From Longimicrobiales bacterium (GTDB lineage: Bacteria; Gemmatimonadota; Gemmatimonadetes; Longimicrobiales; Gaopeijiaceae): a stretch of DNA of 64,000 nucleotides. The stretch lies in contig CBDCNQ010000005.1 in assembly GCA_965219445.1 (NCBI GenBank), forward strand, positions 1,024,001 to 1,088,000. Direction: 5' to 3'. A program made the position numbers and the translations under genes. The notes under the pieces were generated by a model. The model saw nothing but the letters and a program-made list of their open reading frames with translations, did no database searches and was not told the origin of the DNA. Positions 1 through 64,000 of this stretch are shown here, in pieces; position 1 is the first letter of the stretch; every line of letters starts with the position of its first letter.

Positions 1-390
1 TTCTCTACCAGCGCTTTCCTGCCTGTGTGCGGTCATGCCGTCGTGTTGCTTGTCGCCTGCGGCGACGACGCCAGCAAGCCGCCCAACCAGGCTCCGGTGG
101 CTGTCGGCACCCCACCGGTACTGGAGATCATCGCCGAGCAGGCAGTCACCGTCGTCGATCATCAACTACAGGCTCTTGGTCTACGAGACCGTACGGGACC
201 GCTTCCCAGGTCTGCGTGGCGGTCAGCCCGTCCGGATCGGTCGCCGTGATGGTTTGCTGACGGGCATGGATGGGATCCGTGTTGCAAGTTGTGCGGGGGG
301 GTGAGTGAAGGTAGGGACGTCGGTTGCTAGCCCGTTTCGGTGCGGGTTGCCAAAGGAGGAGGCAGGCGTGAAGACCGGAGACAGAGGAGC

Positions 391-1983
391 ATGAGCGACG
401 GGCGGCAACGGCGGGCCAAGGCGAAGGACGGGTTGTGGAAGGGGCTGAATCCCACGATGGCGCTGGCAGCCAAGAGCTTCGTCCTGGCATTCGTCCTCTT
501 CGCCGTCCGCGACGTGGAGGCTGCAGGCGCCGCGTTCGAGCGCATCCGCTCTTGGATTGAGGGAACGCTGGACTGGTATTATACCTCAGTGGTTTGCGCC
601 TGTCTCTTTGCCTGCTTGTTCCTGCCGTGCAGCCGGTTCGGAAGGATCCGGCTTGGCGACGACGCTTCCGAGCCGGAGTTCCGCACGTCCTCCTGGCTCG
701 CCATGCTGTTTTCGGCAGGTGTGGGGATCGGGTTGCTCTTCTTCTCCATCGCCGAACCGATCTTCTACTTCGACAACAGCCAGAGCGCGGGTTACCCGAA
801 CAACCCCCTGGCCGACCTCGCCGGCGCCGTGTCGCTGGACGAGGCGCGTGCCGTGCACGCTATGCGCGTGGTTTACTTCCACTGGGGCATGCACGGCTGG
901 GCCGTCTACGCCCTGGTCGGGCTGTGCCTGGCCTACTTCGGATTCCGCAAGAAGCTGCCGCTGACGTTGCGCTCTGCTCTGTATCCGCTCATCGGCGACC
1001 GAATCTACGGCCCCATCGGCGACATCGTGGACCTGCTGGCGGTATTCGGCACGGTCTTCGGCATCGCGACCACGCTGGGGCTCGGGGCCAGCCAGATGGC
1101 CACCGGACTCGACGTCCTGCTCGGCGTCGATCCGGGGCTCGTCACGCAGGTCGCGCTGATCGCGGCAATCTCGGTCGCGGCCACTCTGTCGGCTGTATCG
1201 GGCGTGAGCCGCGGGATCCGCATCCTGTCGGAGTGGAACATCGGCCTGAGCGTTATCCTGTTGGGCTCCTTTCTCTTCCTCGGTCCCGGCACGTGGCTCG
1301 TGGGCTTTCTTGCAACCTCCATCGGCGAATACCTATGGCATGCGCTGCCCATGGGTTTCTGGATCGCTGATGATCCGGGGCAAGCTGTTTGGCAGAATCG
1401 CTGGACCATCTTCTACTGGGGATGGTGGATCTCCTGGGCGCCCTTCGTCGGCATGTTCATCGCCCGCATCTCGCGCGGGCGCACGCTGCGCGAATTCATG
1501 CTGGGCGTGCTGGTTGTCCCGACTGCTATGGGGCTGCTGTGGATCGGGGTTTTCGGTGGCAACGCCATCTATCTGGAGCTCAACGCGGCGGGCGGCGTCG
1601 GAACCGCCGGGATCATCGAGCTGGTGCGGGACGCGCACTACGAGGCCGCGCTCTACGGGACCATCGACAGGTTGAGCGACATCGGCTGGCTGACGTGGGC
1701 CATGTCCGCCCTGGCTACCCTTCTGCTGGGGACGTGGTTCATTACGTCCTCGGACTCCGGCACGCTGGTCATAACAACCCTGCTGAGCATGGGCGACCCC
1801 CACCCACCCCAGCGTTTCCGCATCGTCTGGGGACTCGGCATAGGAGTGGTGGCCGCCGTGCTGCTGCTCGCCGACGGCCTCCAGGCCTTGCAGACCGCCG
1901 CCATGGCCGCCGCCCTGCCGGTGAGCATCGTGCTGTTGCTTATGATCGCTGGGCTGATGAAGTCCCTGGCGCAGGATCCGTAG
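391..1983 (+). CDS. BCCT family (betaine/choline/carnitine) transporter
   Basis: Multi-TM ORF with BCCT motifs SWLAMLFSAGVGIG, HWGMHGW and WTIFYWGWWISWAPFVGMFIARISRGRT; ATG at 391 follows GAGGAG. Confidence 0.93.
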   Translation: MSDGRQRRAKAKDGLWKGLNPTMALAAKSFVLAFVLFAVRDVEAAGAAFERIRSWIEGTLDWYYTSVVCACLFACLFLPCSRFGRIRLGDDASEPEFRTSSWLAMLFSAGVGIGLLFFSIAEPIFYFDNSQSAGYPNNPLADLAGAVSLDEARAVHAMRVVYFHWGMHGWAVYALVGLCLAYFGFRKKLPLTLRSALYPLIGDRIYGPIGDIVDLLAVFGTVFGIATTLGLGASQMATGLDVLLGVDPGLVTQVALIAAISVAATLSAVSGVSRGIRILSEWNIGLSVILLGSFLFLGPGTWLVGFLATSIGEYLWHALPMGFWIADDPGQAVWQNRWTIFYWGWWISWAPFVGMFIARISRGRTLREFMLGVLVVPTAMGLLWIGVFGGNAIYLELNAAGGVGTAGIIELVRDAHYEAALYGTIDRLSDIGWLTWAMSALATLLLGTWFITSSDSGTLVITTLLSMGDPHPPQRFRIVWGLGIGVVAAVLLLADGLQALQTAAMAAALPVSIVLLLMIAGLMKSLAQDP

Positions 1984-2421
1984 TGATACGAAGGTGGCGA
2001 ACTGCACCATCTCCTTCCCACGCCTGACCTCGAGATCGGGTCCGTTGCTGTGGCATGAGGTCATCACCCCGATCTACTACACGATGGCTTCCACAGCCCG
2101 ATCAGTGCATCAGCGCGTGCGCTGGGTGTTGTAGTGGGCGGTCGCGATGAAGCTCCGTACCGACAACCCACAATCGACGCCCGCCGGATACAGGTTATTA
2201 ACCTGACCGGATCTTTCGTCGTCAGCCACTGAAGCTGAACTCGGTCAGGGCCGGTTGAGGGCTATGCTGAGCGTAGCGTGCGGGTCTCCGAATAGGGTAT
2301 CTCGGCTGTGTAGACCACGGGCGGTCCGCGACCGACAACCGACATCCGGCTGCTTGCGCCGCCTTCCCGTCCAGGGATTCCGGGCGTGATGGACGCGACC
2401 GCGGGAGGCCAGTTACGGTGT

Positions 2422-2493
2422 GAGAGCCAGCCCACGCAATGTTGAACATCGCGAAACTGGCGAGGGGGGCCGCGTCCCCCCTTTCGAACCCCC
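2422..2493 (+). other. ColE1-bom-like oriT motif, copy A
   Basis: GAGAGCCAGCC, hairpin CGCAATGTT-G-AACATCGCG, then CTGGCGAGGGGGG...CCCCCTTTCGAACCCCC; lies upstream of a mobC remnant. Confidence 0.55.
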
Positions 2494-2565
2494 AGCTTCC
2501 CGCGCCGCTGCCGGAGCAGCGGGCGGTCGGGGACACCGCCCCCCGAACCCGGTGCCGGTGTGTCC

Positions 2566-2820
2566 GTGCCTGATCGCCGCACCGTAATGGTCGCCGCCCA
2601 CGTCACGCCGACGGAGCACGCCGCCTGGCAAGAGAAGGGCGGCGGCAGCGGGCGTGTCTCCCTCCGCCCTGCTGCGGGAGGAGATGGCGCGGACGCGCAC
2701 GTGGACCGAGCTGGCCCTCGCCGTCCAGAGCGAGGACATCCGCCAGGTAACGCGCATCGGCAACAACCTGAACCAGTTCGCACGCTAGGCGAACACGCAT
2801 GCCTCGACGGTCGAGGAGGG
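2566..2820 (+). pseudogene. mobC: MobC relaxosome accessory protein remnant
   Basis: Across frames reads RRTVMVAAHVTPTEHAAWQEK...RQVTRIGNNLNQFAR*AN; MobC IGNNLNQ motif, one frameshift and an in-frame stop. Confidence 0.7.
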
Positions 2821-3045
2821 GGATTGGAGCCTGGATTACGCCAATCTCAAGGGAGCGCGCGCAGGCCTGCTGTGAAGGGCGGCCGCTTCGCGGGCAGGTG
2901 CACGGTGAGAGAGCGGCTAGGAACCCGATCCGGAGCGGTTTCGGGAAAGCTAAGGCCCGCAGGATCGCCTCTAACGTCCGATCGCGGGTCCCAAGGGGGT
3001 ACGCACGAGGGTAGGGGAGGTAGGGTGAAGCCTGCTCGGCGACCT

Positions 3046-3717
3046 CTACGCTTTCATCGGGAAGAATACACGCCGGGCCCTATCCCAGTCCCGCAGCTTA
3101 CCCTCATCGCTCCTATTCGCTTGAGCGAAGATCAGGCCAGCCCTCTCCGATTGCTCCAAACGCGTGACTAGGTTCTCCACGCCTCGATGCGTGTGCGTAC
3201 CGTATTCCAACACGTCGATGCCCATAGCCGCGCCTCGGTGCTTCCGATGGACGTCTTGGAGCCTTGAGATGATATCCCTAATCTGGCCCACTTGGAGGGT
3301 CGGGAGAACATCCTGGCCGAGCGCGGTGCGCTCGTCTCGATGAGCGACATCCCTGTTTCGGTGCTTTCGAATCTTCTCGACCAATTTCCGAATGCTCTTC
3401 AACTCGCATCCCAGCTTGCACCTCAGTTGGCCCGACAGCCGAGGGTCGTCGAGGAGCGCCTCAAGCGTCAGGTTCCGGCGCTTTCCCATCTCGGGCGGAT
3501 CCGTGAGGCGTGAGATCGAGAGGATGATTTCCGAGACCATCCAGCCGTGGACGAGGTTCCAGAAAAACCCGCCCCAACGGGGTCTCCGCAGTTTGTCGGC
3601 TCGCTCTGGATCCTCGACGTACAAATAGTTGTAGTTGGCCCAAAGGTCCTGCATTTCACGGAGCTCAGTATCCCATAGCTGGTCGCTCATCTCGTCGAAG
3701 TCCGATGGCTTCGTCAT
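3046..3717 (-). CDS. HEPN domain protein (AbiU2-like), putative RNase/defence
   Basis: Helical protein with HEPN-type motif RNRDVAH, preceded by IILSISRLTDP. Confidence 0.65.
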   Translation of the reverse strand: MTKPSDFDEMSDQLWDTELREMQDLWANYNYLYVEDPERADKLRRPRWGGFFWNLVHGWMVSEIILSISRLTDPPEMGKRRNLTLEALLDDPRLSGQLRCKLGCELKSIRKLVEKIRKHRNRDVAHRDERTALGQDVLPTLQVGQIRDIISRLQDVHRKHRGAAMGIDVLEYGTHTHRGVENLVTRLEQSERAGLIFAQANRSDEGKLRDWDRARRVFFPMKA

Positions 3718-3919
3718 CTGTTCTCCTTGCGAACCCTTCCGAGGGTGCGGCAAGAGGAGTGTAAACGTCGGTGGGCGCGACCCCGGTTAGCCGGCAACGG
3801 GAAGTAAGTCTCACGGTGACAGCGTGCTCCCACCATGGGTTCCATCGTGCCCTTGGCTTCCCGCTACGAGAATTGATGGCGCGGGTCCCTCCGTGTCCAT
3901 AGATACCTCTACGAACGGC

Positions 3920-4156
3920 TGGGGCCAGCGCGGCGAGCGCCCGCTCGATGGCGACCACGTAGGCGACGACCTCGGCGGCCTCTGTTGGCCAGGCGCGCGA
4001 TCCGGTTGAGGTTGTGGCCGACGCGCGCGATCTTGGGGGGTGTGCTAGCGTTTCGCCGCTGCCCCCCGGGGCGGTCCATCTACGCACGCGTGCCATGGCC
4101 CCACGCGCCGACGGCGATACGCGGACGCCGGTGGTGACGGTTCGGCGCTCGGCCAT
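3920..4156 (-). pseudogene. mobC: Second MobC remnant
   Basis: MAERRTVTTGVRVSP ... ARVGHNLNRIARLAN ... EVVAYVVAIERAL, spread over frames. Confidence 0.6.
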
Positions 4157-4228
4157 CACGACGCGGCCGTCACGGTGGAGGGGAGCGAGCCCGCTTCCCG
4201 CGCACTCCGCGGGAGCGCGGGCCTCCCT

Positions 4229-4314
4229 GGGGGATCGAAGGGGGGCGGAGCCACCCCCCCGCCAGCCCCTGCCGGGGACCCGCGAAGCGTGGCCCCAAAG
4301 GGTAGGCTGGCTCA
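4229..4314 (-). other. ColE1-bom-like oriT motif, copy B
   Basis: Minus strand TGAGCCAGCCTACCCTTT...GGGGCTGGCGGGGGGGTGGCTCCGCCCCCCTTCGATCCCC, between the integrase fragment and the mobC remnant. Confidence 0.55.
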
Positions 4315-4329
4315 TGACAGGTAACCGGT

Positions 4330-5030
4330 CAGGAGCCAGCGCCTCAGCGGATCGGTTCGGCCTCCGGGTCTCGACGCTTGCCACGATCCCGCCGCCGCCG
4401 CGGAGCTTCCGGGCTTCCTCGAGGATCTCCAAGGCCCGCCCCGACAGGGGAACTCGGTGCTCGCGCTTCGCCTTCATGCGGTCGGCGGGAATGGTCCAGG
4501 CATCGTGCTCGACCTCATCCCACGCCGCGCCCCGGACCTCGTTCGAGCGTGTCGCGGTCAGGACTATGAACTCGAGCGCCAGCCGGACACCGGCATGGGA
4601 CTCCGAGTCGCGGACCTTGGCCAGAGCCGCCGCTACCTCGCCGTGCGGGAGCGCCTTGTGATGCCGGATGGCGTTGCCGTTGCGCGGCAGCGCGGCGGCG
4701 ATGGCGTCCCCCGCCGGGTTGTCTGGCCGGTAGCCCTTCGCGACGGCCCACTTCATCACCGCGCCGATCCGCTGGTGCACGGCCCTCGCGGTCGCGGGCT
4801 TGCTGGACCAGATGGGCTTGACGATGGCGAGCACGTCGGCCGTCGCGGCCTCGCTCACGCGTTTCCGGCCGATGCGCGGATGGGCGTAGTCCCGCAGCGT
4901 CTGCCGCCACTGCCCGGCCATGCGGGATGGGTTCTTCCAGGTCGGCGAGTGGATCGCGATCACCTTCTCGACGGCCGCCTCGAAGGTGGGAACCCCCGCG
5001 TCTCTCGGGTCGTGGCCCCAATGGACCCGC
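4330..5030 (-). pseudogene. Truncated P4-like tyrosine integrase
   Basis: PTFEAAVEKVI...ALEFIVLTATRSNEVRGA...RMKAKREHRVPLS; the N-terminal arm domain and C-terminal HxxR/Y motifs are missing. Confidence 0.85.
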
Positions 5031-5044
5031 GTTGCATAGATGGC

Positions 5045-5599
5045 CGGGTGAGAAGGACGAGTATTACGAGGTTCGCGCCACACTACCCGAGAGCCTCGCG
5101 CCCGAGGTGAGGGCGGCGCGGTTCTTGTACCTGAATCGGTGGTGCTTCAACGGGATCTACCGAACCAACAAGCTCGGCCGCTTCAACGTCCCCTTTGGTG
5201 GCAACCGCGTCGGACCCTCAGTCACTCGCGAGGATCCTCGTACGATTCTCGAAGCTAATCCGCCGGACGCTGCTGGTGCCCGGGGATTTATCAGAGACAC
5301 TGACCCATGTTGAACCGGGTGACTTCGTCTATCTCGACCCTCCCTACAGCATCCATGGCGTGAGAGTATTCAATGAGCATGTATTGCGTGGCTTTGGTGC
5401 ATCGGACCTTCAACGCCTGAGGCTCCATCTGGAGAACCTCCACTCGATGCAATGCCGATTCCTGGTGTCCTACGCGGATTGCGAAGAGGGTCGAGCCCTG
5501 GGCCAAGGGTTTAAGATCGACGTCGTGGAGGTTACGAGAAACGTTGGCGGCTTCCGCTCTAGGCGTCGAAAAGCCCGGGAGATCCTGATACACAACTAG
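5045..5599 (+). pseudogene. Dam/D12-class N6-adenine DNA methyltransferase, 5'-truncated and frameshifted
   Basis: AARFLYLNRWCFNGIYRTNKLGRFNVPFG in one frame and GDFVYLDPPY...FLVSY...EILI in another. Confidence 0.85.
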
Positions 5600-6792
5600 G
5601 CGGTATGCCCGCTATCGGAAACCATCATCGCCGTGATGTCGGGCCACTCCTCTTCCTTGCGGCGGTGAAGGATCCAATTGGTGCCATCGTGGTGAATCTG
5701 GATGTGCCAGTACGACCGTAGCTCGTCGGTCTGGGTTAGATTCATTCCGTCGAGCTGGCCCTCGATGAAGTCGACCGGGAAGAGAGCGATTTGATCCGGG
5801 GACCCGCAGCCGAAGGCTGCGAAGCCGCGACCCGCAGCCTTGAGTTTCTCAAGTTGGTGCGGATGAAAGGCAAACCAATACCCCGCGCCCTTCGGGTCCG
5901 CGTATTCCTTTGACACTGAGCAGGTGACCGTCAGACCTTGGTCCGAATCCGCGTAGGTGATTCGGGACTGTTTGGTCAGGTCAGCACCGAGGTACTGGCT
6001 GATGCGAGCCGCGCAGGCTCCGTTGAACGATACGGGCTTAGCTCGCTCCTCTCTCCCTCCTGCCTTGTCTTCCTCACCTTCATCGATCTCAGGTGGGGCC
6101 TCGTCGAGGATATCCTCGGTAGTAGAGAAGACCAGATCGATAATCTCGTCGACTCGCGTGTATTCGCGGGGAATCAGCAAGGCACGGATACGTGCTTCTG
6201 CGCCGGGATCATCGACCTCCTGCCGGATTTTCATTAGCCGGACGAGCGCGTCGATGCTGATGAGTCGGACGTCCCAAGCGTGCCGAGAACCTCTGATTTG
6301 CGCCTCGAGCTCACCGGTATCCTCCCGACCAACGATTATCAAAATGGAAGAGCGGTTCTCGACAATGCGACCGGATTTCACGAGCTCCTGGCGATACCCC
6401 GCAACGGTCTCGATCGGAAGACGATAGGCATCGGTTGTTTTGACCTCCGCGACCACCTCGTGGCCGTCGGGACCGGTCCAGATGCCGTCGTGACCGATAG
6501 CGTTCTTGGTACCCCGATAACGCCCCGGCTCGACGAGGAACCCCAACCTTCCGGCGATCTCGTTGACGATGTCCTGAAGCGCTAGGCCTGAGTCGGCGAA
6601 AGACCTGCTAAGGCAGTCGTCGGCATACCCAGCCAAGACCTCCGAAGGCACCCTTGCGAGGAACGCGCGAAACTCCGCCGGAGCAGAGTTGTTGTCGCCA
6701 AGCTTTCCATCGCCCGCAAAGCCGATGATCTGATCGACCCGTTTCTCTCTGATCTGCGCGGGGTTCTCCTTCCAGATTTCGTATAGCGACAT
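5596..6792 (-). CDS. Putative PD-(D/E)XK restriction-endonuclease-like protein
   Basis: Motif GHDGIW...AEVKTTD; convergent with the MTase fragment. Confidence 0.6.
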   Translation of the reverse strand: MSLYEIWKENPAQIREKRVDQIIGFAGDGKLGDNNSAPAEFRAFLARVPSEVLAGYADDCLSRSFADSGLALQDIVNEIAGRLGFLVEPGRYRGTKNAIGHDGIWTGPDGHEVVAEVKTTDAYRLPIETVAGYRQELVKSGRIVENRSSILIIVGREDTGELEAQIRGSRHAWDVRLISIDALVRLMKIRQEVDDPGAEARIRALLIPREYTRVDEIIDLVFSTTEDILDEAPPEIDEGEEDKAGGREERAKPVSFNGACAARISQYLGADLTKQSRITYADSDQGLTVTCSVSKEYADPKGAGYWFAFHPHQLEKLKAAGRGFAAFGCGSPDQIALFPVDFIEGQLDGMNLTQTDELRSYWHIQIHHDGTNWILHRRKEEEWPDITAMMVSDSGHTA

Positions 6793-6975
6793 CAGGTATC
6801 TCGAATCTTGAGGTAGGATCAAAGGATCATAGGGGCATGGCGACCGCTACCGGTACCGATCAGCAGCGAAGCAGCCCGAAGACGAAGAGGCGTTCTCCTC
6901 CGGGAGCGGGTGCGCGTTCATCATTATTCGCGCAAGCAAGCAACCCAACCCGTCCTACCCAAGAGGAGGATGCCC

Positions 6976-8031
6976 ATGGAGAGGTATATCGGACTCGACG
7001 CACACGCGTCGAGCTGCACGCTGGGGATTGTAGGCCCCAGCGGCAAGCGCTTGGGCTCGCAGGTGGTGGAGACGAACGCGCGGGCGCTGATCGAGGTGCT
7101 GCGAGGGATTCCGAGGAACCGGCACTTATGCCTGGAAGAAGGGACGCTGTCGGGGTGGCTGTACGAGGTGCTGAAGCCGCACGTGGAGGAGCTGACGGTG
7201 GCGGGGGTCGGCAAGAGCCGGGGCCCGAAGACCGACAAGCTGGACGCGTTTGCCCTGGCGGAGAAGCTGCGGATCGGATCACTGGAGACGACGGTCTACA
7301 AGAACCGGGGCCAGTTCAGGCGGCTGGGGGAACGGGCGAAGAGCTACGACTTCTTGGTCGGCGACACGGTGCGGGTGAAGAACCGGCTCAAGAGCGTGCT
7401 GCGCTCGAGAGGAGTGGCCTACGGCGCGGGGCGCTCGGTCTACTTAAAGCGCGACCGGGAGGAGTGGTTGGCCAAGCTGCCGGAAGCGAGCAGGACGACG
7501 GCCGGGTTGCTGTACGAGGAGCACGACGCACTCGTGGCATTGAGGGCGAAGGCCGAGAAGGCGTTGCTGGCGGAAGCACGCAAGCATCGAGAGTGGCATG
7601 TGCTGAAGACGTGCCCGGGTCTGGGTCCGATCCGGACGGCGGAGCTCCTGCCGGTGGTGGTGACGCCGTACCGGTTCCAGAGCCGGAGCAGGTTCTGGGC
7701 GTACTGCGGACTGGGCGTCGTGATGCGGAGCTCGTCGGACTGGGTGCGGGGTCCGGGTGGGCGGTGGGTAAGGGAACCGGTACAGCAGACGCGGGGGCTG
7801 AATCGGAACTTCAACCACACGCTGAAGCGTGTGTTCAAGGGCGCAGCGACGACGGTGATCGGTCGGGCCGAGGACGAGCCCTTGTACCGCCACTACGAGC
7901 GACTCCTGGAGGGGGGCACGAAGCCGAATCTGGCGAAGCTGACGATCGCGCGTCAGCTCGCCTCGATCGTGCTAGCGGTGTGGCGCACGGGCGAAGCGTA
8001 CGACCCCAAGAGACTGGAAGCGACGGAGTAA
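6976..8031 (+). CDS. IS110-family DEDD transposase/recombinase
   Basis: IGLDAH, LEEG, KTDKLD, CPGLGP, Ser-containing RSSS; GGAGG RBS; uninterrupted frame. Confidence 0.93.
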   Translation: MERYIGLDAHASSCTLGIVGPSGKRLGSQVVETNARALIEVLRGIPRNRHLCLEEGTLSGWLYEVLKPHVEELTVAGVGKSRGPKTDKLDAFALAEKLRIGSLETTVYKNRGQFRRLGERAKSYDFLVGDTVRVKNRLKSVLRSRGVAYGAGRSVYLKRDREEWLAKLPEASRTTAGLLYEEHDALVALRAKAEKALLAEARKHREWHVLKTCPGLGPIRTAELLPVVVTPYRFQSRSRFWAYCGLGVVMRSSSDWVRGPGGRWVREPVQQTRGLNRNFNHTLKRVFKGAATTVIGRAEDEPLYRHYERLLEGGTKPNLAKLTIARQLASIVLAVWRTGEAYDPKRLEATE

Positions 8032-8400
8032 ACCGGGCCGGGATCGGCGAGCGTGGGGTCGAAAGCGGTCACAACATGGGGTCCGACGAAACGGAAGCGA
8101 ACCGGTTACAGGGGACAGCATCCATACACACCGTGGGCCGGGGCAGAGAGCCCAAGCCCCCACTCAAAGGCTATGCACCCCTGGAGAGCCGAACGAAGCG
8201 ATGGGCCACAGAGTCCCAGATAGAAGGATGGTTCCCGCTCCAGAGCGGAGAACGCGACGGCTGTGAACGTCTTCCGGACTGCGATGCGGACCCTGCGAGC
8301 GCACCCCTCCCCACCCTGAGTCGTCGACCGGGCAATCCAAACCATGCGGACGCCGACGGTCAAAAAATGAGCCGACGGCGCGTGGGGAAGGTGCGTCTTG
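8032..8400 (+). ncRNA. Predicted bridge/seek RNA of the IS1111-type element
   Basis: Stem-internal-loop structures whose loop strands match the flanks (TACACACC 8125-8132, TCAAAGG 8164-8170) and the circle junction (ATAGAAGGAT 8220-8229); transcript ends unknown. Confidence 0.75.
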
Positions 8401-8636
8401 ACCGCCAGCCCCATAGAAGGGTGTGTAAAAAGAGAGGCGACGTACCTTTGCGCTGAGATGTAAACCAGCGAGCCCGGGTGAGCGCCCGGGGAAAGGGACG
8501 TCGCCTCATGAGAGAAGATATCGCGGGACCCCGGGGTGCGTCCAGCAGGCCGATATGGGAGACGCTCGAGGGGATGGTTAGGGAGAAGGCGCAGGAGTTC
8601 ATCCAACAGATCATGGAGGAGGAAGTCACGGAGTTG

Positions 8637-10939
<2,303 letters not shown>

Positions 10940-11501
10940 GGTGGGAGAAGTCAGAGGGCAGGAGTACGGTGGACTCGGCCGAGGGCTACCGCAACGGATA
11001 TGGCAAGCCGAGGCGGTTGGCGATGAGCTCGGGCACGATCACACTCCGACGCCCTCGGGTTCGGGGCGTCGAGGAGCGGTTCGAGAGTCGGGTGCTGCCG
11101 TTGTTCGCGAGGCGGACGAAGGAGCTGGGCGCTCTGCTTCCGGAGCTGTATCTGCACGGACTGGCGGAGGGAGACTTCGAGCTGGCGATGCGGGGACTGC
11201 TAGGCGAGGGGGCACCGCTGTCGAAGTCTTCGATTCAGCGGCTGCGGGCGGGATGGACGGCGGAGTTCGAGGAATGGAGCCAGCGTCGCCTGGAGGGCCG
11301 TGAGGTCGTCTACGTATGGGCGGACGGGATCTACGTGAAGGCAGGGTTGTCGATCCACCATTCTAGGCATTCCTCCCTCGCCGCCGAGGTCCACGTTGAA
11401 ACTCGGCGTGCCACCGTAGTGTCACGATGCCCAGGGCGGACAGAATAATGCTGTAGCGTTGCGGATCGACAACCCGTGTGTGCGACCGCATCGCCCCGGT
11501 C

Positions 11502-12376
11502 CTAGTGTACCGTATCTAAAGTTCTTAGCCCACGCGCGATTTTGTCGAGGATCTCCTGGGCGGACTTAGTCCAGACGAACGGCGTGGGGTCTTCATTGCG
11601 CTGCTCGAGATAGGCATCGATGGCTTCGATGAGATGACGTGACCCGTCGCAACGTCAAGAGCGGCGAAAAGCGTCGTTGTGCCATGGCGCTTGTAGTCGT
11701 GCGTCATGATGCCGGCGCGGCCCCGTTTCAGTGGCAGCCCCGGCTGAGTACGGTCCAGGGCCTGGATCTGGCTCTTCTCGTCGAAGGCGAAAGCGACGGC
11801 GTTGTCGGGAGGATTGAGGTACACGCCCACCACGTCGTTGAGCTTCTCGACCAGGCGGGGGTCGCGAGAGAGCTTGAAGCGGCGGACCTTGTGGGGTTTG
11901 AGTCCGAACTTGCTCCATGTACGCCAAACATCGACATGATTGAGGCCCATCTCGTCCGCCAGAAGGCGGCTGCTCCAGTGCGTAGACTTCTCCGGCGGCG
12001 GCTTCTCGCTCACCGTCTTCGCCACGATCTCTTCTTCAAGCGCGGGAGTGAGTTTGCGCGGCCGGCCGGCGCGCTCGCGGTCCTTCGCGACGCTCTTCAG
12101 TCCGCCCTCCCCGTAACGACGAATCCACAGCCGAGCGGTGTCTCGAGCGACGCCAAGCGCCTCCGCGATACTTCGGCTCGACTCCCCGTGAGAAGCGGCA
12201 AGCAGCATCTGCGCTCGCTCCACCTGACGTCGAGGCAGCGTCCGCGAGCGAACCCAGGACTCCAGCACCTTTAGGTCCCCCCGACGCAGTCGCAACTTCT
12301 TGGTCTCGTTGGCCATGGACCTGAATATATCGCTTGCCAGCTTCAGGGGCTAAAGACTTTTGTAACATAACACTAG
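11502..12376 (-). mobile_element. IS630 copy with internal deletion (left arm of ppk2 composite transposon)
   Basis: Near-identical to 13691-14839 except for a ~270-bp deletion removing most of the DDE domain; CTAG ends. Confidence 0.92.
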
Positions 12377-13212
12377 AAGACTTCCGGCACATATGTCTGG
12401 CCGCTCCTCGGTGGGCGTACGTAGCCGTAGTCAGGCTGGCGAGGCGGGAGCTCGAGCTCTGGGGCCTTGAGTTCGTCATACGGAATGAGGCTCAGAAGAT
12501 GTGTCATGACATTCAGTCGAGCTCGCTTCTTATCATCCCCCTCCACGACATACCATGGTGCTTGGTCGATATCCGTGTATTTGAACATCTCATCTTTGGC
12601 AATGGAGTAGTCGATCCACTTCTCACGTGACCGCAGATCCATTTCGCTGATCTTCCATCTGCGAATCGGGTCATTAATGCGCTGCAAAAAACGATACTCC
12701 TGTTCCGCGTCATTTACTGAGAACCAATACTTAATCAACTTGATCCCCGAGCGAACGAGCAAGCGCTCGAACGTCGGACAAGATTGCATGAATTCGTCGT
12801 ACTCTTCTTCAGTGCAAAAGCCCATGACCCGCTCGATGGTGGCTCGGTTGTACCAACTTCGATCGAACAGTACCATCTCGCCGGCAGCGGGAAGATGAAC
12901 GACATAGCGCTGGAAATACCACTGGCTCTTTTCTCGTTCCGTGGGCTTTCCCAGGGCCACGGTTCGGCAGATGCGGGGATTGAGGCTCTGTGTGATCCGT
13001 TTGATGGCACCACCCTTTCCCGCCGCATCCCGTCCTTCGAAGATGACGACTACCCTTAACCCCTTATCTTGAATCCACTTCTGTAGCTTGACCAACTCGA
13101 TCTGAAGTTTGGCCAGTGCCATTTCGTATTGTTTCTTACTGATCTTGCTCCGCATCGGTGCCGCCGTGTCCTCAAGCGGTCGGTGCGGTAGCCCAGCCTT
13201 CGTGTTGCCCAT
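12373..13212 (-). CDS. ppk2: Polyphosphate kinase 2 (single domain)
   Basis: Walker A FEGRDAAGKGG, LFDRSWYNR, IKYWFSV, APWYVVEGDDKKRARLN; visibly lower GC than surroundings. Confidence 0.95.
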   Translation of the reverse strand: MGNTKAGLPHRPLEDTAAPMRSKISKKQYEMALAKLQIELVKLQKWIQDKGLRVVVIFEGRDAAGKGGAIKRITQSLNPRICRTVALGKPTEREKSQWYFQRYVVHLPAAGEMVLFDRSWYNRATIERVMGFCTEEEYDEFMQSCPTFERLLVRSGIKLIKYWFSVNDAEQEYRFLQRINDPIRRWKISEMDLRSREKWIDYSIAKDEMFKYTDIDQAPWYVVEGDDKKRARLNVMTHLLSLIPYDELKAPELELPPRQPDYGYVRPPRSGQTYVPEVF

Positions 13213-13289
13213 TGTAGCCTCACTTTCTAAGCCAACGTCCCAGTGTGAACCCAGTGAATTCCGGTTCTTCGCCGAACTCCTCGCCCGGT

Positions 13290-13690
13290 TCATCAACAAC
13301 ACCGGTACGGGTGCGTGCGTACGAGTTGTCCAGGCTGATGAGCGCGATCAGAGCCAAGACACGCCCGGTGCGGACGAAGTCACCCGGTCCCAGTGAGGGT
13401 CCATCCACCTGCACAAGTCGCGCCACCGGGGCAGACACGTGTACGAGACCTCAGGGGGAGCCACCAGCTTACCTGGGCCCGGAAACCAAGCCGGTATCTT
13501 GCGGAGACGGCCCATGGAAACGACCACGGTTCTTCCTTGGACAGGGTGACGAGCCCCGTGGCCGGCTCCTCTTCTTCCCGTGGCTATGCCCTGCATGCGG
13601 GTCCACTTCTTCCTCGCGCTCGAAAACCTCGGCCGGCTCGGCCCGGATCGCGTACTCCTGTCCGTCGACCGACAGAGAGAACTCAGCCAG
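13290..13690 (-). pseudogene. Fragment of a heavy-metal RND periplasmic adaptor (CzcB-like)
   Basis: Frameshifted pieces DPHAGHSH...LVTLSKEE...VSAPVARLV...PGDFVRTGRVLA. Confidence 0.45.
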
Positions 13691-14839
13691 CTAGTGTACC
13701 GTATCTAAAGTTCTTGGCCCACGCGCGATTTTGTCGAGGATCTCCTGGGCGGACTTAGTCCAGACGAACGGCGTGGGGTCTTCATTGCGCTGCTCGAGAT
13801 AGGCATCGATGGCTTCGATGAGTTCGGGCACGCTATGGACGGCCAGTCGCTTGAGCTGGCGCTGATCGAGCTCGCTGAAGAGGCGCTCTACTATGTTGGC
13901 CCACGAGGCACCGGTGGGCACGAAATGGAATTGTACGCGGGGGTTTCGCGCCAGCCAGTTGCGCACGGCTTCGTGTTTGTGGGTCGCATAGTTGTCGAGG
14001 ATGACGTGGACCTCAAGCTCCGGTTCGACGCTGCGTACAACCGTCTTCATGAACTTCAGGAACTCTTGATGGCGATGCTTGGGCATGCAGTCATGGATGA
14101 CGTGACCCGTCGCAACGTCAAGAGCGGCGAAAAGCGTCGTTGTGCCATGGCGCTTGTAGTCGTGCGTCATGATGCCGGCGCGGCCCCGTTTCAGTGGCAG
14201 CCCCGGCTGAGTACGGTCCAGGGCCTGGATCTGGCTCTTCTCGTCGAAGGCGAAAGCGACGGCGTTGTCGGGAGGATTGAGGTACACGCCCACCACGTCG
14301 TTGAGCTTCTCGACCAGGCGGGGGTCGCGAGAGAGCTTGAAGCGGCGGACCTTGTGGGGTTTGAGTCCGAACTTGCTCCATGTACGCCAAACATCGACAT
14401 GATTGAGGCCCATCTCGTCCGCCAGAAGGCGGCTGCTCCAGTGCGTAGACTTCTCCGGCGGCGGCTTCTCGCTCACCGTCTTCGCCACGATCTCTTCTTC
14501 AAGCGCGGGAGTGAGTTTGCGCGGCCGGCCGGCGCGCTCGCGGTCCTTCGCGACGCTCTTCAGTCCGCCCTCCCCGTAACGACGAATCCACAGCCGAGCG
14601 GTGTCTCGAGCGACGCCAAGCGCCTCCGCGATACTTCGGCTCGACTCCCCGTGAGAAGCGGCAAGCAGCATCTGCGCTCGCTCCACCTGACGTCGAGGCA
14701 GCGTCCGCGAGCGAACCCAGGACTCCAGCACCTTTAGGTCCCCCCGACGCAGTCGCAACTTCTTGGTCTCGTTGGCCATGGACCTGAATATATCGCTTGC
14801 CAGCTTCAGGGGCTAAAGACTTTTGTAACATAACACTAG
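13691..14839 (-). mobile_element. Intact IS630-family element (transposase 13691-14779)
   Basis: 362-aa ORF with HTH and DDE motifs (FDEK, LDNY, VER); CTAG at both ends. Confidence 0.95.
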
Positions 14840-14996
14840 GTCCCAGCATGACGTCGTGCAACACATGCGGGCATTGCCGCATCGCGAGGTGGCCACGGCC
14901 ATCCGGACGGTGCACCGACCTCTTCGAGTGCCGACGCGGGCTTATGGACGACTGGAAGACCCATCGGAGTGATCCTTCAGCAATTGCACAGCGGTT

Positions 14997-15643
14997 TGAC
15001 CTGCCCCCAAGAGCGGGACCACATTCTATGTTAGTCCCAGCACCTGTGGAGGGCCGTGAAGGACGGGCATCCTCAGGAACCAGGGCGACGGCTTAATCGC
15101 CTCAGGGGCCGGGGGAAAGCCGCCGCAGGCGCTGTGGGGTCGGACGGTATCGTACTCGCGCCTCCATTGCTCGACCAGCACGGCCGCCTCCGCCAACGAG
15201 TAGAAGAGCTCCCCGTTCAACAGCTCGTCCCTGAGCTTGCCGTTGAAGCTCTCGTTGTAGCCGTTCTCCCACGGGCTGCCCGGCTCGATAAAGAGCGTCT
15301 CGACGCCCACGCGCCCCAACCACCGCCGCACGAGCTTCGCGGTGAACTCCGGTCCGTTGTCCGACCTCAGATACTCGGGAGGCCCGTGTCGGACGAACAG
15401 ATCGGCCAGCACCTCGAGCACGTCGTGCGAGCGGATCTTGCGAGCCACCACGATCGCCAGGCACTCCCTCGTGTGCTCGTCCACGGATTTGCCGCGGGCC
15501 AGACCGACCTCTGCCTCCCGCAGTGCAGTGATGATCTGCTCCGGAGTGTGTCGCTTCCTTCCCATCCTGACCTCCTCGCTGAAAAGCTTCAGACCAGGTC
15601 GATCCTAACATTGCACCTGGTCTCGTTTCAGGGGGTCAGGTCA
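14997..15643 (-). mobile_element. Internally deleted IS3-family element
   Basis: IRs TGACCTGCCCCC / TGACCTGACCCCC; orfA start [12 protein letters not shown] fused to rve core [23 protein letters not shown]. Confidence 0.88.
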
Positions 15644-15921
15644 CACCCCCCAGCCCTCCTTTCAATCCGTAATTGGACTTTGGTCCTATTGCGCTCCGCT
15701 CAACGGCGAGAATCCACTGGTTCCGACAACCTAGGGGCCGACATCGCCCGCTGTGCCCCACTTCTAGCAAGACTGTCCTACGGAGAGGACGTTCCTCCGT
15801 TTCCGGCGGCAGCCGCCGTTTCCGGAATTCGTGGTTATGCCCCCCAGCGGTGGGTGAGAATCCCTTTCGTTGGGCGGCTCTTGGGGGGATTCGGACCCGG
15901 GGGAAAGTCATCCTCTTTTCC

Positions 15922-15936
15922 TGGCACCGGTTTTGC
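15922..15936 (+). promoter_or_regulatory. Putative sigma-54 promoter
   Basis: TGGCAC-CGGTT-TTGC with exact -24 GG / -12 GC spacing, 70 bp upstream of the OMP start. Confidence 0.6.
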
Positions 15937-16005
15937 CCCTCTGAATTCCAGGCGCGGTGGAGAGTTCCGCAAGGAATCGACAAACAGGTGACAGAGGAGG
16001 TAGAG

Positions 16006-16719
16006 ATGCGTTTTGCGTTGATGGCCGGCTTTGTCATGATTCTCGCACCCGTGGCAGCCGTAGAAGCCCAAACGTCCCGCGCGCCTCGTGGATCCTTGGA
16101 TGTTGCGTTTGTCGGGGCACAGCCCACGGGAGACTTCGGGCTGATTGTCGATGAGGGGTGGGGCGTGGAGCTGGGCGGACGTTATGAGTTGGATTCGACC
16201 GGACTGCTCAGCGTTCGGGGCAGCCTGGGCTTCATCAACTACGGGAGTGAGGCGCTCCGGTTTTGCAGCGTCTACAGTTGTCGGGTAGGCATGGATCTCG
16301 ACACTCGGAACGACATCTTTTTCTTCGGTGTCGGCCCCGAGCTGGCTAAACAAATGGGCCCCGTACGACCCTATGCCAGGGGCTCCCTTGGTATCGGCTA
16401 TTTCGTGACGACCTCCGGACTCAGCGGGAGCGACGACTGGGCCGGCCACTCATACGCCAATACGAACAACTTCGACGACCTCGTCTTTCAAAAGCGGCTG
16501 GGCGCGGGATTGGGGCTTCGGTTGTCGAACGGACGACGTCCGGTCTGGTTGGATCTCGGTGCCGACTATCATCACAACGGCATGGCCAGTTACCTGAGAG
16601 AGGGAGACATCGTCGACCAGCCGGACGGCAGCATCGTCATCTACCCACGTAGGACCGAGGCGAACCTATGGAGCTTCCGGGTTGGCGTGTCTGTTGGGCT
16701 TGGGAGTGAAGGTCCTTAG
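16006..16719 (+). CDS. Outer-membrane beta-barrel protein
   Basis: GGAGG RBS, signal peptide (VEA-Q), amphipathic strands, C-terminal WSFRVGVSVG. Confidence 0.75.
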   Translation: MRFALMAGFVMILAPVAAVEAQTSRAPRGSLDVAFVGAQPTGDFGLIVDEGWGVELGGRYELDSTGLLSVRGSLGFINYGSEALRFCSVYSCRVGMDLDTRNDIFFFGVGPELAKQMGPVRPYARGSLGIGYFVTTSGLSGSDDWAGHSYANTNNFDDLVFQKRLGAGLGLRLSNGRRPVWLDLGADYHHNGMASYLREGDIVDQPDGSIVIYPRRTEANLWSFRVGVSVGLGSEGP

Positions 16720-17186
16720 GAAGCGGTGAGTTCAGCAGGGCTTCCGTGCTGGCTATTCGGATTCTGACTCCCGAATGTTTGGCAGATCGATGGCTGTCAG
16801 GTCCCGGACGCAATTAACTGCCGCGGTATTGGTGAAACTCGCACGTGTCCGTGGACTTGGTCACCGGCTCCACTTCCGAGACTTCCGAATCCGGTTGGCC
16901 ATCACTAGCGCCCCCGATGACCGGCCAAGCTTTTCATCGGAGCTCGGCGGCATTCCCTCGGGGAGTCGTGGCCTCTGGTTCTCGCGGCGCTCCGGCTAGA
17001 TAGGCAGCCCAGTCACCCATGAGCCGGCGTCGGCGCTCGAACAGGTCCGTGCGCCGATAGGCCGCCTCGGCAGAGTACAGATGATGTGAATCACGGCAAG
17101 AATCGTCTAAGTTAAACTAGGACTAATCGGGGACGACCGTAAACTACGATCATATAACGAGTTATGGCCGCTTGCAATGCTACGTG

Positions 17187-18620
17187 TGAGGTGGTCCTAC
17201 TTCGTTGGACAGTCCGAGGGCGATCTTAAGGTGGATTCCGATGGTCTCCAAAGCCCTCGGGGTCCCGCTTGAGGCTGGGTGTTCTCCTTCGAGCCCGGTT
17301 TGAATATAACCTCCGCCTTCCCGTCGGGACTGGTTCCCGATGGGAAGACGGAGGGAAGGGCCGCGCGTAGATCCCGTGACGATCGCAGGCGTCGTTGCGC
17401 CGGTTGGGTGGCGTCGCGCCGGATCGTCCTCACCACACCTCCGCGCCTTCGCGATAGGCCTCGCCCGGCGTCCGTCCGCCCAGCGACGAGTGCGGGCGTG
17501 CTTCGTTGTAGAAGTCGATCCACGAGCCGATGATGCGTTGGGCGTCGGGCCCGTCCCGGAGCTCGTAGAGGTACACCGCCTCGTACTTCAGCGACCGCCA
17601 CAGCCGCTCGATGAAGATGTTGTCGAGGAAGCGGCCCCGGCCGTCCATCGAGAAGCGCACGCCCGCACCCAGCACCCGGTCGGCGAACGCCTCGCTGGTG
17701 AACTGGGAGCCCTGATCCGTATTGAGGATCTCCGGAGCCCTCCAGCCCAGCGCGTCGTCCAGCGCCTGGACGCAGAACGACGCGTCCATCGTGTTCGACA
17801 GCCGCCAGGCGAGCACGTGCCGGGTCGCCCAGTCCATCACAGCCACCAGGTAGAAAAACCCTTGCGTCACCGGGACATAGGTGATGTCCGCGCACCACAC
17901 GTGGTCCGCCCGCGAGATCGTGAGGCCCCGCAGCAGATAGGGGAAGACCCGGTGCTCCGGACTCGCCACGCTCGTGCGCGGCCGCCGGTAGGTCGCCTCC
18001 ATCCCCATCAGGCGCATGAGCCGCCGGATCCGGTGCCGGCCCGCGGCAACGCCCTCGCGGCGCAGATGCCGCATCAGCTGCCGGCTCCCGTAGAACGGAT
18101 ACGCCGTGTGGAGCCCGTCCATGCGCCGCATGAGCGCCAGGTCCTCGGCGCTCTCCCCCTTCGGCCGGTAGTACTGCGACGACCGGCTCACGCCCAGCAG
18201 CGCGCACTGCCTCGAAAGACTCAGCGGTCCGTCCCGCTCGATCATCCGCCCCCGCTCCGCCCGGCTCAGCGCTTGAGCCCGCGCCGAAAAAAATCCCGCT
18301 CGACCGTGAGCTCCCCGATCTTGGCGTGCAGGTCCCGGATCTTCGCCTCGTGCTCCAGGGCGGCCTTGCGGCCCGCGCCCCCGGCAAACACCTCCGGCAG
18401 CCCTTCGAGCAGCTGCCGCTTCCATGTGGTCACCTGGTTCGGATGAAGCTCGTGCCGCGCCGCGATCGCCTGCACGCTGTCCCGCTCGCGCAGCGCCTCG
18501 AGCGCTACCCGTGCCTTGAACTCCGCCGTGAACCGCCGTCTCTTCCTGGCCATCTCGGTGCCTCCTCTTCCGCTCTGGGATCCACCTTAACGACCTGTCC
18601 AAAAAACCGGGACCACCTCA
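17187..18620 (-). mobile_element. IS3-family element; orfA 18266-18553, orfB ~17430-18300 via programmed frameshift
   Basis: IRs TGAGGTGGTCC...TTGGACA; 3-bp TSD GTG (17184-17186, 18621-18623); T7 run at the orf overlap; WCADITY, NTDQGSQFTS, DNIFIERLW. Confidence 0.93.
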
Positions 18621-18924
18621 GTGTACCACTTCCGATATGCAAATATGAGCGGGATTTCGCCGGATCGAATGGGATGGCCGCGGACGACGAGGCACCGCCG
18701 GGCTAGCTCGGAGCACCGTGCTCGGAACCGGGGTATCGCGGCCTTCACAGGCCCAATACTTGCTGGAACCGGTCTATGGTCCCTACTTTTCGCCAAGTGG
18801 TCTGGTCGTCCTCCCGTAGAAGGGTGCACATGGAACATTCTTCATGCTGCAAGTGCTTCCCAAACACCAGAGGACGTCCTGTATTGCCCATCGCCCGTGC
18901 TGGGCCGTAGCCGACTTAATTTTC

Positions 18925-20381
18925 GAAGCTGTCCCAACCGTAGTTGAAGGTTCCTGATAGGGGGGAAAGAAAAGTGGTGGCTCCGGGGGTCCCGGGCCGA
19001 TAGGCTCGGGTAGGCAAAAACCCCAACACGGAGCCACCACGATGAAGAGAACGTACGAGGTAAGGGATCGGGCGGACAAGCGCGCGATCAGGGAGTTCCT
19101 GAAGCGGGAGGGGCAGTTTCTGCTTCCGATGCTCGAGCTCGTGGAGCAGACGGAGGTCGCGATCGACGAAGTCATCCAGGTGATGGGACGAGCGACGATC
19201 GAAGCGGTGCTGGAGATGAGCGCCGAGGGTGTGGCAGGCGTGAAGCAGGCAGGTCGGTCACGAGCGGAAGACGACACGGTGTGGTATGGCCGGCAGGGTG
19301 GTGTGGTTTACCTGTCGGACCGGAAGGTGCGTGTGGAGCGGCCACGGCTCAGGCGCCGGGGCGCCGGGGAGGGTGGCGAGGTCGAGGTGCCGGCGTACGC
19401 AGCGATGCGGAGACCGGGCGCCGTGGCGGATCGGATGCTCGAGGTCCTGATGGCGGGGGTGAGCACGCGGAAGTACGGCCGTGTGATCGGTGAGATGGTC
19501 GACACGGTCGGGGTGAGCAAGTCGGCGGTGAGCCGTGAGACGGTCGAGGCCTCGGAGCGCGTGCTGAAGGAGCTGATGGAGCGCCGGCTGGATGCGTGGG
19601 ACCTCCTGGTGATCTACCTGGACGGGATCCAGATGGGCTCGCACCACGTGCTTGCTGCGGTAGGCGTGGACTCGGACGGAAAGAAGCACGTGCTGGGCGT
19701 GAGGGAAGGAGCGAATGAGAACGCCGAGGTGACTAGCGCGCTCCTAGAGGATCTGGTCGAGCGCGGCCTGGACCCGGGCAGGCGGCGGCTGTTCGTGATC
19801 GACGGCTCGAAAGCGCTCAGGAAGGCGATCGAGAAGGTGTTCGGCCAACGTCACCCCATCCAGCGCTGCCGCAACCACAAGCTCCGCAACGTGCTGGGTC
19901 ATCTGCCGAAGGATCAGCATCCTCAGGTGAAGGCGGCGTTCCGGGCAGCGATGAAGCTGGACGCGAAGCAGGGCGAGCAGAAGCTCGAGCAGCTCGCCCG
20001 ATGGCTCGAACGCGACCACCCCTCGGCCTCGGCCAGCCTACGCGAAGGCCTCAGCGAGATGTTCACCATCAACCGGCTCGGCCTCCCGCCCCGGCTGAGG
20101 AAATGCCTGGGCTCGACCAACCTGACCGACAGCACCCACTCGGGTGTGAGACAGAAGACCCGCAGGGTGACGAATTGGAAGAACGGAGCGATGGCCCTGC
20201 GCTGGGCTGCGGCCTCGTTCGTGGAGACCGAGAAGAGCTACCGGAGGATCATCGGCTACGACCAGCTCTGGATGCTCAGGGCCCACCTCGACGACCATGA
20301 ACCGGTTGCCGAAATGAGAAAGGCAGGCTAACAAGGAGACTCTCCGGAGCCACCACCTTCAACTGTCAGCGGGACACCATC
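18925..20381 (+). mobile_element. IS256-family element (transposase 19042-20331)
   Basis: IRs GAAGCTGTCCC..AGTTGAAGGT / ACCTTCAACT..GGGACACCATC; 8-bp TSD TAATTTTC; IYLDG, VIDG, QRCRNHK motifs. Confidence 0.92.
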
Positions 20382-20408
20382 TAATTTTCTAACTCGGAGA
20401 GGTTCACA

Positions 20409-23354
20409 ATGAGATTTTCCCTAGTCGTCACCCCACGATGGATACTTCTTGGTTTGTCCCTAACGATGGTTCTGCCCACCTTGGTGGCTGCGCAGGATGG
20501 CACCATCGCGGGCACCGTCCGCGACGATGCCACCAACCAAGGCCTCGCGGGTGCCCCAGTCTTCATCTCCGCCCTTTCCGTCGGAACGCTGTCCGACAAC
20601 GACGGTGCCTTCGAAGTCCGGGGCGTGCCCGCGGGCACCCACATGGTCGAGATTCAGCTCATCGGGTACGCCATTGTGAGGCAGGAGGTTACGGTCACAG
20701 CTGGCTCGGAGTCCCGCCTCGATGTGGCCTTGTCCGTGGAGGCGGTCCTCCTCGGCGGGATCACGGCCATCGGAACCCGCGCCCGCCCGCGCACCGTGAC
20801 GGAGTCGGCCGTTCCGGTGGACGTCATCCCCGCCAGAGAGATCATCAACCAAGGCGACGTCGACTTCGCAAACGTGCTGCGCAACGTCGTACCCTCCTTC
20901 AACGTCAACACCCAGCCCATCAGTGACGCCGCCACCTTCTCGCGGCCAGCTAACCTGCGCGGCCTCTCGCCCGACCAGACGCTGGTGCTCGTGAATGGGA
21001 AGCGGCGTCACCGCTCTGCGGTGATCGTGTGGTATGGCAACAGCATCGCCGACGGCGCGCAGGGCCCCGACATCTCACTCTTCCCCGGACTCGCGCTGGA
21101 GCAGGCCGAGGTCCTGCGCGACGGCGCGGCCGCCCAGTACGGGTCCGACGCGATTGCGGGGGTCATGAACTTCGTCCTCAAGAACGACCGCTCCGGCGGC
21201 TCGATCGAGCTCAAGACGGGCGGGCACCTGCTCGCCGAGACAACCGAGCTTCTGGAGGGTGGCCTGTTCCCGGGCGACGGCGACATGTACACGCTGTCGG
21301 GCAACTTCGGCCTGCCGCTGGGAGAGTCCGGCTTCCTGAACCTGACCGGCGAATACGGCAACGCCGATCCGACCGATCGCGGTGTTCAACGCAACGACGC
21401 CAAAAAGCTGATCGCCTCCGGGAGCCCCCACGTGCGCACACCCGCGCAGATCTGGGGGTCGCCGACGGTCTCGAACGACTTCAAGCTGTGGGCGAATTCG
21501 GCCTACGCCTTCCGCGACAACCTTTTGTTCTACGGGCACGGCAACTACGCGTCCAAGCAGGTCGAGGGCGGCTTCTACTTCCGGAATCCGAACACCCGTG
21601 GCGGCGTGTTCGGGACCAGCAGGGACAGTACACTAGTTAACGGGACACCGGTTCCCGACCCGGAAGACCCGGAAGGTGGGACATTGCAGGTTCCGCTATT
21701 GTTGGTCGGCGACATGTTGGATGCCGCCGACGGAGTGCTGGACGGTTCGGCCGGGTGTCCGGAAGTCCAGGTCGTGGACGGCCTCGTGGCCGACATGGCT
21801 GCGTGGGAGGAGGTCCTGGACAATCCCAACTGCTTCACCTTCCAGAGGATGTTCCCCGGTGGGTTTACGCCGCAGTTCGGATCCTATATCTCCGACGCCT
21901 CCGCGGTAGTGGGGCTTCGAGGGACCAGCGGTCGGTTGTCGTGGGACGCCAGCGCGGCCTTTGGCAACTCCAGCCTCGACTTCTACATGTACAACACCGT
22001 CAACGCCTCGCTCGGGCCCGACCAGCCGTGCAGCGACAAGGGAACCTCACCGGCCGTTCCCGACCAGCCCTGCACTCCGTACTTCAACCCGGGAATCTAC
22101 GACCAACTGGAAACCAACCTCAACGTCGATCTCTCCTACGCCGTCAACGACCGGGTCAACATCGCGGGTGGCGCGGAGTGGCGTAACGAGCGGTTCGAGA
22201 TCGTTCAGGGCGACGAGCCATCTTGGACCGAGGGGCCGCTGGCCTCGCAAGGCTTCACCCCCGCCTCCAACGGCTTCAGCGGGTTTGGGCCGCTCACGGC
22301 GGGAGCTTGGAACCGCAGCAACTTCGCGGGATACGGGGACCTCGAGTTCCGCGATCCGGACGGCGCCTGGACCCTCGGCGTGGCGGGCCGGGTCGAGCAC
22401 TTTTCGGACTTCGGGACTACGGTCAAAGGGAAGATTGCCGGACGCGTGAGCCTATCCGACGGATTCGCGCTGCGAGGTGCCGCCAGCACCGGATTCCGAG
22501 CACCTACCCCCGGACAGCAGAACGCCTTCAACATCTCGACCATCTACGATCCTGCCCTCAAGGACCTTACCAACAACGGTACAATCCCCTCGACATCGGC
22601 GCTCGCCCAAGAGTACGGTGGAGAGCCCTTGGAGCCGGAGAATGCGGTCAACCTGTCTTTCGGTGGCGTGTTCCAACGGGGCAACTTCAGCCTTACCACG
22701 GACTACTTCCTGATCGACGTGTCGCAGCGTCTCACCACCAGCAGGAACATCAACCTCACGAACGACGAGATCCAGCGTCTGGTTGCGGACGGCATTATCC
22801 GGCCCGGCGGCGTGCTCAAGAAGTTCCAGTTCTTCGTGAACGACTTCTCGACCAGGACGCAGGGGCTCGACGTGGTGGCCGCCTACGATGTCGAGAACGA
22901 GCGGGGCGTCACCACCGTGAGCGCAGCTTGGAACGTCACCAACACGAACGTGACCGAGCACAACTCGGAGACGCTGGACGACAGTCGTGTGAACGCGCTG
23001 GAGAAGGGGCTGCCCTCCGTGAGAGGGAACGTGACCGTCAATCACGTTTTCCCGGGCGGGACCCGCCTGCTGGTGCGGGGCAGCCATTGGGACGGCGTCT
23101 TCGAGAGGTACGCGCCCTACTCCGGCGATCCCGTTGTCACGACTCGTTATCCGGGACGCCAGCTGCTCGACTTCGAGGTGGCCCAGACGTTTGCCGACAA
23201 CTACACACTTACGGTCGGTGCTCAGAATGCGCTGAACACCTATCCGGGCGAGTTCCCCCTCGCCGCCGCCGACTCCGGTCAGCGATATGGCGAGTACAGC
23301 CCGTTCGGCTTCAACGGGGGGTTCTACTACACCAAGCTGTCCTACAGCTGGTAG
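20409..23354 (+). CDS. TonB-dependent receptor with N-terminal carboxypeptidase-regulatory-like domain
   Basis: Signal peptide; plug motifs LRGLSPDQTLVLVNGKRRH and EVLRDGAAAQYGSDAIAGVMNF; ends YYTKLSYSW. Confidence 0.95.
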   Translation: MRFSLVVTPRWILLGLSLTMVLPTLVAAQDGTIAGTVRDDATNQGLAGAPVFISALSVGTLSDNDGAFEVRGVPAGTHMVEIQLIGYAIVRQEVTVTAGSESRLDVALSVEAVLLGGITAIGTRARPRTVTESAVPVDVIPAREIINQGDVDFANVLRNVVPSFNVNTQPISDAATFSRPANLRGLSPDQTLVLVNGKRRHRSAVIVWYGNSIADGAQGPDISLFPGLALEQAEVLRDGAAAQYGSDAIAGVMNFVLKNDRSGGSIELKTGGHLLAETTELLEGGLFPGDGDMYTLSGNFGLPLGESGFLNLTGEYGNADPTDRGVQRNDAKKLIASGSPHVRTPAQIWGSPTVSNDFKLWANSAYAFRDNLLFYGHGNYASKQVEGGFYFRNPNTRGGVFGTSRDSTLVNGTPVPDPEDPEGGTLQVPLLLVGDMLDAADGVLDGSAGCPEVQVVDGLVADMAAWEEVLDNPNCFTFQRMFPGGFTPQFGSYISDASAVVGLRGTSGRLSWDASAAFGNSSLDFYMYNTVNASLGPDQPCSDKGTSPAVPDQPCTPYFNPGIYDQLETNLNVDLSYAVNDRVNIAGGAEWRNERFEIVQGDEPSWTEGPLASQGFTPASNGFSGFGPLTAGAWNRSNFAGYGDLEFRDPDGAWTLGVAGRVEHFSDFGTTVKGKIAGRVSLSDGFALRGAASTGFRAPTPGQQNAFNISTIYDPALKDLTNNGTIPSTSALAQEYGGEPLEPENAVNLSFGGVFQRGNFSLTTDYFLIDVSQRLTTSRNINLTNDEIQRLVADGIIRPGGVLKKFQFFVNDFSTRTQGLDVVAAYDVENERGVTTVSAAWNVTNTNVTEHNSETLDDSRVNALEKGLPSVRGNVTVNHVFPGGTRLLVRGSHWDGVFERYAPYSGDPVVTTRYPGRQLLDFEVAQTFADNYTLTVGAQNALNTYPGEFPLAAADSGQRYGEYSPFGFNGGFYYTKLSYSW

Positions 23355-23415
23355 TTGGACGCAGCGGTGCGGAACTGGTGGACGCTGACGCCGATTTCGC
23401 ACCGACAACGCGACG

Positions 23416-23451
23416 ACCCCGGGAGGTGGATCCAGCCGCCTTCCGGGGTCC
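23416..23451 (+). terminator. Possible terminator hairpin after the TonB receptor
   Basis: GACCCGGGAGGTGG...CCGCCTTCCGGGGTC stem-loop with a weak U-tract. Confidence 0.35.
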
Positions 23452-23584
23452 GTTAGCGTTTGGCGAGCAGCGCGTTTGCGATCAACCTGGTGGCCGAACC
23501 TAAACTTAGAGGTGGCGAGTGTGGCACGTTGCCGCGTTTTCCGGAATCGCGGTTCCCCGGGACCCCTGTCCGCGAATACACGAC

Positions 23585-23715
23585 TCATAGCGTAGCGGCT
23601 TCTCCTTCGGCTCCAGGTCCCGTAGCCGACCCATGCCCAGACGTCTCAACCACAAGCTCACCGTCGAGCGTGGTGACGATAGACGACGAGCGATCTTCCT
23701 CCCTGTCCACCGTCG
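23585..23715 (-). pseudogene. IS481-like transposase fragment
   Basis: IARRLSSPRSTVSLWLRRLGMGRLRDLEPKEKPLRYE. Confidence 0.55.
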
Positions 23716-23930
23716 CAAGCGGCTGCGCCAGCTGCTCCAGAAGCACCGTGTCGCGGCGGTGCCGTATGGGTTCCGGTCGTCCGGCCGAGGAGACGGACCA
23801 CCCCCAGGAAGTCGTCGAGGCGGCGCTGGCGCATGTGGTCCAGAACAAAATCGAGGCAGCCTACCGGCGCACGGACCTGTTCGAGTGGCGGCGTCGCCTG
23901 ATGGAGGAGTGGGCATGCTATCTGGACCGA
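23716..23930 (+). pseudogene. C-terminal remnant of a P4-like integrase
   Basis: Homologous to 25030-25250: LRQLLQKH..VPYGFRS..AEETDHPQEVVEAALAHVVQNKIEAAYRRTDLFE. Confidence 0.85.
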
Positions 23931-24049
23931 TGTGCAGTACCATCCAGTACAGTCCATAAGTGACTGCTATAACAAAGAGTTATGGACATGTCTTAGCGGA
24001 TTCTTCCGACTTGGCATCCATTGATATCCGCTTCCATCCCCTATATTAT

Positions 24050-25288
24050 ATGGGGATGGATTCTGTAAAGAACACGGCCCGCTCGCCCCGGAAAACCAAG
24101 CCCAAGGGCCGTCATCCCGACAAGGCCCTGTCGGCCGCTTTCGTGCGCACCGCCCCGCCTGGAAGACACGCGGACGGCAACGGGTTGTACCTCTACGTGC
24201 AGCCGACGGGAACGCGGAGTTGGATTCAGCGGCTCGTGATCCGGGGCCGCAAGCGCGAGCTCGGGCTCGGCAGCGTCGCCCTGGTCTCGCTGGCCGAGGC
24301 TCGCGAGCAGGCGCTGGCCAACCGCAAGCTCGCCCGCACGGGCGGCGACCCGCTGGCCGAGAAGCGGCGCTCCGTTGGCATACCCACGTTCGCCGAAGCC
24401 GCTCGACGTGTGGTCGAGCAGAAGAGGGCCGGGTGGCGAAGTCGGGCGCAGGGCCGCGACTGGATGTTGACCTTCGAGCGGTATGCCTTCCCGCGGGTCG
24501 GGAAGCTGCCGGTGTCGGAGGTCACGAGCGCCGACATGCTGGAGATCCTCGCGCCCATCTGGCACGAGAAGGCGGCCACCGCCCGGAAGCTGCGCCAACG
24601 CCTCCATGCGGTGTTGGAATGGGCCGTGGCGATGGAGTTTCGGATCGACAACCCGTGCGACCGGATCGGCCCGGTCCTGGGTGCACAGCATAACGTTGTG
24701 CAGCACATGCGAGCCTTGCCGCATCGAGAGGTGACCGCGGCGATTCAGACGGCGCGGGCATCGACGGTACCGCTAGCTGTCCGGCTGGCATTCGAGTTCC
24801 TGGTGCTGACAGCAGCGCGGTGGGGCGAGGTACGGTGGGCCGAGTGGACCGAGATCGATCGGGAGAATGGCGTGTGGACCGTACCGGCTAAGCGGATGAA
24901 GTCGAACCGGGAGCACCGGGTGCCGCTGTGTGGCCGGGCCGTGGAGATTCTTGACGAGGCACGGAGGCTCGTGGAGGGAACCAGTCCGTTCCTGTTTCCC
25001 AATCGGGTCGGCAAGCAGCTCGAGGAGAAGCAACTGCGCCGGATGTTCCAGAAACACGGGATCGCGGCCGTGCCGCACGGTTTTCGCTCCAGTTTCCGGG
25101 ACTGGGCGGCCGAGGAAACGGATCATCCCCGCGAGGTCATCGAGGCGGCCTTGGCGCACGTCGTCCAGAACAGGGTCGAGGCGGCCTATCGCCGCACGGA
25201 CCTCTTTGAGCGCCGGCGTCGGCTCATGAACGACTGGGCAGCCTATCTGGCCGGGGAGTCTCGACCGGACGACATGCCGGGCCGCTGA
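24050..25288 (+). CDS. P4-like tyrosine integrase, intact
   Basis: Arm-binding domain (DGNGLYL, RELGLG); catalytic R (AARWGE), HGFR, LAH, AAY. Confidence 0.95.
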   Translation: MGMDSVKNTARSPRKTKPKGRHPDKALSAAFVRTAPPGRHADGNGLYLYVQPTGTRSWIQRLVIRGRKRELGLGSVALVSLAEAREQALANRKLARTGGDPLAEKRRSVGIPTFAEAARRVVEQKRAGWRSRAQGRDWMLTFERYAFPRVGKLPVSEVTSADMLEILAPIWHEKAATARKLRQRLHAVLEWAVAMEFRIDNPCDRIGPVLGAQHNVVQHMRALPHREVTAAIQTARASTVPLAVRLAFEFLVLTAARWGEVRWAEWTEIDRENGVWTVPAKRMKSNREHRVPLCGRAVEILDEARRLVEGTSPFLFPNRVGKQLEEKQLRRMFQKHGIAAVPHGFRSSFRDWAAEETDHPREVIEAALAHVVQNRVEAAYRRTDLFERRRRLMNDWAAYLAGESRPDDMPGR

Positions 25289-25570
25289 ACACCGCACCGA
25301 GGTCGGTGACCTGAACCTGGCCGGCTACAATCACTCGTTCTTCATTTGCTGGCTCTCCTTAGTTACCTGCGGCCTAGAGTTCTCCGGGTAAGAGTGTGGC
25401 GTTGCACACGTCGGTCTGGAGTTCCTTCCAGTCCCCAGTAGCTGCGTCGATGATGACTGGGAGGAGACCGCCCAGGATGTCTAGGACGACCCACTTAGAC
25501 GGAATCCCGGTCTCGAGCACGCACGTGAAGTCCTGGTGGCCTTCGTGGCGCAGGGTCGCCCAGGTCTAGC

Positions 25571-25981
25571 TCATGCGGGCCTCCCTCCCTTCATCCCGTG
25601 GAATCGGTTCCACTTGCCCCACTGTGACGCTGCCGTGCTCGGGTTGAGCCCTTCTCCTATGCACTGATCCATCACATCCTGACGGTCGACGGTTCCATCC
25701 GGCCTCTGACGATCCAAGATGATCTCCCAGACCCTCCCGGTCCTTGATCCGGGTCCCGGCTCCATCACACCGTTCCGTGTGCGCCTTTCTTGCCGCGTAG
25801 GCATGGGGGCTTCTGCTGCCGGGCGCCTGTCGAGTCGCTCCGAAAGCAGGCGCGCGAGATCCGCAATGGAGCCGCTACCACTACGTGTGAGAACTTCCGC
25901 CAGCCACTTATCGAACCGCAAGCCATCCCCGTCGTCGCCTCGGATATCGAGTGTTATATCGTGGGCTCTCTCGCTCATCAT
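25571..25981 (-). CDS. Hypothetical protein, possible C-terminal HTH
   Basis: 136-aa ORF with a GAGGAG RBS. Confidence 0.5.
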   Translation of the reverse strand: MMSERAHDITLDIRGDDGDGLRFDKWLAEVLTRSGSGSIADLARLLSERLDRRPAAEAPMPTRQERRTRNGVMEPGPGSRTGRVWEIILDRQRPDGTVDRQDVMDQCIGEGLNPSTAASQWGKWNRFHGMKGGRPA

Positions 25982-26244
25982 TCCTCCTCGTAGGGCGAAG
26001 TACCACCATCATGGGTACGCACCACCCAAGATAGTGGTGTACCTTGAACTGTTCAAGGCGTCACCCCGGATCCTCGGACGGGGGCGGTTTGGGGCGGTTT
26101 TTCCCCGTGGGCTAGTGCCGAGTGGCTGGAACAAGGACGCGGGCGCTGGAGGCATCAAGCTTTGAGGCTCACGGCAAGGGTGCGGTGAGGTGACTTGAGG
26201 CGGACAACGGCCGAATATCGGCGAGCGGGAGGCCGCGAGACACG

Positions 26245-26360
26245 GGGGCCTCAGCCGGATGCACGATCCGTCGTTGAGCCACAGCCGACCTCGCTTCGGC
26301 TGCCGCTCCGGGACCTTCAGCCCCTCCTGCCTCCAGATCCGCTCCACCCGCTTGTCCCCG
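26245..26360 (-). pseudogene. IS3-family orfB fragment
   Basis: RVERIWRQEGLKVPERQPKRGRLWLNDGSCIRLRP. Confidence 0.75.
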
Positions 26361-26937
26361 TGAAATCTACTCCATCGTCCAAGGCTTGGCCCGGATTGAG
26401 GACAGCAGCCCGAATACAGACCAGTACTGGTATCTTTGGCGCCACTTTGCCGATGGCGTGCGGCGAGCTGCGTGGGTCGCTCGGCTCGACGATGAACACC
26501 CGTTCGGCAGCGAGGTGCTGTCCGCGATTTCCCTCACATCGGGGTGGAAAGACGGCGTCAGACATTGGAGAAGTCTTGAGGGTCACGCCGACCAAGTCCA
26601 TGATCTTTTCGAGGCATTGCCACCCTCGGCGATAGTTCTCGACGATTACGTTCGCTTTCTCTATCACATCGGTGAGTGGTCGCTTCCGGATGCCTTCATT
26701 CGGGTCGCGAACTCCCTTATGTGTGGAGATGCGCAGGCAATGCTCAGGATGAGCAACACAGTGTTTCTACTGGAAGTTCTGCTCCAACGGCATGTATACG
26801 GAAGGCCCCTAGAGCTGAAACGAGACACGGATGTCAGGCACGTGGTCCTCTCCCTACTCGACATCCTGGTCGACAACGGATCGTCGGCAGCCTTCCGAAT
26901 GAGAGATGACTTCGTGACGCCAGCCGTCGAAGCATAG
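26360..26937 (+). pseudogene. C-terminal fragment of a large helical protein (possibly STAND/AVAST-like)
   Basis: Frame starts abruptly at the IS3 fragment and ends LLDILVDNGSSAAFRMRDDFVTP; family assignment is from recollection only. Confidence 0.4.
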
Positions 26938-27204
26938 ACCGCACCTAACTGGGCGGGCCGCTGCGCAGTCTGATCCACTGCCCTGCTGCGGTGGATCCGC
27001 AGGTCCTGAGAACCGCGCGTCTCAGCTGAGCACAATCGAGGCCGTCCCCGGCTTCCCTCCGCTATCCCCGGACCCGCTCGACGCGCCGCTGGCGGAGCGG
27101 CCGGACACACTGCTCTCCCAATTAAATCCCAACAAATCTACTAAGAACGTCGGTCAAATCCTACGTATTGACGTAGTTGCGCAAGTGCCTTCATCGTCCC
27201 TCGC

Positions 27205-27696
27205 ATGGAGATGCTGAAGGGGCTTTTCATGGCGCGAGTGGATGCGTTCCTCGAACGCACGGGAGTGGCGCCGGCGACGCTTGGCCGCCAGGCGGTAGGC
27301 GATCCGAACCTAGTGCGTCAGCTACGCCATGGCCGCTCCCCGACGCTGGCGACGGTCGATCAGCTCCTGGCGTTCATGGAGGGCTTCGCCGAGGCCGGTG
27401 TGGACCCTGTTTCCTCTCGGAGCGACCGGCTCCGGGATTCATCCCCGAGAGAACGGAGAGGCAGAGAGATGACGAGAACCATGGTGCAGGAAATGGAGGT
27501 GCCGATCCGCATCGTGCGGCTCCCGGCCGTGCAAGCTCGCACGGGGCTCGGGCGGAGCACGATCTACGTGCGGCTGGCCGAGGGTTCCTTCCCCAGACCC
27601 GTCCAGCTAGGCGCGCGCGCTGTCGGCTGGATCGAGGAGGAGGTGGACGAGTGGATCCGCAAGCAGATCGCGTTGAGCCGCGGCGAGGCCGAGTGA
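27205..27696 (+). CDS. Small HTH domain fused to AlpA-family regulator/excisionase
   Basis: C-terminal RIVRLPAVQARTGLGRSTIY...FPRPVQLGARAVGW; internal ATG at 27469. Confidence 0.85.
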   Translation: MEMLKGLFMARVDAFLERTGVAPATLGRQAVGDPNLVRQLRHGRSPTLATVDQLLAFMEGFAEAGVDPVSSRSDRLRDSSPRERRGREMTRTMVQEMEVPIRIVRLPAVQARTGLGRSTIYVRLAEGSFPRPVQLGARAVGWIEEEVDEWIRKQIALSRGEAE

Positions 27697-27731
27697 TCGG
27701 CGCATCCCAGCGAGAGACCAAGGAGCAGACG

Positions 27732-28019
27732 ATGCAACCTTTGTTAAGGACGGTACGAGCGGCGGCCTGGGCCACGCTGTGGTTGCTGTTCCCCGGGGTG
27801 CTGTGGGCTCAGGGGACGAGCCCGTGGGTGGAGGCGGTGAACGAGCTGCAGGCGCAGTTCACGGGTCCGATCGCGAGGGGGCTCTCGCTCATCGCGATCG
27901 TCGTGGGCGGGCTGATGTTCGCGTTCGGCGAGGGCGGTAGCAAGCGGACGCTGGCCGGGATCATCTTCGGTCTCGGGATGGCGATGGGCGCGGCGAACTT
28001 CCTGGCCTGGCTGTTCTGA
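27732..28019 (+). CDS. virB2: VirB2/TrbC conjugative pilin
   Basis: Signal peptide, SPW..., GPIARGLSLIAIVVGGLMFAFGEG; first gene of the T4SS operon. Confidence 0.85.
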   Translation: MQPLLRTVRAAAWATLWLLFPGVLWAQGTSPWVEAVNELQAQFTGPIARGLSLIAIVVGGLMFAFGEGGSKRTLAGIIFGLGMAMGAANFLAWLF

Positions 28020-28321
28020 TGAGGGGTCTGAGGCGCTGGGTCGGCTATGCGGCGCTGAACCGTCCGCTGACGATCCTGGGTGTGGAGCGTAGGGGGTTCC
28101 TGCTCGTCGCCACACTCGGGCTCGCGATGTGGAACGCGACGGCTTCGCTCGTGACGGGCGGCGTGGTGTTCGCTGTGGGCTACGGTGCGGGCTGGCTCGC
28201 CGGCCGCAAAGACCCGGACATGCTTGGCGTGCTCCGCGCCGGGACGCGTTTCCCGTCGCGTTTCGACCCGGGCAAGTGGGCCGAAGAGCCGTGGCATCTC
28301 GTGATCCGGAGCGGGCGATGA
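28019..28321 (+). CDS. virB3: VirB3/TrbD-like protein
   Basis: ALNRPLTILGVER, two TM segments, KDP motif; translationally coupled. Confidence 0.8.
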   Translation: MRGLRRWVGYAALNRPLTILGVERRGFLLVATLGLAMWNATASLVTGGVVFAVGYGAGWLAGRKDPDMLGVLRAGTRFPSRFDPGKWAEEPWHLVIRSGR

Positions 28322-30762
28322 GGATCTCCGCGGAGCTCCGGGACCACGAGGCGGCCGGCTCACTGGCCGAGGAGCTGCCCTACTGGGGCTGGCTCGAGGA
28401 CGGCCGCACCTGCCTGACCCGCACGGGCGAGCTGATCGCGGCCGGCCGGCTGGCGCCTGCGGTGGTCGACGGGCGTTCGCCCGAACAGATCGACCGCGTG
28501 CTGGGCCGCTGGCAGCGTCTGCTCTCGGGGTTGGACGCTGACACGCGCCTCTACTTCTATATGCTCCGGCGGCCAAGTCCGCCCGAGGCCACGGACGCCG
28601 AGGGCTCCGGCATCGTAGCGGTGTCGCAGCGGAAGCGGAGTGCGTTTCTGGCCGGGCGTGTGCAGCAGCTCGAAGCCTATCTGGTCTGGTCGCACGATCC
28701 CCGCCTCCGGACGGTGGCAGACGGGCCCGCGTCGGGAAGCGCGTCCCGGCTCATGCAGTGGTGGAAGCGCCGCCAGGCGAGCGCGCCCACCTACCTGCGG
28801 TCCGAGATCGAGGCGGCCGCCGCCCGCTTTCGCTCGACGGTGGACGCGGGCCGTGCGCTCGTGGAGGAGCACACGCCGATCGACATCCTCTCGCCAGCCG
28901 AGGCTTCTCGTCTCCTCTCCGAGCTGATCAACCGTCCGGGCATGATCTGGGACGGCGCGACGGGAAGCGGGATGAACTGGCGACTCGCCCTCTCTGAGCT
29001 AGAGGCGGAGCGAGGACACCTGCGCCTCGACGGCGAGCCGGTGATCCTGTACTCGCTCCTGTCCCCGCCTGGGCAGGCCCGGGCCAACCTGCTCCGGGAG
29101 CTCTACTGCCTCGATGCCGTGATGACGGTCTCGCTCGAGTGGCGGCCCTGGGCGATGGAAGCGGCCCGGCGCCGGATCCGCGGCGCGCAGCGGCACTACT
29201 TCGCGCGCCGTTACTCGATGATGGCGCACGTGCAGGAGACGGAGGGCACGGCCGCCGCGATGGTCGACTCGGCCGCGGCGACGGAGTCCGACCGTCTGGG
29301 CGAGGCGCTGGTCGAGCTCGAGGCGGACGGCGTGAGCTACGGCGAGGCCACGCTGACCGTGGCGCTCCACGGGGAGCTCGGGCGGATCGAGCGGCTGGAC
29401 GGCGACCTCCGCCGTCTCTTCGCGGCGCACGACGCGAAGGTGATCCGGGAGGGCTACGGCCAGCTGCCGGCGTGGTTCTCCCGGCTCCCGGCCCAGCCGC
29501 GTGGGCGGCAGGTACGGAAGGTGTTCGTGTCGGCCGGCGTGGCGGCCTGTCTGGCGCCGCTGTTCGGGCCGCCACGGGGCACCGTGAAGAGCAAGCATCT
29601 CGGTCGCGAGTCGCTCGCGGTCTTGGAGACCCCGTGGCGCACGGCGTACCACTACGACCTTTTCGCCGGCGACGTAGGCCACACGCTGATGCTCGGCGCT
29701 ACCGGCTCGGGGAAGAGCTTCACACTGAACTTCCTCCTGGTCGAAGCCCTCAGGTACGACCCGCGCGTCCTGATCCTCGACCTGGGCGGCTCCTACCGCT
29801 GGCTGACCCGGTTCCTCGGGGGCCGCTACCTGGAGCTCTCTCCCGATGAGGCGGAGCCGACGCTCCGGCTGCAGCCGTTCGCGCTCCCGGCGGGCACCCG
29901 GACGTTCCAGTTCCTGACGGGCTGGGTGCTCCGGCTCCTGAAGCTCGGCGGCTGGGAGGTGAGCGGGGCGGACACGAGCGAGATCCGCTCGCGCATCGAG
30001 GACCTGTATGCGTTCGAGCCGGAGCGGCGGACGCTGAGCGTCCTGGCCGGCTCGCTGCCGTCCGCGACGTGGCCGGCCTGGAGCCGCTGGATCGAAGGCG
30101 GCGCCTGGGGCACGTACTTCGATAACCCGGCCGTCGGGGCACCGGACCTCGAGTTCGCCGACTGGCAGGTGATCGATCTGGCCGGCGCGGTCGAGCATCC
30201 GGATCTCTGCGATGCGGCGCTCTCCTATCTACTCGAGCGGATGCGCTTGGAGGTCGAGGATCCGTCCGAGGCGGCGCGTCTGAAGCTGATGGTCGTGGAC
30301 GAGGCCTGGCGCTACCTGCAGGACCCGGCGGTGCTGAGCTACCTGGCCGAGGCGGCGAAGACGTGGCGCAAGAAGAACGCCGCGCTGATCCTCGCCACCC
30401 AGTCCGCCGTGGACGTGACGGCGACGCCGGGTGCTGCGGCGCTGCTCGAGTCGATCCCGACGAAGCTCTTCCTCGCGAACCCCGAGCTCCCCGACGCGGT
30501 CGGGGCGCTGTTCCGGCTGAACGAGTCGGAGCTGGCCCGGGTCCGAGGCCTGATCCCCAAACGCGAGCTCTATCTGCGCCGCCCGGACGGGGCGGCGGTG
30601 CTCCGGCTCGAGGTCGATCCGGAGAGCTACTGGCTCTACACCTCGTCCGCATTGGACGCCGAGGAGAGGGCCCGGGCCGTCGAGCGTCACGGACTCAGCC
30701 GGGCCCTAGAGGTGCTCGCGAGCCGAGACGATCCCACCCCCACCCCCAACGCAAGGAGCTGA
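28318..30762 (+). CDS. virB4: VirB4/TrbE ATPase
   Basis: GHTLMLGATGSGKS, VVDEAW, TWRKKNA, LATQS. Confidence 0.93.
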   Translation: MRISAELRDHEAAGSLAEELPYWGWLEDGRTCLTRTGELIAAGRLAPAVVDGRSPEQIDRVLGRWQRLLSGLDADTRLYFYMLRRPSPPEATDAEGSGIVAVSQRKRSAFLAGRVQQLEAYLVWSHDPRLRTVADGPASGSASRLMQWWKRRQASAPTYLRSEIEAAAARFRSTVDAGRALVEEHTPIDILSPAEASRLLSELINRPGMIWDGATGSGMNWRLALSELEAERGHLRLDGEPVILYSLLSPPGQARANLLRELYCLDAVMTVSLEWRPWAMEAARRRIRGAQRHYFARRYSMMAHVQETEGTAAAMVDSAAATESDRLGEALVELEADGVSYGEATLTVALHGELGRIERLDGDLRRLFAAHDAKVIREGYGQLPAWFSRLPAQPRGRQVRKVFVSAGVAACLAPLFGPPRGTVKSKHLGRESLAVLETPWRTAYHYDLFAGDVGHTLMLGATGSGKSFTLNFLLVEALRYDPRVLILDLGGSYRWLTRFLGGRYLELSPDEAEPTLRLQPFALPAGTRTFQFLTGWVLRLLKLGGWEVSGADTSEIRSRIEDLYAFEPERRTLSVLAGSLPSATWPAWSRWIEGGAWGTYFDNPAVGAPDLEFADWQVIDLAGAVEHPDLCDAALSYLLERMRLEVEDPSEAARLKLMVVDEAWRYLQDPAVLSYLAEAAKTWRKKNAALILATQSAVDVTATPGAAALLESIPTKLFLANPELPDAVGALFRLNESELARVRGLIPKRELYLRRPDGAAVLRLEVDPESYWLYTSSALDAEERARAVERHGLSRALEVLASRDDPTPTPNARS

Positions 30763-30768
30763 TACGCC

Positions 30769-31635
30769 ATGCGATCCCTATTGCAACCGATAGCTCTCCT
30801 GACGCTTCTCTTGGCTGCCTTCCCTGTCGCGGCTACCGCCCAGCAGGAGGACGACCAAGCGTTCCTCCGAGTACCGGTCCCCGAGGAGGGCGAGGACCGG
30901 ATCCACCGGCTCCGCACCCAAGTCCGTCACACGACCGTCATCGTGCTCCCCGCCGGGGAGAACATCCTGGATTTCGTGGTCGGCGACTCGGAGTACTGGC
31001 ACCTGGCGGGCGCCGCGAACGTCGCGTTCCTGAAGCCTCTCGCTTCGGACGCGGCGACGAACATCGCGCTCGTCTGCGAGTCCGGGCGCATCTACTCGTT
31101 CCTGGTGGCCGAGCACAGCGACGGGCCGCCCCATCTGGTCGTCCGGGTCGAGTCCGGCGCGGAGAAGACGGGACTGTCCGGCGGCGGCAGCGGCCGTCCC
31201 GCGTTCGTCGCGCGGAGCGAGGTCGCGGCCTATCAGCAGATGGCCGCCGAGGCGGCCGAGGCGGCTCGCAGCGCCCGGGAGGCGGCCGAGGCCGGCATCC
31301 TGGAAGCCCGGACTCAGGCCGAAACGGAGATCGAGGAGTTCCGTGCGCGCTATCCGGAGCGTCTCGCGTTCGAGTACCGGCTCGACGGGGACGCGGCCGA
31401 CCGGCCGTTCCTGGTCGAGGCGATGTGGCACGACGGGCAGTTCACCTACCTCCGCTCCCACGCCCAGGAGTCGCCGGCCCTCTATGAGCTCCGGGACGGC
31501 GAGCCTGCGCTCGTCGCCTACGACCTCTCAGAGGACGGCCTCTACATCGCCCGCCACGTGCTGGGCGACGGGTGGCTGCAGATCGGTGACAAGCGGGCCG
31601 CTTGGCGGTTCACGCCCAGGGACGGGCTCCGATGA
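30769..31635 (+). CDS. virB9: VirB9/TrbG core complex protein
   Basis: Signal peptide, TTVIVLPAGE...VVGDSEYW, HDGQFTYL..QESPALY. Confidence 0.85.
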   Translation: MRSLLQPIALLTLLLAAFPVAATAQQEDDQAFLRVPVPEEGEDRIHRLRTQVRHTTVIVLPAGENILDFVVGDSEYWHLAGAANVAFLKPLASDAATNIALVCESGRIYSFLVAEHSDGPPHLVVRVESGAEKTGLSGGGSGRPAFVARSEVAAYQQMAAEAAEAARSAREAAEAGILEARTQAETEIEEFRARYPERLAFEYRLDGDAADRPFLVEAMWHDGQFTYLRSHAQESPALYELRDGEPALVAYDLSEDGLYIARHVLGDGWLQIGDKRAAWRFTPRDGLR

Positions 31636-32915
31636 GCCGCTGGAAGCAGTGGGTCCGGCCCCCGGAAGGCGCGCTGCCGGGCGGCATCGTGACGAAGGCC
31701 GGCGTGGTGTTGATCGCCGTGCTCGTCGGTGGACTCCTCTTCTCGTGGGCGATGACGGGTCCCCAGGAAGCCGACACTCTCGTAGCCCTGCCCGAGGCGC
31801 AGGCGGTCGACGACGGCATGGGGAGGTCGCTCCAGGGCCGCATTCGGCAAGAGGCCGAGCGGCAGACTCTGGAGGCCGCCGCCCGGGCGCGCGCCGAGCT
31901 CGAGCGCCGGCAGGCTGCGGCCGCCGGGGAGATGGCTCGGCTCCAGACCGAGTCGGAGACGCCGAACACCGCAGCCTTGATCCCAGGCGTGAGCGCGGCC
32001 GAGTCGGAGCTTAGGGAGGCGCTTCGGCTGGAGGAGCTGGAGCGAAGAACCCGCTCGCTCCGTGCCCTTCCCGTGTCTCAGTCGTACCGGGACCCGAATG
32101 CAGCTGCGGAGTCGTCCCAGGGCGATGGCGCAGGCACAGATGGCGCGGCCGACGCGGATGTGGCGCTCCTCGAGAACGCGGTCCAAGCGGCTCTCGCCTC
32201 CTTCGAGCAGTCGCTCGGGGCGCTCGAGGGCGAGCTGGCGGCGGAGCAGCTTCTCCTCGGGTCCCCTGGCATCGCCGCTGCGATGGCGCCCGCGTCCGGG
32301 CCGCAGGCCTCCCTCCGAGCGCACGGTACGGCTGAGCCGGTCTCTAGCGTCGCGTCCGCCGACCCGCCGGGTTGGGAGCGGATCCATGAGGGCTCGTTCC
32401 TCGAAGGGGTGCTTCTCACTCAGCTCACGGGCGATTTCCCCGGACCGGTGCTCGCGACCGTCGCGGTGCCGTTCTATTCGGCCGACCGCCAGCGGGTCCT
32501 GATCCCGCGCGGCTCACGCGTCGTCGGAACAGCCCGGGCCGTCCAGGACCCGGACCAGAGCCGGCTCGCCGTCGCGTTCCACCGGTTGCTCCTGCCCGAC
32601 GGCAGCTGGATCGACCTCGAGTTCACGGGCCTGAACCAGGCGGGCGAAGGCGCGCTTCGGGACCAGGTCGACCGCCACTACTTCAGCACGTTCGCGGCCG
32701 CCGGAGCTGTCGGTGTCGTAAGCGGACTCGCCCTGGCCGGCGGTTCGCCGTTCGGCCTGAGGGCGGGCGTCGGCCAGGGACTCGGCCAGAGCGCGACCTC
32801 GGTTCTCGACCGGTTCCTGAACCGGCTACCCACGATCACGATCCGCGCGGGCCATCGCCTGCGCATCTGGTTCACCTCCGATGTCCTGGTCCCCAGGCCC
32901 CGGACACGGCAATGA
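31632..32915 (+). CDS. virB10: VirB10/TrbI protein
   Basis: N-terminal TM, coiled coil, GSFLEGVL...LIPRGSRVVG...DQVDRHY...PTITIRAG. Confidence 0.9.
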   Translation: MSRWKQWVRPPEGALPGGIVTKAGVVLIAVLVGGLLFSWAMTGPQEADTLVALPEAQAVDDGMGRSLQGRIRQEAERQTLEAAARARAELERRQAAAAGEMARLQTESETPNTAALIPGVSAAESELREALRLEELERRTRSLRALPVSQSYRDPNAAAESSQGDGAGTDGAADADVALLENAVQAALASFEQSLGALEGELAAEQLLLGSPGIAAAMAPASGPQASLRAHGTAEPVSSVASADPPGWERIHEGSFLEGVLLTQLTGDFPGPVLATVAVPFYSADRQRVLIPRGSRVVGTARAVQDPDQSRLAVAFHRLLLPDGSWIDLEFTGLNQAGEGALRDQVDRHYFSTFAAAGAVGVVSGLALAGGSPFGLRAGVGQGLGQSATSVLDRFLNRLPTITIRAGHRLRIWFTSDVLVPRPRTRQ

Positions 32916-32932
32916 AACGAAAGGAGACTCTC

Positions 32933-33841
32933 ATGCAGATCCGAACCCTTACCACCGTCCTCCTGGTCTCGGTCCTGATGCTCGCGAGCGCAAGTCCGGC
33001 CAACGCCCTTTTCGACATCGGCGGCGTGATCCAGCGCGCCCAGATGATCGTGAACCAAGCGACCCAGATCGCGAACCAGATCCGCCAGATGCGGACCATG
33101 ACCCGCCAGCTCACCGAGCTCGAGGAGCAGCTCGACTACATGAAGGACGTCGCGCGGGGCGAAGTCGACGCGCTGATCGAACCGTTCGCCGAGCTGGCGG
33201 CCGGGTCCATCGGCCTCGTCGGCGACGGCCTCGGCTGGGGCTCCGAGTTCACCGGAGCAGCCGGAGAGCTGGTCGACGCTGTCCGTGACATGGGGAGCGG
33301 CGACTCGTTCACCGATGTCTGGCGGAGCGCCCAAGGTGTGGCCGACCAGGTGAGCGAGGCGGACATCCTCGAGCTGTTCCGTAACCGCCCGGCCGAGGCG
33401 TCGTCCCGCGCGGTGGAGGACTACCGCCAGGCCAAGGAGGCCGCCGACCGCCAGCGCGTGCTCGACTACGCGATGATGGACGCCGCGGCCTCGCTCGCCT
33501 CGACCGTCGAGAGCGCGCAGGGCTCGTTCGACGAGCTCACCGCGAACGGCAATCTGTCCAACACGGCACTCCAGCAGGCGCAGGTCGCGGCCGCGCTGAC
33601 GCAGGGCCGGATCAACGCCGCCGTGGCGCAGGTGCTCGCCTATCAAGCGGTCGAGCAGGCGAACCGGATGCAGCAGGCCGAGATCGACCGCCTCGAGCGC
33701 CTCGCCGAGTGGAGGGACGCACGCCTCCGTACGAACGCGATGGCCGATGCGATGCGGGCGGCCGCGTTCCAGAACCGCGACCGGCTCCGGGAAGGGCTCC
33801 TCTTCAAGATCCCGTCGTTCTACATGGGCGGCCAGGCATAG
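32933..33841 (+). CDS. VirB5/TrbJ-like protein
   Basis: Signal peptide, Gln-rich coiled coil (QIANQIRQMR); directly upstream of VirB6. Confidence 0.6.
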   Translation: MQIRTLTTVLLVSVLMLASASPANALFDIGGVIQRAQMIVNQATQIANQIRQMRTMTRQLTELEEQLDYMKDVARGEVDALIEPFAELAAGSIGLVGDGLGWGSEFTGAAGELVDAVRDMGSGDSFTDVWRSAQGVADQVSEADILELFRNRPAEASSRAVEDYRQAKEAADRQRVLDYAMMDAAASLASTVESAQGSFDELTANGNLSNTALQQAQVAAALTQGRINAAVAQVLAYQAVEQANRMQQAEIDRLERLAEWRDARLRTNAMADAMRAAAFQNRDRLREGLLFKIPSFYMGGQA

Positions 33842-33859
33842 GCCCCGGGAGCGACTGTC

Positions 33860-34870
33860 ATGCAACTTCCTCCCCCCCAGTCGATCGATCCGAACGTCCC
33901 GGCCCAGATCCCGGCGGATCAGCTCCAGGACTTCAAGGGGTTCCTGGACATCGTGCTCGACACCGTGGTCGGCGGCGCCGCGCCCGACGTGCTGACGCTC
34001 GGCCACCAGCTGTGGGGCGGTCTCGCGGCGATCGTCGTCGCATGGAGCGGCCTCAAGATCGCGTTCAGCGGAACCTTCGAGCCCTGGTCCCTCGTGCGGG
34101 TCGTGCTCGCGGTCACGATCCCCCGGACGCTCCTCCATTACTACAGCGTCCCGATCCCGGGCGTGGGCTTCACGTTTCCGGCCATGGTGGCGGCTGGGGG
34201 GATCTGGCTCCAGAACCTGTTCATCTCCGATGTCGTGTCCGTCGGCTACACGGAGATGACCGCGCTGGTGCAGGCGTTCGCCGCACGGCTCGGCGCGGCA
34301 TGGTCGGGCGGGAGCCTGATGACCGTCGTGACCGAGGGCGTGAGCGTGTTCTTCTCGTCCCTCGTCGCGCTGATGATGGGCGTGCCACTCGTGCTCGGCC
34401 TCGTCGCGCTCTTCTGCCTGACCTACGCGCAGGTGATCTGGGCGCAGGTGGCGCTCGCGATCGTGATCCTCTTGGGCCCGGTGTTCATCCCCTGGCTGCT
34501 GTTCGAGCCGCTCGCGTTCCTGTTCTGGGGATGGTTCCGCACGCTCATGGTCTACACGCTCTACGGCGTCGTGGCCGGAGCGATCCTCCGTGTGTTCATG
34601 GGCGTGGGCATGGGCTACGTCACGACCTATACCGGCGCCTTGATGGGCACCGGCTCCTCCGACCCGGCCGAGCTCGGGCTCTGGGTCGTCGTCCTCCTCC
34701 CGCTCGTCGTCTCCGGCCTGATGGCCGGCATGAAGGTGGGCGAGCTCGCCGCGATGCTCGTCTCAGGGTCCGGGTCCGTCGGGTCGGGCATGATGGCGCT
34801 CGTGGTGCGCGGCGGCGGGCGCCTCAGCGCTGCCGCGAACCCGGCCCGCCCCCCAGTCCCCGGAGGCTGA
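33860..34870 (+). CDS. virB6: VirB6/TrbL-like inner membrane protein
   Basis: Polytopic, with ILLGPVFIPWLLFEPLAFLFWGW. Confidence 0.85.
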   Translation: MQLPPPQSIDPNVPAQIPADQLQDFKGFLDIVLDTVVGGAAPDVLTLGHQLWGGLAAIVVAWSGLKIAFSGTFEPWSLVRVVLAVTIPRTLLHYYSVPIPGVGFTFPAMVAAGGIWLQNLFISDVVSVGYTEMTALVQAFAARLGAAWSGGSLMTVVTEGVSVFFSSLVALMMGVPLVLGLVALFCLTYAQVIWAQVALAIVILLGPVFIPWLLFEPLAFLFWGWFRTLMVYTLYGVVAGAILRVFMGVGMGYVTTYTGALMGTGSSDPAELGLWVVVLLPLVVSGLMAGMKVGELAAMLVSGSGSVGSGMMALVVRGGGRLSAAANPARPPVPGG

Positions 34871-34881
34871 AGGAGACGTCC

Positions 34882-35550
34882 ATGAACCGAGAACACGATG
34901 CCGGCCGCGAATACGCGGAAATCTGGGGCGAGACCGTCGAGGCGAACCGAAAGCTCCGGACGCTGGCGATGATCCTCGCCGCCGCGTGCCTCGCGCTCGC
35001 CGTGCTGCTCCTCCGCATCGCGACCGTCGAGCCGCCCCGCCCGATCGTGGTGCGGGTCGACGAGGTCGGCCGCGCCGAGGCCGTGGCCTACGAGGCCGCA
35101 ACGGCGCAGGCGGATCCGCTCGATCCCACGACCAAGTACTTTCTGAACCGGTTCATCTCCGACTTTTATTCGCGGCGACGGGCGACGGTCGAGGAGCACT
35201 GGACCCGGAGCCTCCGCTTCCTCTCGACCGAGCTGGCGAACGCCGCGTTCACGAGGGACGGCGCCGAGGTCGCCGCCATGGCGGCCGGCACCTCCGACAC
35301 CGAGCGCCAGGTCGAGCAAGTCGTGCTCCGCATCCACCCCGCACCGGAGGCTCCGCACGGCGCGACCGCCGACTTCGATCTCGTGCACCTGAGGCAGGGG
35401 CAGGAGACCCTGAGGGAGCGGTGGTCGCTCACGCTCCGGTTCACGTTTCTCACCGTCATCCCCTCCGAGCTCGTCGTCTACAACCCGATGGGCATCCTGA
35501 TCACCTACCTTCAGGCCGACCGGGCCCTGGTCACGGAGCCGCCCAGGTGA
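34882..35550 (+). CDS. virB8: VirB8/TrbF-like protein
   Basis: Single TM, PIVVRVDEVG, C-terminal NPMGILIT. Confidence 0.85.
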   Translation: MNREHDAGREYAEIWGETVEANRKLRTLAMILAAACLALAVLLLRIATVEPPRPIVVRVDEVGRAEAVAYEAATAQADPLDPTTKYFLNRFISDFYSRRRATVEEHWTRSLRFLSTELANAAFTRDGAEVAAMAAGTSDTERQVEQVVLRIHPAPEAPHGATADFDLVHLRQGQETLRERWSLTLRFTFLTVIPSELVVYNPMGILITYLQADRALVTEPPR

Positions 35551-36482
35551 TCGCGCATCTGCGGGGACGGGAAGCGGCGCTCGAGCCGTTCGGTTGGACG
35601 GGACGCCAGGCCGAGTGGATCGCGCTGGCCTGTCTCCACAGCGGCGTGTTCACCCGCGCCCAGCTCTCCGCCTATCTACGGATCGATCGCTGGCAGGCTC
35701 TTCGGTTCGTCCGGGCCATGTCGGAGCGAAGGCTGGCAGCCGACGAGACACTGGAAGGCCGGAAAGTCTGCCGGATCTGCGGGCGCGGGATCTACCGCGC
35801 GCTCGGCGCCGAGGACATCCGCCACCGCCGGGCTGCTTCCGATGAAGTGCTCCTGCGGCGCCTGCTCTCGCTCGACTACGTGCTCGAGCACACCGGCTTG
35901 TCGTGGCTGCCCACCGAGATGGAGAAGGTCGGCGCGTTCGAGGCGCTCGGCATCGAGCGCCGGCTCCTGCCCTCGCGGCTCTACCGCGGAGCCGCCGGCA
36001 ACACGCGGCGTTACTTCCCAGTCAAGCTGCCGGTCGCGCTCGAAGCCGAGCGCGCCGTGTTCGTCTACGTCGATCCCGGACACGATACCACGACGGCGCT
36101 CCGCTCGTGGGGCGAAGCGCACCTGGGCCTCTGGCAAGCGCTGCGGGAGCGCGGCCGATCCATCGAGGTCGTCGCCGTCGTCCGCACCCGGAAGGAAATG
36201 GACCGAGCCGGGACGATCCTCGAGAACTGGACCAACACATCTACAGCATCCGGCCCCTCCGCCGCTCCGGAACCCGACAGTGCGGCTCGCCGCGAGATCG
36301 CCCGAATCGAGCAGGCCATCCGCGCCAAGGATGAGCGGGTGCTCAAAGAGTATGGCGACCTGCAGGCCTGCCTCAAGCGGATCGTTGAGCTGAACGACGT
36401 CCACCGATCCTCGACTCCCGGAACGTTGATCCACGGCTTCGCGACATGGCGCTCGAGACGGCTCCCTGGAGGTGGATTTTGA
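35547..36482 (+). CDS. Hypothetical wHTH-containing protein within the T4SS operon
   Basis: GTG overlaps the virB8 stop; GWTGRQAEWIALACLHSGVFTRAQL N-terminus. Confidence 0.7.
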   Translation: MIAHLRGREAALEPFGWTGRQAEWIALACLHSGVFTRAQLSAYLRIDRWQALRFVRAMSERRLAADETLEGRKVCRICGRGIYRALGAEDIRHRRAASDEVLLRRLLSLDYVLEHTGLSWLPTEMEKVGAFEALGIERRLLPSRLYRGAAGNTRRYFPVKLPVALEAERAVFVYVDPGHDTTTALRSWGEAHLGLWQALRERGRSIEVVAVVRTRKEMDRAGTILENWTNTSTASGPSAAPEPDSAARREIARIEQAIRAKDERVLKEYGDLQACLKRIVELNDVHRSSTPGTLIHGFATWRSRRLPGGGF

Positions 36483-36786
36483 ACGCGGATCGGCGAGGGT
36501 CGGTGCTGATCGGCGAGTGCACAACAGACAACGGGGTGCATGTGCACCGAAACGCCATTTTCATGTGCGCGCCAGCGCTTCCTTATGTGGCTGCCTGTCT
36601 TACAGTTGCGGCACGGCCGCCGGAGCTGCGACGCCGCTCCGGAGCTTTCGGCCGAAGAAGGGAGCGACCCCCCCTTTCGGGATGCCTCGATCGGCATCGG
36701 GGAGGGTGCGCATGTGCACGCCCATGCCACCCTCCCACGGGGGGTCGCTCCCAGCCATGGATCCCTACGGGAAGGTTGTCAGAGCG

Positions 36787-38832
36787 ATGCTGAGGCCGGC
36801 GACGCTCGTCCTCATGGGCCTCGCCGCGGCGGCCGCGATCGCCCACGCCTTGTGGGCGCCGTTTCCCGCCAGCGGCGGCAACCCCGTGCTGGACTTGATC
36901 GCCTACCACGATCCGGGCTTCCACACGGTGATCCGCGTCTGGTACTACGCGGCGCCCGCCGTCGCCGTGGTGCTCTTCGGCAGCCTCGGCCTCTCGGTCT
37001 GGAGAGTCTGGCTGCAGCCCAGGGCGGGAGGCGGCAGCAAGGGCAAGCTGCCTCCGTGGCCCGTGTCGCCGAACGACGCGGCACCCTCGCTCGTGATCGG
37101 CGAGCTGCACCACCCGACCGTTCCGTGCGAGAGCGAGCGGCCCTCCTGGCTCGTGATCCCAGAGACGGGCCTCTACACCGGCGTCCTCATCGTCGGCGCC
37201 GTGGGCTCCGGCAAGACCTCGGCCTGCATGCACCCGTTCGCCGAGCAGCTCCTCTCCTGGCAGGCCGACCGGCCCGCACGCCGGGCCAGCGCCTTGGTGC
37301 TAGAGGTCAAGGGCGACTTCTGCCACGACGTGCGGAGGATCCTCGAGAACGCCGGCCGCGCGGACGACTACCTGGAGATCGGCCTCGACGGCGCCTGGCA
37401 GTGGAACCCGCTCGACGATCCGCTGCTCGACACTTACTCGCTCGCCTACAGCGTCTCATCCCTGATCAACCAGCTCTTCGGCAAGAGCCGCGAACCGTTC
37501 TGGCAGCAAGCCTACACGAACCTCGTGCGCTGGATCATCGAACTGTACCGGCTCCTGCCGGGGGGCTGGGTCACGCTGCAGGACGTCTACCGCTGCACGA
37601 TCGACGCGGAGCTGTTCGCCGAGAGAATCCGCGCGGCCCAGGACCTGGTGGCTGAGGCGTGCCCGGCGCGCGTCGTCATCTCCCACGACGACATGATCGG
37701 CCATCCGGAAGCGCTGAATGACTGGGTCTGGATATATACCTCCGGTGAGGACACGGTGACGTGCCGGCTCGACCCGGTCCTCCGGGATCGGCTCGCCGAG
37801 CTCAAGATCCCGTTCGAGACCGAGGAAGGCGAGAGCGGCGCAGGCAGCGAACTCAGGGACCAGGTGGAGGCGATCGAGCGCTGGTACCTGAACGATTGGA
37901 TGGCACTCGATGCCAAGCTCCGCACTTCGATCGTGGAAGGCATCTCGGTCTTCCTGTCGCTGTTCGATCAGCCGCGAGTCGCGAGCATGTTCTGTCCGCC
38001 GCCTCCGGAGCCGGATGAATCTACATCTATACATATAGGTGACGGTGCGCCCGGCGAGGACGACGCGGCCGTCCGGCCCGTGCCGGGCCTACGCCGCCGG
38101 CTGCCGCCGCTCACGGAGCTGATCGAAGGGGGCCGGGTCCTGGCCCTCAACATGCCCGCGGGCGCGAACCCGGCGCTCGGCCGCGCTATCGGCGTGCTCC
38201 TGAAGAACGCCTGGATGCAGGCGCTGCTCCGGCGGCCCGCCGAGCTCGCGCGCCGGCCCGGACGCTACCTCCGGCCCGCCGTGTTCATCTGCGACGAGTA
38301 CCAGGCGTTCGCCACCGTGGGACAGGACGACCCCGCTGGCGACGAGAAGGCGTTCGCGCTGACGCGGCAATGCCGCTGCATCCCGATCGTCGCGACGCAG
38401 TCGATCTCCTCGCTCCGCTCCGTGCTGTCGGGCACGGAGGCGTGGCGCACCCTGGTCCAGACGCTCCGCACCCGGATCTTCCTGTCCTTGAGCGACGAGT
38501 CCTCGGCCAGGATCGCCTCGGAGATGTGCGGCAGCGTCATGAAGACGCAGCCCTCCTACACGTTCACCGAGACCACGGGACGCCCCGAGTTCTCGCTCTT
38601 GTCCGGGCGAGCCGGAGGCGGACGGGGCACGATCGGCGCGAGCAAGTCGTTCCGGCAGGCACGGGAGCCGGTGTTCACGCCTCGGGACTTCAGCCTCCTC
38701 GCCAACTATCAGGCGATCTGCTTGCCCTACGATGGTACGAAGTCCCTGCCGGCCCGGCGCGTCTATCTGAAGCCCCACTACCTGCCGCGCGAGAGGGGCT
38801 ACTGGCGCCTTCGCGAGGAGGGCCGCCTATGA
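36787..38832 (+). CDS. virD4: Type IV coupling protein (VirD4/TraD-like)
   Basis: Two N-terminal TMs, IVGAVGSGKT, EVKGD, WNPL, FICDEYQ, VATQS. Confidence 0.85.
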   Translation: MLRPATLVLMGLAAAAAIAHALWAPFPASGGNPVLDLIAYHDPGFHTVIRVWYYAAPAVAVVLFGSLGLSVWRVWLQPRAGGGSKGKLPPWPVSPNDAAPSLVIGELHHPTVPCESERPSWLVIPETGLYTGVLIVGAVGSGKTSACMHPFAEQLLSWQADRPARRASALVLEVKGDFCHDVRRILENAGRADDYLEIGLDGAWQWNPLDDPLLDTYSLAYSVSSLINQLFGKSREPFWQQAYTNLVRWIIELYRLLPGGWVTLQDVYRCTIDAELFAERIRAAQDLVAEACPARVVISHDDMIGHPEALNDWVWIYTSGEDTVTCRLDPVLRDRLAELKIPFETEEGESGAGSELRDQVEAIERWYLNDWMALDAKLRTSIVEGISVFLSLFDQPRVASMFCPPPPEPDESTSIHIGDGAPGEDDAAVRPVPGLRRRLPPLTELIEGGRVLALNMPAGANPALGRAIGVLLKNAWMQALLRRPAELARRPGRYLRPAVFICDEYQAFATVGQDDPAGDEKAFALTRQCRCIPIVATQSISSLRSVLSGTEAWRTLVQTLRTRIFLSLSDESSARIASEMCGSVMKTQPSYTFTETTGRPEFSLLSGRAGGGRGTIGASKSFRQAREPVFTPRDFSLLANYQAICLPYDGTKSLPARRVYLKPHYLPRERGYWRLREEGRL

Positions 38833-39812
38833 AGCGCGCGAGCGGGATCGGGCATCTGAAGCCGTTCCTGCCCGGACTCGAGGCCGTGCTCGAAGATCCG
38901 GAGGTCTCCGAGCTGATGATCAACGGCCCCGGCAACGTCTGGGTCGAACGCAGCGGGGAGCTCGAGCCCATCGAGACACCGGCGCTCACCGCCGCCGCGC
39001 TCCACCGGGCGGCCATCCACATCGCGCGCCCGCTCGGGCTCGATCCGGCCACACGGCCCATCCTCGACGCGCGGCTCGACGACGGCTCCCGCGTGGCCAT
39101 CTGCACTCCGCCCGCCAGCCCCCACGTGGCTATGACGATCCGCCGGTTCGGGGGCCGTGCGTTCTCTGCCGCCGACCTCGTCAGCCTGGGCTCCCTTCCC
39201 GAGGAGGTGTTCCGCGCTGCCCGGAGCGCGCTGCGGGCTCGGCGCAACATCCTGGTCTCCGGAGGCACCGGCTCGGGGAAGACCACGCTGCTGAACGCGC
39301 TGATCGAGCTGCTCCCCGAGGAGGAGCGGATCGTGGCCATCGAGGACACGCTCGAGCTCCGGATCGACCGGACCAACTGCCTGCGCTTCGAGGCCGGGGC
39401 GGTGGGCTCCGAGGCGCCCGTGTCGATCCGCGACCTGGTCCGCCACGCGCTCCGCCACCGGCCCGACCACATCGTCGTCGGCGAGGTCAGGGGCGGCGAG
39501 GCCGCCGATCTGCTGCAGGCGCTGAACACGGGCCACGGCGGATCGCTCACCACCGTGCACGCCAACAACGCCCGCTCGGCGCTCTCGCGCCTGGCCAGCT
39601 GCGCCATGCAGGCCGGAGGGGCGCTCCCCTGGGAGGTGACCTGCCGGGGCGTGGTCGACGGCATCCATCTCGTCGTCCACATGACCCGGCGAGGGGGCCG
39701 ACGGTTCGTCGAGGAGGCGATCGGGGTCCGGAGCTACGACTCGGCTGCCAATCGCTGGCTCACGGAGACGATATGGAGGAAGGACGATGAAGAACAAACA
39801 GAAAAGGAGTGA
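38829..39812 (+). CDS. virB11: VirB11/TrbB/CpaF secretion ATPase
   Basis: SGGTGSGKTT, IEDTLEL, LRHRPDHIVVGEVRGGEA, NTGHGGSLTTVHAN. Confidence 0.93.
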   Translation: MKRASGIGHLKPFLPGLEAVLEDPEVSELMINGPGNVWVERSGELEPIETPALTAAALHRAAIHIARPLGLDPATRPILDARLDDGSRVAICTPPASPHVAMTIRRFGGRAFSAADLVSLGSLPEEVFRAARSALRARRNILVSGGTGSGKTTLLNALIELLPEEERIVAIEDTLELRIDRTNCLRFEAGAVGSEAPVSIRDLVRHALRHRPDHIVVGEVRGGEAADLLQALNTGHGGSLTTVHANNARSALSRLASCAMQAGGALPWEVTCRGVVDGIHLVVHMTRRGGRRFVEEAIGVRSYDSAANRWLTETIWRKDDEEQTEKE

Positions 39813-39816
39813 GGCC

Positions 39817-40017
39817 ATGGAAAGCGACGAAAAGATCGTCCGCGTCGAGTCGCTCGACGACTTCGACCGCGAGCTCGCGCGGGACGGCGGTGAGGCCCTT
39901 GAGGTGCCAGCATCGCTGGCCGAGCAGTACGGCCTCTTCTCCGAGGACGTGGGCACCGAGGACGAGATCCGAGACGCCTCGGAGGATCCGCACGGCCCCG
40001 AGGAGGAAGAGCTATGA
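39817..40017 (+). CDS. Small acidic hypothetical protein
   Basis: 66 aa, D/E-rich, has RBS, overlaps the ardC start. Confidence 0.55.
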   Translation: MESDEKIVRVESLDDFDRELARDGGEALEVPASLAEQYGLFSEDVGTEDEIRDASEDPHGPEEEEL

Positions 40018-41048
40018 AACACGACGAATATCACCGCCAGTTCGCCGATGCGATCATCGAGCAGATCCGCCAGGGCACGGCACCGTGGCAGAAGCCCTGG
40101 GGACCGGGCGAGCGCGTGCTCCCCGCGAACGTCGATACGGGACGCTCCTACTCGGGCGGCAACAGCCTGCACCTGGCCGCCGTGGCCCAGTCACGCGGCT
40201 ACGCCGACGTCCGCTGGGGAACCTACCTCCAGATCCAGGCCCGGGACGGCCAGGTGCGGAAAGGCGAGCAGGGCACCCGCATCCTCTCATTCCAGGACCA
40301 CCGGAAGATCGCCGTCACCGACGAGCGCGGCCGGCCCGTCAGGGACAACGAAGGCAAGCGCGTCTACCGCCACGAGCGGCTCCCCACGCCCGTCGTCCGG
40401 CAGTACACCGTCTTCAACGCCGGGCAGGCCGACGGACTGCCGGCTCGGCCCACGCCCACTGCCGAGCCGCTCTGGAAGGTGCACCAGCAGGCCGAGAGGG
40501 TGCTGGAAGACAGCGGAGTCCCCGTCCGCCACGTGGCGGGAGACCGGGCGTTCTACAACCTGAACCGCGACGAGATCGTGCTCCCCGAGCGCGTGCAGTT
40601 CCCCTCGGCCAACCACTACTACCAGACCGCCCTGCACGAGCTGGGGCACAGCACCGGCCATCCGGAACGGATGAACCGCCCAACGCTGATCGAAGGGATC
40701 GGCGAAGGGTTCGGCTCACCGGCCTATGCGAAGGAGGAGCTACGGGCGGAGATCAGCGCAATGATGACGGGCGAGCGCGTGGGCGTCGGCCACGACCCGA
40801 GCCGGGGGGCCGCCTACGTCGAGGGCTGGATCCAGGCGCTCGAAGAAGATCCCCGGGAGATCCGCCGCGCCGCGGCCGACGCGCAGAAGATCTCCGACTT
40901 CGTGCTCACCCGAAGCCGCGAGCGCGCGGCCGAGCGCGAGCCCACTCCGGTGGCCGTGGCCGCGTCCCGCGCGCCCGCGCCCGGCCGCGCCGTTCACCCC
41001 GCGCCGCCGCTTCCGACGCCTGAGCGTAGCTTCGGGCCGCGCCGCTGA
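40014..41048 (+). CDS. ardC: ArdC-like ssDNA-binding/zincin antirestriction protein
   Basis: PWQKPW, YSGGN, WGTY.QI, VRKGE, YTVFN, LHELGHSTGH, YAKEELRAE. Confidence 0.92.
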   Translation: MKHDEYHRQFADAIIEQIRQGTAPWQKPWGPGERVLPANVDTGRSYSGGNSLHLAAVAQSRGYADVRWGTYLQIQARDGQVRKGEQGTRILSFQDHRKIAVTDERGRPVRDNEGKRVYRHERLPTPVVRQYTVFNAGQADGLPARPTPTAEPLWKVHQQAERVLEDSGVPVRHVAGDRAFYNLNRDEIVLPERVQFPSANHYYQTALHELGHSTGHPERMNRPTLIEGIGEGFGSPAYAKEELRAEISAMMTGERVGVGHDPSRGAAYVEGWIQALEEDPREIRRAAADAQKISDFVLTRSRERAAEREPTPVAVAASRAPAPGRAVHPAPPLPTPERSFGPRR

Positions 41049-41071
41049 CGAGAGGGGGAGGAGCCGAGGAG

Positions 41072-41959
41072 ATGCTCGACCGCACGATCGAACCGGACCC
41101 GCGTCCCGCCGCGCCACCCAGCCGCGCGAACCAACGCATGCGGAACGGCCATCGCCGAGAATACGACGCGAGCCGGGACCGCGGGTCCACCTCCTTCAGA
41201 GAACGGTGCCGTGGGGCGCTCGCCGACATCGGCATCTACGGCGCCGTCTCGTACCGCGATCTCGCCGAGGCTCGCTTCGGCGGCCATCCCTACACCACGC
41301 GGCGGGCGGTGAACGCCTGGACCCGCGAAGGGCTCGCCAAGGAGTCCACGGCCAAGGGGCCAAAGGGAAGGCCGTTCAAGGTCCTGACGCTCACGCGCAA
41401 GGGAGCGGCCGCCATCCGCGACCTGGACGCCGGGCACGGCCTGGACCCCGGACAGCACATAAGGTCCGCCGCTCGCCTCCTCCAACACGCCCAGCTCGCA
41501 CACGACACGGCCATCTACCGGGCCTGCGGCCGCGAACGCCAACGCCTGATCGAGCGGGGCGCCGCCATCCGGCGCGTACGGCTCGACGGCGAGCTCAAGA
41601 GCGCTGTCGCGCGCGGGAGCGAGTCCGCGCGGGCGAGAAACGGTCGCCGGGCCGCGGACGCCGAGCGGCACCGTGTCGCCGGAGAGCTCGGCCTCCCCAT
41701 CGACGCCCAAGGTCGGGTGCTCTACCCCGATGCGCAGATCCAGTACGTCGATGCCGAGGGGCACACCGGCCGTGTCAACATCGAGGTCGCATCGGGGCAC
41801 TACCGCCAGGGATCTGTCCGGGCCAAGGCAGCGGCCGGGTTCCGGATGCACGCCAACGGGCCGGCCGGAGCGCGGGTGCTTAGGGCGCTCGGCTGCGAGG
41901 ATCATGGCTCCTCCCTACGGGGTCCGGCCGAGCGGGACCCGGCCGCGATCGAGCTCTAG
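41072..41959 (+). CDS. wHTH + PD-(D/E)XK-like protein (Replic_Relax-like), candidate relaxase/initiator
   Basis: wHTH (..LTLTRKG), LAHDTAI, YPDAQI...VNIEVASGHY. Confidence 0.55.
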   Translation: MLDRTIEPDPRPAAPPSRANQRMRNGHRREYDASRDRGSTSFRERCRGALADIGIYGAVSYRDLAEARFGGHPYTTRRAVNAWTREGLAKESTAKGPKGRPFKVLTLTRKGAAAIRDLDAGHGLDPGQHIRSAARLLQHAQLAHDTAIYRACGRERQRLIERGAAIRRVRLDGELKSAVARGSESARARNGRRAADAERHRVAGELGLPIDAQGRVLYPDAQIQYVDAEGHTGRVNIEVASGHYRQGSVRAKAAAGFRMHANGPAGARVLRALGCEDHGSSLRGPAERDPAAIEL

Positions 41960-41968
41960 CACACCCCC

Positions 41969-42283
41969 ATGCAACCCTGGCGTATCAGCGCCGGCCTCAG
42001 CGCCGCACTTGTCGGCTCGGGCGTCCTCCTCGCCGGGTCGCGCCTCGAGTATCTCGCGCCGTTCTGGCCACTGATCCTGGCGGACCACGGCGTTCCAATT
42101 GCCTTCCACCTGGCATTGGCGCTGGCCGCCGTCTTGGCCGCCCTCTACGCCGTCGCGCGCGCCGCAGGGCTCGCCGATCTGGGACGCCGCGTCGATCTCG
42201 CCGAGCGCTCCGTCCGGCGCGGCGAGGGCGATCCGGAACTCGCCCGCGCCCTCAAGAGGGACGCCGAGGGCGACTGGGACTGA
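41969..42283 (+). CDS. Small membrane protein
   Basis: 104 aa with two hydrophobic segments; last gene of the operon. Confidence 0.6.
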   Translation: MQPWRISAGLSAALVGSGVLLAGSRLEYLAPFWPLILADHGVPIAFHLALALAAVLAALYAVARAAGLADLGRRVDLAERSVRRGEGDPELARALKRDAEGDWD

Positions 42284-42600
42284 AGCCAAGCCGATCGCGC
42301 GAAACGGTTGCCTGATTCTCCGGCTGTCAGCCTCCTCATCCCACTCGACACTCGCTTGACCCGAGCGGTCCCGGATTTGCCCGGCCTGTCGTAGCTTCAC
42401 AGCAAAGCAACTCACCTCTTCTGTACCATCACTAGAAGAGCACGTAACATGGGATGGACGTAATGAATCATTCTCGAAGGGTTCGCGAGTGAACTCGGTG
42501 GACCGGCGAGCGACTGTCATGGTGAAGGAAACCGCATCCATGCCCGACTCTCTCAATAGAAGGCCCTTGACAACGGCCGGCTCGGTACTATTCCACATTA

Positions 42601-42746
42601 GGAGCCGGGAGCCGGGAGCCGGGAGCCGGGAGCCGGGAGCCGGGAGCCGGGAGCCGGGAGCCGGGAGCCGGGAGCCGGGAGCCGGGAGCCGGGAGCCGGG
42701 AGCCGGGAGCCGGGAGCCGGGAGCCGGGAGCCGGGAGCCGGGAGCC
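42601..42746 (+). repeat. Heptanucleotide tandem repeat (GGAGCCG), 20 full units + 6 bp
   Basis: Perfect repeat read directly from the sequence. Confidence 0.98.
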
Positions 42747-42852
42747 AGGTCGCAGGGGCGCCTCCTCCCGGTCTGACTCACAGTCCTTTCTCGCCGCCCC
42801 CGCCGGGCGGCCGCACGCCGACACTCCCCACCCGCAAGAACGCTCCCGCGAC

Positions 42853-45800
42853 ATGGACCGTCGGCCCGACAGGGGCCGGGGCCGCGACTCCTCCCGAAGA
42901 CGCTTTGCTCGTTCCTTAGCTGCCCTTGCCCGTCGCTCGGCGGCGGGGTTGCTGCTGCTGCTCGTCACACTGCTGACCGTCCCGGCTCAGGCGCAGCAGG
43001 CCGCCGTACCCGGTGCGCCGACTGACCTAACCGCAACTGCGGTAGGCGAGACGACGATCGATCTGGCATGGACTGCGCCCGCGGATAACGGCGGCGATGC
43101 GATCATCGGCTACCAGATCGAGGTGTGGGTCGCTGGCGGCATGCACTGGGCGGTTCTAAAAGACGACACTGAATCCGCCGGCACGGACTACGCGCACACC
43201 GGACTGATGGACGGCCGAACACGGTACTACCGGGTCTCGGCGATCACCTCCGTGGGTGCTGGCGCGACGTCGAACGTCGCGAGCGCAACCACCACGGACA
43301 TGATGGCGCCGCAGTTCTCGGGGAACGCTGGGGATACCAGTGTACCGGTCAACGGCACGGACGTGCTTCTCCAATTCGACGAGAGCCTGGACAGGGGAGC
43401 GGGCCGCGTGCCCCTTGCAAGCGCCTTCACCGTCACTGCCGACGGTGTGGCCATTGCGGTGGACGGCGTGCACGTGGAGGGGAGTGTCGTCCGGCTGGCC
43501 CTGGACGGGGTGATAACAAGGGATCAATCCGTCACGGTGAGCTATCGCGACCCCACGCCCGGCGACGACCCGGCGGCCATTCAGGATTACGCCGGCAACG
43601 ACGCGGAGTCCTTTTCCGATCACACGATCTCGAACGGCAGGAATAAGTCCGTTGTATTGGGGGCGCCGACGAACCTGACAGCGACGGGGGTCAGCGCGAC
43701 GCAGATCGACCTGTCGTGGGAGACGCCGGCCGGGTTCACGCCCACGGGCTACCGGATCGAGGTGTCCACCGACGGCGGCACGACCTGGACCGACCGGGTG
43801 GCCAACACCGGGTCCACCGCCACCGCCTACGCGCACACCGGCCTGACGCTCGGCGACACGCGCCACTACCGGGTCTCGGCCATCCACTTCAGCAACCCGG
43901 CGCTGGCGTCGAACGTCGCCAGCGCCGCCGCCTTCGACACCGCGGATACCACCGCGCCGGCGTTCTTGCGTAACAATGGACTAACCAGAGTGGGCAGCGC
44001 AGGCGGCGCCCTCTTTCTCATTTACAACGAGGATCTCGACGACAGCGCTGGCCGCACGCCCCCCGCCAGCGCCTTTACCGTCACCGCCGACGGCAGCACG
44101 GTCACGGTGACCGAGGCGCAGATACTCGGACAGCTCGTCCGTCTGCTCCTGGATCCGGTGATCACCATTTATCAGACCGTCACGGTGAGCTACCGCGATC
44201 CCACGGTGGGCGACGATGCAGCCGCCATTCAGGACTTCGCCGGCAACGACGCGGCGTCCTTTGCCGATCACACCATCACGAACAACTCCCTCCTACTGGG
44301 CGCGCCGACGAACCTGACGGCGACGGGGGTCAGCGCGACGCAGATCGACCTGTCGTGGGAGGCGCCGGCCGGGTTCACGCCCACGGGCTACCGGATCGAG
44401 GTGTCCGCCAACGGCGGCACGACCTGGACCGATCGGGTGGCCGACACCGAGTCGACCGCCACCGCCTACTCCCACACCGGGCTGACGCTCGGCGACACGC
44501 GCCACTACCGGGTCTCGGCGGTCCTCGGCGACCGGACGGCGCTGGCCTCCAACGTCGCCAGCGCCGCCGCCTTCGACACCGCGGATACCACCGCGCCGGC
44601 GTTCTTGCGTAACAATGGACTAACCAGAGTGGGCAGCGCAGGCGGCGCCCTCTTTCTCATTTACAACGAGGATCTCGACGACAGCGCTGGCCGCACGCCC
44701 CCCGCCAGCGCCTTTACCGTCACCGCCGACGGCAGCACGGTCACGGTGACCGAGGCGCAGATACTCGGACAGCTCGTCCGTCTGCTCCTGGATCCGGTGA
44801 TCACCATTTATCAGACCGTCACGGTGAGCTACCGCGATCCCACGGTGGGCGACGATGCAGCCGCCATTCAGGACTTCGCCGGCAACGACGCGGCGTCCTT
44901 TGCCGATCACACCATCACGAACAACTCCCTCCTACTGGGCGCGCCGACGAACCTGACGGCGACGGCCATCAGCGCGACGCAGATCGACCTGTCGTGGGAG
45001 GCGCCGGCCGGGTTCACGCCCACGGGCTACCGGATCGAGGTGTCCGCCGACGGCGGCACGACCTGGACCGATCGGGTGGCCGACACCGAGTCGACCGCCA
45101 CCGCCTACTCCCACACCGGGCTGACGCTCGGCGACACGCGCCACTACCGGGTCTCGGCGGTCCTCGGCGACCGGACGGCGCTGGCCTCCAACGTCGCCAG
45201 CGCCGCCGCCTTCGACACCGCGGATACCACCGCGCCGGCGTTCTTGCGTAACAATGGACTAACCAGAGTGGGCAGCGCAGGCGGCGCCCTCTTTCTCATT
45301 TACAACGAGGATCTCGACGACAGCGCTGGCCGCACGCCCCCCGCCAGCGCCTTTACCGTCACCGCCGACGGCAGCACGGTCACGGTGACCGAGGCGCAGA
45401 TACTCGGACAGCTCGTCCGTCTGCTCCTGGATCCGGTGATCACCATTTATCAGACCGTCACGGTGAGCTACCGCGATCCCACGGTGGGCGACGATGCAGC
45501 CGCCATTCAGGACTTCGCCGGCAACGACGCGGCGTCCTTTGCCGATCACACCATCACGAACAACTCCCTCCTACTGGGCCCACCGACGAACCTGACGGCG
45601 ACGGCCATCAGCGCGACGCAGATCGACCTGTCGTGGGAGGCGCCGGCCGGGTTCACGCCCACGGGCTACCGGATCGAGGTGTCCGCCGACGGCGGCACGA
45701 CCTGGACCGATCGGGTGGCCGACACCGAGTCGACCGCCACCGCCTACTCCCACACCGGGCTGACGCTCGGCGATACGCGCCACTACCGGGTCTCGGCGGT

Positions 45801-48800
45801 CCTCGGCGACCGGACGGCGCTGGCCTCCAACGTCGCCAGCGCCGCCGCCTTCGACACCGCGGATACCACCCCGCCAACGTTTGTGTATGACGACCCGACT
45901 ACCGAAGTAGTGCTCAGCGGCTATCAGGTCGCCTTAGCATTCAACGAGGTGCTCGACGGCCGTGCCGGCCGCCTGCCTCTCGCCAGCGCCTTCACCGTGA
46001 CCGCCGACGGCAGCACGGTCACGGTGACCGAGGCGCTGGTAGTCGCACAGTCCGTCCGCCTGGTCCTGGACGGGGTGATCACGTACCGGCAAACCGTCAC
46101 GGTGAGCTACGGGGATCCCACGCCCGGCGACGATGAGGCGGCCATCCAGGATTATGCCGGCAACGACGCGGCATCCTTCACGGATCAAGCCATAACCAAT
46201 ATCTCCGACCTCTGGCAGGGGCCGACGAACCTGCGGGCGACTAGGAGAAACCTGAACGAGACCGACCTGTCGTGGCAGGCGCCGGCGGACTTCGAGCCCG
46301 AGAGTTACCGGGTCGAGGGCAACAACAACGCCCCCAATACCTGGACCACCCTGGTCGCCGGGGTGGATGATCCCACCGACACCGTCTTTTCCCATTACGA
46401 CCAGTTCCCCGACCCGACCCTTCCGTACCGCTACCGGGTCTGGGCGGTTTCGAGCACCGTCGAGTCCGTCGTGTCGAACACGGCGGCCGCAGGCCCGGAC
46501 CGAGTGCCCCCGGTCCTTGTCCCGGAGCACCGGGATACCTCGGTGCTCAGCGACGGCACAGCCATCACGCTCAAGTTCGACGAAATCCTGGTGGACGGCC
46601 CCCCGTGGAGCGCCTTTACGGTGACGGTGGACGGCATCCCGGTTCAGCAGGGCCGCGTCACAACCGGGCAAGAGCAGATCCGGCTGACGGGCTTCGAATC
46701 GCCGATCGGGGGCGGTCGGGTCGTGAGGGTCAGCTACCGCGATCCCACACCCGGCGACGACCCGGCGGCCATCCAGGACGCCGCCGGCAACGACGCCGCG
46801 TCCTTCACCGACGTGGTGGTCAAGAACAGTTCCCGGGTGCTGCCGGCGCCGACGAACCTGAGGGCGACGGGGATCGACGATACGCGGATCGGGCTCGCCT
46901 GGAACGCGCCGGACCTGTCCGGGCTCGTCTGGCCGGAGCATCTCCCCGGGGCCGGTATCCACGGCTACAAGATCGAAGCGTCCACCGATGGCGGCACGAC
47001 CTGGACCACCCTGGTGCTCACCGACAACCGGGCTACCAGCTACGTCCACACCGGCCTGGCGCACGGCGCTGTCCGGCACTACCGGGTCTCGGCGATCAAC
47101 GCGTTCGTTTTTGCGGGCCTGCCGTCAAACGTCGCCGGCGCCATCTCCTCGGATACCCAGCCGCCGTCCCTCAAGAGCGCCGCCACGAACCAGGACGGCA
47201 CCGAGGTCAACCTCACATTCACCGAAGCCGTCAGAACCGGATCCGGTTTCGGCCCCCCCGCGAGCGCCTTCACTGTCACGGCGGACGGCACGCCCACGAC
47301 CGTGGGCACCGTCACCAGCGGGTCTACGAGCGTCCTTCTGAGGGGCTTGGGTTTGGTGATCAGGCAAGGCCAGACGGTCACGGCGAGCTACCGCGATCCC
47401 ACGCCGGGCGACGACCAGGCCGCACTCCAGGATGACGCCCTCAACGACGTGGCGTCCTTTACCGACCGGCCGGTCACGAATCAGTCCACGGTGGCGCCCA
47501 CGGCGCCGGGCGCGCCGGCCAACCTCAAGGCGCGGGCCAGGGGCGACACGCGGATCGACCTGTCCTGGGACGCGCCGGGGGACACCGGAGGCCGCGCGAT
47601 CGACGGCTACAAGATCGAAGTGTCGTCCGACAACGGCAACACGTGGACGGACCGGACCGCGAACACCGGATCGGCCGACACCGCCTACTCCCACACCAGC
47701 CTTACGTCAGGCTCGACGCGGCACTACCGGGTCTCGGCGATCAACGCGGTGGGCACGGGCGCGGTCTCGAACGTCGCCAACGCCACCGCGGGGTCGGGTC
47801 CGGCGACGCCGGAGAGCGTGTCGGCGACGGGGGCGTACGCGCGCGTCGGTGTGACCTGGGACGCGGTCACCGGGGCGACCGGCTACACGGTGCAGTGGAA
47901 ATCCGGAGAGGAGTCGTTCTCGAGTGCCCGCGAGACTGCGGTGACGACCAACAGTGCGACGGTGTCCCCGCTCGCCAACGGGGCGGCCTTCATGGTGCGG
48001 GTGAGTGCCAGCAACACCGCGGGTGATAGCGAGTGGTCGGGGGCGGTCACGGCCGCGACCCCGGTCCTGGCGGCGCCGGCGAATGTCGTGGCGACCCGCG
48101 GCGACGGGCGCCTGGACGTGAGCTGGGACGCGGTCGAGGGAGCGGAGCGGTACAAGGTGCAGTGGACGTCGGGCGGGCGGGCGTTTGCGGACTCCCGCGA
48201 GATCACGGCGGAGACGAACGCGGCGACGGTGCCCGATCTCGCGAACGGCACGACGTATACGCTGCGGGTGCGGGCGGCCAACGCCGGTGGCGAGAGCGAC
48301 TGGTCGGCCACGGAAACGGGCACGCCGCAGGTGCCGGCGCCCGAGACCCCGGAGAAGCTGAAGGTGACGGCGGGCGACACCAACCTGGCGGTGACCTGGG
48401 ACGCGGTGCCGGTCGCGGCGGAGTACACCGTGCAGTGGAAATCCGGGACTGAAGAGTTCGATTCCGAGCGGCAACTGACGGTGACGGTGAACACCGCGAC
48501 GGTGCCCGGGCTGGTCAACGGAACCACCTACACGCTGCGGGTGCAGGCGGCCAACGCGGGCGGTGAGAGCGGCTGGTCGGAGACGGCCACCGGCACGCCG
48601 ACGCCGCTCGGGGTGCCGGGGAACATGGAGGTGACGGCCTGGGACGGGCGCGTGGCGGTGTGCTTCGACGAGGTCGTGGGTGCGACCGAGTACACGGTCC
48701 AGTGGCGGACGGACGCGGAGGCGTACAGCGAGGACCGGCAGAAGACCGTGTTCGAGACCTCCGAGACGATGGACTGCGGCGAGGGGCGGCTGAGCACGAC

Positions 48801-51800
48801 CGTCCACCGGCTGGCCAACGAGACGCCGCACTGGTTCCGGGTGCGGGCGAGCAACTCCTGGTGGGACGAGGGAATCAAGCGCAAGGACAGCCTCTGGTCG
48901 GTCGAGGTGACGGCCACGCCGACGGCGACGCCGGCGGCGCCAGCCAATCTGGTGGTCACGCCGGGCGACGGGCGCCTGGACGTGAGCTGGGACGCGGTCG
49001 AGGGCGCGGACAGCTACACGGTCGAGTGGCGGCAGTCGGGGACGGTGCGGGAGCAGGAGGAGACGACCCACGCCGCAGCCCTCACCGGCCTGGTCAACGG
49101 AACGACGTACTCGCTGCGGGTGAAGGCGGCCAACGAGGTGGGCGAGGGTCCCTGGTCGGTGTCGGCGAGGGGCAGGCCGGACCCGCTGGGGCACCCGCCG
49201 GAGGTGTCGATCACGCTCGGTGCGGGGCCGCCGGTGGACGGCGCGTTTGCTGTGAAGGTGACGTTCTCGGAGGCGGTGCGCGGCTTCGAGGACGGCGATC
49301 TGACGGCGGGCTATGTCGGCGGTCCCGGCGTGTTGGTGCGCGGCTTCGACGAGGAGCAGACGGGGCTGGTCTATAGCGCGATGGTGCCGGCGCCGCAGCC
49401 GGGAAAGCTGGTCATCTCGGTGGGTCCGGGAAAGGCCGCCGCGGTCTCCGACTCGCAGGGGAACGCGCTCGGCGCCCTCGTGGTCGAGGTCGGCGACTCG
49501 GGCAATCCGGTGGCGGTGTCCGGGCCAGTGGTGACGGGGGTGTTGATGTCGACGCAATCCGGGAGCGGGAGGCAGGACGGATTCGGCACGCGATCGGTGG
49601 CGGCAAGGGGCAGCTCGGGGTCGGGTAGCTCGGTGCGGGTGACGGTGACGTTCAGCGAGCCGGTGACGGTGGACCTCTCGGGCGGAACGCCGACGATCGG
49701 CCTGATGCTGGGCGGGGGGACAAGAAAGACACCCTACGCGGGCGGCACGGAGACGGAGACGTTGCTTTTCGTCTACACGCTGACCGGGGAAGACGGGAGC
49801 GTGACCGGTGGGTCGGTGACACAGAACAGTCTCACGCTAAACGGAGGGACCATCCGGAGCTGGTCGGGAGAGGACGCGGACCTGGGGCACCCGAGTGCAG
49901 CGCTGGGTGATGCGGGTAGTGGAGAGCTCCCGGCTCTGACGGCCCGCTTCGAGGCGGCACCGGAGGCGCATGACGGCGCGGGCACGTTCACGGTCCGGCT
50001 CGTGTTCAGCGAGCCGGTCGCGATCAGCTACCAGACGCTGCGCGACGAGTCCTTGTCGGCGGCGGGAGGCTCGGTCGAGGGCGCCCGGCGCGTGGATGGG
50101 CGCAGCGATCTGTGGGAGATCACCCTCAAACCGGCCTCGGACGAGCCGGTGACGCTCACGCTCGCGGCGGGGCGTGCCTGCGATACAGCGGGTGCGGTCT
50201 GCACGGCGGACGGACGGCGGCTGTCGAATGAGGCGGTGCTGACTGTGCCCGGCCCGGCAGGAGACGGTCCGGAACTGACGGCGCAGTTCGAGAACGTGCC
50301 GGAGGCCCATGACGGCCAGAGCGCCTTCAGCTTCCAAGTGGCCTTCAGCGAGGACATCGGAATCAGCTACCAGGCGTTGCGCGACGAATCGTTCACGGTG
50401 ACCGGAGGCACCATCACGCGGGCGCGGCGGATCGATGGCCGCCACGACCTGTGGGAGATCGGGGTTGAGCCGGCCGGGCGCGAGGCCGTGACGATCACGC
50501 TCCCTGGCGGGCGTGCGTGCGGGACGGCCGGGGCCGTCTGTACCCGCGGGGACAGCCCGCGGCCGCTCGGCAACAGCCCCTCGTCCACCGTGGAGGGCCC
50601 GGCGAGGGAACTGCTGACGGCCGAGTTTGAGAATGTGCCGGACGAGCACACCGGCGACGACTTCGCGTTCGGGCTGACATTCAGCGAGGAACTCGACAAG
50701 GACTTCAGCTACCAAACGTTGCGCGACGAGGCGTTCGCGGTGACGGGCGGCACGGTGCGCGGGGCCAAACGCCGGGAGCAGGGGAGCAACCTGGGCTGGA
50801 CGATCACGGTCGAGCCGGACTCCGACGGCGTGGTGACACTCCGGCTGCCGGAGACGACCGACTGTGGTGCAAGCGGCGCGGTCTGCACCGGCGACGGCCG
50901 GCCGTTATCCACTTCGCTCTCGGCGACGGTCGCCGGGCTGGTGGGGATCTCGGTGGCCGATGCCCGCGTGGAGGAAGGCGCGGGCGCGGTGCTGGCCTTC
51001 GCGGTGACGCTCGAGCGGGCGGCGGGCGGGGCGGTGACGGTCGACTACGCCACGTCGGACGGCACGGCTCAGGCGGGCGTGGACTACACGGCCACGAGCG
51101 GCACGCTCACGTTCGATGCGGGCGACACGGAGAAGACAGTCGAGGTCCCGGTGCTCGACGACTCGCACGACGAGGGCGACGAAGCGCTGACGCTCCGGCT
51201 GTCGAACGCGTCGGGCGGCCGGCTGGCCGACGCGGAGGCGACCGGGACGATCGAGAACACCGATCCGCTGCCACGCGCGCTCTTGGCTCGGTTCGGCCGG
51301 GCGACGGCGCTCCACGTGATGGAACAGGTCGAGGAGCGGCTGGAGGCGCCCAGGGCTCCGGGCCTGCGGGGCCGGTTCGCGGGCCGTGAGCTCCGGCGCG
51401 GGATGGAGCGGGAGATGGGACGCAACTTCCTGAGCCGGCTCGAGTCCACGGCGGTTCAGGGCGCCCGGGACACGACGGGCGTCCAGCCCGATCTGGGCGG
51501 CGCCGAACTTCTGCGGATGGGTCTCGGCGGCGGGGACCTGCTGATGGGCTCGGGGTTCGTGTTGAACCGCGAGACGGGCCAGGGCGCGAGCGTGTCGCTC
51601 TGGAGCCGTGGGATGGAGTCGCGGTTCAGCGGCCGGGACGGCGAGCTGTCGCTCGACGGCGGGGTCCGGACGACGATGTTCGGCGCGGACTACGCAAAGG
51701 GACCGCTGATGGCGGGGCTGATGCTCTCGCACCGCCGAGGCCTGGGCGGCTACCAGGGGGCCGATGTCGGCCAGGTGGCCTCGTCGGTCACGGGGCTGCA

Positions 51801-52743
51801 TCCGTGGGTGGGCTACAAGCTGACGGAGCGGGTCACGCTCTGGGGCGTGACCGGATACGGGAAGGGCTCGCTGAGCTTGACGCCGGGCGAGGCACTGTCT
51901 GTCCCAACGTCTTCTCTCACGTCCCCTGTCTCTCTCAACGGCGGCCTCTCGATGTCGATGCTGGCCGGCGGCGTGAGAGGCGACTTGGTGGATGCGGGTG
52001 TGGGCGGCTTCGGGCTGGCGTTCAAGGCGGATGCGCTGTGGGTGGGTACGGGCAGCGAGGCCGTGGACGGCCCGGCAGGCCGGTTGGCGGCGACCGAGGC
52101 CGTGGTGACGCGCGTGCGGACGGCGCTCGAGGCCTCGAGGGGCTACGTCGTCGGACACGGGATCGCGCTGCAGCCGAGCCTCGAGGTCGGGCTCAGGAAG
52201 GACGGCGGGGACGCGGAGACGGGCGCGGGCGCGGATGTCGCCGCAAGCCTGATCGCATCGGACCCGTGGACCGGACTGTCGGTCGACGTGCGCGTGCGGA
52301 CGCTGCTGGTGCATCAGGACGAAGGGTTCCGGGAACGGGGTGTGTCGGTGTCGTTCAGCTACGATCCGACGCCCTCGACGCCGCTGGGGTTTACGGCGCG
52401 GGTGGCGCCCTCATGGGGCGGGCAGGCGATGAGCGGTGCCGACGCGCTCTGGGGCCGCGATACGATGGCGGGGCTCGGGGCAGCAGGCCCGGGATCGGGC
52501 AACCGCCTCGATGGCGAGCTCGGCTACGCGCTGCCGGTCGGGAGCCGGCTCGTGGGGACGCCGAGGGTCGGCGTCACAACCTCCGAGTACGGGCGCGACT
52601 ACCGGCTGGGCTACAAACTGACCCTGTTGCAGGCCGGCGCCATGAACTTCGAGTTCGGCCTCGACGCCCAACGCCGCCAGAGCTTGCTGGGCCAGGGAGA
52701 CCCGGAGCACAGCCTGCACGGCCGCGTCACCGCGCGCTGGTAG
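42853..52743 (+). CDS. Giant autotransporter-like adhesin (FN3, SwmB-like repeats, Ig-like domains, Calx-beta, C-terminal beta-barrel)
   Basis: Signal peptide (AQA-Q); many FN3 modules (PTNLTAT..IDLSW..GYRIE..YRVSA); [22 protein letters not shown] repeats; Calx-beta [10 protein letters not shown]; barrel ends in W. Confidence 0.9.
43660..45870 (+). repeat. 639-bp intragenic tandem repeat (~3.5 copies; FN3 + SwmB-like unit, 213 aa)
   Basis: Matching text recurs at 43716/44355/44994/45633 (period 639). Confidence 0.95.
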
Positions 52744-53046
52744 ACGCCGACGGACCGGCAATCTGAAATGCGGCGCGGCCGGACCTCAGTCGCCAGCACG
52801 GCCGGGTACCGGTGCTTCATGATGTCGGATGCGTTGCAAGCCTGTGTCGAGGCCGAAGAGACGCGCCAAAATCGCTTACAAAAACCGCGGCGCGAGGCTC
52901 GCCGTACCCACACCACAACCCGTCTGCTGGCCGCGCTCGCGGGTCGGCTTGAGCAGCACCCTCCGAGGCGAGATCGGGTCGTGCTCGGCCGGACGCAGCC
53001 GTCGGGGTGCGGGTCTTCGCAGGCCGCGTCCCGACCGGCAGGCGCC

Positions 53047-53537
53047 ATGGAGACGCTGACGAAGCCGTTCCGATCGCGAGTGGCTGCGTCCCTCGAGCGC
53101 ACGGGCATGAGAACATCCACGCTCGGTCGGCAAGCGGTGGGCGATCCGATCCCGGTGCGTCAGCTCCGTCCTGGCCGATCCCCGAGGCTGGCGATGGCCT
53201 GCCAGGTCCCCGTGTTCATCGAAGCCTCCAGCCGGGCTCATGTGGCCCCTGTTCCCTCCCGGGGCAACGCGCCCCGCAATTCTTCACCGAACAGAACGGA
53301 GGCAGACCGATGACGAGAGCAATGGAACAGGGCATGGACGCGCCCGTGCGCGTCCTGCGGTTACCTCGAGTGCAGGCCCGCACCGGGCTGGCGCGGAGCA
53401 CGATCTATGTGCGGGTGGCCGACGGGAGCTTTCCCCAACCGATCCGGCTAGGCGCGCGCGCCGTCGGCTGGATCGAGTCCGAAGTGGATGCGTGGATCCG
53501 AGACCAGATCGCCGCGAGCCGTGGCAGTGCCGAGTGA
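53047..53537 (+). CDS. Second HTH/AlpA module (HTH part degenerate; AlpA 53310-53537)
   Basis: Paralogous to 27205-27696: LERTG..LGRQAVGDP; RVLRLPRVQARTGLARSTIY. Confidence 0.8.
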
Positions 53538-53878
53538 TCTGAGACGGAAATCATCTGACAGTTCGCCATGAGAGAGGACAGGGGCCATCGACAAACTGCC
53601 CTCCCGCAAGGTTCGCTCCTTCGCCGCCTCCGGGAACCTCCGCTACGGTCCACTGGATTCCCGTTCAGAAAGAGGGGTGTAATGAGGGGATAGTAGCCAG
53701 GCTATAAGCTCTATCTCTATTATTAACAATGCTTTATAATTATATCGGCACGGCTGATGGACGATTGGGCGGCCTATCTCGCGGGCGAAAGATAGACCTT
53801 GGCCCGCTGCTCCGGGCGGTGCCCGGAGAGGCGTTTCGGAGGCGTCCGCAGAGCTGGCTGAGAACACCTTACGGTGCC

Positions 53879-53940
53879 TAAGCCAGCCTACCCTTTGTGG
53901 GAACAAAGGGGCTGACGAGGGGCTCCGCCCCCTCGACCCC
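53879..53940 (+). other. ColE1-bom-like oriT motif, copy C
   Basis: TAAGCCAGCCTA-CCCTTTGT-GGGA-ACAAAGGG-GCTGACGAGGGGCTCCGCCCCCTCGACCCC. Confidence 0.55.
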
Positions 53941-54104
53941 GAAGAGGTCCCGCGCCGATGCGCGCAAGATCGCGGGCGACGGGTTCGCCGCGATGGCTAA
54001 TCGCCGCTTCGCCGACCGCCGCCGGACAGCCATGGGCGCGAACGGGGACGAGGTTCCGGAGGCGGCCCCCGCCCTCCGCCGCGCCGACACCGGCGCGGAA
54101 ACCA

Positions 54105-54172
54105 GGGGGTCCAAGGGGGGCGGAGCCTCCCCTTGCCAGACCGCGACGTTAAACGTTGCGTGGGCTGGCTTA
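54105..54172 (-). other. ColE1-bom-like oriT motif, copy D
   Basis: Minus strand TAAGCCAGCCCACGCAACGTTTAACGTCGCGGTCTGGCAAGGGGAGGCTCCGCCCCCCTTGGACCCC, 10 bp after the integrase stop. Confidence 0.6.
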
Positions 54173-54181
54173 CGCACCCTA

Positions 54182-55405
54182 CTAAGGGCGTGAGACAGCC
54201 CCCGGCGCGGAGGATCCCGGGTCGTCGGAATCGCTGGCCAATCGCTGCGTGACGTAGTCGCACCACGCCTGAAGGACTTCGGCGCGGCGCTCCAGCAGGT
54301 CGGATCGCTGATACGCCTGAACGACCTTGCTGCGCGGGACGTGGGCGAGGCAGGCTTCCGCGACCTCCGCCGGAACCCCGGACTCGGCCATCCACGACCG
54401 CGCGCTCGACCGGAACCCGTGCGGCGTCGAGGCCACACGGGCGCGGTGAAGCACCCGCCCCGGAGCGTTCACGACCAACGGCCCGCCCGACCTCGACGGG
54501 AACACCAGCGGCGACTCACCGGACAGCGCCCGCGCCCGTTCGAGCACATCGAGCGCGCCCGTGCTGAGCGGCACGGCGAACTCGCGGCCCGCCTTCATCC
54601 TCGAAGCGGGGATCGTCCACTTCGCCGCCTCCAGGTCGATCTCGTCCCAGCGCGCCCCGCGCGCCTCTCCACCCCGAACGGCGGTCAGCACGATCAGTTC
54701 CACACACAACGCAGCCGCCGAGGGCGCATCCCCCAACCGCCGGATCGCCCGGAGCGCCGCCCGGACCTCCTTGTCCGGAAGCGCGCGATAGTGCTCCGGC
54801 CCGGTGCCGTTCACCCTCGGCAGCGCCGCCACCGCCCGGTCCACCGGATTGTCCGGGCGGTAGTTCCGGCCGATGCACCAGCGAAAGACGGCGGAGATCC
54901 GGTGCCGGGCCTTCCGCCCGGCGGCGGGCTTCGAGTTCCAGATTGGTGTGAGGCAGCGGAGTACGTCCGCGCTCGTGATCCGGTCCGCAGGCTTGTCCAG
55001 CAGCGGGGCGGCATGCAGACGAAACGTCGACTCCCACTGCTCGGGAAGCGGGCTCCCAGCCTTCCACGCGTCGCGGTGAAGCTCGATGGTCCTTTCGGCG
55101 GCATCGGCGAACGTCGGGACGCCGCGTCCTCCGCGCGGGTCTTGGCCCAAGCGGACGCCCCGGCTGTTGTCCAGCACCTTCTGCCGGGCCTCGGCGAGCG
55201 TCACCTCGGGATACGGCCCGAGCCCGATCGAGGTGAGCCGTCCGTCGATCCTGACGCGTTGCCGCCACGTTTTCGTGATCCGGCCGCTAGCCGTCCGGTG
55301 GACCCGGAGACTCAGCCCCCGCCCGCCGCGTCCGTCGCCGTAGACTCCGGGTCGGCCGACCGTCCGAACGAACGCGGCGGTGAGTGTCCTCGGTCGCTTG
55401 GTCAT
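54182..55405 (-). CDS. P4-like tyrosine integrase, intact, at the island edge
   Basis: Arm domain (YGDGRGGRGLSL, SIGLGPYPEVTLAEAR); VRGGE, HGFR, LAH, QAY. Confidence 0.95.
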   Translation of the reverse strand: MTKRPRTLTAAFVRTVGRPGVYGDGRGGRGLSLRVHRTASGRITKTWRQRVRIDGRLTSIGLGPYPEVTLAEARQKVLDNSRGVRLGQDPRGGRGVPTFADAAERTIELHRDAWKAGSPLPEQWESTFRLHAAPLLDKPADRITSADVLRCLTPIWNSKPAAGRKARHRISAVFRWCIGRNYRPDNPVDRAVAALPRVNGTGPEHYRALPDKEVRAALRAIRRLGDAPSAAALCVELIVLTAVRGGEARGARWDEIDLEAAKWTIPASRMKAGREFAVPLSTGALDVLERARALSGESPLVFPSRSGGPLVVNAPGRVLHRARVASTPHGFRSSARSWMAESGVPAEVAEACLAHVPRSKVVQAYQRSDLLERRAEVLQAWCDYVTQRLASDSDDPGSSAPGAVSRP

Positions 55406-55583
55406 GGGCTTCCTTCTTTGGTGGTGTATCACTTTGTGCCGCACTACAGAAGGAAGAATACACCGGATGCCAATGGAACGCAAGAGACAGTTCTACCGGG
55501 TGCGTCACGCAAAAACCATTGCAATACAGGATGTTACGGGACTGCTAGTGGACTGTTGTGGACGGCCTCGGATGATGATGTCA

Positions 55584-55599
55584 GAGTTCAACTGAACTC
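55584..55599. other. Candidate att junction (island/pilN boundary)
   Basis: Inverted repeat GAGTTCA-AC-TGAACTC exactly where pilN stops; GTGGAC/GGACTG repeats nearby (~55539-55563) resemble arm sites. Confidence 0.5.
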
Positions 55600-56196
55600 A
55601 TACACCAACTGGCCCGTTGTCTCGAGGACCTGCTCCGTCTGAACAAGCTGCACGCTCCGGATGAAAGGGGACTCCTGCAGCTGCCTCCAGAACGTCGTGA
55701 GAGCGAGGTTATTCCCCGCTCTCCCTCGAACCTGGAATTCGACCTCCTGCCCCACCGAGACCTGTATGACCTGAGTCAACCACGTGTAATCGGGGAGGGC
55801 CCTCGACAACTCATCTAGGAGATGAGGCCAAACGTACCGAAGGGCGTCGATCTCCTGGATGATCGCCACCTTCTGCGCAATCGAGTCTCGCCGAGCTTCC
55901 AAGGTCGCATTGCGCTGGATGAGATCTGCGTAGTTGGCCGAGTCCTGGAGCGCGTCGGCCAGCGCCACCTGGGCGTCGCCCTGCCTGGACGAGAGTCCCA
56001 TATACCACCACCCAAGCGTGAGAAGGACCCCGAGCCCCACGACGGCCGCCGCGATGGTGTAGGAATCCGCGAGAAGGCTCCCCAGATCTGGCATCGACAG
56101 TTTTCCTAAGGCGGCACCGATGCCACCGCCACCACCGCCGCCACCCTTCGAGGGCCGCCTTTTCTTCCCGCCAGGCAGAAGATTGACTTCAATCAC
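55588..56196 (-). CDS. pilN: Type IV pilus PilN, probably C-terminally truncated by the island
   Basis: IEVNLLP start, TM, WPHLLDELSRALPDYTWLT; ends abruptly at YEFS with no pilO following. Confidence 0.85.
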   Translation of the reverse strand: MIEVNLLPGGKKRRPSKGGGGGGGGIGAALGKLSMPDLGSLLADSYTIAAAVVGLGVLLTLGWWYMGLSSRQGDAQVALADALQDSANYADLIQRNATLEARRDSIAQKVAIIQEIDALRYVWPHLLDELSRALPDYTWLTQVIQVSVGQEVEFQVRGRAGNNLALTTFWRQLQESPFIRSVQLVQTEQVLETTGQLVYEFS

Positions 56197-56217
56197 AGTA
56201 CCGTTCCTCGTCGTCGG

Positions 56218-57256
56218 CTAGACAGTCCGAAGGGCCAAACCGAGCGGAAGAAGGAGCATGGGCGCCGCTTCCTCCAGCACGACCGTCCCGGTGGCCCCAG
56301 GCTGGACCGGGACCTGTTCGAACGGGTTGACCATGTCCGTTTACAAGTTCGTACGATTCCCTAGAGCATCAGCCATGCCAGGAATGCGGGCGCCACCGCC
56401 ACTGAGGTAGATGCCCCCCAATCCTCCACCATCCTGACGGGTCATGAGGAAAGCCGACGCACGTTCGATGCCAACACCCACCTCATCGGCAGCGGAATCT
56501 ATGAGCGACGAGAGGTCGTCGAGCGTCTCCCGGCCCTGGACGACATCCTCAGCCTGCTCCGCCGTGAGCCCCCTCTCCCGCTGTAGGTCCTGACGCACCC
56601 TTCTCGACCCGAAGGGTATGTCACGCGTGAGAAGAGGGCTTCCGTCCTCGAGAATATTCACGTTTGTGGTCTCGTGCCCGATGTTGACCAGAGCCACGAT
56701 TCCCCTCATCGCCTCCGGATGGTTGTGGGCGAAAGCGTTGTGGAGTGCGAAGGCATCTACATCGATCGCAGCGGGAGAAAGCCCTGCGTCGAGTAGCAAG
56801 CTCACCTTGTGGTCCACAAGCTCCCGCTTGGCGGCCACAAGAAGAACCTGCATCTGCATGCCCTCCTCGAGGGGATCGAGAATTTGAAAATCCAACTCAA
56901 CGCTCTTGATGTCGAACGGAACGTGTTGCTCCGCTTCCCAGCGGATGACCTCGCGAGCGTCGGATTCCTTCATCCGGTCCATCTCGATCTTCTTGATGAT
57001 CACGTCGTGCCCTCCCACGGCCGTGACCACCGACTTTCCCTTCATCCCGATCTCTTGGAACACATCGCGAATGGTGTCGGAAACGAGGCCTGGGGTCCAT
57101 CACCTCGCCCTCCACGATTGCGTCGGCAACCAAAGGACGCATGGCGACCCCGCTGACCTCGGGCTGATCACCGGAATGATCGACGGCAACGACCTTCACA
57201 AAGCCGCTGCCGACGTCCAACCCTACCGACTCCTTACTGCGTCCGAAGAGGCCCAT
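56218..57256 (-). pseudogene. pilM: Type IV pilus PilM with a frameshift and an in-frame stop
   Basis: VGLDVGSGFVKV, EAEQHVPF, LSGGGA; frameshift near 57093; TAA at 56341-56343 is followed in frame by TDMVNPF...LGLALR. Confidence 0.9.
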
Positions 57257-57308
57257 TCAACGCTCGTCTTATCGGGACAGGAACATATTTTTATTGGAAT
57301 CTTAAATC

Positions 57309-57338
57309 ACGTTACCACTTAAATGTGAGCAGTGTCAA
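57309..57338 (-). promoter_or_regulatory. Putative sigma-70 promoter for pilMN
   Basis: TTGACA-N18-TAACGT with extended TGn, in an AT-rich intergenic region. Confidence 0.55.
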
Positions 57339-57498
57339 GACATTTTTGGGCACTACAAAAACGGATTATTGGTAAACATTTGAGTAGTGCCGCCCCTCGG
57401 CTTGCGGTGGTGATTTGCCGGAGATCAACGGGACTCGACGAGGATCCAGTCGGAAAAACAGTTCCGAACAGGAGTGCCTATGACCCGAGACGCAGACC

Positions 57499-58650
57499 TC
57501 AGTGTGAGTCCGGCCAGACCCCGTCTGGAATGGGGGCGAGCTCCCGGAGTTGCTCGGCAGCATCCAACGCGGACAGTGCCGCGCACGCCGAGCCGACGAT
57601 GCGTGAGCCGCCCCCGAGGAAGACCGCTCCTCGGACGCGGACGAGTCCGTGGATTTCCGACTCCGCGGTGATCTCGAGATCGCCGGCGACGACCACGACC
57701 CCGTAATAACGAGTGGCAGCCCGGAAGCTCGCATCCCCCGCGATCAGCAGGACGCCCTGACCCTGCCCTCCGTTCACAATCAACGAACCCTCGGATTTCA
57801 CCACTGGTCTATACGCAGCGCAGGGGTCCGAGGCATCCAGCGGAGCTCCCCAATTGGTCCGGGAAGGCACGGCACACCGGCCCAGCCGACGGATCGGCGC
57901 CGGCGTGACGGTTCCAGACACTTGGAGATCGGCACCGTCCATGAGTGCATCATGCCCCAGAAGACCCAAGGAGGGTAGACGTAGCTCCACCGCACCTGAT
58001 CCCGGCTTCCGTCCGAGGTCGGCCCGTGGGTCCTCGTGTAGTTCTCCCTGAGGGTAAAGCCCGTAGGTGAACGGGGTATCCGCGTCTGGACTGAAGGGAA
58101 TACAGGACGCTTCCAGCCACGGAACCGGGGTATCATGAATCAGGCTGGGATCCACCATACTGCCGGCCTCGACCCGTGCAGGCTCGCCACTTTCGAGGAT
58201 CCCACGGGCAGCCGAGTACCGCGCCAGGGGGTCCATCGCCCAGTAGAGGCCCACCTGCCGATCCCGGCCGGGGTCAGTGTCCAACCACCCCTCAGCAAGA
58301 ATCAAGAGCACCTCGCGCGACAACCGCACCACCCTTGCAGCATATCGCGCCCGAGGCGGAACAGCCGCCGACCCCATCGGTATCCACTCCCCCCACGGGA
58401 GGGAGTCCATGCCCGTCATCGCCCGCGATGTCAGCTTCCGGCCCGATTCAGCGGCGAGCCTCCTGGTGAGCAAATCCCATCTCGCCCGCGATACGAAGAA
58501 CTCGGATCGAGTCATCACGAGAAGCGTGTGCCCCAACCCCGTGCCCGCAAGCAGCAAGAGCAGAACCCCGATCAACACGTACCCTCTTCGCGTTGCCTCT
58601 CGAAGGCCGTTGAGGAGGTGCAGTGGGTCGTGTTCAGCAGCCTTCTGCAT
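57499..58650 (-). CDS. PilX-like minor pilin
   Basis: RRGYVLIGVLLLLL, LAAESG; C-terminal beta-helix-like GQGVLLIAGD. Confidence 0.65.
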   Translation of the reverse strand: MQKAAEHDPLHLLNGLREATRRGYVLIGVLLLLLAGTGLGHTLLVMTRSEFFVSRARWDLLTRRLAAESGRKLTSRAMTGMDSLPWGEWIPMGSAAVPPRARYAARVVRLSREVLLILAEGWLDTDPGRDRQVGLYWAMDPLARYSAARGILESGEPARVEAGSMVDPSLIHDTPVPWLEASCIPFSPDADTPFTYGLYPQGELHEDPRADLGRKPGSGAVELRLPSLGLLGHDALMDGADLQVSGTVTPAPIRRLGRCAVPSRTNWGAPLDASDPCAAYRPVVKSEGSLIVNGGQGQGVLLIAGDASFRAATRYYGVVVVAGDLEITAESEIHGLVRVRGAVFLGGGSRIVGSACAALSALDAAEQLRELAPIPDGVWPDSH

Positions 58651-58665
58651 GGATCCGCCCTCGAA

Positions 58666-59415
58666 TCAACGGTGCTCAGGGGTCCAAAACTGGAGGGACG
58701 TCGAGCTGGTATCGGCTCCCTCACGTAATCCGTCGGCAACGAGCCGGAAGACGACCCGATCCACCCGGGCCTCCATGGTCGATCGATCGTCGTCGAACAC
58801 GTTCGGGGTCAGGGGCTGTCGGCCACCCAGTCCTCGGCGATAGCGCAGGGCTCCGCCGCCAATATGATAGCTCCCTCGTTCGAAGACCCTGACAACCAAC
58901 GCACCCGTAACAGGCGGTTCTACGGTCCACACCTCGGAGTCCCCTACCAGATCCATCGTACAGGACTGTGCCCCCGAGGCCCGACCTGTCAGATCCGCAC
59001 CGTGCCATCCATCGGATGGCAGGATCAGAACAGAGTCCTTTACCGGATTCGCCATCCGCTCGCCGTGGTAGGCCACGACGATCCTTCCGGGCTCGTTACC
59101 GAACCCGCACACCGGCCCCCATCCACGAAACGCCCGGAGTGAAAGACTGTCAGACGTCGGACCGATCCAGTCTCTCCCTCTCACTCCCGCCCGCAGTTCC
59201 TTCCCGATCACGATCGCCGCGAGTCGTCGAGCCGAAAGTAGATCCATTTCGGACCTCAGTCGGGACGCGATGCTTCGTTGACGGGCGAGAGAGTTCCAGC
59301 TCAACGAGATCACCGCGAGCCCCATCAGCAGGGACACGAGCACCTCCACGACCGTGACACCGCAGCGGTTAGAAGGCCGTTGAAGGAGTACAGTGGGCCG
59401 CGTTGCGGATGCCAC
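58666..59415 (-). CDS. PilW-like minor pilin (start uncertain)
   Basis: Prepilin motif RCG-VTVVEVLVSL. Confidence 0.65.
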   Translation of the reverse strand: MASATRPTVLLQRPSNRCGVTVVEVLVSLLMGLAVISLSWNSLARQRSIASRLRSEMDLLSARRLAAIVIGKELRAGVRGRDWIGPTSDSLSLRAFRGWGPVCGFGNEPGRIVVAYHGERMANPVKDSVLILPSDGWHGADLTGRASGAQSCTMDLVGDSEVWTVEPPVTGALVVRVFERGSYHIGGGALRYRRGLGGRQPLTPNVFDDDRSTMEARVDRVVFRLVADGLREGADTSSTSLQFWTPEHR

Positions 59416-59582
59416 GGCCTCAGCTCCTAGGCGGAGCGACGACGCCATAGCCATAGCTACGGTTAGGAGCTCCAACAACGGAGATGAGGCCGTGCCACCG
59501 CAACCCTTCAACGTGTGAGATCATGTCTTTCATGGTCGTGGGCACAGGGCGGTTGTGCGGTTGATCCTGCGTCTGTACTCCT

Positions 59583-59921
59583 TCAACGGCCTTCCTGAAC
59601 ATTCGCCTGAGCTGTGCTCAGACCCACGGACCCACTGGCACCGGGGCCACCCTGAAAGGTGACCGTGACGAGCCCGTCCGCCTCACGCGTCCAACGGATC
59701 AACCCGTGTTGTGTATCGATCGAGCCGGGCCCACTCCAACCCGCAAATGACAGCGAGTCGGCCAGCCACTCTACAGCTCGAGACGCGGACTCCAGGGCGG
59801 CCGCGGCGAGGAGCGTTTTTTGGGCCTGGAGGGTCATCGCCAAAACGCCTAGAACGCCCACCTCGAAGACGACAAGGGCGACCAAGACCTCCACGAGACT
59901 GAACCCGCCTCGACTCCTCAC
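59583..59921 (-). CDS. pilV: PilV-like minor pilin
   Basis: RGG-FSLVEVLVALVVFEVGVLG. Confidence 0.75.
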   Translation of the reverse strand: MRSRGGFSLVEVLVALVVFEVGVLGVLAMTLQAQKTLLAAAALESASRAVEWLADSLSFAGWSGPGSIDTQHGLIRWTREADGLVTVTFQGGPGASGSVGLSTAQANVQEGR

Positions 59922-60346
59922 TCCCGCCGAATCCGTCCGTAGGCCGAGATGATCAACCGGGCAACCGCCGATCCGCGGGTGAACGTGACCGAGTGCGCGG
60001 CCATACTACCCAAACCCGACGCGTCGAAGCGGAGCTCGACCGACGGATGTCCACCGGAAAGCATCAGCTCTGTTCTCCAGGTCGCTCCTATGTACGCGTG
60101 GTGCAGCAGCTCTCCCCCCGTCTCGATTCTAATTTCGGCGGGATTGCTGACGACAATCAGATTCGAGCCCCCTCGCCGCAGCGCTTCGGCCCTAGCCCGC
60201 ATGATCAACCCGACGAGATCCTCCCGAGCGCCGATCACCGAAAGCCGCTCCTGGACGCGATGGCCTACCGGAAGGGACAACGTCGTTGCCAGAGCCAGGA
60301 GTGTCAGGACACCCGTAAGCTCGAGGAGAGTGAAGCCACGTCGCAT
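59918..60346 (-). CDS. fimT: FimT/GspH-like minor pilin
   Basis: RRG-FTLLEL, ARAEALRR, RFDASG, ISAYGRIR. Confidence 0.78.
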   Translation of the reverse strand: MRRGFTLLELTGVLTLLALATTLSLPVGHRVQERLSVIGAREDLVGLIMRARAEALRRGGSNLIVVSNPAEIRIETGGELLHHAYIGATWRTELMLSGGHPSVELRFDASGLGSMAAHSVTFTRGSAVARLIISAYGRIRRE

Positions 60347-60425
60347 GGTCCGACGATACCCTCGCTCAAGGGGCGCGGGAATGCTGGGTCAGGCCAACAT
60401 TGCTGGAGCCCGACCTTCCGCCAAC

Positions 60426-61781
60426 TCAGTCCAGTCCGTAGTCCTGTATCTTGTAACGGAGAGCCCGCGGGGAGAGTTCGAGCAACGCCCCCGCCTTCGA
60501 CCGGTTCCCGCCCGTGCGCTCCAAGGCCCGTTGAATGAGCTGCCGTTCCAGCTGTGCGGACCGGCGTTTCACCGAAAGGTCGTCCGACTCGTAGATCGCC
60601 TCGACCGTCACACCCATGTGACCGAGTCGATCGGAAAGCGCCTCCTCAGCCAACTCCGTTCCTTCGGAGAGAACCGCGGCCTGTTCGAGCACATTCTCCA
60701 GCTCACGGATATTGCCCGGCCATGGATAGGCGAGCAAGAGCTTCATCGCAGCCGGCGAGACCGCGGCCACCTTCACGTTGAGCCGCTCCCTCAAGCGCTC
60801 CAATAAATGGTGTGTAAGGTCCGGGATCGCCTCTGTCCTCTCCCTCAGAGGCGGCAGATGAATGGGGATCACCGCCAACCTGTAGTAGAAGTCTTGGCGG
60901 AACTCACCAGACTGCACCGCCGCCCGCAAGTCGATGTTCGTAGCTGAAACGATCCGAACGTCTACCTGGGACGTGTCGGTACCTCCCAGACGCCTGATCT
61001 CACCCTCCTGCAACGCACATAGCAGCTTCACCTGAAGGGCGGTCGGCAACTCCCCGACCTCATCGAGGAACAGTGTCCCACCCTCCGCCGCTTCGAACAA
61101 CCCAGCGCGATCATTATCGGCACCCGTGAACGCTCCGCGCACGTATCCGAAGAACTCGGACTCAAGAAGCGTCTCCGGTATCGCACCACAGTTGACCGGA
61201 ACGAAAGATTCGTCGGCTCGATCGCTTTCGCGATGGATCAGCCGGGCCATTGACTCCTTGCCGGTACCGGACTCCCCGGTCAGCAAAACGGGGGACCGAT
61301 GGCGAGCGACCTTCGCCGCCGTCTCGAGAGCCCGAATCATGGTCGGCGAGCGGGCCACGATGTCCCCGAGTCGTCGTTCCGCGCTCACCTCGGCGCGAAG
61401 GGGCCCGACTTCAGTCCGAAGCTGCTCCCTCTCCTCGGCCTTTCGGATCGTAAGGAGAACCTCGTCCGCTCCGAACGGCTTGGGTAGGTAGTCGTAAGCT
61501 CCCGACTTCATCGCCTCGACCGCAAGCTCCATGTTTCCATAAGCGGTCATCACGATGACCAGCGCCTGACCCTCCGCCTCGCGAAACCGCTTGAGGAACT
61601 CCAAACCGTCCATCTGGGGCATGCGAACATCACAGAGGATGATCTGGGGGTTCTCATTCTCGGCTATGGCCAATCCTTCCTTGCCGTGAGCCGCGAGGAG
61701 TACGTCGTGTCCGCCCTCCTCCAGAATGAGTGTCAGAGATTTGCGAAGCCCCTGATCGTCGTCGATCACGAGGACCTTCAT
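60426..61781 (-). CDS. pilR: Sigma-54-dependent response regulator (PilR/NtrC family)
   Basis: REC domain, GESGTGKE, GAFTGA, LFLDEV, Fis-type HTH; located in the pilus locus. Confidence 0.85.
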   Translation of the reverse strand: MKVLVIDDDQGLRKSLTLILEEGGHDVLLAAHGKEGLAIAENENPQIILCDVRMPQMDGLEFLKRFREAEGQALVIVMTAYGNMELAVEAMKSGAYDYLPKPFGADEVLLTIRKAEEREQLRTEVGPLRAEVSAERRLGDIVARSPTMIRALETAAKVARHRSPVLLTGESGTGKESMARLIHRESDRADESFVPVNCGAIPETLLESEFFGYVRGAFTGADNDRAGLFEAAEGGTLFLDEVGELPTALQVKLLCALQEGEIRRLGGTDTSQVDVRIVSATNIDLRAAVQSGEFRQDFYYRLAVIPIHLPPLRERTEAIPDLTHHLLERLRERLNVKVAAVSPAAMKLLLAYPWPGNIRELENVLEQAAVLSEGTELAEEALSDRLGHMGVTVEAIYESDDLSVKRRSAQLERQLIQRALERTGGNRSKAGALLELSPRALRYKIQDYGLD

Positions 61782-63088
61782 TCGACCTCCTGTCTCTCTA
61801 TCGCATCAGAGTACCTGGCTCCAACAGCCCCGTACTCCTCTGAAGTGGATGCCACCGTGATCGCCTCCGGCAGCCGAACCTCGAAGCGCGCCCCACCCTC
61901 GGATGGGCTCTCCACATCGATACGCCCGCCCATCCCCGTCACGAGACGGGCAGAAATGAAAAGGCCCAAGCCGGTACCTTTCCCCGGTTCCTTCGTGGTG
62001 AAGAAGGGATCGAATACGTGGGTCTGGTCGGCAGAAGGTAGGCCCGGTCCGTTATCGGACACCGCGACCACGACGACCCTCTGTGCGGTCTCGATGGTGC
62101 CGAGTGCTTCCACGTCGAAGGCGCGTGCAACCCGGCGCCTGTGCATATAATTGACCCCGGGCGGATCATCCCCGCGTCTCCGGAGAGGGTTGGCGGCCGG
62201 GCCGGCTTCCGACCACAGAGCGACATCGACCTTGGAGACGTGCACATTTTCCACCGCATCCAACGCATTCAAGAGTAAGTTTACGAGCACCTGTTCCAGG
62301 TGCCGCGGGTCTACCAAAACAGGCGGGCACCCGTCTTCGAGCGTCCACGTGTGCTCTATCTGTCCGAGTCGACCCTGGTTTTCCAGAAGCTCGCGCACGC
62401 CCTCGACGACTTCATCGACCCGAACCGGAGCCACCTCGTCGGGCTGGGGCCGGGCGAAATCAAGAAGTCCTCGAACGATTCCATCGATGCGCTGTGCCTC
62501 GGAACGGATCGACTCCAGGAGCTCCGGATCTCCTTGATCCACCTCGACGCGTCGGAGGGCGACATCGGCATATCCGATGATTGCAGTCAGTGGGTTACCG
62601 ACCTCATGCGCGATGCCAGCCGCCAGAGTTCCCACCGACGCCAGCCTGGCAGCTTGGATGACCTCATTTCGAGCTTCGACGAGCGCCACGTTGGTTTCAT
62701 CGAGCGAGCGAACATTCTCGGCCAGGACCTGTTGGCCCGCGATGAGCCGGTCGGCCATCGCGTTCACGCTCTCCGTGATACTTCTGAGCTCGAGACCCTT
62801 GGGGATTTCGAGCCGGTGCCGATAGTCACCGTCGGCGATCTGCTTTACTCCGAGGACCAACTCGTCCACCGGCTCCAGCAAATTTTTCTTGAGGGCCCAG
62901 CCACCGAAGGTAAGAACGATAACGAGGTCCACTGCCACGATGATGAGAATGAAGACCGTCGCCTCGCCTGTGGAACGAAAAAAGGGAAGCACCAAGCTGA
63001 TGGCGATTCCCAGAAGGAGGGTGACCCCCCCGAACAAAATCCCCAGGGAGACAAGCAGCTCGCGACGAAGGGGTGTCGGGGAACTCAT
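61778..63088 (-). CDS. HAMP sensor histidine kinase (PilS-like)
   Basis: Two TMs, HAMP, AHEVGNPL, NLLLNA, DNGPG, FDPFFTTK, GTGLGL. Confidence 0.9.
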   Translation of the reverse strand: MSSPTPLRRELLVSLGILFGGVTLLLGIAISLVLPFFRSTGEATVFILIIVAVDLVIVLTFGGWALKKNLLEPVDELVLGVKQIADGDYRHRLEIPKGLELRSITESVNAMADRLIAGQQVLAENVRSLDETNVALVEARNEVIQAARLASVGTLAAGIAHEVGNPLTAIIGYADVALRRVEVDQGDPELLESIRSEAQRIDGIVRGLLDFARPQPDEVAPVRVDEVVEGVRELLENQGRLGQIEHTWTLEDGCPPVLVDPRHLEQVLVNLLLNALDAVENVHVSKVDVALWSEAGPAANPLRRRGDDPPGVNYMHRRRVARAFDVEALGTIETAQRVVVVAVSDNGPGLPSADQTHVFDPFFTTKEPGKGTGLGLFISARLVTGMGGRIDVESPSEGGARFEVRLPEAITVASTSEEYGAVGARYSDAIERQEVE

Positions 63089-63211
63089 GGTCGCATGGCA
63101 CCGGAGGCAAAAAGTGCAAGACGCCGGAGGTTCTCTACTCCGGCGTCTTCGAGGAAGACTACTTCTAACTTGTACTCGGGATGGATCTGCTGCAACGATA
63201 GGGTCTCAGCC

Positions 63212-63594
63212 CTAACGTGTGCAGGCAATGACCCCCTCCGCCGTACCCGGGTCCCCGCCCGCGGCCGCCGCATTCCCTTGATACAGGCCACAGTGTTCGG
63301 CGCTGAGGCCCGCGTGGGACGCAGTCGCAGCCCAGCCAGCGCCAGTCGCCTCGTTGATCGTGATGGTCACTCCGTCACTCACGGTCGCGCCGACGATGGC
63401 AAGCGAATTGCCGAAAGAGAAGGCAGAGTTGTGATAGATCTCCTGCTGAGTCGCCAAGTTCTTTAGATCGGTCTTCATCGTGGAGAGGAACGCCTTCTCT
63501 ACTTCGGAATGGCGACGGAAGCCAGGATGCCGATGATCACGACGACGATGAGGAGTTCGATCAGTGTGAAGCCTCTTCGCTTGTCCATGCTCAT
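63212..63594 (-). pseudogene. pilA: Type IV pilin, frameshifted
   Basis: RRG-FTLIELLIVVVIIGILASVAIPK* then EKAFLSTMKTDLKNL in another frame (small deletion near 63500). Confidence 0.88.
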
Positions 63595-63713
63595 CTCCTC
63601 CTTCTTTCGTCGTCTCGTGTTTTGAGGGGGGAGGCAAGAGAGCGTGGCCCGGGAGAGCCCGAGCCACGCTCGCCAAATCGAAAGCACACAGTGCCTCCGA
63701 AGACTAGAGGCCG

Positions 63714-64000
63714 CTATTGAGTGCAGGCCATCTCACCCGGAGCTGTCGGAGTTGCGGCACCCACCGACACCGCACTCGCGCCACCATAGTAGATCGCGCA
63801 GCCCTCCGTGGCGGCCAACGCGGCATGCGTCGCCGTCGCGTTCCAACCGGTGGAGGTACCCGTGGGAGTGACCGTCACGCCCGTGGAACTCACGAAGCCG
63901 AGCGACGTGGTGTTGGCGGTGTAGGAATACTCGTCCGCGTAGTAGATCTCCTGCTGGCTAGCAAGATTCTTCAGGTCGGACTTCATGGCCGCAAAATAGG
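63714..64000 (-). CDS. pilA: Type IV pilin paralog; 5' end outside the window
   Basis: YFAAMKSDLKNLASQQEIYY...GW.ATATH..C...C, paralogous to the 63212 copy. Confidence 0.85.
   Translation of the reverse strand, partial: YFAAMKSDLKNLASQQEIYYADEYSYTANTTSLGFVSSTGVTVTPTGTSTGWNATATHAALAATEGCAIYYGGASAVSVGAATPTAPGEMACTQ

Follow-up and report, generated by a model that had tools for sequence, protein, structure and literature searches.

An IS110-family element was found within the left terminal inverted repeat (IRL) of an IS256-family insertion sequence in the window (the whole 64,000-nt stretch of Longimicrobiales bacterium contig CBDCNQ010000005.1 that was analyzed), and 23 of the 24 left ends of this element in the genome lie at one position, in one orientation, after the same 16-bp IRL tip. 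The element is very probably directed there by the guides in its 3′ RNA. In the proposed mechanism, two short guides in the 3′ RNA, matching both halves of the target, would direct the recombinase to the IRL, and the element would be copied out to a circle under RNA guidance and then inserted at the core, excision being the weaker of the two reactions. The copy-out, circle, and core insertion steps are drawn from the accessible portions of PMC11187229, PMC11208160, PMC13626964, and bioRxiv 10.1101/2025.10.25.684509. The IS256 copies would offer the element a self-multiplying landing site, so that no host gene need be broken.

The outer 15 bp of the IRL lie at 6810..6824 (plus strand, as for all features below unless stated otherwise), and the same tip was present at the 23 element copies and at five uninterrupted IS256 copies. 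The left half of the target, which ends in the putative AG core, lies within the IRL at 6819-6824, and copy comparison placed the right half at 8420..8427, which is the inner part of the IRL and runs into the TGTAAA motif. It is followed by the 5′ remnant of the host IS256 (8428..8636), comprising the leader and the transposase start at 8508, which is cut by a second IS110. The same IS256 continues at 10943..11346 (blastn to an intact copy; PF00872), and no further IS256 match was found past 11346 up to 11700. Directly downstream of the element, where the first-pass annotation had placed an IS256 transposase, the IS256 is indeed present, but only with its first ~225 nt, where the second IS110 together with an IS630 interrupts it. 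This damage to the host IS256 is independent of the element. The interrupting stretch (8637-10678, minus strand) contains the second IS110, which is frameshifted with PF01548 and PF02371 in separate frames, and the IS630-type transposase.

The host family has a Mutator-type DDE transposase, as indicated by PF00872 on the window fragment and by full 410-aa frames behind other copies, and terminal inverted repeats, the sub-terminal TGTAAA, and 8-bp target duplications were all present. The TGTAAA motif and 8-bp target duplications are given for the IS256 family in the accessible text of PMC7780238. The predicted tip is precisely where uninterrupted copies start, and target duplications of 8-9 bp accompany them. 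Of the 28 true left tips, 19 could be paired with a right tip by an exact duplication of this length (about 0.03 expected), often at another IS256 copy; a 29th left tip candidate was unrelated to IS256 and was dropped. Duplications were often exchanged between distant IS256 copies on C2-C5, a sign of inter-copy rearrangement. On the other side of the tip, an ORF of ~400 aa (5596-6822, minus strand) starts a few bases outside the IS256, and a Pfam/NCBIfam search of it returned no match. Inspection by eye suggests a putative nuclease-like D...EVK motif in it.

The element spans 6825..8419 according to the junction comparison, with ends that are ambiguous over the AAGG common to both junctions. 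Removing 6826-8420, as originally proposed, yields the same empty site as removing 6825-8419; the latter agrees better with the junctions of relatives that have another target sequence next to the core (five G154 copies, L024, and L058), and we infer that the ends are 6825-8419 and that the core is AG. Comparison of the left end with the reverse complement of the right end revealed imperfect sub-terminal inverted repeats at 6832..6842 and 8403..8412, which match over 10 bp apart from a one-base insertion and leave extensions of about 8 and 7 nt, while relatives with a perfect 8-bp sub-terminal repeat have extensions of 4 and 4. The single gene described here, an open frame at 6976..8031, encodes a DEDD recombinase of 351 aa, recognized by its Pfam domains and by homologue alignment, with scores of 39.7 bits for PF01548 (cut-off 29) and 32.4 bits for PF02371 (cut-off 21.3), and with a match to NF033542 spanning the full recombinase at 112 bits, below the cut-off of 140. 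Residues D8, E54/E55, D87, D90, and S253 were invariant in 19/19 aligned homologues and by position would represent the catalytic D, E, D, D, and serine. The likeness of the protein to IS621 and ISCro4 was detected by profile search alone, with E values of 2e-11 and 2e-9, respectively, when the alignment profile was searched against the PDB (8wt6, 9t56), and the single protein (phmmer) had no match there. The noncoding stretch measures 388 nt 3′ of the gene versus about 150 nt 5′ of it. The nearest relatives were found in Longimicrobiales (Gemmatimonadota), and remoter ones in Myxococcota, Acidobacteriota, and others.

Every motif named in the first-pass annotation was found where it had been placed, and its placing of both target matches on opposite strands of one internal loop was borne out by the fold of 8032-8420 and by homologue covariation. 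The predicted target-binding stem-loop (8109..8183; folding and homologue alignment) has a 13 x 13 nt internal loop, with CAGGGG at 8109 and CCCCTG at 8178 as stem strands around it. The right-target guide TACACACC (8125..8132) is the reverse complement of 8420-8427, and the left-target guide (8164..8171) contains TCAAAGG at 8164-8170, identical to 6819-6825, followed by a C that matches the one opening normal left ends; the top-strand complement thus precedes the bottom-strand match in the RNA. The chance of both target matches in a 389-nt region of like composition was about 1e-4. A predicted donor-binding stem-loop, obtained from the homologue alignment fold, follows at 8186..8234, and its positions 8220-8226 equal the right end of the element at 8413-8419. 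While the single-sequence folding energy was unremarkable (z = -1.45 and -0.80), the alignment of 30 homologues returned both the target and the donor stem-loops, with compensatory changes in 16 of 30 pairs and 95% of cells paired versus 31-51% when the partners were slid as a control, figures that favor the two-loop structure since it was derived from the same alignment that scored it. An Rfam search of the element RNA gave nothing above chance and no family.

The donor loop had also been said to equal the predicted circle junction over 10 nt. This holds for ATAGAAGGAT at 8220-8229 in the window copy, but the normal circle junction matches over 8 nt, because the normal left ends (23 of 24) contain a C that the window copy lacks after 6825; a 10-nt junction match as a family feature was accordingly rejected. 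On the right-donor side no clear guide was found; the opposite loop strand matched the reverse complement only partly, and the left ends hardly vary. The other 23 of the 24 left ends read ...AAAGG-CATCATAG, and the C was also seen in contigs from four of eight public runs (X1, X5, X6, and X14), with an assembly error as a possible alternative for the window copy. The predicted circle junction of normal copies would bring the -35-like box TTGACC (8398..8403) to 17 bp before a -10-like CATCAT, and the two would form a junction promoter, which the missing C would damage in the window copy. Since the left guide reads into the left-end C, the pairing there would also be damaged. With both the -10-like box and the left-guide extension affected, the window copy may move poorly while serving as a source of protein and RNA, and its earlier description as intact is doubtful. 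No circle-closing joint was found in the contigs of eight public runs, although contigs cannot show its absence, and the contigs of two RNA runs do not reach the noncoding region of the element and so have no bearing on expression.

The right ends in this genome (n = 24) told the same story as the left ends, with 21 running into the inner IS256 inverted repeat, one into IS256 after a group II intron, one at an off-target site, and one in an internal tandem duplication. At the off-target copy (C2 336.7 kb), 9 nt of the left guide recur in the left flank, and the right flank matches the right guide at 6/8 positions, one base closer. The exact empty 14-bp target did not occur in this genome (0 sites). 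Five IRLs were uninterrupted, each with a different one-base change within the 14-bp site, and all 29 right IS256 inverted repeats, which have two mismatches in the left half of the target, were empty. The group II intron (1903 bp, YADD reverse transcriptase; G000 C4:1171669-1169767, minus strand), one of 13 genomic copies, sits in the inner IS256 inverted repeat 3 nt past the right junction of the element, nesting intron, element, and IS256, three mobile elements, in one inverted repeat. One-ended junctions of the element were also noted (G000 C5:1611125-1613470, L005, and L206), in which right ends were joined to element-internal sites or a non-IS256 left flank was combined with an IS256 right flank; they resemble the one-sided transfers described in the accessible parts of bioRxiv 10.1101/2025.10.25.684509 and 10.64898/2026.08.14.744561.

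The IRL pattern was present in 26 of the 301 family genomes searched. In seven related genomes, 25 of 28 left junctions lay within an IS256 tip, the others being L153, L205, and L206, so that insertion at the loop-encoded site, expected from the first-pass annotation, was found well beyond this genome. Counting duplicate handles once, the numbers of filled tips, exact empty IRLs, and variant empty IRLs were 6/1/2 in G151, 2/0/1 in G152, 1/44/1 in G153, 5/0/10 in G154, 6/5/0 in G237, 4/1/0 in G199, and 1/5/1 in G155, where the one filled tip is a right inverted repeat and the guides are changed. In G153, the exact joined sequence occurred in 44 of 45 IRLs, and these 44 exact empty sites stand beside one element with an open transposase frame. 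Targeting of IS256 tips is general among carriers; saturation is not, since exact empty sites occur beside the element in G153, G237, G199, and G151. An IS110 of 40% identity occurs in at least 13 clustered copies in G085, a genome from the same genus, and a search there for the left end of the element and for this IRL pattern found neither.

The three off-target insertions (this genome, L153, and L205) lie at sites that resemble the guides rather than IS256, and these sites, as well as the L009 right-repeat junction, are one base shorter than the IRL site, which suggests that the right guide tolerates one base of slack. The element at L009:2850-4450 (G155) is 95% identical with both guides changed, and its left flank is the tip of the IS256 right inverted repeat (7/9 match), with a right flank that is not IS256. 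Two element variants occur within G199 (L201-L205). One, with a variant guide, occupies an altered IRL in three cases and an off-target site in a fourth, and the other lies in the common IRL; the changed guide base of the variant is not an exact match to the changed target base. A 3-base junction duplication at L144 indicates that imprecise junctions do occur.

At the locus itself, contigs of X3, X5, and X12 join 6700-6823 to an uninterrupted IS256 end, so that the IS256 was most likely in place before the element. Target position 6 is A in this empty allele where the reconstructed site has G, and the element may therefore have inserted here into a variant with one mismatch.

The consequence for IS256 can be considered in terms of its transposase. 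In ISCth4, an IS256 family member, the transposase binds the inverted repeat in two parts, at bp 7-11 and at bp 14-25, according to the accessible text of PMC7780238, and the insertion point of the element corresponds to bp 15/16 of the IRL. Insertion would part the IS256 tip from the inner transposase-binding site by 1.6 kb. Because both transposase-binding parts would be split from one another, copy-out of the IS256 would be blocked until the element excises, and we consider it reasonable to infer that a filled IRL disables IS256. A competing view with a minority chance of being right, which bears on this consequence alone and not on targeting, is that the element is a harmless, reversible parasite whose precise excision is frequent enough to leave IS256 mobile, as an unsuppressed landing pad. 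It would fit the low-frequency regeneration of the empty site by IS621 (accessible text of PMC13626964), the full 410-aa transposase retained by most filled IS256 copies, and the coexistence of the element with exact empty sites in four genomes. However, this genome has zero exact empty sites, the available accounts of ISEc11 and CazIS110-1 state that the empty site was not regenerated, and excision by IS621 is much weaker than insertion in the same part of PMC13626964.

The empty ends of this genome were compared within a set of 17 near-identical IS256 copies, 12 of which equal the consensus. Two filled copies differ at three places elsewhere, and three empty ones differ by one change each, within the 14 bp. 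Overall, three of the five empty ends are hybrids of a left-junction prefix and a right-junction suffix, a form reached by 6 of 98 possible single edits (binomial probability about 0.002, computed post hoc), and are candidate excision scars. One hybrid is a plain homopolymer deletion for which an assembly error is possible, and the pattern does not extend to the remaining two empty ends. An arms race, in which the element freezes IS256, rare imprecise excision leaves working but immune ends with a one-base scar, and the element in turn re-aims its guides, as might be read from L009 at the right inverted repeat and the G199 variant in an altered IRL, is a speculative and on balance rather unlikely extension of these data. 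The general claim that variant IRLs are escape mutants was rejected in favor of mostly standing IS256 variation, since position-6 A-for-G variants are common in G261, G242, G097, G239, and G201, where the left end of the element was not found, and since the fifth empty end of this genome (GTGAGTA) is also present in G155.

The high occupancy could in principle be due to hitch-hiking, if a single entry of the element into an IS256 end, or a handful of them, had been followed by the spread of an IS256::IS110 composite, with the guide match nevertheless real. We regard this as improbable. In its favor, a single IS256 type with hardly any variation accounts for 14 of the filled hosts, and several composites have matching duplications of 8-9 bp on their two sides, although such duplications are expected equally if IS256 moved first. 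On the other hand, the 20 full-length element copies fall into 19 haplotypes with a mean pairwise difference of 14.9 nt, none of the 55 pairs of identical IS256 hosts carries identical elements, the single identical element pair sits in hosts of different leader types, at least three IS256 subtypes are filled, and the locus described here has an empty IS256 end in other runs. From the haplotype diversity, the absence of identical pairs, and the one haplotype in two leader types, the elements seem to have entered the IS256 copies one by one, by independent insertion rather than co-transposition, while mosaic element haplotypes could also reflect gene conversion or assembly.

Guide-directed insertion was also supported by covariation between guides and flanks across homologues. 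From 76 loci, 41 were parsed and 30 guide pairs were obtained, 19 with a left flank and 21 with a right flank, in a set that left out a roughly 40%-identity clade with another end type. The left guide matched its own left flank at 83 of 114 positions (-9..-4; n = 19) compared with a shuffled mean of 49, and the right guide matched its own right flank at 130 of 168 (n = 21) compared with a shuffled mean of 82, the right score being the best of three registers for real and shuffled pairs alike. Each score was reached in 0 of 20,000 shuffles, a figure that overstates independence since the homologues are related, and the result was the same after collapse to unique guides (n = 12 left, n = 20 right). 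The guides thus track their own flanks, and guide changes were matched by flank changes in many lineages, with the right-guide register shifting by one base between sites. In 22 homologues, 151 of 154 positions agreed between the 3′ strand of the donor loop and the right end of the same element, tracking four main end types; the shuffle test of this agreement (0/20,000) also included the window row, offset by one base. That the recombinase protein, or an IS256-related DNA structure or protein, picks the site, with the RNA match as a relic or helper, is highly improbable, for although the AG core and adjoining bases are nearly invariant across homologues and the G199 variant lies three times in an IRL that its changed guide fits no better, recombinases of ~80% identity use unrelated flanks that each follow their own loops, the off-target sites match guides and not IS256, and RNA guidance has been shown for ISEc11 and IS621 in the accessible parts of PMC11187229 and PMC13626964, respectively.

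Of 30 family loci that share the left end of this element, only 10 are in IS256 tips, the left flanks of the remaining 20 being different, and the IS256-matching guide therefore looks like a re-aiming within one sub-clade. The non-IS256 left flanks end in GGATAGG in 16 of the 20 cases; in flanks with this ending (L011, L013, L014, L022, and 16 of L157-L186), the sequence further out is unrelated.

The element is filed as an IS110-family element that is IS1111-like in its working. It has the broad features of the IS110 family, namely an N-terminal DEDD RuvC-like domain and a C-terminal Transposase_20 domain with catalytic residues, and its insertions are specific for site and orientation and leave no true target duplication. 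The 3′ noncoding region and the guide order agree with the strict IS1111 rule, as stated in the accessible text of PMC11187229. The IS1111 type first assigned to the element is not supported in the strict sense, as the 11-13-bp near-perfect sub-terminal inverted repeats with a 7-bp left and a 3-bp right extension are lacking, and the GL-P----S(T)G motif is replaced by GLGVVMRSSS, with no P and no G after the serine throughout the alignment. Four clade motifs of the recombinase did not occur among the ISfinder sequences supplied with PMC11187229, and the supplementary tree table of PMC11208160 already lists a close relative of the protein.

Several known systems invite comparison. ISEc11, ISKpn4, ISPst6, and ISPa11, the seekRNA elements, target a short linear site, attC ends, and REP sequences as described in the accessible text of PMC11187229, and unlike the elements presented there, the window element is without the near-perfect repeats of that geometry and has an evident second, donor-reading loop. 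It shares with IS621 and ISCro4 a RuvC-like DEDD domain and a serine Tnp domain, target and donor loops, and a putative 2-bp core (accessible parts of PMC11208160 and PMC13626964), whereas its RNA is 3′ and not 5′ of the gene, its guide order is reversed, and its core appears to be AG and not CT. The resemblance in habit is closest to elements that live in the ends of other transposons, as it has a DEDD recombinase, a long 3′ noncoding region, and one fixed position and orientation in the terminal repeat of another element in common with IS4321/IS5075. These last, in the work of Partridge and Hall from 2003, reportedly target the inverted repeats of the Tn21 family. They differ from the present case in that the host here is IS256, a Mutator-type element moving by copy-out, of which the left inverted repeat alone is used, and in that the window recombinase is distant, with GL-P----SG replaced, and its sub-terminal repeats are imperfect and otherwise spaced. 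An IS110 element targeting IS256 was not found in the literature searched, which was mostly open-access, so that an ISfinder/TnPedia note may exist, and the term IS256 did not turn up in the searchable supplements of PMC11187229, in the rows listed in those of PMC11208160, or in the accessible portion of bioRxiv 10.64898/2026.08.14.744561.

Since the mechanism is known and other elements have been described that target transposon ends, the surprise for a specialist is moderate. The value of the system lies in providing a natural, multi-copy read-out of bridge-RNA specificity, with 23 on-target insertions and one off-target insertion in one genome, in which five near-miss sites are empty and 29 two-mismatch decoys are ignored. 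The relatives add re-aimed guides and a one-base register shift, which together yield testable mismatch rules for a divergent clade of recombinases with a 3′ RNA. If a filled IRL does freeze IS256, an RNA-guided element would limit the spread of another transposon, and how IS blooms end would become directly testable.
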